A stretch of DNA of 53,818 nucleotides from Chrysochromulina tobinii (lineage: Eukaryota), in assembly GCA_001275005.1 (NCBI GenBank), contig JWZX01003404.1, positions 1 through 53,818 of the forward strand, given 5' to 3'. Shown here in pieces: positions 1 to 53,818 of this stretch (within the stretch, counting starts at the first letter, position 1; every line of letters starts with the position of its first letter). A program made the position numbers and the translations under genes. Under the pieces are notes generated by a model that had not been told where the DNA came from, made no database searches, and saw only the letters and a list, made by a program, of their open reading frames with translations.

Positions 1-3000
1 GGACCAGCGCCTTCATGAACAGCATTTCACAGGCGCCGCCGCGGGCGTGGCCGCCGCCGCGGCCGCCGCCGCTGCGGCTGCCCGTTACGGCGCGCCAGTC
101 GCTCCGTACTATGCGACTCCGGGCACCCGCCCGCTCGACGTCCCCGTCTCCGTCCCCGACTTCCCCACAGCCGGCGGCGGTGCGTACAACGGCAACGGCT
201 ATGGCAACGGCTATGGCAACGCCAACGGCTATGGCAACGGCAACGGCTATGGCAACGGCAACGGCTATGGCAACGGCAACGGCTATGGCAACGGCTATGG
301 CAACGGCTATGGCAACGGCTATGGCAACGCCAACGGCTATGGCGCTGGCCCGCCGGGCTATGGCGCCGCTGACAGCGGCGCGGCTGGCGGCGCCGCCGTT
401 GGCGGCGGCTCGCCGCCCCTCCCGGGCGGTCGCGTCGTCCCGGGCGGTCGCGTCGAGCGAAGCCTGTCGCAGGCGTTGCAGGCGTCGTATCAGGCGCGTT
501 GATTGCCTCTGATTGCCTCTGATCGCCTCTGATTGCCTCTGATCGCCTCTGATCGCCTCTGATGGCCTCTGATCGCCTCTGATTGCCTCTGATCGCCTCT
601 GATCGCCTCTGATCGCCTCTGATGGCCTCTGATCGCCTCTGATGGCCTCTGATCGCCTCTGATGGCCTCTGATCGCCTCTGATTGCCTCTGATCGCCTCT
701 GATCGCCTCTGATTGCCTCTGATCGCCTCTGATCGCCTCTGATCGCCTCTGATTGCCTCGACCACACCCTCCTCAGGTACGTGCCCAGCTGGCGCATCAT
801 GCTACCGCTCCTCGTTGGCTACGCGGCCGGGCTCGTGTTGTACGTCGGGTTCGTCATTCAGCTCGCGTGCTGCTCGTCGCTGCTCCACGAGCTCACGTGC
901 CTCGCGCGCTCGGATCCCTTTGGAAGTGACGAGATGCGCCGAGCCGCGTACGGCGCTCCTACCGAAGGCGTGGACGACGAGAGCTGGCCTCTGCCCGACT
1001 TCGATGGCTCCGAGGCCATGCAGGTTCGAAACCACTCTCTCCTCTGATTGCCTCTGATTGCCTCTGATTGCCTCTGATTGCCTCTGCCCGACTTCGATGG
1101 CTCCGAGGCCATGCAGGTGCGAAACCACTCTCTCCTCTGATTGCCTCTGATTGCCTCTGATTGCCTCTGATTGCCTCTCCCCGACTTTGATGGCTCCGAG
1201 GCCATGCAGGTGCGCCCACCACGGCGCTCAGAGGGCCACTCCACGAGAGCCCCTGAAAGGACACTCCTTCCCTCGCCTGCATGCGCCCACCACGGCGCTC
1301 CCCCCTGAAAGGACACTCCTTCCCTCGCCTGCACGCGCCCACCACGGCGCTCGCCCCCCCCCCCGCGCGCAGATGTCGGGGCGTTCTCTGGTGCCTCCCG
1401 AGGAGAAGCTGCTCAGTCAGATGCTCGAGGCGGTCACACAACGGCTCGTCCCTCCGGTGCTCGTGCAGCAGTCGTCGACCCTCTACTCGCGCATGGGGCC
1501 GCTCGCGATGTTTGAGCGCTGGGGCCAGTGGGCATTGCAGAGCGCCCAGGACGGCGCCACGCCAACGCTCAGCGGCTCGGCGACGCCGTCGGACGCGCCC
1601 AGGACGACGGCGACAGCGTTGACGTCGCGCGCCGAGGGCGCCGCGTCGGGCGCCGTCGCCGCCGTCGCGGGCGCCTTGGCCGCCGCTTCGGGCGCCATCG
1701 CTGCCGCGGCCGCGCGCGTGGTCGAGAAGACAAGCTTCGATCTGCACGACGAGACGGAGCGCTCAGCGCAGCGCTCGACGCCCAGCTCGGCGCGGTCGCC
1801 CGCCGCCCTGGGCGCGAGTGCTCACCACGGCACCTTGGGCACGAGTGCGCGCTCCACCTCGCGGCGCCGTGGTGAGCACTCCGCCTCGCGGCGCCGTGGT
1901 GAGCACTCTGCCTCGAGGCTCGCGGCCTCAGCCAGCAAGGCTCCCTTCGATGGCGTCACGTCGGCCCTCTCCTCGTGTTTTCTCAACGGCCCGTGGGCGT
2001 ACTCGCCCGAGGCAGACAATCTGCGCTGGGCGCTCCGGTATGCCGATCGAGATGCCGATTGGATTGCATGCTGATTGCATCCTGATTGCATCCTGATTGC
2101 ATCCTGATTGCATGGGAGGACCTCTCGCTGGGCGCGAGAGCTCACGCCGATCTCGAGCCGATCTCGAGCCGATCTCGAGCCGATCTCGAGCACGAGGGCC
2201 TCGGCAAGTGCTCACCACAGCATGCAAGTGCTCACCACGGCGCGACCGCGTCGCTCTGCCCAGGTACGCCGATCTCGAGCACGAGATCGAGAGCTGGGTG
2301 CGCGAGCAGCGCATGCGCCAGTGGGTTCGGCAGCACCAGCGGCTCGAGCGCCAGTACTGGGAGCGGCAGCAGCAGCGCCACCTCTCCTTCGAGCGGCTCG
2401 TGGCCTCGGCTGCACCGCCACGCCGGCGATCGCACGCCAGCGTCACTGAGTCGGCTGACCACGTGGACGTGGATGCCGCGATCAGGCAGGCGGGCGCGGA
2501 GGCGGTGGCGGCACGTGACGCGACGGCCGCGGCGGCGGACCGTTCCGAAGCGGCGCTCCAGCGAGCGGCCCTGGCCGCCACTTCGGGCGACACGGCAGGT
2601 GCGCGCCTGGCGGCCTTGGAGGCGGACGCAGCCGCTGACGAGGCCACGCAGGCTGTGGCGAGAGCGCAGTCGGAAGCTGCGTTGGTGGCTGCGATGGGGA
2701 ACGCGGCGCGCGCCCAAGCCAACGCCTCTCGAGCGCAGTCGATTGCAGCGTCGGCCGAGACCGGCTTCTTGATTGGAGAGCCCAGTGCTGCCTCCAATCT
2801 CGGCTCTAATCTCGGCTCTAATCTCGGCTCTAATCTCGGCTCTAATCTCGCCTCCAATCGGGTCTCGGCACTCCCACCGTGGCCGGCCTTGCCGCCCATG
2901 CCGGAGGTGGACCGTTGCGTACCGGTACTTCCCGACGACATCCGGCGCAAGTTGCAGCTGCTGCTCGCCCTCAAGTTTCGTCTGAGCCTCGCCGCAGCGG

Positions 3001-3491
3001 CTGACGTGGAAGCGTTCCCCGCGCGCCACGCCACAAGCGCCACGCACCCCCCAGCAGCGAGTGCCGGTCACGGGACAGGTCCCGCCGCCGGCGCCAGCGC
3101 ACCGACTCCTCTGGGATCCGATCGATCGGCTGGGTCGCAAGACGGGGACCTGTGCTTCATCTGCTACTCGGGGCCACGCGATGCGGTGCTGCTCGAGTGC
3201 GGGCACGGCGGCTTGTGCTTTGGCTGCGCCACACGGTGCATGCAGATGCGCTTCCAGGAATGCCCCATCTGCCGGCAGCCCATCAGCCAGATCGTGCAGC
3301 TCGAGCTCACGGAGCGCCGTGGCGAGCGCGCCAAGCGAGGCACGGACGGCGTCGTGCTCACAATTGCGCAGGCCGGTCAGCTCACGCAGCTCGACAGTGT
3401 GAGCGAGGAGGATGAGGAGGCGTCGGACGTTGACGCGCTGCAGTCCACGCGCGCCAATGCCAACGAGCCAGTGCGCTTGTTGGACGCATGA
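1..3491 (+). CDS. Multi-exon membrane-anchored RING-finger (C3HC4, zf-C3HC4_3-like) E3 ubiquitin ligase; 5' end probably outside the window
   Basis: Proposed exons <1..493, 777..1023, 1373..2037, 2264..3491. The last three join in frame via GT-AG introns 1024..1372 and 2038..2263. Exon 2 encodes a hydrophobic segment (IMLPLLVGYAAGLVLYVGFVIQLACC). The last exon encodes CFICYSGPRDAVLLECGHGGLCFGCATRC..CPICRQPI. The exon1-exon2 phase does not reconcile with the best donor (494), so that join is uncertain. Confidence 0.75.
187..342 (+). repeat. Coding low-complexity repeat (GGCAACGGCTAT-type units; GNGY/GNGNGY)
   Basis: Tandem 12/18-bp units seen directly; they translate to a Gly/Asn/Tyr-rich tract in the 47..502 frame. 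Confidence 0.9.
494..776 (+). other. Putative GC-AG intron filled with a 10-bp tandem repeat (GAT[T/C/G]GCCTCT)
   Basis: CAG|GCGCGT donor-like site at 494. About 26 decamers span 501..760. Acceptor CCCTCCTCAG ends at 776. There is no internal AG on the sense strand. Confidence 0.7.
1024..1372 (+). other. GT-AG intron containing two extra copies of the upstream exon end plus donor (93-bp period) and decamer repeats
   Basis: GCCTCTGCCCGACTTCGATGGCTCCGAGGCCATGCAGGT occurs at 987, 1080 and 1173 (third copy with 2 changes). Acceptor CGCGCGCAG|ATG at 1372/1373 keeps the frame (phase 0). Confidence 0.8.
2038..2263 (+). other. GT-AG intron with TGATTGCATCC repeats and CCGATCTCGAG x4 copied from the next exon
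   Basis: Donor CG|GTATGC, acceptor CTGCCCAG|G. The phase-2 join gives ...WALR-YADLEHEIESW. Confidence 0.8.
2796..2850 (+). repeat. Coding 12-bp tandem repeat (AATCTCGGCTCT; SNLG x4)
   Basis: Seen directly. Confidence 0.9.
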
Positions 3492-3511
3492 GCGCGACCA
3501 CGTGACCACCA

Positions 3512-3643
3512 CCGACGAAACTGAGGCACTGCAGCCGACGAAACTGAGGCACTGCAGCCGACGAAACTGAGGCACTGCAGCCGACGAAACTGAGGCACTG
3601 CAGCCGACGAAACTGAGGCACTGCAGCCGACGAAACTGAGGCA
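3512..3643. repeat. 23-bp minisatellite CCGACGAAACTGAGGCACTGCAG, 5 full copies plus a partial
   Basis: Perfect tandem copies at 3512, 3535, 3558, 3581 and 3604, partial at 3627; no spacers. Confidence 0.95.
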
Positions 3644-4029
3644 AACGTATACGATAAGGCGATCCTCCGTCTCCGATACACCGTGTCGGGTATTTCTCTT
3701 TTCGCTGATCCCTGATCGGCTGATGTAGCGAACCGCACCGCACACGAGCCACGCTTGAGCGTTCGTGCGTTGAGGCTTGTAGTTGTACGGTGTAAATGTT
3801 GTGAAAAAATCAAAATGCAACTTCCGCCACGCGGCACGCGCACACGTTCACAACACGTACCTATGGCACCTACGTGTCGTGTGTCCACCATCCCTTGCCT
3901 CAACATACGATCCCTGCGATATCCATAAGGATCTTAAATGAGTCTTGCACGTCGACGTCCTCGTTCGTCAGTTCTCAGACTCTCTCACGGGCACACGCAC
4001 GTTAGTCGCACTCTAGGCCGCCCTCTCAC

Positions 4030-5979
4030 TCACCGCCGGCTCGAGGGCGGTATGAGCGCCTCAGGGATGGTTGTCGGGAGCGGCTCGCCGCGCTTCGTCT
4101 TCATGGTGAGGTGCATGGCGACTGCGAACCAGTCGGCGTCGAGCAGCCCATCCTCGTTCACGTCCACCAGGTTCCAGATGTCGCGCAGCACAGCCTGGTC
4201 GAGCCCCGAACGCTTGAGCACGGGCGCCACCTTGCTGCCGCCCACCTTGCCGTCCTCGGGCAGCATCTGCTCGAAGATCGAGTCGTACTTGGTCTTCTCC
4301 GCGCTCGTGACCGCCCAAGGGGTGGACACCGCCATCCGGGATAACGCCACCGTGGGCGGCGGCGGCACGGGCGCCGGCGGAGCGGCGGCAGTGGTCGGTC
4401 GGCCAAAGAGACCGTCGACCATGCCCGCCGTGTCGGCGGGGCGCGCGGGGGGTGCAGCGGGCGCCGTCGCCCACGGATCCCTCGGCGCCATCGTGGGCGC
4501 GGACGGCACAGCGACGGGGGACGAGCTCCAAGGGTCACTCGGCGGCGCCGAGGGTGGAGGCATCACCGAGTGCTCCGGCGCCGCGTGCTCCTGTGGCTTG
4601 GGCTGCCACGTGGACTGTGCGGGCTGCCCTTTGGGCTCCGGCTGTCGCATACCCCCGCTCGGGACCGCGGGGGTGGCGGCTGGGACGGCCTCAAAGGCGG
4701 ACATGAGGTTGCCGATGTGATCGCGGATGATCGTGTCGAGCTGCCCCAAGAGCTTGTCATCCAGCTTCTTGAACTTGGTGAAGTCGCGGCAATACTCGTT
4801 CGTGGCGAGGATGTGCCGAAACTTGGCCACGTCGGGGAAGTCGCCGGGTGGGATTGCGTGTGCCCGTGACACTTTGAAGAAGATATCCTCGAGCCCGGCG
4901 ATGAGCTCCTTCTGCTTTTTGTCCTTGCCCATCATCACCTGACATGAGGAAGGCAATCAGAGGCAATCAGAAACCGTCAGAGGCCATCAGAGGCCATCAG
5001 AGGCCAACATAGACCGCTTGCCCATCCTCACCTTCCTCGTCTCGGAGCGCAACTCGTCCAACACGAGCGCCTGGCAGCGCACCATGCGTGTGCGGTACAC
5101 GAGGTCGTTGAGCTTGTTCGTCGTGTTGTTGCGCGGCAGCGAGGCGAGGTCGTTCAGCAGCGCCGTCGTCTCGGTCTCGAACAGCTCCATCATGTAGCTC
5201 GGCCGCAGCGGCTGGTCCCAAAACGAGCCCACGTAGATGCGCCGCGTCTCTGCACCCTTGAGGATGCGCGCGAGGTTCCACGTGAGCGCCGAATTGATCT
5301 TGAGCAGCTCGTGCGGCTCGAGCGAGTCGGCCTTGTTGAGGATGACGCGGATCTTGTCATCGTAGCCCTCGAGGTGCCGGATCACGTCGGCGAGCTCGTC
5401 GGGAATGTCGACCTTGTTCGCGTCGAACATGAGCAGGATCATGTCGCAGCGAGGCGCGAACCACTTGATCACGTCGTAGTACGAGTACTGCCGGTCCTCG
5501 GTCTGCTTCCTCCCGGCGAGCACGCCCGGCGTGTCGACCAGAGTGCACCCCATGGCAAAGTCCGAGGGCACCTCGCAGCCGTACAGGCGCGAGAGGAACG
5601 TGTTGCCAAACTTGGTCAGCTCCGCAAACGGCGACAATGGGTTTGAGATGAGCGCGTGGCCCGGGATCTCGCGCTCGCTGTGGCCAAACATGATCGCCTG
5701 AAAACGGTCGGTCGTCGGCTCCGGGCCGATGTGGGCGCCTGGGTAATCCCGGTCTAGCAGGTACTTGATGAAGGTGGTTTTTCCGACCGAGTAGGATCCG
5801 ATGAGCAGCACCATCGGCTTCGCATCAAAGTCCTGGTCGGTGAGCATCGGGTAGTGGAACTGGTTCACAAGGTACTGCTCCTCGAGCGGGCGTACCATGT
5901 CGCGGTAGATGGCCTTGACGCCCGAGACGATGTCATCGTATCCGGAGGCATCAAACTTAGGCCGACGGCGACGCCCCAT
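4030..5979 (-). CDS. EHD: EH-domain-containing dynamin-like ATPase (EHD/RME-1 family)
   Basis: Exons 5979..5032 and 4938..4030 (phase-0 GT-AG intron 5031..4939). Motifs: KPMVLLIGSYSVGKTT P-loop, IGPEPTTDRF, DTPG, LNKAD, YVGSFW, IPPGDFP. C-terminal EH domain WAVT..KYDSIF..SGL..LRDIWNLVD..FAVAMHL. Confidence 0.95.
4939..5031 (-). other. 93-bp GT-AG intron with CTGAT(G/T)GCCT repeats and a duplicated exon start
   Basis: The intron begins GTGAGGATGGGCAAG and the next exon begins GTGATGATGGGCAAG. It ends GATTGCCTTCCTCATGTCAG. Confidence 0.85.
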
Positions 5980-6179
5980 TGTGCCGAAGCGGCCCTGCGT
6001 TTCGAACCATTCACATGAAGATGCTCCGTCCCAGCACCGGGCACAGTGTCCGCCTTGTAATTCGGCCTGTGGAGACTGTGCCGAATTGCAAGTCCCGAGA
6101 AGTTCGTTCTGTTGCCCCTAATTGAATCCGAGGTTGTAGGGAGACCTGATTGGATCGGGCACCCCCAGATCGGCGATCC

Positions 6180-7171
6180 ATGGCGCCGCTCACGTATTCC
6201 TTGATCGCGACGGGCCTTGCGGCGTGCTCTGCGCTGCGCCTCGGCCCAGGCATCACGCGCACCCCGGGTGTCGTGCGCCCTGTCGTTGATGTACGCATGC
6301 AGGCGCCGAAAGTGTTCAACCTTGCGCCTGATGCGGCGTCCACCATGCCCACCGTTGCATCAATGGAAGCTTTCACTGTTGCGCCTCCACCGTGGGAGAA
6401 CTCTGACAGGCAGCTCTTGCAGCTCAAGAGGGAGGATCCGTACCTGCAGCAGCTCATCAAAAAATGCCCGCAGCTCAGCCCCGTGTGGCGGCGTGCCGAT
6501 TTCTGGGTCAATGAGACTGCAACCTTTCTTGAGATCGTCAACGTGCTGGGCCGGTTTAACACGTGCGATCAGTGGGCCATGCGCACGAAATTCGTGAGTT
6601 GCCATTAGCATCGAACCCACGCAGGAGACGCGCCCGGGGTGGCACTCACGCCGCCTCCGTCCGAGCGCACGCGCAGTTGGAGGTCGAGAACACGCGCAAG
6701 GAGGACAGGAGCAATAGCTTGACGCTCAAGCGGCACGAGATGGCCAAGCGCCTTGGGTGCGCGGAGCGCGTCGCGCTGTTCCAGAAGGTGCCTGAACTGC
6801 CTTTCACCAACGAGCTGCTCGCAAAATCGGTAGGCCTGACCGTAGAGGACTTCCAGAAGCTTCCGGTGTCTATTGCGGCCTGCAACATAGTGTTCGACGC
6901 GCTGGCCGAGAGCCGGTCGGGGCTTATCCCCTATGCTACGGTCGACGACCGGTACAAACAGATCGTCAATGCTGATGGTAGCTTCAATGAGCTCGCTTTC
7001 CGCGTCGGCCACACGAAGTCGACTGTCCTCATCATCGTTGGGTGGTTCATCTTCGGAAAGGCCAACTTTATTTGGGTCCTCGTCGGCGTCAAGTGGATGC
7101 ATGACCTCCGGCCCGACTTAGTCCCCTCGCCAGTCGACCTGGGACTCTTCAAGATTTGGGGCATCATCTAA
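6180..7171 (+). CDS. Hypothetical protein with bipartite signal/transit-like N-terminus (probably plastid-targeted) and C-terminal hydrophobic segment
   Basis: Exons 6180..6593 and 6677..7171 (TTC|GTGAGT...GCGCAG|TTG, phase 0). N-terminus MAPLTYSLIATGLAACSALRLGPGITRTPGVVRPVVDVRM. C-terminal LIIVGWFIFGKANFIWVLVGV. Confidence 0.8.
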
Positions 7172-7810
7172 AGGCGCTGCTGCTCCGGGCGGCTTGAAGG
7201 GAGCGCTCACGAGTGTGCTCACAGCAGGCGCCGAAGACGGCGTGGACATGAAGTGCGAACGACGACGGAATCGGAAAAGGCGAGGACGAGAATCGAATCT
7301 TGTGCCGCGCGAAGCTGGACGATTTCGACCCCACGTTGAGTTTTGGGCTCACTCACACAGCACTTTGGTCGAGTAGAGACTGAATTTTAGGCGAATGGGC
7401 CCGTGTTCGTGTGTGCGAATGGCGCCCGTGTTCGGGGACCGGACGGGGTGCCGGCTCTGATGATGAGATTTAATGATGAAGAGTCCTTTGAGACGGTGGT
7501 GTAGTGAGCGCGGCGGGGGACCGCGACGAAAGGTCGAAACTGACTGACTGACTGAATATGAACGACTCTCGGCAGGAGTCGGAACAAGAGTCGAAAATTC
7601 AAAAAAACTTCCGGAGGTCAGAGGCAGCACAAGGCTGAGGGCTCGGCTCAAGGGTAGCAGCGGTGCACTTCCTGGTCGGTTGCGGGCGCGGCGCGGCGGG
7701 GCGGACGAGCGAGTCCCGTGACTGAATGCGTGAGTGCGGGGGGACCGCGACGAAACTGACTGACCGTCTGACGTTATACGTTTACCGGTACAGTACAACC
7801 GTCGCCGTGA

Positions 7811-10594
7811 ATGGCGGTCGGCAGCGTTGGCGCTTCTCGCGTACGCTGGGTGGATAACACCGATGCAGACGGCGAGCGCGGCGGCTTTAACGTGCTGCAT
7901 CAGCATGAGGCCCTTGTGCGTGCCTTCTCCGCAGCTGCTTCGGATGCTGCCCAGCCTTTGACAAAGGGAGGACGCTTTGTTGAAGGGACGCTGCCCGGCC
8001 TGCTGCACGAGCGCTGTACGGTGCATGTGCGCGACGGCGACTTTGACGATGCAGCACCGGAGCTGTGCGAGAGCGCACGCGGCCGCGCGGCAAGCGCCCA
8101 GCTGCTGCTCAGCGAGGCGGCTGAGGCGCCCATACTGCGCATGGAGCCCGCAGAGCTTCTGCCGCGGGGCGAGACGCGCTCGCTCTGGCACGACACGCTC
8201 GGCAATCGGCACGGGCTGAACGCCGTGTGGAGCGTGACCGGCCTCGCGCTCCACCTCGTGTGGGTGGTCGAACCGCCGCCCACGCACCGCGAGTGGTGTG
8301 AAGCCTTGCAGCATCGGAGCCCGGCGGTTTCAGCGCTGCTGTCGGAGGACGTGGTCCTGCACGATGCAGAGGGCGGCGGCGGCGGCGCATCTGCCTCCGA
8401 GTGCACGGGCGCCGCACGCGTGCTCCCACGGCTGCTGCGCTGGGCGACGGACGCTGCGGTGGCTACGTTTGGCCAGACGGGCGACACCATGCAGCTCTCT
8501 CGCACCAAGCACATCGAGCGCAGGCGCACTCGCGTTTCGATCGCCGGCCGGTGGCCGATCGCGCCCGGCGGCGAGCCGTTAGAGGCCCTGCTCGAGGAGA
8601 CCCTTGAGTGGCGGTACGTTACTCCCCGCCGCGGCACGTTAGGCCCCACCGCCGCCGCCGCCGCTGGCAGCAGCAGCAGCAGCAGCAGCCGCCGCCGCCG
8701 CCGAGGTGGCGGTGGCATTGGTATGACCGGCACCGGCTGGCAAGTGTGCCGGCTGTGGCGGCGCACGCTGGCCCTTCCTGACGCGCATCCGAGCGGTGGC
8801 GCGCTCCCCATGAACGTCTATACAGCCGCCGCCCTCGCTGGCAGCACTGCGATGCTCTACGGTCCGCTCGCGGGCAACGACGACGACGAAGCCGATGCAT
8901 GCGAGGGGGATGGGCGCGAAGGCGCCTTCGGCAGCAAGGTCTACATTGACCTGGATGCGGGCGGGTACTCGGCGAACCATGCGGCCGAGAGCGACGAGGT
9001 GCGTCGCTCGAGCGTGCACGCGACAGCGCCTACGATCTCGGACCCGACCTCGGGCCGCCTGTGCAACAGCCGCAGCCGTAGCCGCACCGACTCGCCTATG
9101 CGGTTACGCGGGGGCCGGGGAGGCGGCGCTATCGCGGGCGTCGGCGTGGACGGTGCGGACGATGTGTACCGGTTGCTGCTGGTGGGCGACGAGACGGCGG
9201 GCGCGACCGCGCCGAGCGCCAACCCGGCGCTCGAGGAGTTGATGCGAGAAGAAGGCGAGCGCCGAGGCTTCATCAGCCGCCCGTTGGCGGACGCATTCGG
9301 AGAGATCACGGCGGAGGTGAGTCGGGACCTTGAACTGAAGGTGGAGGCGGAGGTGCGTGCGGTGCGCGTGCGCCAGCGATGGGGCACGCTCTCACTACGG
9401 CTGCGCGTGCGCGGTGCTGTCGCCCTCGCGCGAGCAAGCCTGGCCTTAGAGGCCGAATCCTCAGCGCTGGATCGGGAAGCAGCGAAGGCGCAAGCGCTCG
9501 AGTACGCCGGGCTGCGCTTGCTGACCGAGGGCGCAAGGGCGGGCGAGATGCTCGACACGTTTGAAATGGCGCAGGAGTTGTTGCGCTTGCAGCACGTGGC
9601 GGGCGCGGGCGAGCTGGAGGCGCTCACGCAGCTGCTGAGCGAACGTGTCCAGTTTCACGTGTGCAGCGGCGACGCCGAGGCGCCGCCATCGGACGTGCGC
9701 TTCGAGGGGCGCTCGACGCTCATGGCGTACCTCAAGGCGGCACAGATCCCTCGCACGCGGCGCATGCTGGCCAATATCCAACCGTCGGCCATGCGGCTTG
9801 ACGGGCGCACCTCCACGAGCTTCGAGATCCATAATAAGGCGGGTGAGACCGAGCGCTTCCTGGACGTGATCGGCTGGGATGCAGCTGGGCACGTGAGCTC
9901 GTGGGTGCGCGTGCGCGAGCCACGTCCCATGCAGCGCGACTTTCTCCAGATGGTGGGCGCCGGGCGCACGCGCGAGCTGCCCGCTCTGTTCGACTTGCCT
10001 CGCCTGGCCTTCGCCATCGCTGACGGCCACGCTTGCAAGGTGTATGCCGACCCGACGGAGGCGAGGGCAGCACTGCTCGCCACGGCCACGCGGCTCGGCG
10101 GGCGCATCGCGCATATTGGACGAACGCGCGAGCTTCGCGCGTGGACGTGGCCCGAGGGCATGCCTTCCCCGCCCAAGCCGCCGGGCAAGCCGGGTAAGCC
10201 GCCGGCGCCGGCGGCGCGCCTCTATCAGGCCATCTTGATCGGCACTTTCCGTCCCCTCGGCGCCAAGTGGTATGGCGAGCAAGAGGTGGCGATGCGGGAG
10301 ACGGCTGAGTGGCGTGGCACCGCCATCACACGCGTCGTGTGGGAGGTGCTATCTGAAGACCACCCACAGGCGCAGTCCGTCTGGGAGCGGCTACGCGCCA
10401 AGCGCCGCCGCGCCAAGCAGACCGATGCACAGCGGCCTGCCTCAGCCGCAGCGGCCGCCCTCAACCGACCCGCGTGGTCCGACGCCATCGCCAAGCCGCC
10501 CGCTCTGTCCAAGGGCGGCCTCAAGACGGCCAAGGACAAGGAGATGGCGCCGCGGCCCAAAGATCTCGGACTGCCATGGTGCGTCCTCGACTGA
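7811..10594 (+). CDS. Hypothetical 927-aa protein, possibly with degenerate NTF2/SnoaL-like segments
   Basis: Long ATG-initiated ORF with protein-like composition. Segments ALLSEDVVLH and QLLSERVQFH..FEGRSTLMAYL loosely resemble SnoaL-like motifs (impression only). Confidence 0.6.
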   Translation: MAVGSVGASRVRWVDNTDADGERGGFNVLHQHEALVRAFSAAASDAAQPLTKGGRFVEGTLPGLLHERCTVHVRDGDFDDAAPELCESARGRAASAQLLLSEAAEAPILRMEPAELLPRGETRSLWHDTLGNRHGLNAVWSVTGLALHLVWVVEPPPTHREWCEALQHRSPAVSALLSEDVVLHDAEGGGGGASASECTGAARVLPRLLRWATDAAVATFGQTGDTMQLSRTKHIERRRTRVSIAGRWPIAPGGEPLEALLEETLEWRYVTPRRGTLGPTAAAAAGSSSSSSSRRRRRGGGGIGMTGTGWQVCRLWRRTLALPDAHPSGGALPMNVYTAAALAGSTAMLYGPLAGNDDDEADACEGDGREGAFGSKVYIDLDAGGYSANHAAESDEVRRSSVHATAPTISDPTSGRLCNSRSRSRTDSPMRLRGGRGGGAIAGVGVDGADDVYRLLLVGDETAGATAPSANPALEELMREEGERRGFISRPLADAFGEITAEVSRDLELKVEAEVRAVRVRQRWGTLSLRLRVRGAVALARASLALEAESSALDREAAKAQALEYAGLRLLTEGARAGEMLDTFEMAQELLRLQHVAGAGELEALTQLLSERVQFHVCSGDAEAPPSDVRFEGRSTLMAYLKAAQIPRTRRMLANIQPSAMRLDGRTSTSFEIHNKAGETERFLDVIGWDAAGHVSSWVRVREPRPMQRDFLQMVGAGRTRELPALFDLPRLAFAIADGHACKVYADPTEARAALLATATRLGGRIAHIGRTRELRAWTWPEGMPSPPKPPGKPGKPPAPAARLYQAILIGTFRPLGAKWYGEQEVAMRETAEWRGTAITRVVWEVLSEDHPQAQSVWERLRAKRRRAKQTDAQRPASAAAAALNRPAWSDAIAKPPALSKGGLKTAKDKEMAPRPKDLGLPWCVLD

Positions 10595-10969
10595 CACGAT
10601 TTCGTGAGCCTTGCCGCTCGAGCTGACTTCGGTGACGTCAGGGGAAAGAGCGAGAGGGCGATCACCGTCGGACCTGATGAGGCCAGAGACACGGAGCGCA
10701 GAGAGGACACATCCTTGGGTCCATTACGGATACATTACGGAGAGTCCACGAAACCGCGCGCCATCGTCGGGGAACACGAACGGGGACGCGAGCGGAGCAA
10801 AGGCCGACCGGGGAGAAATGTTGCTCGCGTCCCGAGTTACGGTGTTGAAGGAGGTGCTTTATTGAGTATTAGTCCCCATAGATTTCACCACACATCCGAT
10901 CAATCGTTAAGATTTTATGACGAGTAGAGGTTATTATTTCTTTCCGCGTTCTGAGACTTGCGATCAGTA

Positions 10970-13372
10970 TCATGACTCTGCGCACGCACTTAGGGCGGTG
11001 ATGAGCATCTCCTCCTCCAGCAGCGCCCAGCGAATGGTCCAGCACGCCTCTACGTCGGTGGCTGCCTTCTGCCTCTTCAAGACATGTGACAATCTACTTG
11101 CCGCCGCGTCGGTTTCGCAAGCTGGGCTACAGCGGCTGCTGAAGCCCAGGGGTCGCGGGAAGTGCATCATCTGCCTCCAATGCGTGGTCGAGGAGGGCGA
11201 CGAGCTGAAGGAGGCGCCGTCTCCAGCGGAGCCGAAGTCTGCCGAAAACCAAGTCGCGACTGCATGCGGCTCGGAGGCGGGAGCACTGCGGAGCCGCCGC
11301 GTCGTGACGCTGCCTGAGCAAAGGGCATCCATGGCGCCGGATGTCGTCATAGAGAGCATCGTGGCGAGGTCCACGGTGACTAGCTCGACGGGGGCGCTGA
11401 TCAACGGCGAGGTACGCAAGGCTCTCAGGTCGATGCTCGCCTTGTGAGGCGCGAGCGTGTCGAGCAGACTGAGGTCACGTGCCTGCGTACCGGTACCTCC
11501 AGACGGAACGAGTAACGCCGCTCGCTCTACGCTGCGGCTGCCGGGCAGCGCCGCCACCAGCGCGGCGTGGACGGTGACCCGGCAAGGCAGCACCATTCCG
11601 CACTCTGGATCGAGCAGTGAGGCCGTAGCGTGTCGTAGAGTCGGAAGCACGCCCTCGGAGAAAGGATCATCTCCGAAAATCTCATGCACGAGCACGTGAG
11701 CACGCTCGGGCAGCACGAGCCGAGGCGGGGCGCACGCAGCACGCAGAGTGCCGTCGCCGTTCTCGGCGCACGCGTCGCCGCTCTCAGCGCATCCGTCGCC
11801 GCTCTCGGACTCGCCTTGCACTGCAAGCGCCGCCACCTCCGCATGGAGCACATGCACACGTACCGAAGGGGGGAGGTGAACTCGGTTGGCCTCCACAGTG
11901 GCCAAGGCGATTCGGGCGAGCGATGCGTCACGCTCGACAGCATAGATGTCGGCTGCGAGCCCCGCGCCCGCAGCCGCGCGCGCGGCAAGGAGGGAGAGGA
12001 GGCCAACCCCTGCACCAACGTCAAGCACGATCACATGCCGGCGGCCGGCTGCGGTGTGGGTGCCCATCGCGTACTTGAGTGCGGTTGCATATGCGTGGGC
12101 CCTCGCCGCATCATTCATCATCAGAGCTGTCCAAGCGGGCAGCATCGTAGCGGGCAGCGAGGGCGTTGTAGCGGGCATCGAGGGCGTCGTAGCGGGCATC
12201 GAGGGCGTCGTAGCGGGCATCGAGGGCGTCGTAGCGGGCATCGAGGGCGTCGTAGCGGGCATCGAGGGCGTCGTCGCGGCAGCCGCGGCAGCGTCGCTCG
12301 ACACGATGCGATCGATGCGAACCCCTTGAGGTCCCACAGTCGCGTGAATCTCCACCGTGCCCCCTTGTGTCACGGCCACTGGGCGAACCGGCAATGCAGC
12401 CTGCGGCTCTCGCAGCCCAGCCGGCGATACGTACGCGCCCTCGGCACCGCGGCTGTGCAGCAGTAGCTGCTGCCAAGCCTCCGGCGCTCGTGTGATCCAC
12501 TGACCAGGCGCCACCTCCAACTCAGCCCAATAGACGACTGCGTCGGCGGTGCCCTCTCTTGTGCAGCAGCTACTGGCACACGCCGCCGTGGGCGTGTCGC
12601 TTTGAGCGCGAGTCTGCGGAGCCGAATCCGCCGGGCGCCAGCACACAAGCCGACATGGGTTGCAGAGGCCCGTGCGGCCCGTGCACTCGAGTCGAACCGA
12701 GGCAGCGAGTGCATGGCCGCCCTCGAGCGCTTCGCGCAGTGGCTGCATGTCAATTCCCAAGCGAGTACAATCCGGACGGAGCACGTGCAGCAGGTTGCCG
12801 TCGGCGGCTGAGCTCTGCACAACGAGCGCCCACACCTCAACTGACAGCGGCCAAAATCGGCTCACACCCGCCGCAGTCAACGCTGCTGCCTGCTCCATCT
12901 GCACCGCTGTCGGTCCGCTGACGCCAATGTCGAAGAGGGCGACACTCGAAGAAGCCGCGCTGCATGTGGCTTGCAGCGGCTGAATGGACACGCTCCAGCC
13001 TGCTACGTTTGCGGCACGGACCAAGAGGGGCTGCAGCGGCAGCACGTCTTCAGAGAGTCTGATGACGCACCCAATGACGCACCCAATGCTCTGCAACACA
13101 GCAAGTGTCACGCCCGGGCCGTAGCACATCACGTGCTCAAGTCCCGTGAGACTTTGAGAGATAGCATACTCGTCTCGCCCGAACTCATTTGCACTTTCGA
13201 CCATGCCCTTGTAGAGTACTGCAGCCGCACGACGCATCGCTGGAAGTAGCGTCTGCAGCACATCAGGTTGCATGACAGGCGCTCCAGACAAAAGCACGGC
13301 TTCCCAGTCGCGCTCGGCGGCCGCCTCCTTTGCGAGGCGATGCCAGGCTTCACTTGCATCGCAAAGGTGCAT
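10970..13372 (-). CDS. SAM-dependent protein arginine methyltransferase-like (PRMT7-like tandem architecture)
   Basis: Motifs: MMNDAARAHAY, VLDVGAGVGLLSLLAA (motif I), IYAVE, VLVHEIFG..EG double-E loop, THWRQ loop. The N-terminal half has a second degenerate copy (DAVVYWAELE). Start uncertain. Confidence 0.8.
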   Translation of the reverse strand: MHLCDASEAWHRLAKEAAAERDWEAVLLSGAPVMQPDVLQTLLPAMRRAAAVLYKGMVESANEFGRDEYAISQSLTGLEHVMCYGPGVTLAVLQSIGCVIGCVIRLSEDVLPLQPLLVRAANVAGWSVSIQPLQATCSAASSSVALFDIGVSGPTAVQMEQAAALTAAGVSRFWPLSVEVWALVVQSSAADGNLLHVLRPDCTRLGIDMQPLREALEGGHALAASVRLECTGRTGLCNPCRLVCWRPADSAPQTRAQSDTPTAACASSCCTREGTADAVVYWAELEVAPGQWITRAPEAWQQLLLHSRGAEGAYVSPAGLREPQAALPVRPVAVTQGGTVEIHATVGPQGVRIDRIVSSDAAAAAATTPSMPATTPSMPATTPSMPATTPSMPATTPSMPATTPSLPATMLPAWTALMMNDAARAHAYATALKYAMGTHTAAGRRHVIVLDVGAGVGLLSLLAARAAAGAGLAADIYAVERDASLARIALATVEANRVHLPPSVRVHVLHAEVAALAVQGESESGDGCAESGDACAENGDGTLRAACAPPRLVLPERAHVLVHEIFGDDPFSEGVLPTLRHATASLLDPECGMVLPCRVTVHAALVAALPGSRSVERAALLVPSGGTGTQARDLSLLDTLAPHKASIDLRALRTSPLISAPVELVTVDLATMLSMTTSGAMDALCSGSVTTRRLRSAPASEPHAVATWFSADFGSAGDGASFSSSPSSTTHWRQMMHFPRPLGFSSRCSPACETDAAASRLSHVLKRQKAATDVEACWTIRWALLEEEMLITALSACAES
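12146..12271 (-). repeat. Coding 21-bp tandem repeat (ATTPSMP x6) linking the two methyltransferase halves
   Basis: CGTAGCGGGCATCGAGGGCGT units on the + strand. Confidence 0.9.
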
Positions 13373-13779
13373 GGCAATTCAAGGTGATGCTCCACGGTGC
13401 GCATGGACTCGATCCAAGGACAGGTTTGTGGGGCGCGATCTTCACCTTGCATCACATCGGCGGTTGAAATACTGTGAACGTTAACACGACAGACGCGACA
13501 ACCGGTGCTACGGCACTGTTACTGCCCGCTCAGAATACACACACCTTACACGACCCCATATGAGACACGGAGCATGCGCGCGCGCTAGCGGCGTTGAGGT
13601 TTGGGCGTACGGTGTGGAAATCCGATAGCGGTACCGGTACCATGTGCCGCCTGGATGTCTGGTCATCGTCGACCCCCCCAACGAGTGCCCTCTTCGAGTC
13701 CGTGGTGTGAAGACAAGTTGCGAAGTGGAAGAACGTGAACGCTTCTGCGAATTGTCTCCCCAGCGCGTGCTCGCTCGGA

Positions 13780-14885
13780 ATGCTTTCTCGATTAGCTCGG
13801 CCGCTGGCCGGCCCGTCGAGGCCGGTGCGCTCGTTGAGCGTGCTGGCGCTTGCGCGCCGGCTTCCAACGCCAGCGCTGCTGCCGCAGCACTCGCGACCGA
13901 TCATCTCCTCCGTCATGGGCCTCAAGCGCCTCCGCCGGCTACAGGATGAGGCCGACCGTCAGCCTGGCATGGCACAGCGGCAGCTCGCGCTAATGCAGGC
14001 GGCGAACGAACAGAAACAGTCGCAACTCGCCATCCGCCGCTTCGAAAGTGGCAACTTTGCGAGCGACCAGGCGACGTACCGGGAGTACGTGCGAGCTCTC
14101 GCGCTCACCAACCAGCTGGACCGGCTGTCGCTGACGCAGCTGGGCGGCGCAGCTGCAGGCGGTGGCGTGCCCGGTGGATACGGCGCAGGCGCGACCTACG
14201 GCAGCGCGGGCGCGAGCTATGGCAGCGCGGGCGCGTACGCACAGGGCCAAATGTATCCCGGGGCGCTCGGCGGCGGCAGCGGCGGGAGCAGTCAGGCCGG
14301 CGGCGGCCTCGGCGGCGCGTCGATGGGTCGCGGCACGATCGAGCAGCCGCTGCACGTGCAGTACCACGAGTCGGCGCGCAGCCAGCTGCTGCGCCTGCTG
14401 CAGCGCGTCGTCCTTTTCGGGATCGCGGCGGGCGGCCTGATGATGCTCGTCGACGAGAAGTCGCTCCCCAAGGGCCTGGGGCTAGGCTCAACCGACGTGC
14501 AGCCGGTGCAGGGCTCGCCCAAGCGCTTCTCGGACGTCGTGGGTGTGGACGAGGCGAAGGAGGACCTGCAGGACATCGTCAAGTACCTACGCCAGCCCAA
14601 GACGTTCACGCGGCTCGGCGGCAAGCTGCCCAAGGGCTGCCTGCTCACAGGCCCACCCGGAACGGGCAAGACGCTGCTCGCGCGCGCCGTCGCGGGCGAG
14701 GCAGGCGTGCCTTTCTTCTACATGTCGGGCTCGGAGTTCGAGGAGGTCTTTGTGGGCGTGGGGGCGAAGCGCGTGCGTGAGCTCTTCGGCGCCGCCAAGA
14801 AGCGCGCGCCCTGCATCATCTTCATCGACGAGATCGATGCGATCGGCTCGCACCGGAATCCCAAGGAGCAGCAGGCGATGAAGAT

Positions 14886-14922
<37 letters not shown>

Positions 14923-15993
14923 CAGCAGAATGCGGGCGTCATCGTGCTCGCGGCCACCAACTTCCCCGAGGTCCTCGATCGCGCCCTCGTGCGCCCGGGC
15001 CGATTCGACACGCGTGTGACCGTACCGCTCCCCGACGTGGCCGGCCGCAAGCAAATCCTGGACCTCTACGCGAAGCCGGTGCCGCTGGCCGATGATGTGG
15101 ACCTCGAGACGATCGCACGTGCCACGCCGGGCTTTTCGGGTGCCGACCTGTCCAACCTGATGAACGTGGCCGCCCTGAGGGCCTCCCATGACGACAAGAA
15201 AAAGGTCGGCATGTCCGACCTGGAGTACGCGTGTGACAAGATCAGGATGGGTGCGGAGCGCCGGTCAGCAGTCATCTCGCCCGAGAACTTGAAGCTGACG
15301 GCGTACCACGAGGGTGGGCACGCCATCGTGGCGCTCAAGACGCCCGGCGCGATGCCGATCCACAAGGCCACCATCATGCCGCGCGGCGATGCGCTCGGCA
15401 TGGTCTCGTACTTGCCCGAAAAGGATCAGATGAACCTCTCGAAACAGCAGATGCTCGCGCACATTGACGTGTGCATGGGCGGGCGGGTGGCGGAAGAGCT
15501 CATCTACGGCGCGGACCACGTGACCACCGGCGCCTCGTCCGACCTGCAGCAGGCCACCAACATGGCACGCAACATGGTCACCAAGTACGGCATGGGAGAG
15601 ACCCTCGGCCCGCTCTACCACGATCGATCGGAGATGGAGATGCTCTCGCCCGCGTCGCGCGAGGCGATCGAGGCCGAGATCAAGGCCTTCGTGACGCGCG
15701 CCGAGCGCAACGCGCGCAAGATCCTCACCGAGAACAAGGAGCAGCTGCATCGGCTGGCTCAGGGGCTCATTGCACACGAGACTCTCAACTCAGACGAGAT
15801 CAAGCAGGTCCTCGAGGGGAAACCTCTAGAGCGCGCTGCCAAGGTCAAGGCGGCGGGCGGCGGCAGCACGGGCAGCGCCGAAGAAGCTCCGATTGGACCC
15901 AAGGAGAAGGTTGCGAGCAAAGGGAGCCGCGGCGTCCTGCCAGCAACGCATGCGACGCGCGGCGCGGCTTCCGAAGACGAGAGTCGCCATTGA
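13780..15993 (+). CDS. YME1: Mitochondrial ATP-dependent zinc metalloprotease, FtsH family (YME1/FtsH4-like i-AAA)
   Basis: Walker A GPPGTGKT, pore loop FVGVG, Walker [31 protein letters not shown], zinc motif HEGGH. Single TM segment and an Arg/Ser/Leu-rich presequence [11 protein letters not shown]. Confidence 0.95.
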
Positions 15994-16516
15994 GCTTCCT
16001 CCGATCCTTTTCGGGCGACGGCGGAGGCGCACTTTGCGTGGGGAAGGCTGCGCGGGCTGTGGCCGAGAGTGGGCACATGCACCGCGGGGCGGCGAGACCC
16101 TAGCGAGACACACGAGTGTAGGATTGAGCGCGCGCACCATGGACTCAGTGAGACTGTAACTGCATGACCATGAGGACTGCGCTTATTGCATGCATACGCT
16201 GGAGTGTCATCGGGGCGACGGAGGAAGAGCGAGTGGCGTGCGGGGTGGTGTGACACTGTTCGTGTGAACCCGAGAATACTCGTTAGGAGTGCGCCAGGGG
16301 TACGAGAGTGACGATTTTTTTTTATTCGGGCCCGGCATGCGTCGGCCGTCGGCCGATCGTTACGCATTACGGCCCGCCGCGCGCGCCCGGCTCCGTGCGG
16401 TGGCGCGTGGCCGAACCGTTGCCGGCGCGAGGCGGCGGCCGCGACGCGGCTCGCGAACATTTGCGATCGAATAATTGAGGGTTGAGGCTCTTCCGTAGAG
16501 CAATTCCATGTTTCTC

Positions 16517-17548
16517 TCACTGCAAGTACGCATGGCCGTGAACTGCAGCGCACGGGTACACGCCTCGCCTCCAGGAGGTTCGCCACCATGCTGACCCTAA
16601 GACTGCTGCTGGTGGTGCGCCGCTCCCGCTTAAGCTCCCGCTGGCCGCGCGGTTTCTGGCGCTGGTCGCTCGTTGCTTCGCTCCGCGTGGTGCCCAAATG
16701 ATAGAGGGAGATTGGCGTCCCTCGAGAGGGCAATATACCTCTTCTGGCAGCGCTAAGACTCGGAGCGGCGTGCCACCGCTGCCGGCTGACGATTCCTCGG
16801 CGCCCTCCTCGTTGGCGCGAGGACCGTCTCCCGCCTTGTCTCCCGCCGCGCGCGTCCATTCAAACCAGAGCATCTCCTGGTCGCCCTGGCGCACGCCTGG
16901 GTGCGCGCCGCTCATGAGGCGTCGGGCGGCTCCGAAGAAGAAGCTCCGCACAAGGGCGCTTTGTCGGAAGGCGAGCACGGCGGAGCAGAGCATGGGAGGG
17001 CCGACAGTGGGAGCGACCCAGGGCGGGCGTGACTTGACACGTCCGGCGGCAGGCACTAGGTGGGCGGCACGTCCGGGGTCCAGTGGCATCGCAACATCGC
17101 TAACGCTGAGGGCCTTGTACAGAAGGTCGTGCACAAACGCTGGGTGCAGCACGAGGACGTCACAGTCGAGGAAGACGCTGCGATCAAACGGGCTGTGCAT
17201 CAGACACGAGAGCTTGAAGAGGTATGCATGCGTGGACATGTGAGCAAAGCTCGCGTTTTGGAGCCTCGGATCGAGGTCTACGAGGCGCGCATGATCGAAA
17301 GGCGAGGCTGTGCCCGAGCGCGTTCGGCTGTCTAGGAGCGCGAGGGCACGCTCGTTGGCCATGAGGTCGATCGGGTACGAAGGCTCCATCGTGGCCCGCA
17401 GTGCACTCGCCGATGAGAGGCCTTCGCGCACAACCTGGTCGCGGCCAGCGAGGCAGCACCTACCAGCGTACATGACGTAGAGGACACCAACCTGAGCGAC
17501 CAAGATCTGGCCGGCCAAGCTGGTGTGATTCGCTGTCCTGGACGTCAT
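16517..17548 (-). CDS. Putative GT-A fold nucleotide-diphospho-sugar glycosyltransferase, type II membrane protein
   Basis: KLSCLMHSPFDRSVFLDCD (DxD), CSAVLAF, GDQEML, and an N-terminal hydrophobic anchor. Confidence 0.7.
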   Translation of the reverse strand: MTSRTANHTSLAGQILVAQVGVLYVMYAGRCCLAGRDQVVREGLSSASALRATMEPSYPIDLMANERALALLDSRTRSGTASPFDHARLVDLDPRLQNASFAHMSTHAYLFKLSCLMHSPFDRSVFLDCDVLVLHPAFVHDLLYKALSVSDVAMPLDPGRAAHLVPAAGRVKSRPPWVAPTVGPPMLCSAVLAFRQSALVRSFFFGAARRLMSGAHPGVRQGDQEMLWFEWTRAAGDKAGDGPRANEEGAEESSAGSGGTPLRVLALPEEVYCPLEGRQSPSIIWAPRGAKQRATSARNRAASGSLSGSGAPPAAVLGSAWWRTSWRRGVYPCAAVHGHAYLQ

Positions 17549-18196
17549 GCGCCAGAGCAATAGGAGGTTCAGCGCGAGCCCTCGTGACCCCGATGCTCTG
17601 GAATGAAAGTTGGGAAGTTTTCGTTGGACCTACATGAATCGAAAATTGATTCTGCATGCATTTGTACACATGTAGTTCGACGAGTTCGAGCAACGGCTTT
17701 AGTATGATGAGACGGGAGCGGAAATGACATCAGACAAACAGAACGTCGTGGTCCCACACCTCCGTCTCAAATCAACAAATGACATCGATGGTACATCAGG
17801 AGCTTCGAAGCCCAACGAAGGCCTGCGCGCACGACCGGACCACCGACGAGAGGATTCAGATGATCTACGCCGCCTCGCTGCTCTGCCATCGCCTTCGCGC
17901 TTCGCGCCTCCGGTGTCCTTCTACCAGGCGTTGCCGGCTGTGCGCTTCGCCACGCCAGTCATGAGGGGAGGGCACTTCCGCAACCCCTTGCCTCCCAATG
18001 CGGCCGAGTTGACATCGAGACATTCGCAACCAAGATACCATGTCATGTGCACGACCCAACGACTTGCACTTGGAGGCCATCGCCTGAGGCTATCCGATGG
18101 ACATCCATGGGCGTGGGGGTCTCTAGGGAGTCTCTCTCGCGTGTCTCAGCATGGATGCTGCACTCGAGTGCGGGGAGAGCGCTCAACACAAAGCGC

Positions 18197-20360
18197 TCAA
18201 CACTTGTCTTGCCAGCCAGGCACGTCGAGGCCGAGCGTGGTCACGAGCGCCTGGACTTGAATGGAAAAGGGGCCCTCTGTCGTGTCACCGAGTGCCTCCT
18301 GCGCCGCCTTGATCGCGGCTTTCATGTCGACAGATGGCGGGTCCAGCCTCACAGTGCCGAGATAGCTGCTGATCATATTGATGGCCTCTGACATCGTCGC
18401 CTTGGGCACCGTTCGCGTCGAACGAGCACCGCCCGGCTGAGTCGCTGAGAGCTCCTGGTAGCTTGAGGAGGGGTCATCGCGTTCCACTTGCACGAAGGCC
18501 TCCGCGCCCATGCGCGTAATGGCGTCCTGAATCTCCTGATTCTGGCGCGCCAACTCGCCCAGTTTGGAGTGCACAGTCGGGGGTGGGGGGACCGGCAGTG
18601 CGCTCGAGGCCGCGGGAGCTGCTACGAACGCCGCGATCGAGGCGGCGGGGAAGGCGCCCGAAGCCTCAGCTTTCGCCATGACGGGGGCCCCAACGACGAC
18701 GGCCTTGGGCGAGTTCGCCTTGAACGCTCCAAACGCCGCCTCCTGCCTGCGGAATCGCTCGGCCTTGGTCACGATCTTATGGAGAGCGCGTAAGAGGAGA
18801 CACGCCTTGGGCACGCCGATCCCCTCCATGTCCTGCTCGGTCTTGTTGGCCAGGGGCACCATGTCGTCGCGGCTGAAGCCAGTCGAGACGGCCGCCTCGA
18901 GCAGCTCCTTGATCGCTGTCGAGCAGTACACGTGCCGCATGTCGAGCGGAATCTTCATGTCGGGCGGAATCTTCACGCCGCCGTCGTCGTCGTCGTCGTC
19001 GTCGCAGACGCCGCCGGCCAGCAGGTCGGGATCATACTCGTCCGCCTTGGTGATGACGAGTATGTGCGGGATGTCGCGGTCGCGCACGACGTGGGTAAAG
19101 TCCTGGATGGCCTTGGTGGCCTCGTCTTCGGAAATGTCGGTGGCGGCGATGCACATGACCACGCCATGGACGCGCTGGTCTTCGGTTGGATCCGGCCGAA
19201 AGCCGGGCGTACGATCGTCGAGCCTCGTCGGGCTTCCTTTATCATCGGCGAGCTCGGTGTTTCGAGGGAAGCAGCCTGCGAGTAGCTTCGCCATCGCGCC
19301 GTCCTGGTAGAGCTTAGACTTGCTACCAACCTCGATCCCAGCAGTGTCCCAGAGCGCGCACACAGGCGCACCCGTCGAGCTTGTGAGCGGGTACACTTTG
19401 AGGCATTTGGTCACCGAGCCCTCGCCCGAGCCAGTGGACACATTGCCGCCCGCGTCCACATCGTCCTCGACGACCTGCATGAGCGAGCGGATGAAGCTCG
19501 ACTTGCCCGTGCCGACGGGGCCAAAGATGAGGATGTTGGGCGGCGACGGCTGCTTGGCGACACTAGCCTGCGCACACGTGGAGCATTGGGGGCGGGGGCG
19601 CGGCTGTGAGCGAAGCGTTGCGGGCGGGCTCCTGCATCGCATCGCAGCGAGATGGCTGCCGCTTCACACAGACCTGCAGCTTGTCACGTAGAGATGAGAG
19701 GGCGTCGGCGTCGAGCTGCGGCGTGCCAGGGTAGATCCACGGCCGCGGGAGCGTCGAGGGCGTGTACTTGCTGCCGCCGCGCCGCGACCCGCCCGCCTTC
19801 AGGTTCGTGGGCAGCACCTGGTAGACGTGGACGGTGTAGGCGCCAGGAGCGGCGAGTTCTCGGTGTCCTCCCGTGAGCGGGTGCGACCCACCAGTTTGCG
19901 GGTCTTGGGGGTAAGTGTAGCAGCTTGGACTGTGGTAGCCATTCGCGGTATTGCAGTTGAATGCAATCAGGTCGTGGCTGTTGCCACCTCCGAAGGTCGG
20001 ACCGTAGCTTCCGTCGTCATACACGAAGTTGTTATTCGGCGTGGCCTTGTAGGCCGCCGGCTGCTGGTTCCGGTACTTGAGCCGGAAGAGGAACGTTCCA
20101 AGCTCGTTACTGAACTGGCCATTATTCTGGCCCCACTGGAAAGGCGTGTAGCCACCGCACACAGTCTGATCGGCCAGTCGGATCACCGTCACAGTCGGGC
20201 CCTTTGTGTTGCACTTCTGATGGAAGACTGCGGGGTTGAACCCATCGACGTCCGTCTGGAAAAGCAACTGGAGTTCCGCCCGCCGGCCGAGGAGGCCGTA
20301 TAGGGCCTTGAGGAGTGCGCCGTCGGCGAGGATCCCCGGAATGCAGGTGTTCTTCAGCAT
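18197..20360 (-). CDS. IFI44-like protein: N-terminal TLDc domain plus P-loop GTPase-like domain plus C-terminal helical extension
   Basis: Exons 20360..19674 and 19567..18197 (CAG|GTCTGT...GCGCAG|GCT, phase 0). TLDc: LLFQTDVDGF..FHQKCNTKGPTVTVI..GGYT..FLFRL..YGPTFGGG..DL. NTPase: NILIFGPVGTGKSSFI, LWDTAG, RVHGVVMCI, ILVITKAD. Start uncertain. Confidence 0.85.
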
Positions 20361-20531
20361 ACGGACAGAGGTACGCACGATTGATCGTGCTTTTCGTGGG
20401 CCGATCGGAAACTGGGAAAATTGCGAGCATAGTTTTCACAGACGGTGTTTATGACTCATCTTTCGCGAACAGATCGCGAACCTTCGCGAAGGAGGAGTAT
20501 TAACAGCCAGTTCACACTCGCGTTCGCACCG

Positions 20532-21239
20532 ATGTTGGCAGGATTTCCAGGTTGGTTGAGCTGGCGCCCAGCAGTAGAGCACCTAACGATCGAGGAGCTT
20601 CATCGCGAGTACGCGGCGCTACCGCCGGTAAATGAGTGCGACCGGTCCCGCCGAGTCCAGATTCTCGAGCGACTCGTCGAGGAGCTCAAGAGGGAGAACG
20701 ACATGCTTCGTCGAAGCAAGGCCTCTGAGGGAGGTTTGCTCCCATCCCGTACTGTCTCCCGCGGGTATTCTGAGCGCCCCGTCCCGTGTTACATTGCCTT
20801 CGCGGTCAAAGGATCGCTGTTCACGCACGTGGACACTCTCAAGGACGCAGTCAGCACGCAATGCCCGGGCGCTCAGTGGCAGGCATCATACGACTATCCG
20901 AACGGAGGCGACATCACGGCCACCGCACGTGTGCTCTTCTTCCGCACGAATCAGAGGGTCTCGCCGACTGAGCTGGAGGAGCTGAAGACATTCTGCGCCA
21001 GCCCTACCAATTTTGTGGCGTTTCTGCACAATGAGATGCGCGAATCGCAAAAAGACATGGACTTTGTCGAGAGATACGTTGCGGAGGCGATCTCCCGCTT
21101 TGAGCACGCGACAGCGTACGCCTCCTTTGCCTTCAGGGAGGCGGAGCTGTACCCGATGAGCGAGGGCTTGAACGCTAGCTCGTTGGTCAAGCTCGTTGCT
21201 TTTGTGTCGGCGCAGGCACGACCACCGCGTGCACCCTGA
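20532..21239 (+). CDS. Hypothetical 235-aa protein (short coiled coil plus compact alpha/beta domain)
   Basis: Intronless ORF with globular composition, divergent from the IFI44-like gene. No family recognised. Confidence 0.65.
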   Translation: MLAGFPGWLSWRPAVEHLTIEELHREYAALPPVNECDRSRRVQILERLVEELKRENDMLRRSKASEGGLLPSRTVSRGYSERPVPCYIAFAVKGSLFTHVDTLKDAVSTQCPGAQWQASYDYPNGGDITATARVLFFRTNQRVSPTELEELKTFCASPTNFVAFLHNEMRESQKDMDFVERYVAEAISRFEHATAYASFAFREAELYPMSEGLNASSLVKLVAFVSAQARPPRAP

Positions 21240-21882
21240 TATTCAACGCCCATCGTGGCGTCCGTGGTGAGTGGTGTCGTGTTGAAGGTTGCTGACGAGA
21301 GTCGAGAGACGCGCGGCTGCTGCCGCGCCCTCACCCACAGAACCTCTGGTTCGCTTATTTACTTTCATAAATATTCACGCGGCCCGGAGCACTGCCGACC
21401 GAACGGGAACGCAACCCCCGCCGGGGCCCGGTGTGGCAGATCCTGTGGCGCACCGCAGTGCCCCCCGCCCTCGCCCGGCCCTTGCCGTGCCGCCTGCACG
21501 CGTCTCGCCGATAGCGATACTCTCGTCTCTCGCCCGCGGGATGGCCCGCGCCGCGCACCTCCGCCTCCTTCGCGTCGGTGTCTCAGATTGCGGCTTGAGA
21601 TCCACATAGCACCCCCGTGTACGGTACGACTTGCTCAAAAGCCGCCGTACCCAACCATGCAGCACAACCCGTCTCCTCTCGCGACTCTCGTTCGCAGATC
21701 CCCTCCCGCTGCCCAGGCTTGTGTGAGAGAGAGAGAGAGCTCGACACGGCACGAGGGGGGCGACCATCGGCTCGAGGGGGGCAACCATTGTCACTCCCCC
21801 GTGACGCCTCGAGGGCGCTCGCCACGACGCTCATCGCGTGCGCGTCCGAGGCGCCAACGGCGACGCGCCAATGCATGCGCGA

Positions 21883-23300
21883 TCAGCTGCTCGGCAAGAG
21901 CCCACCCCCGCCTTCCTCAAGCGCGCCAATCTGCACCCACTCCCCCACGTGGCTCTCACGCCACAGCGTCACCTGGTTGTCGCCACCCGCGACGGCGAGG
22001 ATGCCGCCGGTGACGCTCCAGCTCACCGACCACACCGCGCTGCGCAGAGAGAAGCAAACGCAAAGCGTAACTTTCGTCGTCGAGTCGGGCGGGAGGATGG
22101 GGGGGGTCCGAGTCGGGCGGGAGGATGGAGGTGGGGACGCACACGTACACACGCGTGCAAGCTTCTGTGCGCGCGCCGGTTCGAGCGCCGTGTTGCGCAC
22201 CACGACATTTGGATCGTCTTGGGGACCCACTCGCCCGAACGACCGGCCGTCCAGATGATCACCTTCTTGTCCTGCGAGCACGAGGCAATCATCTCCGCGG
22301 CGCCGTCCACAGTCGGCGCCCACGCCACGTCGCGCACCCAATCGGTGTGCCGCTCATCTGCACGGCCGAGCGTGGCCTCCTCGGCCCAGGTGTTGCCGCT
22401 TTCGTCGCAGTTCCAGATCTTGACGAGATTGTCGCAGCCGGCGGTGACGAGCCGCATGCCGCTGCACGCGGGCGCCCACGAGACCGCGTTCACGCCAATC
22501 TTGTGCGCTTTGATCATCGTCGAGGTCCACTGCCGAGGGTCCACAACGTCCGCAGCGATGAGGCGGGGGGAGCGAGCGAGCCGCGTGAGGACGTGGACGG
22601 CCGGGGTGACCGTGTGAAGCTGATGTGTGCGTGCGGGGAGGGGAAGGCAGAGTGAATGGCAGAGTGAATGGCGTAGCACACCTGTCCCTGGCCAGGTGAG
22701 TGCTCGCCAAGGTACGTGAGCACCGCAATATTCTCGTCGGAGGACGCGCACGCGAGGCGCAGCCCAAACTCCCTGCTCCAGCACACCGCAGGACACCGCT
22801 GGAAGCCTCAGTATTTGCGCGCACAATGGAGGCTGGAGGCGGCCTGCCACACGTTCCGGTTGCGACCGGTGGTCCTGCGCGCCTCTCTGCGCGTGTACGG
22901 CCGTGCGCTGGCTGGATCGCGGCGTTCATGGAGCGGTGCATGCGAGCTGGATTCGTGGCGAGCGCGCACACCTGGGCCCGAATGAAATGCAATTGACCGA
23001 GCCCTCATGACCGAGGAACTTGTGCACGAGCGACCACTGCTGCGGGCTGTGCTCCCTCCAGACAAAGACCTGGCGGTCGTACGAGCACGACGCGAGCACG
23101 TTGCCAAACTGTGGGTGGGCCCACGCGACCCGCCAGACTGGTCCGTCGTGGCCAACGAGCTCTGCAGTCTGATGCGACTTCTCCCCATTTACGACTTCGT
23201 AGATCTTGATGCGCCGGTCGCCGCCCGCGGTCGCCAGCTGCTTGCCAAAGTAGTCGAGCTGCACGTCGTGGATCAGCTCCGCCTGTGCAGCCGCCGCCAT
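21883..23300 (-). CDS. SEC13: Protein transport protein SEC13 (WD40; COPII/NPC/GATOR2 subunit)
   Basis: Exons 23300..22972, 22772..22682, 22529..22201, 22039..21883 with three in-phase GT-AG introns. Motifs: [90 protein letters not shown]. Confidence 0.95.
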
Positions 23301-23533
23301 TGCAGCGTGCCGTGCACCACGAATAGGGGCGCACCCACGTGGCGATTCTTCAAGTTTGAACACATGTCGGAAAAACCAAGCTGAATACTCCGGATCGCTA
23401 GAAAGGATGCCGCAACTTTCTTGATTGGAAATGACGAAACGGTTTGTGGCTGCTTTCGTAGCGGAGGGTCCGACTCTCACATGCTCTCAACGCTGGTCTC
23501 TCTTGACTCTCACTTCCGCTGCTCTCCTCCGCG

Positions 23534-25075
23534 ATGCGCTCGAACCTGAGAGAGCCGCTCGTCAATGCCAACGCCACCGACTCTTCGCAGCAGCTGCCAT
23601 TTTCAGCGGAGGACTCACTCAGCAGCAACGGCTCCGACATGATGACCAGAATCTCGGACCTCGAAGGTGTGCAGGCGGCTGGCGCGCGCCAGCGCGTACG
23701 CCCGCACGGCTCCATCCGCGCAGGCTCGGGCCGACAGAACCGGACCGGTTCGGCGGGCATCGTCTTCACGCTGTGGAACACGATGATGGGCTCGACGCTG
23801 CTCGTGATGCCCAACATCTTCTGGCAAAGTGGCTGGGTGATGTGCACGCTGGTTTCGGTGATCGTGGCATCGCTCGCCACGCACACGGCCGGCCTCGTAC
23901 TACACCACGCTGAGGGCCTCATGGCGGATGAGTCGGCCGAGCTTGGCGACCTCGCCGCGTTGCACTTCGGCAAGACGGCCAAGTGGATCACTTTCATCAC
24001 CGGCTCGGGTGTGCTGATTGGCGCGGCGACGGCGATGCACTGCTACGCGCGCACCGTGCTCGAGCACCTCGTCGAGTACGGCCCGGAGCAGGGCGGGCTG
24101 TGCTTCGCGGCCGGGCACGAGGACGCCGACGGCGAGGGGCCGTGCGCTGCTGCGCTCGGCAAGTACGCATACTGGGTGTACACGCTCAGCGTGCTGCCGA
24201 TCACGGTGCCGCTCGCCAACCTACCGACGATCCGGCTGCTCGCGCGCATCGGCGGGGTGGGCATCTTCTGCTTCCTCACCATCCTCGCCTTCGCCTTCAC
24301 CTCGGCGTTCGTGAGCGCCGCGGAGCACGGCGTGCAGGGGACAGATCCGGCTGAGTACTGGCGGCCCGAGTCTGCCTCCATCGCCTTTGGCATCTTTTCC
24401 ATGTCCTTCTTCATCCACAACGCCCATATCACGATCATGCGCGGCGCCGCGCAGCCGCACAAGAACCAGCGCAACCTCGCCACCGCCTTCTTTCTCGTGT
24501 GGATCTGCTACGCCTCTATGGGAGTGGCCTCCAACCTGTTCCCGCCTGGGGGTGACTTCGCCGCGCTCGGCTCAGACGACGCGGCCAATGGGCTCATCTC
24601 GCTCGCGCAGCCGAAGGCGATGGCTCCCTTCCTTGTGCTTGCGCGCATCGCCGTGCTCGTCCAGGCCATCACCGTCTACCCCGTCCTCCTCTTCATCATC
24701 CGCGCACAACTCTTCTCGGCCGTGTACTACAAGAAGCCGTACCCGGGCTGGATGCCTGTGCTGCTCTTCTCGCTGACACTCGCGACTATCTCCTCAACGG
24801 TCGCGCTCGCCGGCATCCCCATCTCCGTCATCCTCAAGTTTGTCGGCTCGGCGGGGGGCTTCGTCTGCGTCTTCTGCATCCCCGCTCTCGTGCATGCCGC
24901 AGTGCACTGGAAGAACGGCACCTTCTCGCTGCTGCGGCTCCTGCAAGTGAGCTTAATATGCGGCTTCGGCACCTACGCGCTCGTTGTGCAGCTCGTGCCG
25001 GGAGCCTCGGGAGGCGAACCTGGATCGGGGCCTGAGCCCGGATCGGGCTCGTGGGCAAGCGTGACTATCAATTGA
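23534..25075 (+). CDS. SLC38A9: Amino acid transporter (AAAP/Aa_trans), SLC38A9-like
   Basis: Multiple TM helices. Signature WNTMMGST in TM1 and FFIHN in TM6, characteristic of SLC38A9. Orthology not tested. Confidence 0.8.
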   Translation: MRSNLREPLVNANATDSSQQLPFSAEDSLSSNGSDMMTRISDLEGVQAAGARQRVRPHGSIRAGSGRQNRTGSAGIVFTLWNTMMGSTLLVMPNIFWQSGWVMCTLVSVIVASLATHTAGLVLHHAEGLMADESAELGDLAALHFGKTAKWITFITGSGVLIGAATAMHCYARTVLEHLVEYGPEQGGLCFAAGHEDADGEGPCAAALGKYAYWVYTLSVLPITVPLANLPTIRLLARIGGVGIFCFLTILAFAFTSAFVSAAEHGVQGTDPAEYWRPESASIAFGIFSMSFFIHNAHITIMRGAAQPHKNQRNLATAFFLVWICYASMGVASNLFPPGGDFAALGSDDAANGLISLAQPKAMAPFLVLARIAVLVQAITVYPVLLFIIRAQLFSAVYYKKPYPGWMPVLLFSLTLATISSTVALAGIPISVILKFVGSAGGFVCVFCIPALVHAAVHWKNGTFSLLRLLQVSLICGFGTYALVVQLVPGASGGEPGSGPEPGSGSWASVTIN

Positions 25076-25587
25076 CAACGTCTACGATGAGCTGCGCGCC
25101 ACGGCTACTTACACACGTCAAGACCGTCCCTGGGCCTGGCTCGTCAAACAGAGCTCTAGCTGGCTCCTGGCACGAAGAACATGATCCTGCCGCTTCGCGC
25201 GCGCGGGGTCTTTAGGCATTAGGGGTGCGTTCAGGATTTTTCACCATGTTTTTTCTCACAGGTCCACAGCGGCGGTGCGAACTGACAACTGTTGTTGAAA
25301 CTCAGTTGTGACCTCCGGTCCCGCCCCGCGCTCGCCCCCAGCCGCGGCCCCGCGGCGGCCCGGGACCGGACTTCCCGAATCTAGCCGCGACCGGCCGGGA
25401 CGCCGGACCGCGCCACGTACCCTTTAAGCCGCTTTCAACCCACCTACGCCGCGCGCACTGAGATAGCACCGAGAGGTCAGAGGACACGGGGGAGTCCAGC
25501 GTCACAGGCACAGGACACGCGCGGGACGCACCGCGCACCGCGCACCGCGACCCCGAGGCCGAGCCACCACCGCGCCGGGGGGCGAAC

Positions 25588-26883
25588 TCACAGGTCACAG
25601 AGCAACCGATAGGAGACATCGCCGTCGCTTGGGTTGACGATGCGCACCGTGCCCTGTCCACGGAACGAGTCGGCGATGCCCGTCTCGTTGTCGCTGCCCG
25701 GCCGAACGGTTGTGAGGCGCGGTGTGACACACCTCTTATCGACAGATTGGTTCGGAAGCCGCAGCCGGCGAAGCAGTTGCCGGCCGCGCGCCACGTCGGC
25801 ACGGATGACAGGCGTTTTGATGTCGGCATTCTCGAGCTCCTCTTGGAAGCGCTTTAGCTTCGCCTCCTGCTTGATCAGCCACTTCCGCCGCGGCGACAGC
25901 TCATCGACCCCGTCCACGTTCGTGCCGTACGCTGCGCCCTCAGCCAGCAAAGCCTCCTCCTCGTCGTCACTTGCTTCTGAGTCGTCAGCGCCGAACATCC
26001 ACGCGTGTCCGACATCCAGCACCTCAAAGTCGCACTTGGCGAGGTCGTGGTCGAAGATGCCGCCATCGTACAGACACCGGTGTGTGTAGAAGAGTTCTCC
26101 GCCCTCGCCGATCGCCACACGCCAATTCAGCACCGTGCACTCGAACCATTCATCTGAGCCCTCCCACCACACTTTGAGCCGCGTGCCCTCGGGTAGCGCC
26201 TCCCAGTCAGCCGCTGGCAAAGGCGACCCGACCGTGTCGGGCGTCGGCATCGGTGGCTGCTTGATGGCCTCGCAGAGCCCCTTGATGCGCTCCATCTCGA
26301 GCTTGCGGTTCCAATGCTCGCGAAGCTTGCCGTTCCAATCGCTCTGCTCGCGAACGGCTGTGACCGCCCCCTCAACCGCCTCACCTATGGCCCGCGACGG
26401 TCGCGGCGGGCGGCGCGCGGCCGGTCCCTCAGCGCGGCGCGTCGTCGGGTGGTCCAGCATGCTGGCCGCTTTGGCGATGGCCGGTGCGATCTCCCAGCAA
26501 GAGGGCGTACTTGCGAGCTCGGATCCGCCAGCCGCAGCATTTGCTGGTGCGGCTCGCGGCGAGGCCTTGGGGAAGCCGAAAGTGCCCCGTGGCAATGGAG
26601 GCGCGCGGAAGAAGACAAAGGGCGAGTCCTTGGGCGCTGGTGAGGGCACTGCATGGCTGCTGCGGCGTGTTGCCACGCCCACCTTGGGAGGGGACGAGGG
26701 CGCCTTGACAGTCTTTTCGGGCTTCTTGGCCATCCCCTCAGATTGAGTTTTGATGAAGGCGACGCTGATGCGCGTGTTGTGGCCGTGCGAGGTCATCTTG
26801 AGCGGCATGATGGCCCGAGAAAAGCCGAGCGGCCGAGAAATTGACTCGTTCGATTTGTGCACATCGCGACGCGCCTCTACCAT
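25588..26883 (-). CDS. Hypothetical protein with a Tudor-like barrel
   Basis: GTRLKVWWEGSDEWFECTV..HRCLYDGG resembles Tudor domains of the MSH6/PDS5 type. The rest is low complexity. Start uncertain. Confidence 0.65.
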   Translation of the reverse strand: MVEARRDVHKSNESISRPLGFSRAIMPLKMTSHGHNTRISVAFIKTQSEGMAKKPEKTVKAPSSPPKVGVATRRSSHAVPSPAPKDSPFVFFRAPPLPRGTFGFPKASPRAAPANAAAGGSELASTPSCWEIAPAIAKAASMLDHPTTRRAEGPAARRPPRPSRAIGEAVEGAVTAVREQSDWNGKLREHWNRKLEMERIKGLCEAIKQPPMPTPDTVGSPLPAADWEALPEGTRLKVWWEGSDEWFECTVLNWRVAIGEGGELFYTHRCLYDGGIFDHDLAKCDFEVLDVGHAWMFGADDSEASDDEEEALLAEGAAYGTNVDGVDELSPRRKWLIKQEAKLKRFQEELENADIKTPVIRADVARGRQLLRRLRLPNQSVDKRCVTPRLTTVRPGSDNETGIADSFRGQGTVRIVNPSDGDVSYRLLCDL

Positions 26884-27077
26884 TTTGGAATGCGAGATTT
26901 TTGAGTCCGCGGCGCGCTAACGTACCTTAGCCGCGAGGGTGGTGCCGCGTGGGTGGGTGGTTACGCGACCAAGTCCAGGCCGAGTTCTCTTGGGACATCT
27001 CTTGGGACACGTGCGGGCAGCACTCCCCTCGTGCTGTCTTTGCGGCGACATTGGACCAGAAAAGCGGGGAGTGCGGC

Positions 27078-28475
27078 ATGGGCTCTTCCGCCAGCAAAGC
27101 AGAGCCGCCTGCGCCACCCGCTCCTCCGCCGCCTCCGCCGCCTCCGCCAACCGCATCACCGCCGTCGAAGATGAGGGCGTCCGTGCAACTGAGAGAGCAC
27201 AAGATGTCGGACCTTGCGGAGCCGCCGACAATACCGATGGTTATCCTCGACCTCCCTCAGGAGCTCGTTATGCACATGCTCCTTCGTGCTCCGCCCTCTG
27301 CCATCGCCGCCTTTGTGTGCTGCTCCAGCGCCGCCGCCGCGCTCGGTCGCGACAATGAGCTCTGGCGTGTGCTACTTGCAAGAGTCTTTCCGGACGTGAG
27401 GCCGGTGGAGGCGCTACAAGATTCGCCAATGGTGGACTTTATCAGCCTCGCGTGCGGCGTTGGCCTGTCCCGCGACCGGCTCAAGTTTTGCCGGCGACAC
27501 TGCCCGTGCGGCGACCGTGGTTGCAGTGGCGATCTGCTCCTTGCGGACGGGAGCCGCTGCCCGTGCGTGTGCGTGCGCAGCGGGCGGCGTATGCCATTGC
27601 GTGCGGGCACGCTGGGCAGGGCGCGCTCGGGCACATCTTGCTTCCGCGACGGCGAATATTCGGGTTTCAAGAACTTGAACCAATGCATGCGCACTCATTT
27701 TGACTTTGATGATTTCGAGGAGCTCGAGGCGCTCGACACGGCGTCGCTCGCGCCGCTGCACCTTCTGCTCCTCTGCACGACCGAGTCCCCCGCGCCGAGC
27801 GCCTCCGAGGTCGCGTGCCTGCGCGCCTGGGTGGAGGCGGGAGGCGCCCTCATCACCTCTGCCTTTTCGAATTGGTCAGCCCATCACCACTTTGCGCAGC
27901 CCGCCGTCGGCTGGCTCGGAGTCCAGACGGTGCCGCAGGAGGCGTTTGGTGCGCGCGTCTCGCATCGATTCGAGCCGTTCGCCAAGCGCGACGGCCCTCC
28001 GGGCAGTAGCCTAGGGTCAGGCTATAACGCAGCGGACGATGACGAGACGGCGCGCCTCACCGTACGAGGCCCCTACGGCTCGGTTTCGATGGTCCCCAAT
28101 ACCGGCGACACCCCATTCCGCGTGCCCGACGAGGCGTTCGAAAGGGGTGCCGTGCAGCTCACGCGCAAGTACCAGCAATGCAACCTGCTCGAGCAGCGGC
28201 GTGGCACCTGGCTCTTTTGGCCTCCGAGGCCCGTTGAAAGTGGCGGCCTTACCGGCAGAGGACGCGTGCTCCTGTGCAGCAACTACCATTGGTTGTGTGA
28301 CCCAGCACACTGGAATGGCGGCTTCTTCGTCAACGATGGGAAGGTGTGGGGCGGCGGAGACCCGAAGGCTTTTCTGCTCAACTTTATCGCCGGCGCGCTC
28401 GCGGCACGCACTGGGTCCGCGAGCCCGAGCGCGGCCCAAACCGCTTCGAAGGATGATGATGATGATGATGCGTGA
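27078..28475 (+). CDS. F-box protein with N-myristoylation-like start and C-terminal alpha/beta (GATase-like/DUF4350-like) domain
   Basis: MGSSASK start. F-box LDLPQELVMHMLL..AFVCCS..DNELWR. EVACLRAWVEAGGALI..GRGRVLL..FLLNFI. Confidence 0.7.
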   Translation: MGSSASKAEPPAPPAPPPPPPPPPTASPPSKMRASVQLREHKMSDLAEPPTIPMVILDLPQELVMHMLLRAPPSAIAAFVCCSSAAAALGRDNELWRVLLARVFPDVRPVEALQDSPMVDFISLACGVGLSRDRLKFCRRHCPCGDRGCSGDLLLADGSRCPCVCVRSGRRMPLRAGTLGRARSGTSCFRDGEYSGFKNLNQCMRTHFDFDDFEELEALDTASLAPLHLLLLCTTESPAPSASEVACLRAWVEAGGALITSAFSNWSAHHHFAQPAVGWLGVQTVPQEAFGARVSHRFEPFAKRDGPPGSSLGSGYNAADDDETARLTVRGPYGSVSMVPNTGDTPFRVPDEAFERGAVQLTRKYQQCNLLEQRRGTWLFWPPRPVESGGLTGRGRVLLCSNYHWLCDPAHWNGGFFVNDGKVWGGGDPKAFLLNFIAGALAARTGSASPSAAQTASKDDDDDDA

Positions 28476-28969
28476 GATGATGCTGATGAACGCGTATGGT
28501 AGCACACGTATAGCTCAGTTGTAGGCGGGAGAGGGGGCCCAGATGCGGTCTCAACGCTCGCGCGGCGACACGATGAGTCAGTAATCCAGGAAAACCGGCC
28601 GCGCGCGTTAACGCGCGGCGAGAGGCGTACCCGCCGCGCCGTACTACCGTACCGCGACCGCAGGCGACGACACATCCGAGCAACGCGCTCCAGAAGGACG
28701 GTTCATGGACACAAACCCCACGCCCACCATTATAAGTCCCCGGCTCCCCGCGCCCATCGATGTTGCATTCCCGCCGGAACTAACGGCAAACGCACAAGTC
28801 GGACGCGTCTAAATATACGTCTTGATCCCCGCTCGCCGCTGTGGCGCTGCCCGTTAGCGCCTCGGCACCACGCCTCGGCACCACTTGCTAGGCCACTTGC
28901 TAGGCCACCGGGTCCTCTACTTTCGGAATCGCTGCCTCGCTGTGTCAGAAGCCTGGCCCTCACGCCTCC

Positions 28970-30474
28970 CTACATGACCGCGATGGCGCTCCCCACCTCA
29001 GAGGCTCGCAGAGCGGCATCGGAGGCTCGCAGAGAAGCTTTCTCCCTCGCGGCCGCCATCTTGCGGTCGAAGCTGTCTCGACGGCGGCTGGCGATGCGGG
29101 AGGCCAGGGAGGCGCTCGATCCCAGCTGTGGCTTTTGATCTGTCGCGCGCCAGTCCGGCAAGGGCGTGCCCAAGCCTGCCGAAGGCGTGAACGGAGCCCT
29201 AGGGGGCAGCGTACCCGGCCGCGGCGTCTGCACTCCAGGCCTCACTGCTACACAGCCCGCTATGCCCTTGCCCAGGACTGCAGGCGGCGGCGTAAAGGGT
29301 GCCCTGGGAGGCTTCCCGGTAGTAGCATGCAGCTTGGGTGGCAAAGGCGAAGTCGGCGGGACAGTATAGTCCTCGGCCTCTGCTCGCGCTGTCGCAATCA
29401 CCTCCAACTGCTCCCGCTGTCGCATCCTGCACAAGCAGTGCGCTCGCGAACCCCTCGGTGTCGTGGGGTGCGCCGGTCGCAAGCACTCCCGCGGCCGTGC
29501 AGGCGGCCGGCAACTCCGCGGCCAGCGCCGTCCTCCATGCTCGCCTCCGAGACGGGTACGTCCAGCGCGTCCTCCGAGTCGGGCACGCCGCCCTCTTGCT
29601 TGGCGTCTTTCCTCGGTGGTTGCACAGGAGCCGTGCGAACTACTTTCGCGAGGGATGACGCCGAGACGGTCCACCACGTGGGGAGATGGCCAGGCTCCGC
29701 TGGCATTGGCCCCATGAGAGACGCAGAGGCAGCCGCTGCATGGCGTTCTGGCCCGCTCGCAGGCAAGCTTGTGACGGCCAGCACACTCGCAGCGATGACC
29801 TCCGCCACCAGCTCTGCGGCGGTGGTGGCCTGAGTCCGTAGCTCAGCACCTTCCTCAGCATGCCGCGTCTTAAGAAACGCTACAGGTGCTTGCGCATTGA
29901 AGAGCTCCAATGCCTTTGTGCATGCCTCTGACACGAATGCGGAGACCATTTCGGTCGGGGACCATGCCTCCGGGACCAATTGAGCTCGCTCGGCTGGCTC
30001 GATGCGTAGAGTGACATGGCACCCAGCTTCCTCTTCGCCGTCGCCCTCGAGCTCTTCCACCTCGAGCAGCAGCGAGGCCAGCGGCAGCTGCGTGCCCGCC
30101 ATGGCTACACGCGACGCCTCCTCCGCGGCCGCTGCCGCCTCCGCCTCCTCCTCTGTCTCTGGAATGAAGCCATCATCCTCCGTGCTGGCAGGGCCCCAGA
30201 CACGATGCGACAACTTCCCCCGACGTTGCGACGCCGTACCGCGCACCGGTGGGCGCCAGTTGCTCTTGGGGTAAAGCTCAGCTCGCCACTGCGCTACACG
30301 CTGGGCGTAGGCATCCCAATCAAAGAAGGCCGTAGGGTCGTCGTCGTCCTCGTTGTCCCCGTCTAGCTCGAGTACCGCACCGTCCGTGTCGGTGCTGCTG
30401 TCAAACTGATCACGCAGATAGGCCGATAAACGCGCCTGCTCCGCGAGGCGCGCCTGGTCGTCGTCGGCCTGCAT
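28970..30474 (-). CDS. Hypothetical protein (acidic N-terminus, Pro-rich C-terminus); intron or frameshift near 29430-29560
   Basis: Overlapping ORFs 29398..30561 and 28970..29677. Acceptor-like TTGTGCAG| near 29427, donor not resolved. Confidence 0.5.
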
Positions 30475-30720
30475 CGTCCCAAAAGTGCCTGAACGGGAGC
30501 ACCACTTTTCCAAAAACGGCGTTGCAAGCGGGGCGACGGGAAAGCGAGCAGAGGAAGACAATGCAAGGCAAGACCAGACAAGACCATGAACAAGGGAGGC
30601 TACCTTCCGCGTTGATCAAACCCGCCACGAACGAGCATACAGCAAACACTGAGAGGATCAATAATTAGATCGACGACCTCAAACAAATCAAACTAAGAGT
30701 ACGAGGCTTCTGTCTCCCTT

Positions 30721-33700
30721 TCAACGGCGGGCGTCGTCAAGGAGGGGCCGCTTCTTCTGTAAACAAGCCATGATGTCTTTGGCCATCTCCTGTATCGCAG
30801 CCCCCTTGGCAAAGACAAGGTCTATCCCCGGCAGCTTGAGAAGGGCGTCCATGACTTCCTGGCTCGCCCCGGTGAGGATGCAGACCACGCCCATGAAGCC
30901 TCGTTCATGCAGCCTCCTCGCGAGGTAGCTACCGGTCACTGGCTCTGGCGTCAGCTCCGGATTGATGTTCTCATCGAGGAGCACCACATCGGCGGGCGCC
31001 CTCGCGCCGCAGCTCTCCAGAGTCCATGGATCCACAAGGCCAAGGGCGATGTCTACAAAGGCGAGCTGCTCACTCACAGTCTCGCCGAGCGAGCGTGAGC
31101 GCGACATGTCCGCGTGCAGATGGTGGATAAAGAGGAGCTCCTGTACCATCCGTGGCAGGGGCTCGTCATCGATCCCGAAGCACACGAGTCCAGTGGCACC
31201 ATCGACGAGCGGCGCATGCGCTGCCCCGGAGGCGCCACGCGCGACTGGCTCTGTGCCCAATGGCACCATCGACGTGAGCATCTCACCGCCCACCGCCGCA
31301 GGTTCCAAGTTAGATTCCAAGGGCACAGGCTCCGAGGGCACCTGCAAGGGACGGGGGGACGGGGCCTTGGCCGCCGCGCCTGCGACAGGCGCCGATGATG
31401 CTCGCACGGTTTGCATGGCGAGTGGTTTTCTTGATGTCGGCGACCCTGAGGCTGTCGCCGACGGCAGCGCCCGCGACGGTCCCTTCGATGGAGTCTTGCG
31501 ATCCACCCAGCCCGCGGCGACGGCGCTACTGACTCTTCGCGCCTGCAGTGCATGCCGAATGCTCACCGCCATCGTGTCGAGCGAAGAGGCCTTTTCGAGA
31601 ACAAGGTCGATGGAAGCTCCCCCCAGAGACGCGCGGACTAGCCCTCTGGACTCCCGCTCGTGACCATGCAGATCAGGCCAGTGAACCCGAAATGGCGCAG
31701 CTCCGAAGCGATCTGCGTGCCCACCTTGCCGGTATCGTAGACGTTCTGATCAATCAGCACCACGTCCGCTGCCTTGGGTGTCGAGCGAGCGTGGGCTGCA
31801 GATGCAAGGGAGCTGTTGAGCGCTGAGCAGGTGAGCGCCGAGTTGAGCGCCACGTGCCCTAGCGCCACGTCGACAAAGGCCTCTTTCTCGTCCAAGGTTG
31901 CGCCGAGCGCCGCCGAATGGGTCAGGTCGGCGTGCAGATAGTCGACAAAGAGGACCTTGAGCAAGCTGCGCGAAGGGGAGTCCTCGTCGAGACCGAGACA
32001 AATTGGGTGGATGGGGTCTTCCCTCAAAGAGCTCAGCACGGCGTCAGACGCTCGTAACGGCCCCCTGCTCAGCACGGCGTCGGTCGCTCGTAAAGGCCCC
32101 ATGCCCTCCAAGGGCGAGGTCGAGGTCGAGGTCGAGCTCTGCGGTGAGTCAAAGATCTCGCACGATCTCGCCTTTTGGCGCAGCCCCGCCATGGCGCAGG
32201 CCGCCACGGGGGGGTGGGGCTGCTCCAGCGTAGGCCGGGGCTGCTCCTGCACAGACGTTGTCGGCAGCTCGTGGCTTGCGAGGCTGCTGATGGCCCTGTC
32301 GTGGGAAGCGGAGGTGTACGAACGGTCGGGGGTGGAGGTTAATGAGCCGTCGGACGTGGAGGCGGGTAGCTTGAGATGCAGTGTTGTCTGCGTGTTGTTC
32401 ATCTCGAGCCAGGCAAAGCCGCCAGCCGCCGTGCATGCCTTCGCCGTCGAGTCAAGCCCGACGCCATCGCTCATGGCGGACACACGGCGTGCTTTGTAGC
32501 CTGGCTGCATGACGCGCACGAGCTCCTCTTCGCCCAGGACATGCACACCGACCGAATTCGTGTTGATGATCGCCAAGTCCAAAAAGGTCGGCCTCGATGC
32601 CGCGTCGTCGTCGCGGGCGCCATCGCGGGCGCCTACGGTACTCGTGGCCTCCGACAGCTCCGTATCCAGCCCGTATCGTACCCAGCCCTTCCGGCCCTTT
32701 GATCCAGACGAGCCGTGATCAATATGGGCGTCTGGGGCTCACGGTACTTGCGCGCATTCGAGAGCGCCTCGTCGAGCACCAGGCGCAGCACCGACTCATC
32801 CAGCCAAAGAGAGAGCGCTGCTTCCGAGCAGTCGATCTCCCCGCCGAGATCGCCGTCAATGGCAAGCGAGGCACGTAGTAAGTCCTCGAGGTTGCAAAGC
32901 GTGCAGCGCGAGGTATATGTGCCCTCCTCGAGCTGCACAAACATCTGGCACCGGTGACACCATTGGATCGCCTCTCCGAGTGAATCAATCGTCTGCTCGA
33001 GCATCACGCGTAATGCGCGCGGCAGCTCGTGACCAACCTCACGCCGATGAAGCTGAAGGAAGGCGGCGATGGTGCTGCGCGCTGTGCCACAACGGCCCTT
33101 GATGACGTGGTTCAGCCGCGAGTCGGCGTTGCGCTGCGCACGCTCGAGTCGTTGCGCCTCCATCAGCCGGTTCCGCTCGGCAGCTGCTTCTCGCATCCGC
33201 AAGGCAGCTCGCATCCGCTCGTGCACGGCGAGTTGGCTATGAACGAAGGCGCCTCGGCGAGCGTAGTCGAGCGTGTAACCTCCGAGATCTCCGAGAGCGA
33301 GCACACAGGCGCACAGGGCGAGGGATTTCAGGGCGTCGCCGGAGGAGACCTCCCCGTGCACTTCGTCGAGGTGGAAGAGCGATGCGCCGATGAGAAGTGC
33401 CACGCGGCTGATGGCTCGCATCTCCGGCGGAGTGCACACCAGCCACTGGCGGAAAGCGTCCACCAGTACGCAGGCGGAAAGCAGCAGCCCGCCTATGCTG
33501 GAGCCTTCCACCTTGCAAGTGCCCTTGCCCAGGTGGTGCAGCATTAGAGCACAGGCTCCGCAAAGGCATCGTAGGAACAGGCAGCGACTGCAGAAGCGAG
33601 CATGGGCCTGGAGGAGCACGAGATCGGGCGGCGGCGCAAGGGTGCGGTCTGCGGGCGACGGAAGGGTTGCAAGGAGGCTGGCGACCTCCACAGGTGCCAC

Positions 33701-34717
33701 CGCAGAGGCGCTGGTGGCAGCAGAAACGTCGATGCCATCCGCTGCTGCCTCCGCTAGCGCCTTGTCGTCCTTTTGCGCGATTTGCACTTGCTGCGCTGCG
33801 TCGTTGCGTGCGAGCACGAGGGCGGCTAGTCCCAGGCAGTAAAGCAGGAGCACGCCAGTCCATGTGTCACGCACGGAGGCAACGCTCACAAGAGCGACGA
33901 GTGTCATGCCCACTGCCACGCTCGAGCTCGCGACGCGCGACCGCTCGCTCGTCCTGCAAACGTATTGGGCCTCGTACGCGAGATCATCGAAGGTCAGCGA
34001 GAGGGCAGCCATCTGGAAGCGCGCCATCGCGATGGGCGGCGAGGGCAAGGGCGACTCCCGCTTGCCACCTGCCACGTTCGGATCGTCGATGGCACCGGGT
34101 TCCGCGGCGCCGGGCTCGGCGGCACGGGACTCGCCTTGCGAGACGATCCGGAGCAGTTCCTGCCTAAGATGGATCCCAAGGAGGTCGCCGAGCATCAGGC
34201 TGGACCACATGATGAGCGTCGACGACACGTGTGGCATGGACGACCAGTGAGGCGAGGCCCAGAAGGCCCAGGCGATCATCGCATTGTTGACCATCTGATG
34301 CACTGCGTGCACGCCCGAAAGCTGCAAATAAATTGGGACCGTCCCGGTAAGTGCACCAAGGGTGCCCACCGCGACGTTCGGAACATTGGTGCAGAAGTGG
34401 AACGCCATGTTACCTGCCACAAAGAACGTGCAGCCGGCAAACGTTGCAGCGAGCCAGCCGCGTCCGAAGATCGTGATCGCATGCTGCTGGTCAGCGTGGC
34501 CTACGGCCACCATGCGAGCCCCAAGAATGGCGACGAAGAAAGCGCTCACCAGCACGCCTATGTACCAGAACGCTGGGGCAAGGAACGTGGAGCTACCACA
34601 CACCGCGATCCCCACGATGCAGAAGGCACGATGCACCGGGTGCGTGATCGAAAATAACCGCTCGGCATCAGCGCTGCTGCAGCGGCGTAGATCTTCTGCT
34701 GCCTGGGTATCCATCAT
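30721..34717 (-). pseudogene. Membrane hybrid histidine-kinase-like gene with two receiver-like domains, split over three frames (pseudogene or assembly indels)
   Basis: TM-rich N-terminus, H-box-like DSRLNHVIKG, N-box VLDEALSNARKY, G-box DGVGL. Receiver-like ADVVLIDQN..GTQIASELR and ADVVLLDEN..GSYLARRL..DLVFAK. Frame changes near 32700 and 31640 with no usable intron. Confidence 0.7.
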
Positions 34718-34938
34718 TTACATCTGGTACCGGTAAAGTAGGTAATCAGAAGGAAATGAGGAGGTTCATCAAGTGCGCCTTTTTTTTGAGAAAATTCGAC
34801 ATTTGACGAACCCTGTCCTTACCGTATGTGTACCGGCACCCCCCCCGTGTCTTTTTACCGGTGAGTGGATGCGAACGTTATTGAAACGGTAAACGCCGCG
34901 TCGCGGCCCCCCGCAGCCTCAAACGAGTGTGGGTTGCG

Positions 34939-35892
34939 ATGAATCACTTTGTGTCCGGCGCCATCGAGGCAGCACGCCTCAAGCGGGTTGAATGGGAGCG
35001 AACTCTACCTGCACTGCTCGAGAAGGAATTCAACGCAGCCTCCAAGCTCGAGAGCCTCGTCGGTCAACAGCTGCTCGACAAGTTCACGCATGAGGAGGAT
35101 TTTCATCTACGACGGGACAACTCACGATGGGACTTACTCCTTGGCCCGGTAGGCCCTCGCTGCATCGATGAGGAGATCTACGGAACTGTAACCGATCCCG
35201 TGTACATGTCCAAGAAACAGCTGGCTGCGAAGCGGCGATTCAGAGGCCAGCAAAGACAGCTGGTGGATTCCGAATTCAAGATTACTTGCGGTTTGAGCAA
35301 AATGCCCAACTGCACGGTAATTGCCATAGGCAGCAATGGCCAGTGGAGCTTCGAGGCTGACATTGTCTCACGAACGAGTTGCAGGGTGCATACCTTCGAC
35401 TGCACGGTCCCAGCCACAGTACAAGTGCCACCGGCACTCAGCGATCGTGTGCAGTTGCATCGTATGTGCATAGGCCAAAGACCGCCTGCAGGTCGCGGAC
35501 AGTTTCTCTACGTACCAAAGACGTGGAACTCCCGCCAGTGGAAGGATGCTTGGTTGTCCCAAGCCGCATTTGGGAACTACTCGGACCTTATGAAATTCGC
35601 TGGACTGACCACTGCACCCGCGCTCCTCAAGATGGATGCTGAGGGCTATGAGTGGACGACTCTGCAAGACATTGTATCGACCAACCCGACGCTAGTGCCG
35701 CAACAGCTGGCCGTCGAAATGCATTTTCAGACCCAGATGCCAGGTCTGCCCTGGTTTGGTCGCTTGAAAAGCCCTGCGGAGATCCTGGCACTTGGCAACG
35801 CGCTGGCGCGCGCTGGCTACCTTTTCGTCCGGCATGCACGGCACACTGCGTGCCGTCATTGCAAGGAAGTGGTGTATCTCAAACCAGATTAG
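34939..35892 (+). CDS. Methyltransferase, Methyltransf_22/METTL24 (FkbM-like) family
   Basis: CTVIAIGSNGQWSFE..CRVHTFDCT, LLKMDAEGYEW, QQLAVEMH, C..C.E C-terminal motif. Confidence 0.85.
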   Translation: MNHFVSGAIEAARLKRVEWERTLPALLEKEFNAASKLESLVGQQLLDKFTHEEDFHLRRDNSRWDLLLGPVGPRCIDEEIYGTVTDPVYMSKKQLAAKRRFRGQQRQLVDSEFKITCGLSKMPNCTVIAIGSNGQWSFEADIVSRTSCRVHTFDCTVPATVQVPPALSDRVQLHRMCIGQRPPAGRGQFLYVPKTWNSRQWKDAWLSQAAFGNYSDLMKFAGLTTAPALLKMDAEGYEWTTLQDIVSTNPTLVPQQLAVEMHFQTQMPGLPWFGRLKSPAEILALGNALARAGYLFVRHARHTACRHCKEVVYLKPD

Positions 35893-36089
35893 TGCGCACG
35901 GCAGCAGGATGCCTTTCTTCTGCATATCAGATGATTTGCATGGGGTCATTTTGATGGCTGTAAAGGTCACCTTTTCCGTTCGACCTTGTTAAGCGGTCGA
36001 CCTCACCTCAAACCGGGTAGGAAACCGAACGATAGTATGCGGCAAACCCATCCAATCACAGCATTCGTCCCTCTCAATCTGATTGAGGT

Positions 36090-36541
36090 TCAAGACCAGC
36101 GAGACACGCCTGACGGCGAATACCCCTGTTGTGGGTACATGTAAGGTAACGACGAATAGCCTGGGGGCTTGTATGCTCCTTGCGGCGTTGGGTAGCCCTG
36201 CTGTGGGAAGCCTTTCGGCTGTGCCTTTTGCCAGGACGGGACACTTTTGCCTTCGGTCTTGATTTTCTGCAGGGCTGCATCCTGCGCGTTGCGTGGCAAG
36301 TTAGTCGCCATTTTGAGCAGCTGCAAGAAGATACCTCCGCTCGTGCGTGGCCGGCCTGTCTCCGGGACGGACATGCCGCCTTGAGCCTGCACCTGCTCTG
36401 TGCGCGAGAGCAGGTCGAACGCAGTCGCTGTCCCCAAAAACTCGACCACAGCCCTCACAATCCTGGACTGTGGCTCCTGAAGCCGCTCTGATATGTATTC
36501 AATGGTCTTCTGGTCAACAGGTGATGGAAACCACTGCTGCT

Positions 36542-36573
<32 letters not shown>

Positions 36574-36806
36574 TGCTGAGGCCAGTGCTGCTGCTGCTGA
36601 GACCACTGCTGCTGAAAGTGAGCCCAATGCTGCTGCTCCTGCTGCTGCTGCTGCTGCCATTGCGCATGCCAATCTCCACCATCATTGTGTTGCTGCGTCA
36701 TGCGCGTTATGCCGATGCGCGTCTTGATGAGGCGCTGGGTTACAGCTGGCTTCAACCCGAGTTGCAAGGATGATGCCACTTGCAGGAGCATTAGAGGGAA
36801 CCGCAT
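36090..36806 (-). CDS. PHAX RNA-binding-domain protein with signal/transit-like N-terminus and polyQ/polyP tracts
   Basis: ISERLQEP..RAVVEFLG..QGGM..GRPRTSGGIFLQLLK matches the PHAX RBD (RRTxGGVF). Start MRFPLMLLQVASSLQLG. Confidence 0.75.
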
Positions 36807-37171
36807 GTCCCTTGTTTGTCTCGGGAGCCGCGGGGACCCGCATGGATGGAATGCGCGAAAAGCCTCGCTCAGTTTCTGCGAGGACTCGATCTCCGAAGTT
36901 TTCCTACACCTCACACGAGCAAGCATGCGTACACCGGCGTTCAGAGACGCGGACCATTCGGGCTCAGTCTCTACAACTACATGTACATGTACTCATAAGT
37001 CGGTGCTGGAAAAACACATCGATAAGAAGGACCGGTCGAACAGTTCTGAATCTATTCACACGACACACGCTTGCCCCGCGTGTTCCTTCATCCAAACCTG
37101 TGGTCGTGCGTCTTGCCGAGTTTGCAACTTAATCGTGTGAACGTGAGTGTGATCGCGTTTTCCTTCAATCA

Positions 37172-38131
37172 ATGCACGAAACAATTTGGGCAGCCAGGGG
37201 TTGCAGGCTGACAACCAAGCGTGATGGAAGAACAGAGTGGTCCTTCAACCAGCCTTTTGTCATACGTGAAACCAGTGTAGGCAGCGGCATGGGTGCCTTT
37301 GCGATCCGTGGAGTCAAACTAGGAGAGTGCATCCTGTCGGAGGCGCCGCTCGTGCAATGGACTCTGCATCCGGGCGAGAAGACGACCGCGGGCCTCGTGT
37401 CACTCGTCAATGCGCTCACCCCAGCCGACCATGCGACTTACAGCGGCCTGTGCCAAAACCCCATGCACGGAGTCGGTAGCAAGTCCGTGTACGGGATCTG
37501 GTTGTCCAATGCTTACCCATGCACCTCGCCCTTGCAGGCGGCGCGCGATCGGCAGAGTGGCGTGGGTGAGGACTCTCTCGAGACTACCAAGGCCGTCTAC
37601 GCATCCGCCTGTCGCTTCAATCACTCGTGTAGCCCCAACGCGCATGCCTCGTGGAACGCTAAGCAGGGTGTTCAGGTCATCTACGCTCTCCACGACATCG
37701 CACCTGGCGTCGAGATCAGCGTGAGCTACTTGGACAATGCGAGCGGCATGCGCAGGGCGCAACGCCATGGCGAGCTCGGGTTTGAATGTCGGTGCGCCAC
37801 CTGTGATCTGCGGGGAGCCTCGCTCGCACAGAGCGATCATCGGCGCTCACGCACCGGCGTCATCTTTGGGCTCCTCGAGGCGACGATTCGGGCGGGCGAT
37901 CGACGGGCGATCGGGCTGATCTCCGAGCGTCTCTCGCTCATGGCCCAAGAGGAGGTACGCGAGGACTGGAACACACTGTACATGGCATCCTCCTACTTCG
38001 CCCTCGCCGGGGATCAGAGGCAGGCGAGTATGTGGGCTACTCGTGCGGCGGAGAGCGCTCTGCACGGTCTGGGCAAGGACTCTGATGAGTACCAACATTA
38101 CAAGCAGAGAGGTGAACGTCTGTCTGGATGA
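37172..38131 (+). CDS. SET-domain lysine methyltransferase (SMYD/SET5-like)
   Basis: GMGAFA..GECILSEAPL, RFNHSCSPNA, EISVSYL, post-SET GFECRCATC. Confidence 0.9.
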   Translation: MHETIWAARGCRLTTKRDGRTEWSFNQPFVIRETSVGSGMGAFAIRGVKLGECILSEAPLVQWTLHPGEKTTAGLVSLVNALTPADHATYSGLCQNPMHGVGSKSVYGIWLSNAYPCTSPLQAARDRQSGVGEDSLETTKAVYASACRFNHSCSPNAHASWNAKQGVQVIYALHDIAPGVEISVSYLDNASGMRRAQRHGELGFECRCATCDLRGASLAQSDHRRSRTGVIFGLLEATIRAGDRRAIGLISERLSLMAQEEVREDWNTLYMASSYFALAGDQRQASMWATRAAESALHGLGKDSDEYQHYKQRGERLSG

Positions 38132-38261
38132 GAGGTAAGCGCGTACACGGAAGTGGGTGTCGGGTGAGCAAGCGCGATCGACGACTCTGGCCGTTACAAA
38201 GTTTTCGAAGCCGTTTTAGGAATTTTTTCGACCTGACGAGACTTTGGTCGAGCAGAGGACA

Positions 38262-39915
38262 GATGCGACACCGCTCACAAGACGAGGAGGACTTTGATGA
38301 CGAGGGTGATGGCTTCATTTCGGGCACGCCCGCCAAGCCTCGGCCCACGTCGAAGATCGACGTCGTCGGCAGTGTCAAGCGAGCGGCCTCCAATCCGATT
38401 GTGATTGCGGGCTTTGTGATCGTGATGCTGCTCTACTGGCGGCCATGGGCCGGGTCGGCGACGGTCGTGATTCAGGGCGCGACCGTGGCTTCCGATGCAA
38501 ACCGCCGTTCGGCAGCGTCGGACGACGTTGTCGTTGTCGACACCACGAGCACCTCGAGCACGAAAGTGAGTGACGACGACAACAGCAAAGACATCAGCGA
38601 CGAAGACAGCATCAGCGTAAAGGTCGTGCAGGTGAAGACCTCAGATGCGTCGGCGCCCGCGGCCACCTCTGGCTCGGACGACGTGATCGTCGTCGACTCT
38701 TCCGTTGCCACGGCCGTGGCGACCGGCGGGGACGGCGGCGACTCAAAGATCGAGAGCGACGGCAAGCGTACGACGAATACGGTGGTGTCGAACAATGGCG
38801 AGTTGACAACGACGATACACGCGGTAGACGAGTTCGGCACGCCTCCCCCGCGCCGCCGCCGCGCGCCGTGCGCAGCGCGGCAAGTCTCAAGGAGGACCGC
38901 GAGCGCGCACAGAAGGCGGCCGAGTGGGCGAAGCGTCCGAGAGTCACCCCTCGACAGCTCGAAGAAATGCTCAAGAAAATCGAAGCGGGGTTAGCTGCAA
39001 GGTCTCCGCCTCATGACATGATGAGTATGCTCGCGCAGACCGAGAAGCTCTTCTACGAAGCCAAGGTGGACGACATTAGCTTCAACCAGCGGGAGCGGCT
39101 CAAGAGGATCGAGGAAGGCATCCAGAAGGCAAAGGGCATCACGAAGCTCGCTATGAAGCTGGCAGAAGGAGAGTTTCTTATACGTACGAACGGCGCACCC
39201 GAGGCCATGCGCCAAAAGCTGTACGAGATCACGAACATGATCAAGGAGGCGGGGCCGGACGTGGATCAGAACCCTGTGGTCAAGGCCAAGCTCGAAGCGC
39301 AGCTCGAGGAGGTCGATCGACAACTGAAGGCCCAGGCGTACGCCGATGAGGAGCGCCGCAGGCACGAGCACGAGGAGAGGATGAAGCGCGTCCGAGACGA
39401 TGACGCGCGTCGGCGCGACCGTGAGCGCACGGAGGCGGAGGCGCGGCGTCAGGCAGACATCCGGGGTGGCGCCCGGGGTGGCGCGAGTGGCGCGCCGCCT
39501 TCCGAATTGGATGTACTCAGGGCGAAGATCGACCGGATGCAGCGCGAGGGCGGTGATGACCTGGTCATCTCCGCGCTCAAGGAGAAGTGGGAGCGGATGG
39601 CCGCCGAGGCGATGAAGCTCAAGGGCGTGCCGTCCGGCGTGCCCAGGCCCGCGGAGGTGACGGACGGCTACTCAATCGAGCAGGATAAGGACGGCGACGG
39701 CGAGGCGGAGGTGGTCATCGTGGGCAAAAAGGGGACGCTGCCGCGCAAGGCACGACGGAAGGATCCGTGGACTCTTCCGTGGCGGCGCGTCGGCCGGCGC
39801 CAAGACGGACGACGACGAGGTCGAGGTGCGATCGCGCTCGAACGACGACCAGGAGGACAGGGACGAAGAGGTCATCGTGGTTAGGCGGCCAACGAAAAAG
39901 CAGATTGTGGACTAA
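38262..39915 (+). CDS. Hypothetical type II membrane coiled-coil protein; model interrupted by an intron and/or frameshifts
   Basis: TM IVIAGFVIVMLLYW, D/S/V-rich stalk, coiled coil 38890..39620. Coding-like sequence shifts frame near 38840-38890, 39733 and 39787, ending ..KKQIVD* at 39915. Confidence 0.55.
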
Positions 39916-40170
39916 GTCAATGTATCTCAGTGGTTTTTAACACATAACAGATCCAGTGTGCTGTGAGTATTATTAGGGAGCGTGCGGCGGCCACTTATGA
40001 CACAGTACCAGCAGTACAAGTTGATGCAGCGCCGCCGCACAAATTCAACCCTCAGATTCTCGGCGTTTCAAGTTGCCGCTTTCAACCGTGGAGGTGCCCC
40101 GCATTTGCACTTGGCCACAGGCGCGTGCATGCGAGCCGGGTCGGAGGTCTTCAGGCAGCCGCTATCCACC

Positions 40171-41740
40171 ATGAGTAACAACGGCGGCATGCGCGCTGCG
40201 CCGCGCGCTTCCGGCATCGCCGCGGGGGCCTATGTGTACAAGGCGTCAGCAGTTCCGAAGCCACATCGGCAGCCCGTGCAGCAGCCACAGCCCCAGGCGA
40301 CGGCGGACACAGCCACCTTCCTCTCGTTCGTTCGCATGCTCGCGTCCAAGCCCGAGGAAGAGCAGCGCATGCTCATGCAGGTGGCGATGCAGGAGGCCGC
40401 CGCTGGGCCCCCGCCGCCGCCCGGGCACAGCCCCTCGGTAGCGCCGGGCGGAATCCGCCGATCGTCGTCAGCGGCCGAGCTGCGGCGGAGCCCGCTGCGG
40501 CGCTCCGTATCCATGGACGGCTCCGACTTTGGCAGCCGTGGTGCGAGCAGCGGCAACGGCCTCATCATGGGCGGCCAATCGGCGGGCGGCGCGGGCAGCA
40601 TGGCCGGCAACATCATGATCGGCGGGCCGGGCGCCGACAACCGTCCGCGCTCGGCGGACGCGGCGACGTGCGGCGGCAGCGGCGGCAGCAGCATGCAGGG
40701 GCAGGCCCTTGCGGCCGCGTGGGGCGCCTCGGCGCTCAGCGTCGCGGGCGCCGTCGCGGGCGCACAACGCGCCAACCCCTTGCGCCAGCGGCAGCAGCAA
40801 GTGCTGCAGCAGCGCGCGGCCGCACAGCTTCAGCAGCAGTTCGCGCGGCGCGCAGCAGCGGCGACGCTGCAGGCGCACTGGCGCGGCTGGCAGCATCGGC
40901 GACTCGCGCGCTACCTGCGTGCCCGTCGCAAGCGTGCAATGCGTCTCGACTGGCTGTGGCACCTCGAGTATGTCACCAACCTGCTGCAGTGGCACGAAGC
41001 GGCTCACACAGTACAGGCCGCCTTTCGCGCGAAGCGCGACATCGCACGCCAGCGCGCGGTGTCTCCGCCGTCGCTCGCGCAGCATGCGGCGCGCGGGCAG
41101 GCCGTCGCACCGCTCGCTGCCGCCGCCGCGTCGGGGCCGCGCGGCAAAGCCATGGCAGGGGCGGCCAAGGCGGGGGCGGCCAAGGCGGGGGCGGCCACAA
41201 GCGCTGCGACGAGCGCGGCTGAGGCCGGCCCGGCCGGTGATAATTCGACAAGCTCACAGCCCGCCACGTCGACGATCACCGCGCCCCCGGCGACGGCGGA
41301 GACGGCGACAGGCTCCGGCGCCGAGTCGAGCGCGGACTCGGTGGGGAAGGGTACGGGGGGCAGCGGCAAGGGCCTGGGTGTGAATGCGAATGGAGCGCGG
41401 CTCACGGTGCGTCCCGCTCGCCCTGACCTGCCCATCCCCCTGCCCATCCCCCTCCCAATGCACATCCCAACCTGCATCCTCTCCGGTCCCCATGTGCTCA
41501 CGATGGCACGACCGCGTCGCCCGTCATTGGTCCCCCGCACGCAACACGAGCCAGCGCTTCCCCTGTACTCCCCCCCCCTTCCCCCTCCCCCGACTCGCAT
41601 GCCCTAATTTGGCCCTTGGCCCCTCGCCTGCCCTAATTTGGCAGGTGCATTGGAGAGGAGAGCTGTCCGAAGTGCGCACGTACTCGGTGCCCGCCCTGAT
41701 GGGAGGCGGGCCGGGCGCGCCTTGGGGCGCAGCGAGGTAA
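40171..41740 (+). CDS. IQ-motif (calmodulin-binding) protein with C-terminal RVxF-like motif
   Basis: CCACCATG start. AAATLQAHWRGWQHRR and AAHTVQAAFRAKR. Phase-0 GT-AG intron 41407..41644 gives RLTVHWRGELSEVRTY. Confidence 0.7.
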
Positions 41741-42383
41741 GGCGGTCGCAAGGGAGGGCGGAGCGCCCATCGGCATGCAAGTGGCATCGGCATGCAATCG
41801 GCATGGCCTTTGAGAAGCGAGGGTGTTCCGGCGCCATGCGTCCGCGCACGGTCGCGTGACCCATAGAGAGGGAAAGCTTGCGGCGGAGGTACATCGGAGG
41901 CGCCCAGCCTCGACGGCCGTGAACGGTGAGCCGCTCGCGACTGCATGTGAAGCTGTACGTTGAGCAGCGGACCGAGGATGCATGATGCTTGGAGAACCGC
42001 TCCGGACCGTGCGCCCGGCTTTTCGGGTTCGCTCATTCAGGGAATAACAGGGTATTTGAGACAGGTTGGGCATTTGTCTGTCTATAGTGTGGCGCGCATC
42101 ATTCTCCGCAGACTCCGGAGTGCGCGTGTCGACGCCGCCGTTCGAACCCATCGCATGTGACCCGCGAAGCCGAACAGCCTACGCGCACAATGCAATCCAC
42201 GATCTTACAGCTTTCGCCTTGATGCCTTGCCCCCTATTAAGCCCCTATGCTCATCCCTTTCCGCTTCCGCCTTTGCGCTTTGGTCCCGGCTGCTGGTGTG
42301 CCTGTGCGGTGCGAGGACGCATCCGCCGTCTTCTTCGACGCACGCATGCGAAGTGCTCAAAACAGCGCTTACAACTTTGGCGC

Positions 42384-42923
42384 ATGGCCGAGGTATGGGA
42401 AAAGCGCGAGCGCGAGGCTGCTCCGACGACGAGCACGAGCACTCGGCCTGACGGCAGCTTGCGGGAGCCTGTGCGTGTTCGAGAGGGCTACGTGCCACCA
42501 GACGAGCAGCCTCGTTATGAAATCCCGCGACCGCTGCGTTCGATCGGTGTCGTCCTCAAGTTTGATGCCAAGCTCGGCTGGGGTTTCATACGGCCGGACG
42601 ACTGCAGCGCCAAGGTCTTTGTGCATCATACAGGGCTCCAGCTGGGTGCAGGTGACCGTCTCGAGCCAGGCGACGTGGTCAGCTTTGAGCGGCAGCCGGG
42701 TTTTGATGGTGATCTGCACATGAGGGCGGTGAATGTGTTACGTTCCGAAGCACGTCCAGCATCAGGGCAGTTGAGAAAGCCAGCATCGGCGCTTGTTCCA
42801 CGGGCGGTAGCAGCTCGCTCGAAGCGTGCGGTGGCTGATGGCGTGTGCGCGGCATCGGCGCCAGCACCGAAGCGTACTCGACCACCGCCCGATGCTTGTG
42901 TGTTGGGTGTCGGATATCCATAG
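42384..42923 (+). CDS. PYM/WIBG Mago-binding motif fused to a cold-shock domain
   Basis: TRPDGSLREPVRVREGYVPPDEQPRY (Mago-bind) followed by GVVLKFDAKLGWGFIRPD..VFVHHTGL..LEPGDVVSF..AVNV (CSD RNP1/RNP2). Confidence 0.85.
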   Translation: MAEVWEKREREAAPTTSTSTRPDGSLREPVRVREGYVPPDEQPRYEIPRPLRSIGVVLKFDAKLGWGFIRPDDCSAKVFVHHTGLQLGAGDRLEPGDVVSFERQPGFDGDLHMRAVNVLRSEARPASGQLRKPASALVPRAVAARSKRAVADGVCAASAPAPKRTRPPPDACVLGVGYP

Positions 42924-43471
42924 ACATAGCGTAATACTGTTAGGCTAAAGGAGTTATGTTACATGTTTCCTAGGTGCACCGCAGGGCAGGAGTAGCCGCC
43001 AAGCCGGTGTTGACGAGATTCAACTGAAGACGTGAGAGTGCAGTCTGCAGAGAGTCAACAGCGTAAAGAGCAATTGCGAATTGGTAAAGACGAAACGATA
43101 ACCAAGTCCAAGAAGTAGAGAAGACGCAGTCGCAGAAAGTCGCAGATTCCCTAACGCCCCAAGACGGCAGATGAACAGAGAAGGCTTCGGCCCCTTCACT
43201 TTAATTGCGCCTTGCGGTGCACTACACGCTCTGTATGCCTGGGTGCCCAGTTCGACGTACTGGTATACTCCACTTGACCCGAAACGGCGCATCGTCTGTA
43301 CCTTGTGCCCCGTGTGTCCCGTGTGTCCCCAAGTGTTTTTGAGCCGGTGGTAGCGGCTCGTGCGGTGTTTTTCACCGGTATGCGCGCGCCACGACGATTT
43401 TTTGGAGCGCTTCGTTTGGCGCGACCAGGAAACGACTCTTCCGTCCAATCCTCGCTGCATTCCAGCTCCAC

Positions 43472-44446
43472 ATGCCCATCTCCATGTCTTCGACACCGCG
43501 GCGCAGCGCTGCTCCGGCGGCTGCGCCGCTCAGCCACCGCGCCTCCACTCCGGCCTCTGCGCCCGCCAAGAGCAGCGCGAGCCCGAGCACCCCGAGCCTT
43601 CTGAAAGGGAGGTTCTTTGGTAAGCCGTCGGCGCCTGTGGCGTTCGGCACGTTTGAGGTCGGCCGCTCGTCGATGCCCAATAACGTGATGCCGACGGCCG
43701 CCTTCCGCGACTCGATGCGTCGCGATATCATATTCGCGGACATGGCCGGATGCGCAAGGGTTGAGTCGGGCGATCCGGGTGCGTACGATCCGTTCACGGG
43801 TGCCGACCTGTCGCACCGCGTCTCTTTCTCGCATAACAAGATGCACCGGCCGTTTGGCAGCCTGTCTTCGCGAGAATTACAGCTCCTTTCACCCGGCGTG
43901 GGTGTGCCCGGTCCGGGCTCTTACCGTGTCGGCGAAGCAAAGATGGCTCTCATCGCCGAGATTAATGACAACCGCTCCGCCTTCAAGTCGGGTTCGGCGC
44001 AGCGGCCGCCCCCCGCCATTACTTCAACACCCGGCCCCAACTTTTACTCGCCGGATCTCAGGTCGATCGAACCGAACCTGCGGGACTCGGGAGCCACCAT
44101 GCGAAGTGTAGGTGACCGCTTCCGGCGCATGGACCACCCGGACAGCACGATATCTCAGAGCATGACCGACGCATCCATCGGGCCGGGCTCATACAACTCG
44201 CACGAGCACGGCAGCATCGCGCTCCTCACGAAGCGCTCCCTCGCGCGCTCGTCCAAGCTGCGCCCTGCATTTGGCACCGTCTGTGCGCAGCGCGCTCTGC
44301 CATACTCAGTGAGAGATAACATTCCCGGCCCAGGCTCCTACCAGCCCGAAATCTGGACTGGTGCACCGCTCAAAGGTTCGCAGTCGGCGCGGTCGCAGTC
44401 GGCGCCGCGCAGCTCGAGAAGGAAGAGCTCGGAGGTCCAGGCTTAG
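43472..44446 (+). CDS. SHIPPO/ODF3-type PGP-repeat protein (probable flagellar microtubule-associated)
   Basis: Repeated DPGAY, PGPGSY, PGPNFY, IGPGSY and PGPGSY motifs, several preceded by AF/F..S..R. Confidence 0.8.
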   Translation: MPISMSSTPRRSAAPAAAPLSHRASTPASAPAKSSASPSTPSLLKGRFFGKPSAPVAFGTFEVGRSSMPNNVMPTAAFRDSMRRDIIFADMAGCARVESGDPGAYDPFTGADLSHRVSFSHNKMHRPFGSLSSRELQLLSPGVGVPGPGSYRVGEAKMALIAEINDNRSAFKSGSAQRPPPAITSTPGPNFYSPDLRSIEPNLRDSGATMRSVGDRFRRMDHPDSTISQSMTDASIGPGSYNSHEHGSIALLTKRSLARSSKLRPAFGTVCAQRALPYSVRDNIPGPGSYQPEIWTGAPLKGSQSARSQSAPRSSRRKSSEVQA

Positions 44447-44462
44447 GTGAGGTGAGAGCACT

Positions 44463-44485
44463 GTAAGTAAGTAAGTAAGTAAGTA
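44463..44485. repeat. (GTAA)n microsatellite
   Basis: GTAAGTAAGTAAGTAAGTAAGTA seen directly. Confidence 0.9.
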
Positions 44486-45080
44486 CATGTGATTCACCCC
44501 AACAGGCGGCGTACAGCCGTATGCCCGGATTGCCGTACACGCAACACGGTCGGAAGGCGAGGGGGGTACCCAGGCATACTATATAGCATGTACGGTGTTC
44601 AGCAGTCGAGTCGGTTGGAGCTGATGAAATTTATCAGTCAACGCTCGCCCACGGCTCAAAAGCAGGGTCATCCGCTGTGAGGCAGGGGCGCGCGGTCGCG
44701 CACGCCGCCGAGAGTGCCACTTGAGTGTCTTAACGTGACTGTCCGCCTTCTGACCCCTAATAACACGCGCGAGAGCACTGTCCCCTAATCAACACGCGCG
44801 GGTCAATCGTGCTGGAGACGGGATCGATTCGTGTATCGTGAGATTTTGTGTGGAGTGTGGCGTTATCAACTCATCTTGGGACGGACCGAAGGCCACACGT
44901 ACGTGGCCCAAGGCGGCGCACTTAGTGGACGCGGGAGCGCGCGACCGCGAGGACGTAGCAATGCACCTCCGAGCGGCCCTACTCCCGTACCTCACCCCGT
45001 CCCTCACCCTTCTCCCACCGGAACCGAAGAAGTTGCATCATGTTCACGGTGAAGAACAGGCTTCAGTCCCATCCGAAGGC

Positions 45081-48000
45081 ATGCTTTTTTGGTTCGCCTG
45101 TACCATCCTGCCTTCACTGGCCACTACCACGGCGTGCACGCGGACGGAACGCGCATGGCTGCAGCACTGCGCGGTGGCCGACGACTGCACCTCCGAGGCT
45201 TCCTTCTGTAGCTGCTGCGGTGCGTACCCAAATACCGAGTACGCAGATGCTTGCGAGGTGATCTGCGGCATGAGAGTGGTGCACGCTCGCAGCAGGTCCG
45301 CCGCAGCGGCACACAGCTCGTGGGACTTTGAAGATTTTGGTGACAGATCGTCGACCTCCGTTCGCGAGCGAGGGCCCACGTTCGAGCAACCAGCGCTGTC
45401 GCTCATCGGCGATGCGGCCGTCGTTCTTGGCGACTGCTACAACTTGGACGTGCGCGCCCGTGCGACTGCTGACACGCACGCCGAAATTGTCGCGGGCGAA
45501 GACGGTCAGGAGGCATGCCTCATACCGCCCGTGACGCCACGCCTCTTCTCGACGGACGCGCACCTCGCCCTCAACCTGAGCGTCTGCCCGTCGCGGGTGG
45601 CACCATTCCACGTGCACGACCCGCAGCCTGCCGCGCTCGCCGCCATGCTATGCTTCGACGAGTGCCGTGTGCGCAACACGACGCAGCGAACCGCCCCACC
45701 ACCCGTGGTGGACTACGACGCGTTGCGCATCGCCAACTGCGCGCGGCAGTGCTTTGTTTCGTGCGTAGTACCAGCTGCCGCCCAGTGCGCCGCCGACTGC
45801 GGTGCGGCTAACTACACCTGCTTCGCCACGTGCCATCGCGAGGCGACCACGTGCTCGGTGCCGATGGGCCAGCGTGATGTGCGCTACTTTCGCGCCGACC
45901 CTAACGCGCCGGTGTGCACGGACGAGCATGACCGGTATCGGCAGTGCGTCATTGAGTGCAATGGGCAGTGCCACGAGGAGCTCGCAAGGAGTCAGCGGAC
46001 GGTTCACGATGACGTCAGAGACTGGTACCACCAGACATGCTCGGCGCCACTCGGTCGGAGTGCCGTGCTCGCGCCGAGCTGCGTGCTCGACTGCGAGACC
46101 CGCTGCCAGAGCTTCTGTAACCAGACCGTGACCGCTATCCTCGGGCCTGAGCTCGGCCTCGGCCTTCACCTGCGCAACTGCACGCGCAACTGCAGCGCGA
46201 ACTGCGACGGGGAGTGCTTTGTCGAGGACGCGTATGACGGATACGAGGTGGGCTGCCGGCCGTCGCCAGTGTTCAACTGCACTGAGGGGTGCTACACCAC
46301 CCAATGCCCAGCGCAGCCCACCTTTTGCTCTGTGTACGATACGCTCGGGGCCCTGAGGGCGGTGGACCTGAACTGCACCTTCCTCACGACGAAGAACGTC
46401 ACCTTCGAAGATACTTGGTCGAACATGTCCGTGTCGATTGGCGCTCAGCTGGCTGACCCGTCCTCGGCGTTGTCCCAGTACATCGGGCTGGACGGCAATA
46501 CGCACATCTGTTACAACGAGTGCACCGACACCACGACGGGCACCGAGCTCTTCTTTCACGCCGCCCGTGCAAGCCTGACCGCCGCCGCTGCCTCCATCGA
46601 GATCGGCCGAAACTGCACGACGCGCTGCTACGAGCGCACGTGCCTCGACAGCTGTACATTCGAATGCACTCTCGAGGCGGCGCGTCGACTGCTGCCGCCG
46701 TGTGTGCGTGGACCCAATTGCATCTCGCCCACGAACTGCTCTCTCGCCGAGTCGAGCAACTGCTCGGCTTTTAGGGCATTCGAACCGGTACTGATCAACA
46801 TCACGGCGGTCACTATGAATGTGACGGTCTGGGTGCCGCCGTGGACGCAGGACGTGTGTGAGGATCGAGTGGGCCAGAGCGTCGATAGCTTCCGCGCGTG
46901 CTACCAGCGCTGCCCCATTCACTGCGCGAGCGCTTGCCCGTTGCCTGTGAACCACACGACGCGGCTGCGGAACGGGTCGCTGTACAACGACACCTCGGGC
47001 GCATGCCTTGCCCAGTGCCACTACGAGTGCGCGCATAACTGCTCGCTCAGCATGATCGACGACGTGACGAGCACGTGGTGTGTGCCTCCGCTCGAGCCGA
47101 TCACACGGTGCGTGCCTCCGGTCAATTGCACCGACGATTGCTACGACGAGTGCCTCGACCCCACGCTCCTGCTTGCAACGGATCCCCAGTGCGAGGAGTT
47201 CCGGTACGGCTTCCGGCCGGACGGCTCGAATCACACGGTCATCTCGATCCCATATGCATACAATGTCTCCTCGCCGGCCGCGTGCGCGCGTAACGAGACG
47301 CCTTGCTCGGACGCGAACATCTTCTACAACATGACGACGTTCGCGCGTGACGTGCTCGTGTCCAAGGGGTGTGTGCAACGGTGCGCCGCTCGCTGCGTGG
47401 CGCGATGCTTCGACCGTTACTGCGTCACGCGCCTCGAGGAACCTGTGAATGAGACGGCCATCTGTTTGCCGCGTTGCCTGGATCGCTTCTTCGAGGCATC
47501 GGAGGACGACGACGCGTCAGTCGACGGGGGCGCGGCCAACGCCACCACGCCCAACGTGACCGCCTGTCAGTTGAGCTGTCACGCGGAATGCATCGTCGGC
47601 CGTTCGTCCAATTGCTCGGCGCTGTGCGAGTCGTACTTTGACCCGACGCTCTGGGGCTTGTGTCTCGGTAACTGCTACGCTAACGCGAGCGTCAGTTGCC
47701 ACCGCGACTGCGTGTACGGGTGCACCTCCAATCACACGCTCGCCTATGGCTTCGCAGCGCCCTACAATGCCTCGGGCGACTACTTCACTGCGGCGGCGTT
47801 GGTGCAGATTGCGCATGAAGATGCGCTCGTGCACGCGGCAAGCTGGAGCAATGCCGCCGCGAGTTGCTACAACAACTGCACGAGCCTTTGTGCGATTCGT
47901 TGTTTCGAGGAAGTCGTGTCCTCAGGGTTGTGTGCCCAGGAGGTGACGAATCTGACCAGCGCTCGTGCGGCCCGGGGCATGGCGCCGCTGCACCCTCAGG

Positions 48001-51000
48001 TGGTCGCCGAGGCGTCGAACAACTGCACGCTGCGCCGCTCGGCGACGTGCCTCGACGGCTGTCAGCACGAGTGCCACCAACGCTGCACCAACCTGACCGA
48101 TCCGATCCGTTACGACCTGATTCAAGCTGCTGAGTACGCCGAGCTTTACGCGACGTACGTGGAGCACTGCGAGAGCCGCTGCCGCATCCAGATCTACGGG
48201 CCCAACACGACCGATGACTCCTGCCTCGCGTTCACCAACGTGACGACCTATCGGCAGGAATGCCTCTTCAACTGCACAGACAGGGTGCGCCGAGGTATCT
48301 GCGCCAACCCGAACATCACTGTGGACGTGGGCATCCACTGCAACGCCACCGAACGATGCGGTGACCTCCACGTGCTGGTACAGCAGGCAGCGGCGACACC
48401 GAATGCCTCCGCCAGCATTGCCGCTCCTTATCATCAATGCATGCAGAGCTGCTCGGGCAATTTCACGCTTGATCCGCAGTACGTTTGCGACGGCGGCGTG
48501 TCACGTTTGATGGCGATCGACGCTGCGAGTGCGTACCAATTGCAGGCCGTCGGCGGGCTTGGCCAGCAGGGCACTACACCTGCCGAGCAGCTCGAGATGG
48601 ATCGACTGTGGGCGGCGGTCCCCATGGGCGAGATGTGCACCTTCGTCGACCTCGAATGCGTGGTCAACCACACGCTCCACTGCGCCTCGGAGTGCGCCAA
48701 CCAGGTCGCATTCTACTATGAGCTGTGTGTGGCGCGCTTCTTGCGCCGCAACGCCACGTTCGATTACAACATCTCGTCATGCTACCACCCCGACGGCTGG
48801 CGTGTGGGGACAGAGAGGTGGCGCTACTACGCGGCGCTCAATGCAAGCCGGCCCGAGGCGCAGCCGAGCTACTGGTTGGCACCCAATATGGGTCCGCCTG
48901 TGTGGACGTACAACGACGTGCCCAACGCGACGGTGCTCAACTGCTCGTGTCACTTTCTCAATGAGACGTTTGATCCGAACTTTGTGGCCGCGCTCCTCGA
49001 GTGGCGCATGCGTCCGTATCAAAACCACTACATCTCCACGTGCCTCTGCCTCTTCAACACAAGCGCTGGCGAGCCGCAGCACTGCATCCATGATCCCTCA
49101 GAGTTCGTCAACGTGCCGAGCATCTTTGACTGGGTCTTTGGCAAGGGGAGCGGCGGCTACGATGAGGACGTTGACCACGTGGCCACGCAGGCAGATGAGC
49201 TCGTGACCTGTGGCTCGCCGTGTGTGTCGCATTGCTCCGCGCACTGCGGCGTCTACTTTGTTGAGCATGTGACGCCGTCGACCAACGGCGGCTCGGCGTT
49301 CTTGCCGCGATTCAATGAGACATTTCGCTTCTCGGACTATCCCGCCTCGCTCACGAACTGGGTGGTGAGCAACGGCCAGGGCGGCAGCATGGTCACCCCG
49401 GGCCATTGGCGATCACCGCCTGGGTGCTTCCAGCCGTGCATGGCCACTTGTGCCGTGGCCAACTGCACCGATGGCTGCGGTGCCGGGTGCGCGCCGGGGC
49501 CCGAACCGGAGTACGATAACTCGACTGCGCTCGACTTTGGGTGTGAATGGAACTCGACAGTGGACGAAGGCCGGCCCCTTTGCTACCAGTTCTGCGGCTG
49601 CTACGAGCAGTGTGCCTCGCGATGCGTCGCCGAGCTGCCCAGAATGAACACGAGCACCCTGATGCTCGAGCGCTTCCCAGTTTGCATCGACAACTGCTCG
49701 AGCACGTGCGAGGATGAGCATCACGCACGGTGCGTCAACATCTCCGCCATGCTTGCCGCCTCGCGCATCCCGCCGTACGTCAACCAGACGCAGGTGTGCC
49801 TCAACAGCATCTTCCCCACATGCTCGTTGCACTGCCTCGGGATCTCGATACGCAACGTGACGAATACCAGCGGCGCGCTCTTCGTGCCGTCGAAGCTCCC
49901 CCGTGAGCTCCTCTCGCTCAACCTCAGTGCGGGCTTGGGCCATCTCCGAGGAGTGCGTGGGCCTCCAGAGGGGTACACGTTTGGCGAGGAGGCGTACGAA
50001 GGGTACACCTGCCGGATCGACCCGTGCGATGACCTCTGATCACACCTCCTCTGATCCTCTGATGATGCCTAATTGCCTTCTTCATTAGGTACGCCTGTCG
50101 GATCGAGCCGTGCGATGAGGTGCTAGTCACAACGTCCTTCACGCTCCTCGGCGTGACGACGACGACCTCCACAGCCGTCCTCAGGACTCCTAGTGGATTG
50201 CCATGTAATCAGACGTCGCTTCAGCTTGGCGAACGAGTCCTGACCGACCCATCCTCGGGCAACACGTCGATCGTGCCAATCCTGATCAACGTCTCGACCG
50301 CTACGCTCGAGGGCTGCCACGAGAACCGTTCGTCGGCTTGCCTCTCCACGTGCAACGACTTCGGCTACAAGGTCTGCTTCCCCGACGTCGACCCGTTTGA
50401 CCTGTGCGTGCAGAGCTGCATCGCCAACCTCACGTACTTCGAGACGTACGAGTTCGACCACACGCTCTCTGTGTGTAAGAAGAAGCTGCGGCTCACGCCC
50501 TCGCAGCCGAGCCGACGCGGCGCCGCGTGGTATCGACGCAAGCAGCATGTGCGAGAGGGCTTCCGCACGAGCTTCGCATTCCGACTTGAACACCCGAGCC
50601 GCCGCTGCCCCGACGTGGCGCATCCTTCTTTCGAAGAGCAGCCCGAGGGCCTCCGCAATCTCCTCTGTTCGGGGCGCGGGGGCGACGGCTTCGCGTTTGT
50701 GATCCAAGACGCGGGCGCCACGTCCTTTGATCCGCATTGCGCGTACGCGGCCGTAGACCAGTGCAACGGATTGGCGGCGGCGCAGTGCACGGAGCAGTGC
50801 CGTAGCCAATGTCCAAATCGGGTCGCAGCGGAGCACACCAGTTGTGCAGCAGCGTGCCTCAAAGGGGACTCGTACACCATGCCACCGGTCGCTGCCCTCG
50901 GCTCGGCCGTCGAGCGCGCGGCGTACGCGGCGGCCGCCGCCGCGGCGGCTGGCGCGTGTAGCGCATCTGTCGTGCAGTGCGTCGCCAGCGCATGCGGCGG

Positions 51001-52732
51001 GCGCGAGGTCGAATTCTTCTCGGGTGCTGCCATGCAGCCCGGTGGTTGCTTGCGCGACTGCCTGGACGCGGGATCACGCACGTTCTGTGAGGCTCGCTGC
51101 CCTCTGGTGGATGAGGACGTGGACGACGATTGCGTGAGCGCTTGTGCCAACGAGCGTCTCGCCGACTCCACTGAGTGCTTCCGAGGATGCAATTCGAGCT
51201 GTGCAAGCCAGGGGTTACTCGAGCAAGCAATGTGCGCGGAGGACTGCTTGGGTGGCGCCGCGCTGCTGGCGAGCGGCGAACCAGTCGGCCGCTGCCGTGC
51301 CAAGGTTCAAGCCTTCCCGACCCACGAAACCGCAACCTGCCTCACCTCTTGCTCTCACACGGACCACGAATGCCTGCGTGCATGCCTCGAAACGCCCGAG
51401 GGGCTACTTCCCAACTGCGTGGGCGCATGCCCGCAGAACAATACGCGCTGCGTCCTCGAGTGCATGCGTGGGTTCGGGCAGCGTGGTAGTGAGTGCGTCA
51501 GCCCGCGAGTGCTCGAGTGCAACTACACGAGCTCGGCACTTGGCGACGGCGCTGCAGGCATCGGCTACGCCAACCTGCGTAACACGCTCGCGATCAAGTT
51601 TGACACGTGGTACAATGCAGAGCGCTCGGACCCGTGGGTAAGCCACGTGGCCGTACACTCTGGGGGAGAAGACTATGGTGCGCCGTCGGACACGAGCGCC
51701 GCACTCGCGATCACCTCTGACTTCCCCGACATTGCGGACCAGAAGTACCACGAGGTGATCATCGAGTACGTACCGCGCTTTGAGACGGACGGGAATCTCG
51801 CAGGGATGAGCATCACGCCGGGCATCGCTGCGCGCCTGACGACGGCTCAGCGCGGCAATATGCTCTACGTCGACACCCTGAAGGTGACCCTCGATGACGC
51901 CGTCATCCTTCGCGTGCCGCTCAACCTCGAGACTCTTCTACGTCTGGACCAAGGGCGCGCGTACGTTGGTTTCACGGGCGCCACAGGCTCCGCGTACCAG
52001 GAGCATTCGATCCATGCGTGGCGATTCCAAGAGAGCGTTTCTGGCACCCTCGCCCACCCGGCCAACGAGCACTGCCGCCATCGTGTACCCTCGCTATGGC
52101 ACGGGAACGCCTACGATGGCGCGCCCGTGCTGCCCGCGAACGCGGCGCTCGCGTGCACGCCGGACGTAATGGATGTGACAACCCCACTCGGAGCGATGCA
52201 CTCGCTCCGATGCACTGAGGACGCGAGTGGCCACGTGTATTGCCTCGACCCGAACACGCCCAACAGCGCACCCATCATCTACGAGCCCATGCCCGACATC
52301 TCGGTACTCGTGGGCGAGCCTGTGAACATCACGCTGCACGACGGCTTCCGCGACCGCCAGAGTGACGGGCGGTACACATCAAATCTGCTCCGTTACTCAC
52401 TTATCTTCACGCCACACAATGAGGAGCCCCAGGATGGCATCGCTTGGGTACACTTCAACTCGTCGACGCGCCAGCTGCGCGGCATCCCAACGCATCCGGG
52501 CACTTGGCGAGTCAACATGACCGCTATCGATCCAGGCTTCCCTGACGCAGGCAGACCCACGACGTGGACAGACCCGCGCATGGCACCGATGAATACAACA
52601 GACGAGTTCCTCTTGCAGGTGCGCGTGCGACCGATCGACCCACTGGCGGCGGACTTCTGGGCGCCGACAGTGGAGCAACCCACTCCCACAGAAGCGGTAC
52701 CGAGAGTGTCTGCGTCGATAGCGCCGTACTAG
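45081..52732 (+). CDS. Giant secreted Cys-rich glycoprotein (~2,520 aa) with split legume-type (L-type) lectin domain and C-terminal cadherin/He_PIG-like Ig domain
   Basis: Exons 45081..50002 and 50089..52732 (phase-2 GT-AG intron). Signal-like MLFWFACTILPSLATTTA, many CxxxC repeats and NxS/T sequons. Lectin motifs LRLTP..GAAWY, GGDGFAFVIQ, LAIKFDTWYN, AYVGFTGATG..HSIHAWRF. Ig motif WVHFNSSTRQLRGIP..VNMTAID. Confidence 0.85.
50003..50088 (+). other. 86-bp GT-AG intron whose first 30 nt duplicate the next exon start
   Basis: GTACACCTGCCGGATCGACCCGTGCGATGA versus GTACGCCTGTCGGATCGAGCCGTGCGATGA (27/30). CTCTGAT filler. Ends AATTGCCTTCTTCATTAG. Confidence 0.85.
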
Positions 52733-52947
52733 GATAGTCTGTAGACTGTAGACTGTAGTCTGTACACAACGGAGATAAGTCTAAAAACTAATGCTAAGTT
52801 ACTTTATGAGCGCAACCGCCTTGCGCCATGTGGAGAACCATACCGTACATACGACAGTTCAGCTCAGCTGAACCGCGTTCGACTTGGCTCTTGGGGAGCA
52901 GGGCGGCGGGCTCCACCTCTAGCGGAGGGCCGCCGTGCCAAGACTCT

Positions 52948-53818
52948 CTAGACTCGCTGGTGCTCCTGGCCCTGCGGCAGAGCCCAGGGCTGATTCTCCT
53001 GTTTAGTGGCCTCATCCGAGCTTGCCACCGTCGACTGCGGCTCATCCGGCATCCCAGCCTTCTTGCGGCGCGACGTCTCCGGAGCATCCTTGCGAGGCGT
53101 TGCCAATGGTGCGTCAGGGTCGCGGCCCTTGAGTTCAGACAGCTTGAGGTCCGCTACGGGAAGTGTCAGCTTTACCACTGGCCCTGCGGCAGCGGACTCC
53201 GCGGCAAATGAGGGGGCGGCTGCCGCGGCAGAAGGCTTGGAACCGAACCCAAACATTCGACTGAGGCTGCCACGGGGCGAGGTTTCCGAGGCGGAAACGG
53301 GTGCGGGCGCGGGCATTTGCACGGGCGGCGGTGGCGGCGGCGGTGGCACAGCGGCAGCAGCGGCAGCAGCTGCCTCCTTCTTGTCCTTCGCTCCGCGCGC
53401 CGTGAGCGCGGCGACTCCCGTCGATGCCAACGCAGGCTTCGCGACCTCACGCTCGCGCGCAGTGAAATCGCGTGCAGAGCGCTGAGGCTCAGCCGCATCG
53501 CTCGTCGCTGCAATATCAAGCTTCGGCATCTCGATCTTCAATCCGCTCGGTGCTGGAGGATTCGTCTCGACTGCCGCTGGCTGCGAGTCCAGGTCCTGCA
53601 CAATAGTACCGTCAGGCTTCGGTGCTGCTGCAGCCCCTGCTGCTGCTGTGGGAGCAAGCGCCGCAGTCGACGATGGCTCGTCCGGCATCCCAGCCTTCTT
53701 GCGGCGCGACGTCTCCGGAGCATCCTTGCGAGGCGTTGCCATCGGCGCGTCAGGGTCGCGGCCCTTGAGCTCAGACAGCTTGTTGAGGCTCAATGCCGGC
53801 GGCGCCGCGCTCTCCCCC
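52948..53818 (-). CDS. Partial hypothetical low-complexity protein with an internal ~36-aa duplication
   Basis: KLSELKGRDPDAP(M/L)ATPRKDAPETSRRKKAGMPDEP occurs twice (~53675-53785 and ~53035-53145). The frame appears open to the window edge. Confidence 0.6.
   Translation of the reverse strand, partial: GESAAPPALSLNKLSELKGRDPDAPMATPRKDAPETSRRKKAGMPDEPSSTAALAPTAAAGAAAAPKPDGTIVQDLDSQPAAVETNPPAPSGLKIEMPKLDIAATSDAAEPQRSARDFTAREREVAKPALASTGVAALTARGAKDKKEAAAAAAAAVPPPPPPPPVQMPAPAPVSASETSPRGSLSRMFGFGSKPSAAAAAPSFAAESAAAGPVVKLTLPVADLKLSELKGRDPDAPLATPRKDAPETSRRKKAGMPDEPQSTVASSDEATKQENQPWALPQGQEHQRV

What the first reader, a model, noticed from the sequence alone, without database searches (positions are those of the whole stretch)
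494..5031. Shared CTGATTGCCT-type intron filler and shared 3' end across unrelated genes (introner-like family)
Seen: variants of TGAT(T/C/G)GCCTC fill introns at 494..776, 1024..1372, 2038..2263 (11-mer TGATTGCATCC), 4939..5031 (minus) and 50003..50088. They are always on the sense strand of the host gene. Each unit contains CTGAT, fitting the YTRAY branch-point consensus, and has no AG. The 3' ends are alike: GATTGCCTTCCTCATGTCAG, AATTGCCTTCTTCATTAG, GATTGCCTCGACCACACCCTCCTCAG. The SEC13, IFI44-like and 6594 introns lack this repeat, so two intron classes coexist. Inference: either a mobile intron family or a repeat-adding (slippage or templated repair) mechanism that supplies branch points.
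Basis: partly seen in the sequence, partly recalled or inferred. Interest (0 to 1): 0.8.

Follow-up and report, generated by a model that had tools for sequence, protein, structure and literature searches.

The report
New introns from duplication plus filler
In this alga many genes carry short insertions made of a shared repeat flanked by a duplicate of the neighbouring coding sequence; they are likely DNA-repair scars, kept as new introns when they face forward and as in-frame peptide insertions when they face backward, so intron birth can probably be studied as it happens.

Summary
The repeat is real and genome-wide: 40 exact decamers in the window against 0.4 expected, and 271 arrays in 125 fetched loci. 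The EHD intron (4939-5031) is spliced in 3 of 3 RNA runs laid. The host is a Chrysochromulina (haptophyte). Repeat/duplicate junctions show microhomology. A second shared 3' end behaves alike (26 of 42). One such insert segregates (18 filled, 19 empty alleles; absent in 29 relatives). 'Always sense' is wrong in a useful way: 5 of 5 confident antisense inserts lack splice sites and keep the reading frame. Best reading (0.6): repair or template switching copies pieces of existing introns into genes with a target duplication, in either orientation, and selection sieves the products. It is not a classical introner (inserts only 45-79% alike). It resembles the Daphnia break-repair introns, with longer duplications and a shared source. 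The scan noted similar scars in two other protists. The donor at 494 is probably misplaced.

The parts
1..3491 (+). Host gene 1 (5' end off the contig), C-terminal RING finger; four exons
   Evidence: Open frame of about 875 codons after splicing; Pfam zf-C3HC4_3
484..776 (+). Intron 1; acceptor 776; donor uncertain (494 as given breaks the frame, 484/487 and six others keep it)
   Evidence: not seen in RNA
500..759 (+). Decamer filler array, 26 copies
987..1214 (+). 93-bp unit (end of upstream exon + donor + filler) in 2.5 copies; filler passes into the exon copy through a shared GCCTCTG
1024..1372 (+). Intron 2; filler arrays 1041-1086 and 1134-1178; second-family-like 3' part
   Evidence: only donor 1024 keeps the frame; not seen in RNA
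1801..1908 (.). Exonic, in-frame fragments of the second 3'-end family: one sense (about 1816-1833), two antisense (1863-1908), each with a short target duplicate at 27-nt spacing
2038..2263 (+). Intron 3; 11-mer array 2062-2113; 17-nt direct repeat 2032-2048/2258-2274 spaced by the intron length; internal copies of the next exon's start; second-family 3' end
   Evidence: not seen in RNA
4030..5979 (-). EHD (EH-domain ATPase) gene, host of intron 4
4939..5031 (-). Intron 4: 17-nt duplicate of the junction and next exon start (5017-5033 / 4924-4940, 94%) + filler 4951-5006 + shared 3' end
   Evidence: spliced in 3 RNA runs; repeat; Pfam DUF5600 positions 1-31 | 34-107; absent at this site in relatives
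6594..6676 (+). Ordinary intron without filler or duplication (control class)
   Evidence: spliced in 2 RNA runs; sequence
50003..50088 (+). Intron 5: 31-nt duplicate of the next exon start (50002-50032 / 50088-50118, 90%) + decayed filler + shared-type 3' end

Best explanation
These are short insertions built from a 10-60 nt duplicate of the host sequence plus a piece of a shared intron repeat, and they are likely made by microhomology-guided DNA repair or template switching that copies from existing introns, with selection then likely keeping only spliceable (sense) or frame-keeping (antisense) products. Shown: the duplication-plus-filler anatomy, microhomology at the junctions, three registers (insert brings the acceptor, the donor, or neither, the rest coming from the duplicate), splicing of one such intron, a segregating filled/empty site with an empty ancestral state, and antisense in-frame twins. 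Inferred: a broken or stalled 3' end in a gene anneals by 3-8 nt to the abundant filler or to a CAG|GT junction of another intron, copies 35-230 nt, and returns to the target upstream of where it left, duplicating the span between. Because the sense filler has stops in all three frames but offers a CTGAT/CTCAC branch point and little AG, a sense insert would survive only if it is spliced; the reverse strand has no stop in any frame, so an antisense insert would survive only as a multiple of three. Each new intron adds template, so the system would feed itself without any encoded enzyme of its own. Direct repeats also allow tandem stacking and precise loss. The enzyme (Pol theta-like end joining, or break-induced replication) is not identified.
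For: Downstream exon start duplicated upstream at 73 of 147 acceptors (cross-locus null 0.6; same-locus control 14 of 142); same rate away from the search seed (58 of 117) as near it (15 of 30). Upstream exon end duplicated at 21 of 62 donors (null 0.3). 59 of 118 isolated filler blocks flanked by a direct repeat (null 1.1; control 7 of 113), 35 of the 59 in an exact GT/GC..AG register: 16 left edge, 9 right edge, 10 inside. Second family 26 of 42 (null 0.2). Microhomology of 3 nt or more at 5 of 10 and 4 of 10 scorable junctions (null 1.5% and 3.1%). Of 22 of 59 blocks with a confident host strand, all 15 in splice register are sense; the 5 antisense ones have no register and all are multiples of three and stop-free; one sits between IQ and EF-hand domains of a 1,624-codon frame; relative P0279 has the exact empty site of another, and P0277 differs by three decamers. 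Segregating site L013/L014: 78 nt = 31-nt duplicate + second-family 3' end; 18 filled, 19 empty, 8 not covering, of 45 listed cluster members; none of 29 relatives covering the site has it (29 of 69 hits). Two different families stacked at one site, each opening with a copy of the same exon start, needs import of a foreign 3' end. Pfam profiles continue across predicted introns in L053, L069, L074 and the window EHD gene.
Against: Half of the introns show no duplication of score 10 or more (74 of 147; some have 5-9 nt matches). Only one duplication-bearing intron was seen spliced in RNA; the segregating insert was not, and most of its alleles stay in frame unspliced. No parent locus was traced for any insert, and neighbouring introns share filler variants no more than distant ones (p = 0.15). 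Microhomology counts rest on 10 junctions each; 9 of 20 have 0-1 nt. The antisense set is small (5, two in one gene). Loci were picked by a perfect decamer dimer and come from several assemblies; no whole genome was held, so repair genes and retroelements could not be searched. The strong G|GT(G/A)CG target consensus fits priming, an endonuclease preference or plain selection for donors equally.
Confidence: 0.6

Rival explanations
1. Target-primed reverse transcription: a non-LTR retrotransposon enzyme copies excised intron RNA (or a repeat-tailed SINE) from its 3' AG into a nicked site, giving a fixed 3' end, a truncated 5' end and a variable target duplication.
For: The commonest class has exactly this anatomy: conserved 3' end (GCCTCCCTCATCAG in 15 of 35), variable 5' end, duplications of 10-60 nt, microhomology at the truncated end; exon starts with GT after 104 of 162 acceptors against 4.6% background; arrays look almost wholly genic; both orientations are expected. 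Anatomy of TPRT products is from general knowledge.
Against: Inserts carrying only the 5' end or only the middle of an intron are common (19 of 35 registered blocks) and do not follow from priming at the RNA 3' end. No element found; none could be sought genome-wide.
Confidence: 0.17
2. The introns are old or arose otherwise; filler grew by slippage from the branch point, and the exon duplicates were patched in later by repair that used spliced mRNA or switched between the two AG|GT junctions.
For: Array length varies between alleles by whole units and exon-end+donor+filler units are tandemly repeated; precise junction edges follow naturally; 22 of 73 duplications extend into the intron and are tandem repeats of existing intron ends.
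Against: Does not explain antisense inserts without any intron, two families stacked at one site, or a segregating insert absent from all 29 relatives. It probably acts as a second layer.
Confidence: 0.1
3. A non-autonomous DNA transposon family (introner, possibly moved by a Replitron-type HUH transposase) whose copies decay fast.
For: Introners with 4-bp duplications are reported from a Chrysochromulina MAG (PMC9860276). Replitron-1 makes variable-length duplications at RG sites, and one Replitron locus is reported in C. tobinii (PMC10288648).
Against: No fixed pair of ends, no near-identical copies, RG before the donor in only 15 of 32, inverted pairs of the second motif only 2 among 57 motifs. 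C. tobinii is in that introner survey's genome list and appears nowhere else in the stored (cut) supplement.
Confidence: 0.07
4. A telomerase-like enzyme with its own RNA template adds the decamer de novo at breaks.
For: Pure, perfect arrays occur flanked by duplications (L106 vs L041). Read-throughs of relatives' EHD introns translate as NPNP runs, which a CCCTAA-type repeat would give (inference from protein only).
Against: Inserts carry many unit variants and non-repeat conserved ends of two families; no template RNA found (Rfam none in window; not sought genome-wide).
Confidence: 0.04
5. Assembly artefact or ordinary satellite.
For: Repeats and duplications are prone to mis-assembly.
Against: Independent DNA contigs match the EHD intron without differences and RNA skips it; 10 of 10 listed 330-aa read-through proteins carry it; duplicates differ at 28 of 868 bases; neighbouring arrays share strand 125 to 8.
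Confidence: 0.02

Closest known systems
Daphnia pulex new introns from double-strand-break repair (PMC4202315; passages read)
   Same: Insertion flanked by a direct repeat of the adjacent exon; internal repeats; presence/absence polymorphism; repair proposed as the cause.
   Different: There the exon-intron repeats are 4-12 bp (33 cases among 90 introns) and the source of most inserts is unknown; here 10-60 nt, about half of the class, and the insert comes from two shared intron-end families; antisense in-frame twins are seen.
Introners, including Chrysochromulina sp. MAG family 5 (PMC9860276; passages and supplement look-up)
   Same: Many related introns in unrelated genes; one splice site carried, the other co-opted from the duplication; genic bias.
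   Different: Introner duplications are 3-9 bp and copies are near-identical families; here duplications are long and variable, copies share only ends and filler, and either or both splice sites can come from the duplicate.
Intron gain by tandem genomic duplication of an AG|GT site (named as the one experimentally shown route in PMC8469720, passage; details recalled)
   Same: The 10 'inside' cases get both splice sites from a duplicated AG|GT.
   Different: Here a foreign branch-point-bearing filler lies between the copies.
10-11 bp strand-biased intronic tandem repeats of Emiliania huxleyi (2013 genome paper; recalled, not held)
   Same: Short tandem repeats concentrated in haptophyte introns with strand bias; a preprint lists E. 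huxleyi among repeat-rich introns (10.1101/283549, passage).
   Different: As recalled, reported as a pattern without flanking duplications or a mechanism; not checked here.
Templated insertions of alternative end joining (SD-MMEJ/TMEJ) and MMBIR (review PMC7407515; passages)
   Same: Microhomology at junctions, repeat motifs, insertions with tandem or near-tandem duplications.
   Different: Here the template is in trans and drawn from one abundant intronic class, and the product is a new intron.

Membership tests
U2 spliceosomal intron | Removed from RNA at GT/GC..AG | tested here: met
   EHD intron in 3 of 3 RNA runs; other window introns by frame only; four Pfam-contiguous cases
U2 spliceosomal intron | Branch-point motif near the acceptor | tested here: met
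   Last YTRAY A at -17 in 97 of 146; use of the branch point not shown
Introner | Near-identical full-length copies at unrelated sites | tested here: not met
   Best global identity between 33 inserts 0.45-0.79
Introner | Short (3-9 bp) fixed target duplication and/or terminal inverted repeats | tested here: not met
   Duplications 10-60 nt, variable; no fixed ends; 2 inverted pairs among 57 second-family motifs
Introner | Splice site co-opted from the duplication; presence/absence polymorphism | tested here: met
Break-repair new introns (Daphnia type) | Direct repeat of the adjacent exon at the far end of the intron | tested here: met
Break-repair new introns (Daphnia type) | Empty ancestral allele | tested here: met
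   One site; EHD site empty in relatives
Break-repair new introns (Daphnia type) | Dependence on an end-joining pathway | not testable with these tools
   No genome held; needs mutants or mutation accumulation
Non-LTR (TPRT) insertion | Fixed 3' end, truncated 5' end, variable duplication | tested here: inconclusive
   Met by 16 of 35 registered blocks, not by the 9 right-edge and 10 inside blocks
Non-LTR (TPRT) insertion | Autonomous reverse-transcriptase partner with the same 3' end | not testable with these tools
   No genome; three motifs absent from viral contigs
Replitron | Insertion after RG; short direct terminal repeats | tested here: not met
   RG before the donor in 15 of 32; no constant pair of termini
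Ordinary satellite | Both orientations and intergenic occurrence at equal rates | tested here: not met
   95 sense vs 9 antisense, neighbours 125 vs 8; 47% of arrays pass the coding test, as coding controls (42%) and unlike intergenic controls (0%)

The most novel reading that the evidence does not exclude
A self-feeding, enzyme-free intron factory: the genome's own intron ends serve as the standing template for repair synthesis, so one mutational process writes both new introns (sense) and in-frame peptide insertions (antisense), is active in present-day populations, and may account for the lineage-specific repeat-filled introns of haptophytes generally, each lineage with its own filler.
Probability: 0.45. 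Interest if true: 0.85.

Novelty: new variant of a known kind. Interest (0 to 1): 0.72.

Why it matters
The source of new intron sequence is an open question: in the Daphnia work most new introns had no identifiable source (PMC4202315). Here the source is visible (ends and filler of existing introns), the events are numerous and young (3% mismatch between duplicates), one segregates in nature, and the antisense in-frame inserts give a built-in control that separates mutation from selection. The alga is cultured and has RNA data, so the model is directly testable. It also shows why introner screens based on full-length identity can miss a whole mode of intron proliferation, and it flags filler-derived peptides as real insertions or mis-annotations in haptophyte proteins.

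Tried and rejected
No whole genome held and loci not searchable as handles, so no genome-wide count. Decamer dimer, second-family motif and 3'-end motif: 0 matches in viral contigs. No Rfam family in the window. No longer homolog for exon 3 of gene 1, so its introns rest on frame alone. RNA confirmation of introns in a second locus was not obtained, so splicing of the other registers stays open. A hairpin between filler and 3' end (7-nt inverted match) is no more stable than shuffles (z about 0): rejected as a functional structure. Local (cis) templating: not supported (p = 0.15). Foldback/MITE source: only 2 inverted pairs among 57 motifs; opposite-strand neighbours are separate duplication-flanked inserts. 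No solved-structure match for the L050 host. First codon model had one training gene out of frame and was redone. Depth piles over the arrays (about 10,900 vs 45) show many contigs share the repeat but are not a copy number. Four lake runs held next to none of the window's words: no evidence. Ten literature searches found no description of this intron class in Chrysochromulina; the library lacks most subscription papers, including the 2013 Emiliania genome paper, and the introner supplement is cut, so absence from print is not shown.
Full report
1. Observation. The decamer is real: 36 + 4 exact matches in the window against 0.4 expected, in arrays at 500-759, 1041-1086, 1134-1178 and 4951-5006, plus an 11-mer array at 2062-2113. 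RNA contigs from 3 of 3 RNA runs laid skip 93 nt at the EHD intron, while the DNA run's contigs match the unspliced sequence; the filler-free intron 6594-6676 is skipped in 2 of 3. Removing 1024-1372, 2038-2263 and 50003-50088 restores long frames; the donor given at 494 does not, while eight nearby GT/GC donors do. Introns 2 and 3 end in a second conserved 3' end, not the decamer type. The EHD protein lies in a 90% cluster with a protein named from Chrysochromulina tobinii (98% identical), so the host is this haptophyte or a close relative; GC donors are common in the haptophyte Emiliania (PMC4028052, passages).

2. Wider sample. No genome was held. A scan of metagenome contigs for a decamer dimer gave 125 loci (476 kb, 464 kb non-redundant with the window; about 1,100 stretches estimated from 7 of 64 parts). 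They hold 271 arrays of three or more units (median 5). A codon model trained on window genes (51 of 55 held-out windows right) called the flanks sense in 95, antisense in 9, weak in 119, no clean flank in 48; neighbouring arrays share a strand 125 to 8. Arrays pass the coding test as often as coding controls (47% vs 42%; intergenic controls 0%, from nine window intervals; random positions in the loci 49%), so they look almost wholly genic. The 3' end is a consensus CTGATTGCCTCCCTCATCAG with the branch A at -17 in 97 of 146.

3. In three window introns a direct repeat is spaced by exactly the intron length: 17 nt (EHD), 31 nt (50003) and 17 nt (2038): the intron opens with a copy of the next exon's start. 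Across loci, 73 of 147 acceptors show this (15 more with filler directly downstream were set aside; cross-locus null 0.6; same-locus control 14 of 142); 35 have the copy starting at a GT/GC with its edge at the junction, 16 start otherwise, 22 are longer tandem repeats of an intron end. The rate is the same away from the search seed (58 of 117). The mirror case, a copy of the upstream exon end supplying the acceptor, occurs at 21 of 62 donors (null 0.3). An unanchored search found 59 of 118 isolated filler blocks (of 376) flanked by a repeat (null 1.1; control 7 of 113), 35 in exact splice register: 16 left edge, 9 right edge, 10 inside. The second 3'-end family shows the same at 26 of 42 (null 0.2). 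Duplicates are 10-60 nt, 28 mismatches in 868 bases; inserts are only 0.45-0.79 identical to their best match. Where the filler is periodic up to the junction, 3 nt or more of microhomology occurs at 5 of 10 and 4 of 10 junctions (null 1.5%, 3.1%). Of 30 exon pairs scanned, Pfam profiles continue within 1-3 positions across the predicted intron in 4 (L053, L069, L074 kinase, window EHD), the same family hits both sides with a larger gap in 3 more, and the rest are uninformative.

4. These are gains. L013 carries a 78-nt block (31-nt duplicate plus second-family 3' end, GT..CAG) that the 98%-identical L014 lacks, inside a 669-codon frame. Among 45 listed members of the five nearest clusters (52 members in all), 19 are empty, 18 filled (14 in frame, 3 with the frame lost, 1 cut short; my script binned three in-frame ones as 'other', recounted by eye) and 8 do not cover the site; some empty ones lie on contigs of 18-44 kb. 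None of 29 more distant hits that cover the site (of 69) has the insert; some of these may be spliced products. Splicing of this insert was not seen. At the EHD site all 10 listed read-through proteins of the species cluster carry the intron, while relatives that reach the site read through it and break elsewhere. One locus has a decamer-type and a second-family intron stacked at one site, each opening with the same exon copy.

5. The strand rule is a selective sieve. Of the 59 duplication-flanked blocks, 22 had a confident host strand. All 15 in splice register are sense, 2 without register are sense, and 5 are antisense; these 5 have no splice register and all are multiples of three and stop-free in the host frame (48, 57, 69, 60, 93 nt; chance about 0.004; two lie in one gene). 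The sense filler has stops in all frames, the reverse none. One lies between IQ and EF-hand domains in a 1,624-codon frame. For another, relative P0279 shows the empty site with one copy of the duplicated peptide, and close variants differ only by 30 or 24 nt. A separate search found 4 such blocks among 415, one new. The window's own exon at 1801-1908 holds second-family fragments in both orientations at 27-nt spacing. So insertion with duplication does not need a splice site or the sense strand.

6. Mechanism. Shown: anatomy, microhomology, three registers, both orientations, polymorphism, splicing of one case. Inferred (0.6): a DNA end in a gene switches by microhomology onto an existing intron, copies filler and often one conserved end, and returns upstream of its exit, duplicating the target; selection keeps spliceable or in-frame products; direct repeats then allow stacking, slippage and precise loss. 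Rivals: target-primed reverse transcription of intron RNA (0.17; fits the commonest class, not 5'-end or middle-only inserts), later remodelling of older introns (0.10; a likely second layer), a DNA-transposon introner or Replitron (0.07), telomerase-like synthesis (0.04), artefact (0.02). No parent locus or enzyme was identified, and neighbours do not share filler variants.

7. Comparison. Works like the Daphnia break-repair introns (PMC4202315, passages: repeats 4-12 bp, sources mostly unknown) and, in splice-site co-option, like introners (PMC9860276, passages), but fails introner membership on copy identity and duplication length; C. tobinii is in that survey's genome list and not otherwise named in the stored, cut supplement, whereas Emiliania and several haptophyte MAGs have introner counts. 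Replitron-1 makes variable duplications at RG (PMC10288648, passages and part 1 of section 9); RG is met at 15 of 32 sites. The C. tobin genome paper mentions about one intron per gene and no intronic repeat in the passages found (PMC4580454); PMC12480563, PMC11347835, PMC8469720, PMC7407515 and 10.1101/283549 were seen as passages only. Strand-biased 10-11 bp intronic repeats in Emiliania are recalled from its 2013 genome paper, which was not held. Two earlier notes of this scan describe similar scars in other protists; I did not test them and they did not change my reading.

8. Verdict. Real; first reading partly supported. New variant of a known route to intron gain, notable for scale, a visible shared source, a segregating gain and an antisense control. 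Interest 0.72.

Noticed in passing
window 13473-13551: Intergenic stretch on which many unrelated DNA contigs pile (bin depth about 13,750 vs 45): another high-copy repeat; no Rfam hit; only its first nine bases were looked for in the loci.
   Followed up: partly
window 7730-7764 and 7514-7555: Short upstream motif repeated twice in an intergenic region and shared by other contigs (loose ends and raised depth); possible promoter or small element.
   Followed up: no
window 2792-2859 (+): 12-nt in-frame tandem in the last exon of gene 1 (S-N-L-G repeats) that resembles a filler variant; may be another exonised insert.
   Followed up: no
window 3512-3643 (+): Perfect 23-nt tandem, 5.7 copies, just after the stop codon of gene 1.
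   Followed up: no
proteins P0009/P0010/P0154, P0003/P0005, P0011/P0156: Read-throughs of relatives' EHD genes break at other positions and run into other repeats (NPNP runs, RNSAQFS, HT runs), suggesting lineage-specific intron positions and fillers, one possibly telomere-like (protein evidence only).
   Followed up: partly
L066 vs L038: Three introns of two kinds stacked at one site in one allele, one in the other; exon-end+intron units also differ in copy number.
   Followed up: partly
L106 vs L041: 99-nt presence/absence block: pure decamer array plus 26-nt duplicate with what looks like a two-step template switch.
   Followed up: partly
L001, L003, L025, L027, L048, L071, L088: A shared intron 5' end (GTGAGTCTCGTCAATTGCC type), 9 copies, mostly followed by a copy of the upstream exon end.
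   Followed up: partly
window 45300-52732 (+): Gene of about 2,450 or more codons, cysteine-rich, with a legume-lectin-like domain in exon 2 and a single intron.
   Followed up: no
window 41392-41644 (+), approximate: Probable further intron without decamer, with two CCCTAATTTGGC copies near its 3' end.
   Followed up: no

What the first reader, a model, noticed from the sequence alone, without database searches (positions are those of the whole stretch)
50003..50118. Intron that looks born by duplication of the exon start, with AG-free filler (clearest member of a family)
Seen: the first 30 nt of this intron match the first 30 nt of the next exon at 27/30. One mismatch (GAG>GAC) and the base right after the match (TGAG>TGAC) remove AG dinucleotides from the intronic copy, leaving the terminal AG as the only one. 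The EHD intron (4939..5031; 14/15 match) and RING-gene intron 3 (2038..2263; GTATGCCGATC vs GTACGCCGATC) show the same boundary duplication. Established: tandem duplication at proto-splice sites and introner insertion with target duplication are proposed intron-gain mechanisms. Inference: a recent, repeated intron-creation process acts in this genome, with longer and more variable duplications than a fixed transposon TSD.
Basis: partly seen in the sequence, partly recalled or inferred. Interest (0 to 1): 0.85.

Follow-up and report, generated by a model that had tools for sequence, protein, structure and literature searches.

The report
Repeat-filled introns with long target duplications
An 86-base intron in a freshwater alga begins with a 30-base copy of the next exon and ends in a repeat-rich module shared with another intron, and distant relatives lack it, so it was likely born when that module inserted and duplicated its landing site, an intron-making route with longer duplications than those of described intron transposons.

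Summary
Confirmed: the intron is 50003-50088 (GT..AG). Its first 30 nt match the next exon at 27/30, far beyond chance. Two RNA contigs skip 86 nt here. The organism is Chrysochromulina tobinii by a tool label. Relatives at 36-64% protein identity lack the intron. All 15 own-lineage alleles seen carry the copy.

The anatomy is a 31-nt direct repeat around a 56-nt module of GAT(T/G)GCCTCT-like units that ends in an acceptor motif shared with the EHD intron. The donor comes from the repeat; the acceptor does not, so classic AG|GT tandem duplication fails. The 'AG removal' argument is weak.

Elsewhere, 16 of 50 such filler arrays have flanking direct repeats (null 7 of 2444). Many straddle existing splice sites, and one is polymorphic, so a boundary copy does not by itself prove intron birth.

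Best reading (0.55): an introner-like insertion with a long, variable target duplication. The scan noted this pattern before on another piece of this genome (e1-2577349).

The parts
44961..50002 (+). Exon 1 of a 2,561-aa cysteine-rich protein with a C-terminal L-type lectin-like domain (start ATG inferred); ends ...GAAGG, with no AG before the donor
50003..50088 (+). The intron, 86 nt, GT..AG, phase 2; the only intron found in the gene
   Evidence: sequence and frame; RNA contigs skip 86 nt; DNA contig of run X5 spans it unbroken
50002..50032 (+). First copy of the 31-nt direct repeat; supplies the GT donor
50028..50032 (+). GATGA: last bases of the repeat and also the start of a filler unit (5-nt junction ambiguity, read as microhomology)
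   Evidence: sequence; the reading is inference
50033..50088 (+). 56-nt module: degenerate 10-mer filler with branch-like CTRAY motifs (4 in the intron), pyrimidine tract and acceptor; no terminal inverted repeat
50072..50088 (+). 3' end motif ATTGCCTYCYTCAT..YAG shared with the EHD intron
   Evidence: (2 copies in the window; the pattern was derived from them)
50088..50118 (+). Second copy of the repeat = start of exon 2 (G-Y-A-C-R-I-E-P-C-D-E); this is the copy present in RNA contigs
50089..52732 (+). Exon 2, to the stop codon
4939..5031 (-). EHD gene intron, 93 nt, same build: 17-nt direct repeat (5017-5033 vs 4924-4940, 16/17), filler, shared 3' motif
   Evidence: a public gene model splices it the same way (P0357)
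2038..2263 (+). RING gene intron 3: 10/11 copy of the exon start, 11-mer filler, internal copies of the upstream exon (2126-2135) and downstream exon (2179-2196), different GC-rich 3' end; composite
   Evidence: junction from frame continuity only
987..1372 (+). RING gene exon end plus intron 2 (1024-1372): three copies of a 42-nt exon-end-plus-donor block (987, 1080, 1173) separated by filler, in front of a GC-rich intron remainder
500..776 (+). RING gene intron 1: 26 copies of the 10-mer filler and an acceptor at 776; donor uncertain; next exon starts GT; no significant copy

Best explanation
The intron is a 31-nt direct repeat around a 56-nt repeat-rich module and is spliced out exactly, and it was likely born in one event in which that module inserted into the exon while the landing site was duplicated. 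Shown: the first copy of the repeat gives the GT donor, the module gives the acceptor and branch-like motifs, and the mRNA keeps only the exonic copy. Also shown: distant relatives have no intron here, and the module's end is shared with a second intron of the same build. Inferred: a staggered break or nick about 30 nt wide was filled on both sides around the incoming module, and the module joined the copy through a few matching bases. Inferred: such insertions survive in exons only when the repeat starts with GT or GC and the module ends in AG, or when they land across an existing splice site. The enzyme is not identified. A retro-element machinery copying intron RNA (target-primed reverse transcription) and templated-insertion break repair both fit variable repeat length, no terminal inverted repeats and junction microhomology.
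For: Repeat and splicing. Absence in relatives: 5 of 7 homologue clusters read through the site in frame (P0002-P0005, P0007); 1 ends earlier and 1 is the own lineage. DNA loci L004-L006, L008 and L009/L010 are unbroken there, and L009 has an intron elsewhere, so it is genomic. The EHD site is unbroken in P0375 and P0376 on 18- and 23-kb contigs. No allele has the intron without the copy: 15 of 15 listed (of 81 members) for this intron, 14 of 14 unspliced ORFs listed (of 30) for EHD, 4 of 4 for the P0198 locus, one by frame-shifted reading. Shared 3' end. Exons after filler introns start like donors: GT in 4 of 5 filler introns vs 0 of 5 others (P=0.048), and 9 of 15 peptide-read acceptors are compatible with GT, 3 more with GC. 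Filler arrays elsewhere carry flanking direct repeats: 16 of 50 vs 7 of 2444. In RING intron 2 filler sits between 42-nt repeats in front of a filler-free remainder, as an insertion would leave it.
Against: No intron-less allele of the same species was seen, so the empty site is known only from relatives at 36-64% protein identity. By eye, only 2-3 of the peptide cases are exon-start copies; about 10 straddle an existing donor or acceptor. The P0186 locus is polymorphic for a copy across an existing acceptor, so secondary duplication happens. An acceptor-anchored test on peptides was uninformative (2 of 9 vs 2 of 36, one hit a filler artefact). Copy enrichment in filler vs other window introns is not significant (3 of 5 vs 0 of 5, P=0.17). 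The main and EHD modules share units and ends but are not near-identical copies. The peptide set comes from unnamed contigs, probably of several species, and is biased to long arrays.
Confidence: 0.55

Rival explanations
1. Secondary remodelling: the intron was gained earlier, for example as a short-TSD introner. Later, microhomology-driven slippage or unequal crossing-over copied the exon start into it, and the older 5' part was lost. The copy would then not date the birth.
For: P0186/P0370 carry old acceptor + exon copy + filler + new acceptor, while P0372 has only the old and P0371 only the new acceptor. RING intron 2 has a 93-nt, 99% tandem duplication, and RING intron 3 has internal copies of both flanking exons. 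Short-TSD introners are reported in marine Chrysochromulina MAGs (PMC9860276).
Against: It needs a second, precise step to leave exon|copy with no older intron in front. The main donor has only one G in common with the acceptor. No allele without the copy was seen at three exon-start loci (33 sequences).
Confidence: 0.27
2. An ordinary cut-and-paste introner with a fixed short TSD; the longer match is incidental or decayed.
For: Same geometry as described classes that carry the 3' site and recruit the 5' site from the TSD. Shared 3' end.
Against: Repeats are 31, 17 and 11 nt in the window and 15-38 nt in peptides, against the 3-9 nt described. There are no terminal inverted repeats (best 5 of 12 for both inserts). 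C. tobinii is listed among the screened genomes but the name occurs nowhere else in the held supplement.
Confidence: 0.08
3. Classic tandem genomic duplication of an exon segment containing AG|GT, with filler arising later inside the new intron.
For: The EHD repeat includes AG|GT (17 nt). The mechanism is established (PMC3443670 passages).
Against: In the main intron the upstream exon ends GG and the intron's last bases do not match it, so the acceptor is not duplicated sequence. Two unrelated genes share the same 3' end.
Confidence: 0.07
4. Chance similarity or an assembly artefact.
For: None beyond the small number of introns examined.
Against: Null 0 of 107,556. The intron stands in an unbroken DNA contig, in loci L001-L003, one of them a distinct allele, and in 15 listed ORFs.
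Confidence: 0.01

Closest known systems
Introner-like elements of Symbiodinium and Polarella glacialis, classes 4/5 and 6/8/10 (bioRxiv 10.1101/2020.10.14.339549, parts 1-2 of 4 read; PMC9860276 Fig. 2B, section 7 read)
   Same: The element carries the 3' splice site, the 5' site is recruited from the start of the target duplication, mRNA length is unchanged, and exon starts resemble donors.
   Different: Their TSDs are fixed at 4 or 8 nt (3-9 nt overall), and the Symbiodinium elements have inverted ends. Here the repeats are 11-31 nt or more and variable, there are no inverted ends, and the body is a degenerate 10-mer satellite.
Introners of marine Chrysochromulina MAGs (PMC9860276 Fig. 2C; supplement rows seen)
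   Same: Same genus label; TSD present, no TIRs.
   Different: The described example has a 4-bp TSD, carries the 5' site and co-opts the 3' site, the mirror of this case.
Intron gain by tandem genomic duplication (PMC3443670, passages)
   Same: Exon sequence is duplicated at the intron boundary and supplies a splice site.
   Different: It needs AGGT in the duplicate for both sites; here the acceptor comes from foreign filler.
[quoted passage not shown]
   Same: An insert between direct repeats at a staggered break.
   Different: Those repeats are described as short and the inserts as unrelated; here one recurring module is inserted in sense orientation.
Non-LTR retrotransposon insertions by target-primed reverse transcription (mechanism recalled; non-LTR introners are about 5% of classified cases, PMC12130899 passages)
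   Same: Variable target duplication, a fixed 3' end, a variable 5' end and junction microhomology.
   Different: No poly(A) tail, ORF or partner element is seen; membership is untested.

Membership tests
Spliceosomal intron | Removed from RNA at GT..AG, restoring the frame | tested here: met
   (derived from contig pieces and depth; joint row not displayed)
Introner (general) | Position absent in orthologues | tested here: met
   only relatives at 36-64% identity (about 72% for EHD)
Introner (general) | Multi-copy family of similar introns at unrelated sites | tested here: inconclusive
   Shared units and 3' end in two window introns and about 28 peptide-read acceptors, but no near-identical end-to-end copies shown; no genome held
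Introner (general) | Presence/absence polymorphism among close strains | tested here: inconclusive
   No empty allele among 15 of 81 and 14 of 30 listed members
TIR DNA-transposon introner | Fixed short TSD (3-9 nt) | tested here: not met
   31, 17 and 11 nt; 15-38 nt in peptides
TIR DNA-transposon introner | Terminal inverted repeats | tested here: not met
   Best 5 of 12 for both inserts; none at the ends
Tandem genomic duplication at a proto-splice site | Both splice sites come from a duplicated AG|GT | tested here: not met
   Upstream exon ends GG; no 3' match to the upstream exon. Met only for the EHD repeat
Non-LTR retro-element (SINE-like) insertion | Variable target duplication with fixed 3' end | tested here: inconclusive
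   Fits main and EHD; RING intron 2's filler lacks the 3' end
Non-LTR retro-element (SINE-like) insertion | Partner reverse transcriptase sharing the 3' end | not testable with these tools
   No genome held

The most novel reading that the evidence does not exclude
Haptophyte filler introns propagate themselves. Excised intron RNA, which ends exactly at the AG, is copied back into the genome by target-primed reverse transcription, giving 5'-truncated modules between long variable target duplications. Wherever the duplicate starts with GT or GC, a perfect new intron results. This would be intron transposition caught in the act, in a family that similarity-based introner screens miss because its body is a satellite.
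Probability: 0.2. Interest if true: 0.88.

Novelty: new variant of a known kind. Interest (0 to 1): 0.62.

Why it matters
Where new introns come from is a long-standing question, and most gained introns fit no known mechanism (PMC3443670 passages); about 72% of introner elements resist classification (PMC12130899 passages). Described introners leave 3-9 nt duplications. A route with 11-40 nt variable duplications and a satellite body would be a distinct chemistry. It is testable now, because a genome, RNA runs and many wild alleles exist. It also carries a warning: the same duplication lands across old splice sites, so boundary repeats alone overstate intron birth, and copied exon ends can mislead gene prediction.

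Tried and rejected
Read support for the EHD and RING junctions was not obtained, so those rest on frame continuity, homologues and one public gene model.

Filler patterns found 0 hits in viral contigs and 0 in genome contigs. The 3' motif gave 23 and 4 hits, all 27 without filler and taken as chance. Freshwater run X19 gave only short pieces and none at the junction. An annotation-free scan of the window and extra flanks returned 18 donor/acceptor pairs at 12/15 or better; only 4 were filler-rich and the rest look like chance or tandem repeats. The acceptor-anchored peptide test was too small. Looser peptide tests gave 35 of 149 vs 46 of 2216 and 29 of 115 vs 5 of 680 but include redundant and filler-variant hits, so one search is the one used.

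Rejected: selective AG purging, terminal inverted repeats and proto-splice duplication for the main intron. Ten literature searches listed no paper describing this pattern in haptophytes; I read passages or sections of six papers only. The library lacks most subscription papers, bioRxiv supplements are closed, and the PMC9860276 supplement was cut when stored, so a prior description is not excluded.

Full report
What is there. The window is eukaryotic, mostly 60-70% GC. A public gene model 90% or more like the window's EHD exon is labelled Chrysochromulina tobinii and lies on a contig of 53,818 nt, the window's length, so I take the window to be that haptophyte. No whole genome is held. The finding lies in a 2,561-codon gene (ATG 44961 inferred, stop 52732) for a cysteine-rich protein with a lectin-like domain. 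The intron is 50003-50088. Unspliced, the frame stops 11 codons after the donor; spliced, it runs on for 880 codons.

Observation. The first 30 nt match the next exon at 27/30. With the shared G the repeat is 31 nt at spacing 86. I set boundaries for 10 candidate introns in the window by frame continuity and scored each intron start against its own downstream exon and against all 107,556 window 40-mers. Main (27/30) and EHD (14/15) had no equal, RING intron 3 (10/11) had 38, and the other 7 had null fractions of 0.15 or more. None of 90 mismatched pairs reached the weakest of the three.

Splicing. In RNA runs X13 and X14 one contig each begins aligning at 50088, at record positions 448 and 188, with no differing letters, so it carries the exonic copy. 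The mean depths in the bin (6.57, 5.57) equal contig depth times (664-86)/664. A 16-kb DNA contig spans the intron; that run may be the source of the window. EHD and RING junctions lack read evidence here. The EHD splice matches the public model P0357.

The AG argument. One AG remains. But the second 'change' is the repeat/filler junction, shuffling gives no interior AG in 4.3% of cases, and 2-3 random substitutions hit the single AG 13-19% of the time. Only 2 of 5 filler introns are AG-free. The GAG>GAC change is in all 15 alleles listed, and E is the commonest residue in relatives, with no D, so the change happened in the intronic copy and early. In EHD the mismatch creates GTGAG, a better match to the donor consensus (recalled), in 14 of 14 alleles.

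Age. Five of 7 homologue clusters read through the site in frame, one ends earlier, and one is the own lineage. Members of two lie on 27- and 341-kb contigs. Of 10 DNA loci, 3 are the own species with the intron, 6 (three lineages) are unbroken at the site, and 1 does not reach it. L004-L006 may be transcript contigs; L009 has an 88-nt intron elsewhere, so it is genomic. None of the six has the filler. Allele L001 has the same intron with a 28/30 copy and 1.7% third-position divergence in exon 2. A form at 96% protein identity (P0001, P0011) also has the copy, with what reads as one more filler unit. The intron is therefore lineage-specific but older than the sampled alleles.

Anatomy. Upstream exon ...GAAGG, then the copy, then 56 nt of degenerate 10-mer units with branch-like CTRAY motifs (4 in the intron), ending ATTGCCTTCTTCATTAG. 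The EHD intron ends ATTGCCTTCCTCATGTCAG, and these are the only two such motifs in the window (the pattern was drawn from them). The acceptor is not duplicated exon, and there are no inverted ends. The window has two intron classes: five with filler and five GC-rich without it. All three copies are in the first class (3 of 5 vs 0 of 5, P=0.17), and exons start GT after 4 of 5 vs 0 of 5 (P=0.048).

Wider sample. The antisense strand of the filler has no stops, so database ORFs run through such introns. Two searches returned 31 proteins and 1,135, of which the best 150 were listed. Using those of 500 aa or less, with filler-free, non-redundant flanks (6 blocks dropped), 16 of 50 arrays had a flanking direct repeat at 16 bits or more, against 7 of 2,444 cross pairs. 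Two of the 16 share a locus and about three are doubtful; 13 of 47 still gives P=5e-19. Matched lengths were 15-38 nt. Before the antisense acceptor motif, 9 of 15 residues fit an exon starting GT and 3 fit GC (background 10%; one site probably false). In the other frame 13 of 14 fit G. By eye, P0198 and P0246 repeat the main geometry. P0186, P0194, P0242, P0302 and P0313 duplicate across an acceptor, and P0196, P0202, P0204, P0330 and P0339 across a donor. These are back-translations from unnamed contigs, probably of several species, so they show the pattern exists widely, not its rate in this genome. An acceptor-anchored test was uninformative.

Evidence that cuts against simple birth. RING intron 2 holds three copies of the upstream exon's end and donor, separated by filler. 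RING intron 3 holds internal copies of both flanking exons. In the P0186 cluster 2 of 5 members have two acceptors with an exon copy between, one has only the old acceptor, one only the new, and one is too short to tell. Duplication with filler thus also happens at existing boundaries. At the three exon-start loci with alleles, all 33 sequences seen carry the copy.

Mechanism. I favour one-step insertion of the module with a long target duplication (0.55) over later remodelling of an older intron (0.27), an ordinary short-TSD introner (0.08) and AG|GT tandem duplication (0.07). The repeat, the splicing, the absence in relatives and the shared end are shown; the event and the enzyme are inferred.

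Comparison. The geometry matches dinoflagellate classes that carry the 3' site and recruit the 5' site from a 4- or 8-nt TSD (bioRxiv 10.1101/2020.10.14.339549, parts 1-2 of 4; PMC9860276 section 7). Fixed short TSD and inverted ends are tested and not met, so it works like those elements but is not filed with them. C. tobinii is in that study's genome list, and the name appears only once in the held, truncated supplement, while many marine Chrysochromulina MAGs are listed with introners. Passages of the C. tobin genome paper mention only about one intron per gene (PMC4580454). Passages of PMC4028052 report frequent GC donors in Emiliania. That 10-11 bp repeats gather in Emiliania introns is recalled, and the search did not list that paper. 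Ten searches listed no description of this pattern (see Tried and rejected).

Earlier notes. An agent's note on another piece of this genome (e1-2577349) reports a 15-nt repeat-flanked intron and over a hundred related ones in lake metagenomes. I reached my reading before seeing it, did not check its count, and took from it the lead to the dinoflagellate preprint.

Verdict. New variant of a known kind; interest 0.62.

Noticed in passing
window 49968-49978 and 49998-50008: An 11-nt echo (10/11) 30 nt upstream of the donor; exon 1 has about 15 extra codons here compared with relatives, perhaps an older in-frame duplication at the same spot.
   Followed up: partly
window 4936-4938 (-): The spliced EHD protein has one more residue at the junction than most close homologues (ETRKVMMGK vs EMPKMTGK), so that gain may have added a codon; one homologue has the same length.
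   Followed up: partly
window 2204-2263: A second recurring intron 3' end (GCATGCAAGTGCTCACCACGGCG...) closes RING intron 3; its antisense translation recurs in several database peptides, suggesting another element family.
   Followed up: no
window 500-759, 1041-1178, 4951-5006, 50033-50063: The 10-mer filler lies on the sense strand of introns in each of these arrays; the unit contains a branch-like CTGAT and no AG.
   Followed up: partly
window 44961-52732: The host protein (7.4% Cys, weak L-type lectin match) had only 7 homologue clusters in the search, none named.
   Followed up: no
P0004 and P0006 clusters; L009:4801-4888: Relatives appear to have their own introns at other positions in the same gene, suggesting independent gains in several lineages.
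   Followed up: partly
window 38850 and 39761: RNA and DNA contigs show a one-base insertion and a one-base deletion against the window, probably assembly errors that break a reading frame.
   Followed up: no
window 53024-53818: The window's end is a multi-copy coding repeat; L002 and L003 continue with further copies.
   Followed up: no
window 3512-3643: A perfect 23-nt tandem repeat, 5.7 copies, just after the RING gene's stop.
   Followed up: no
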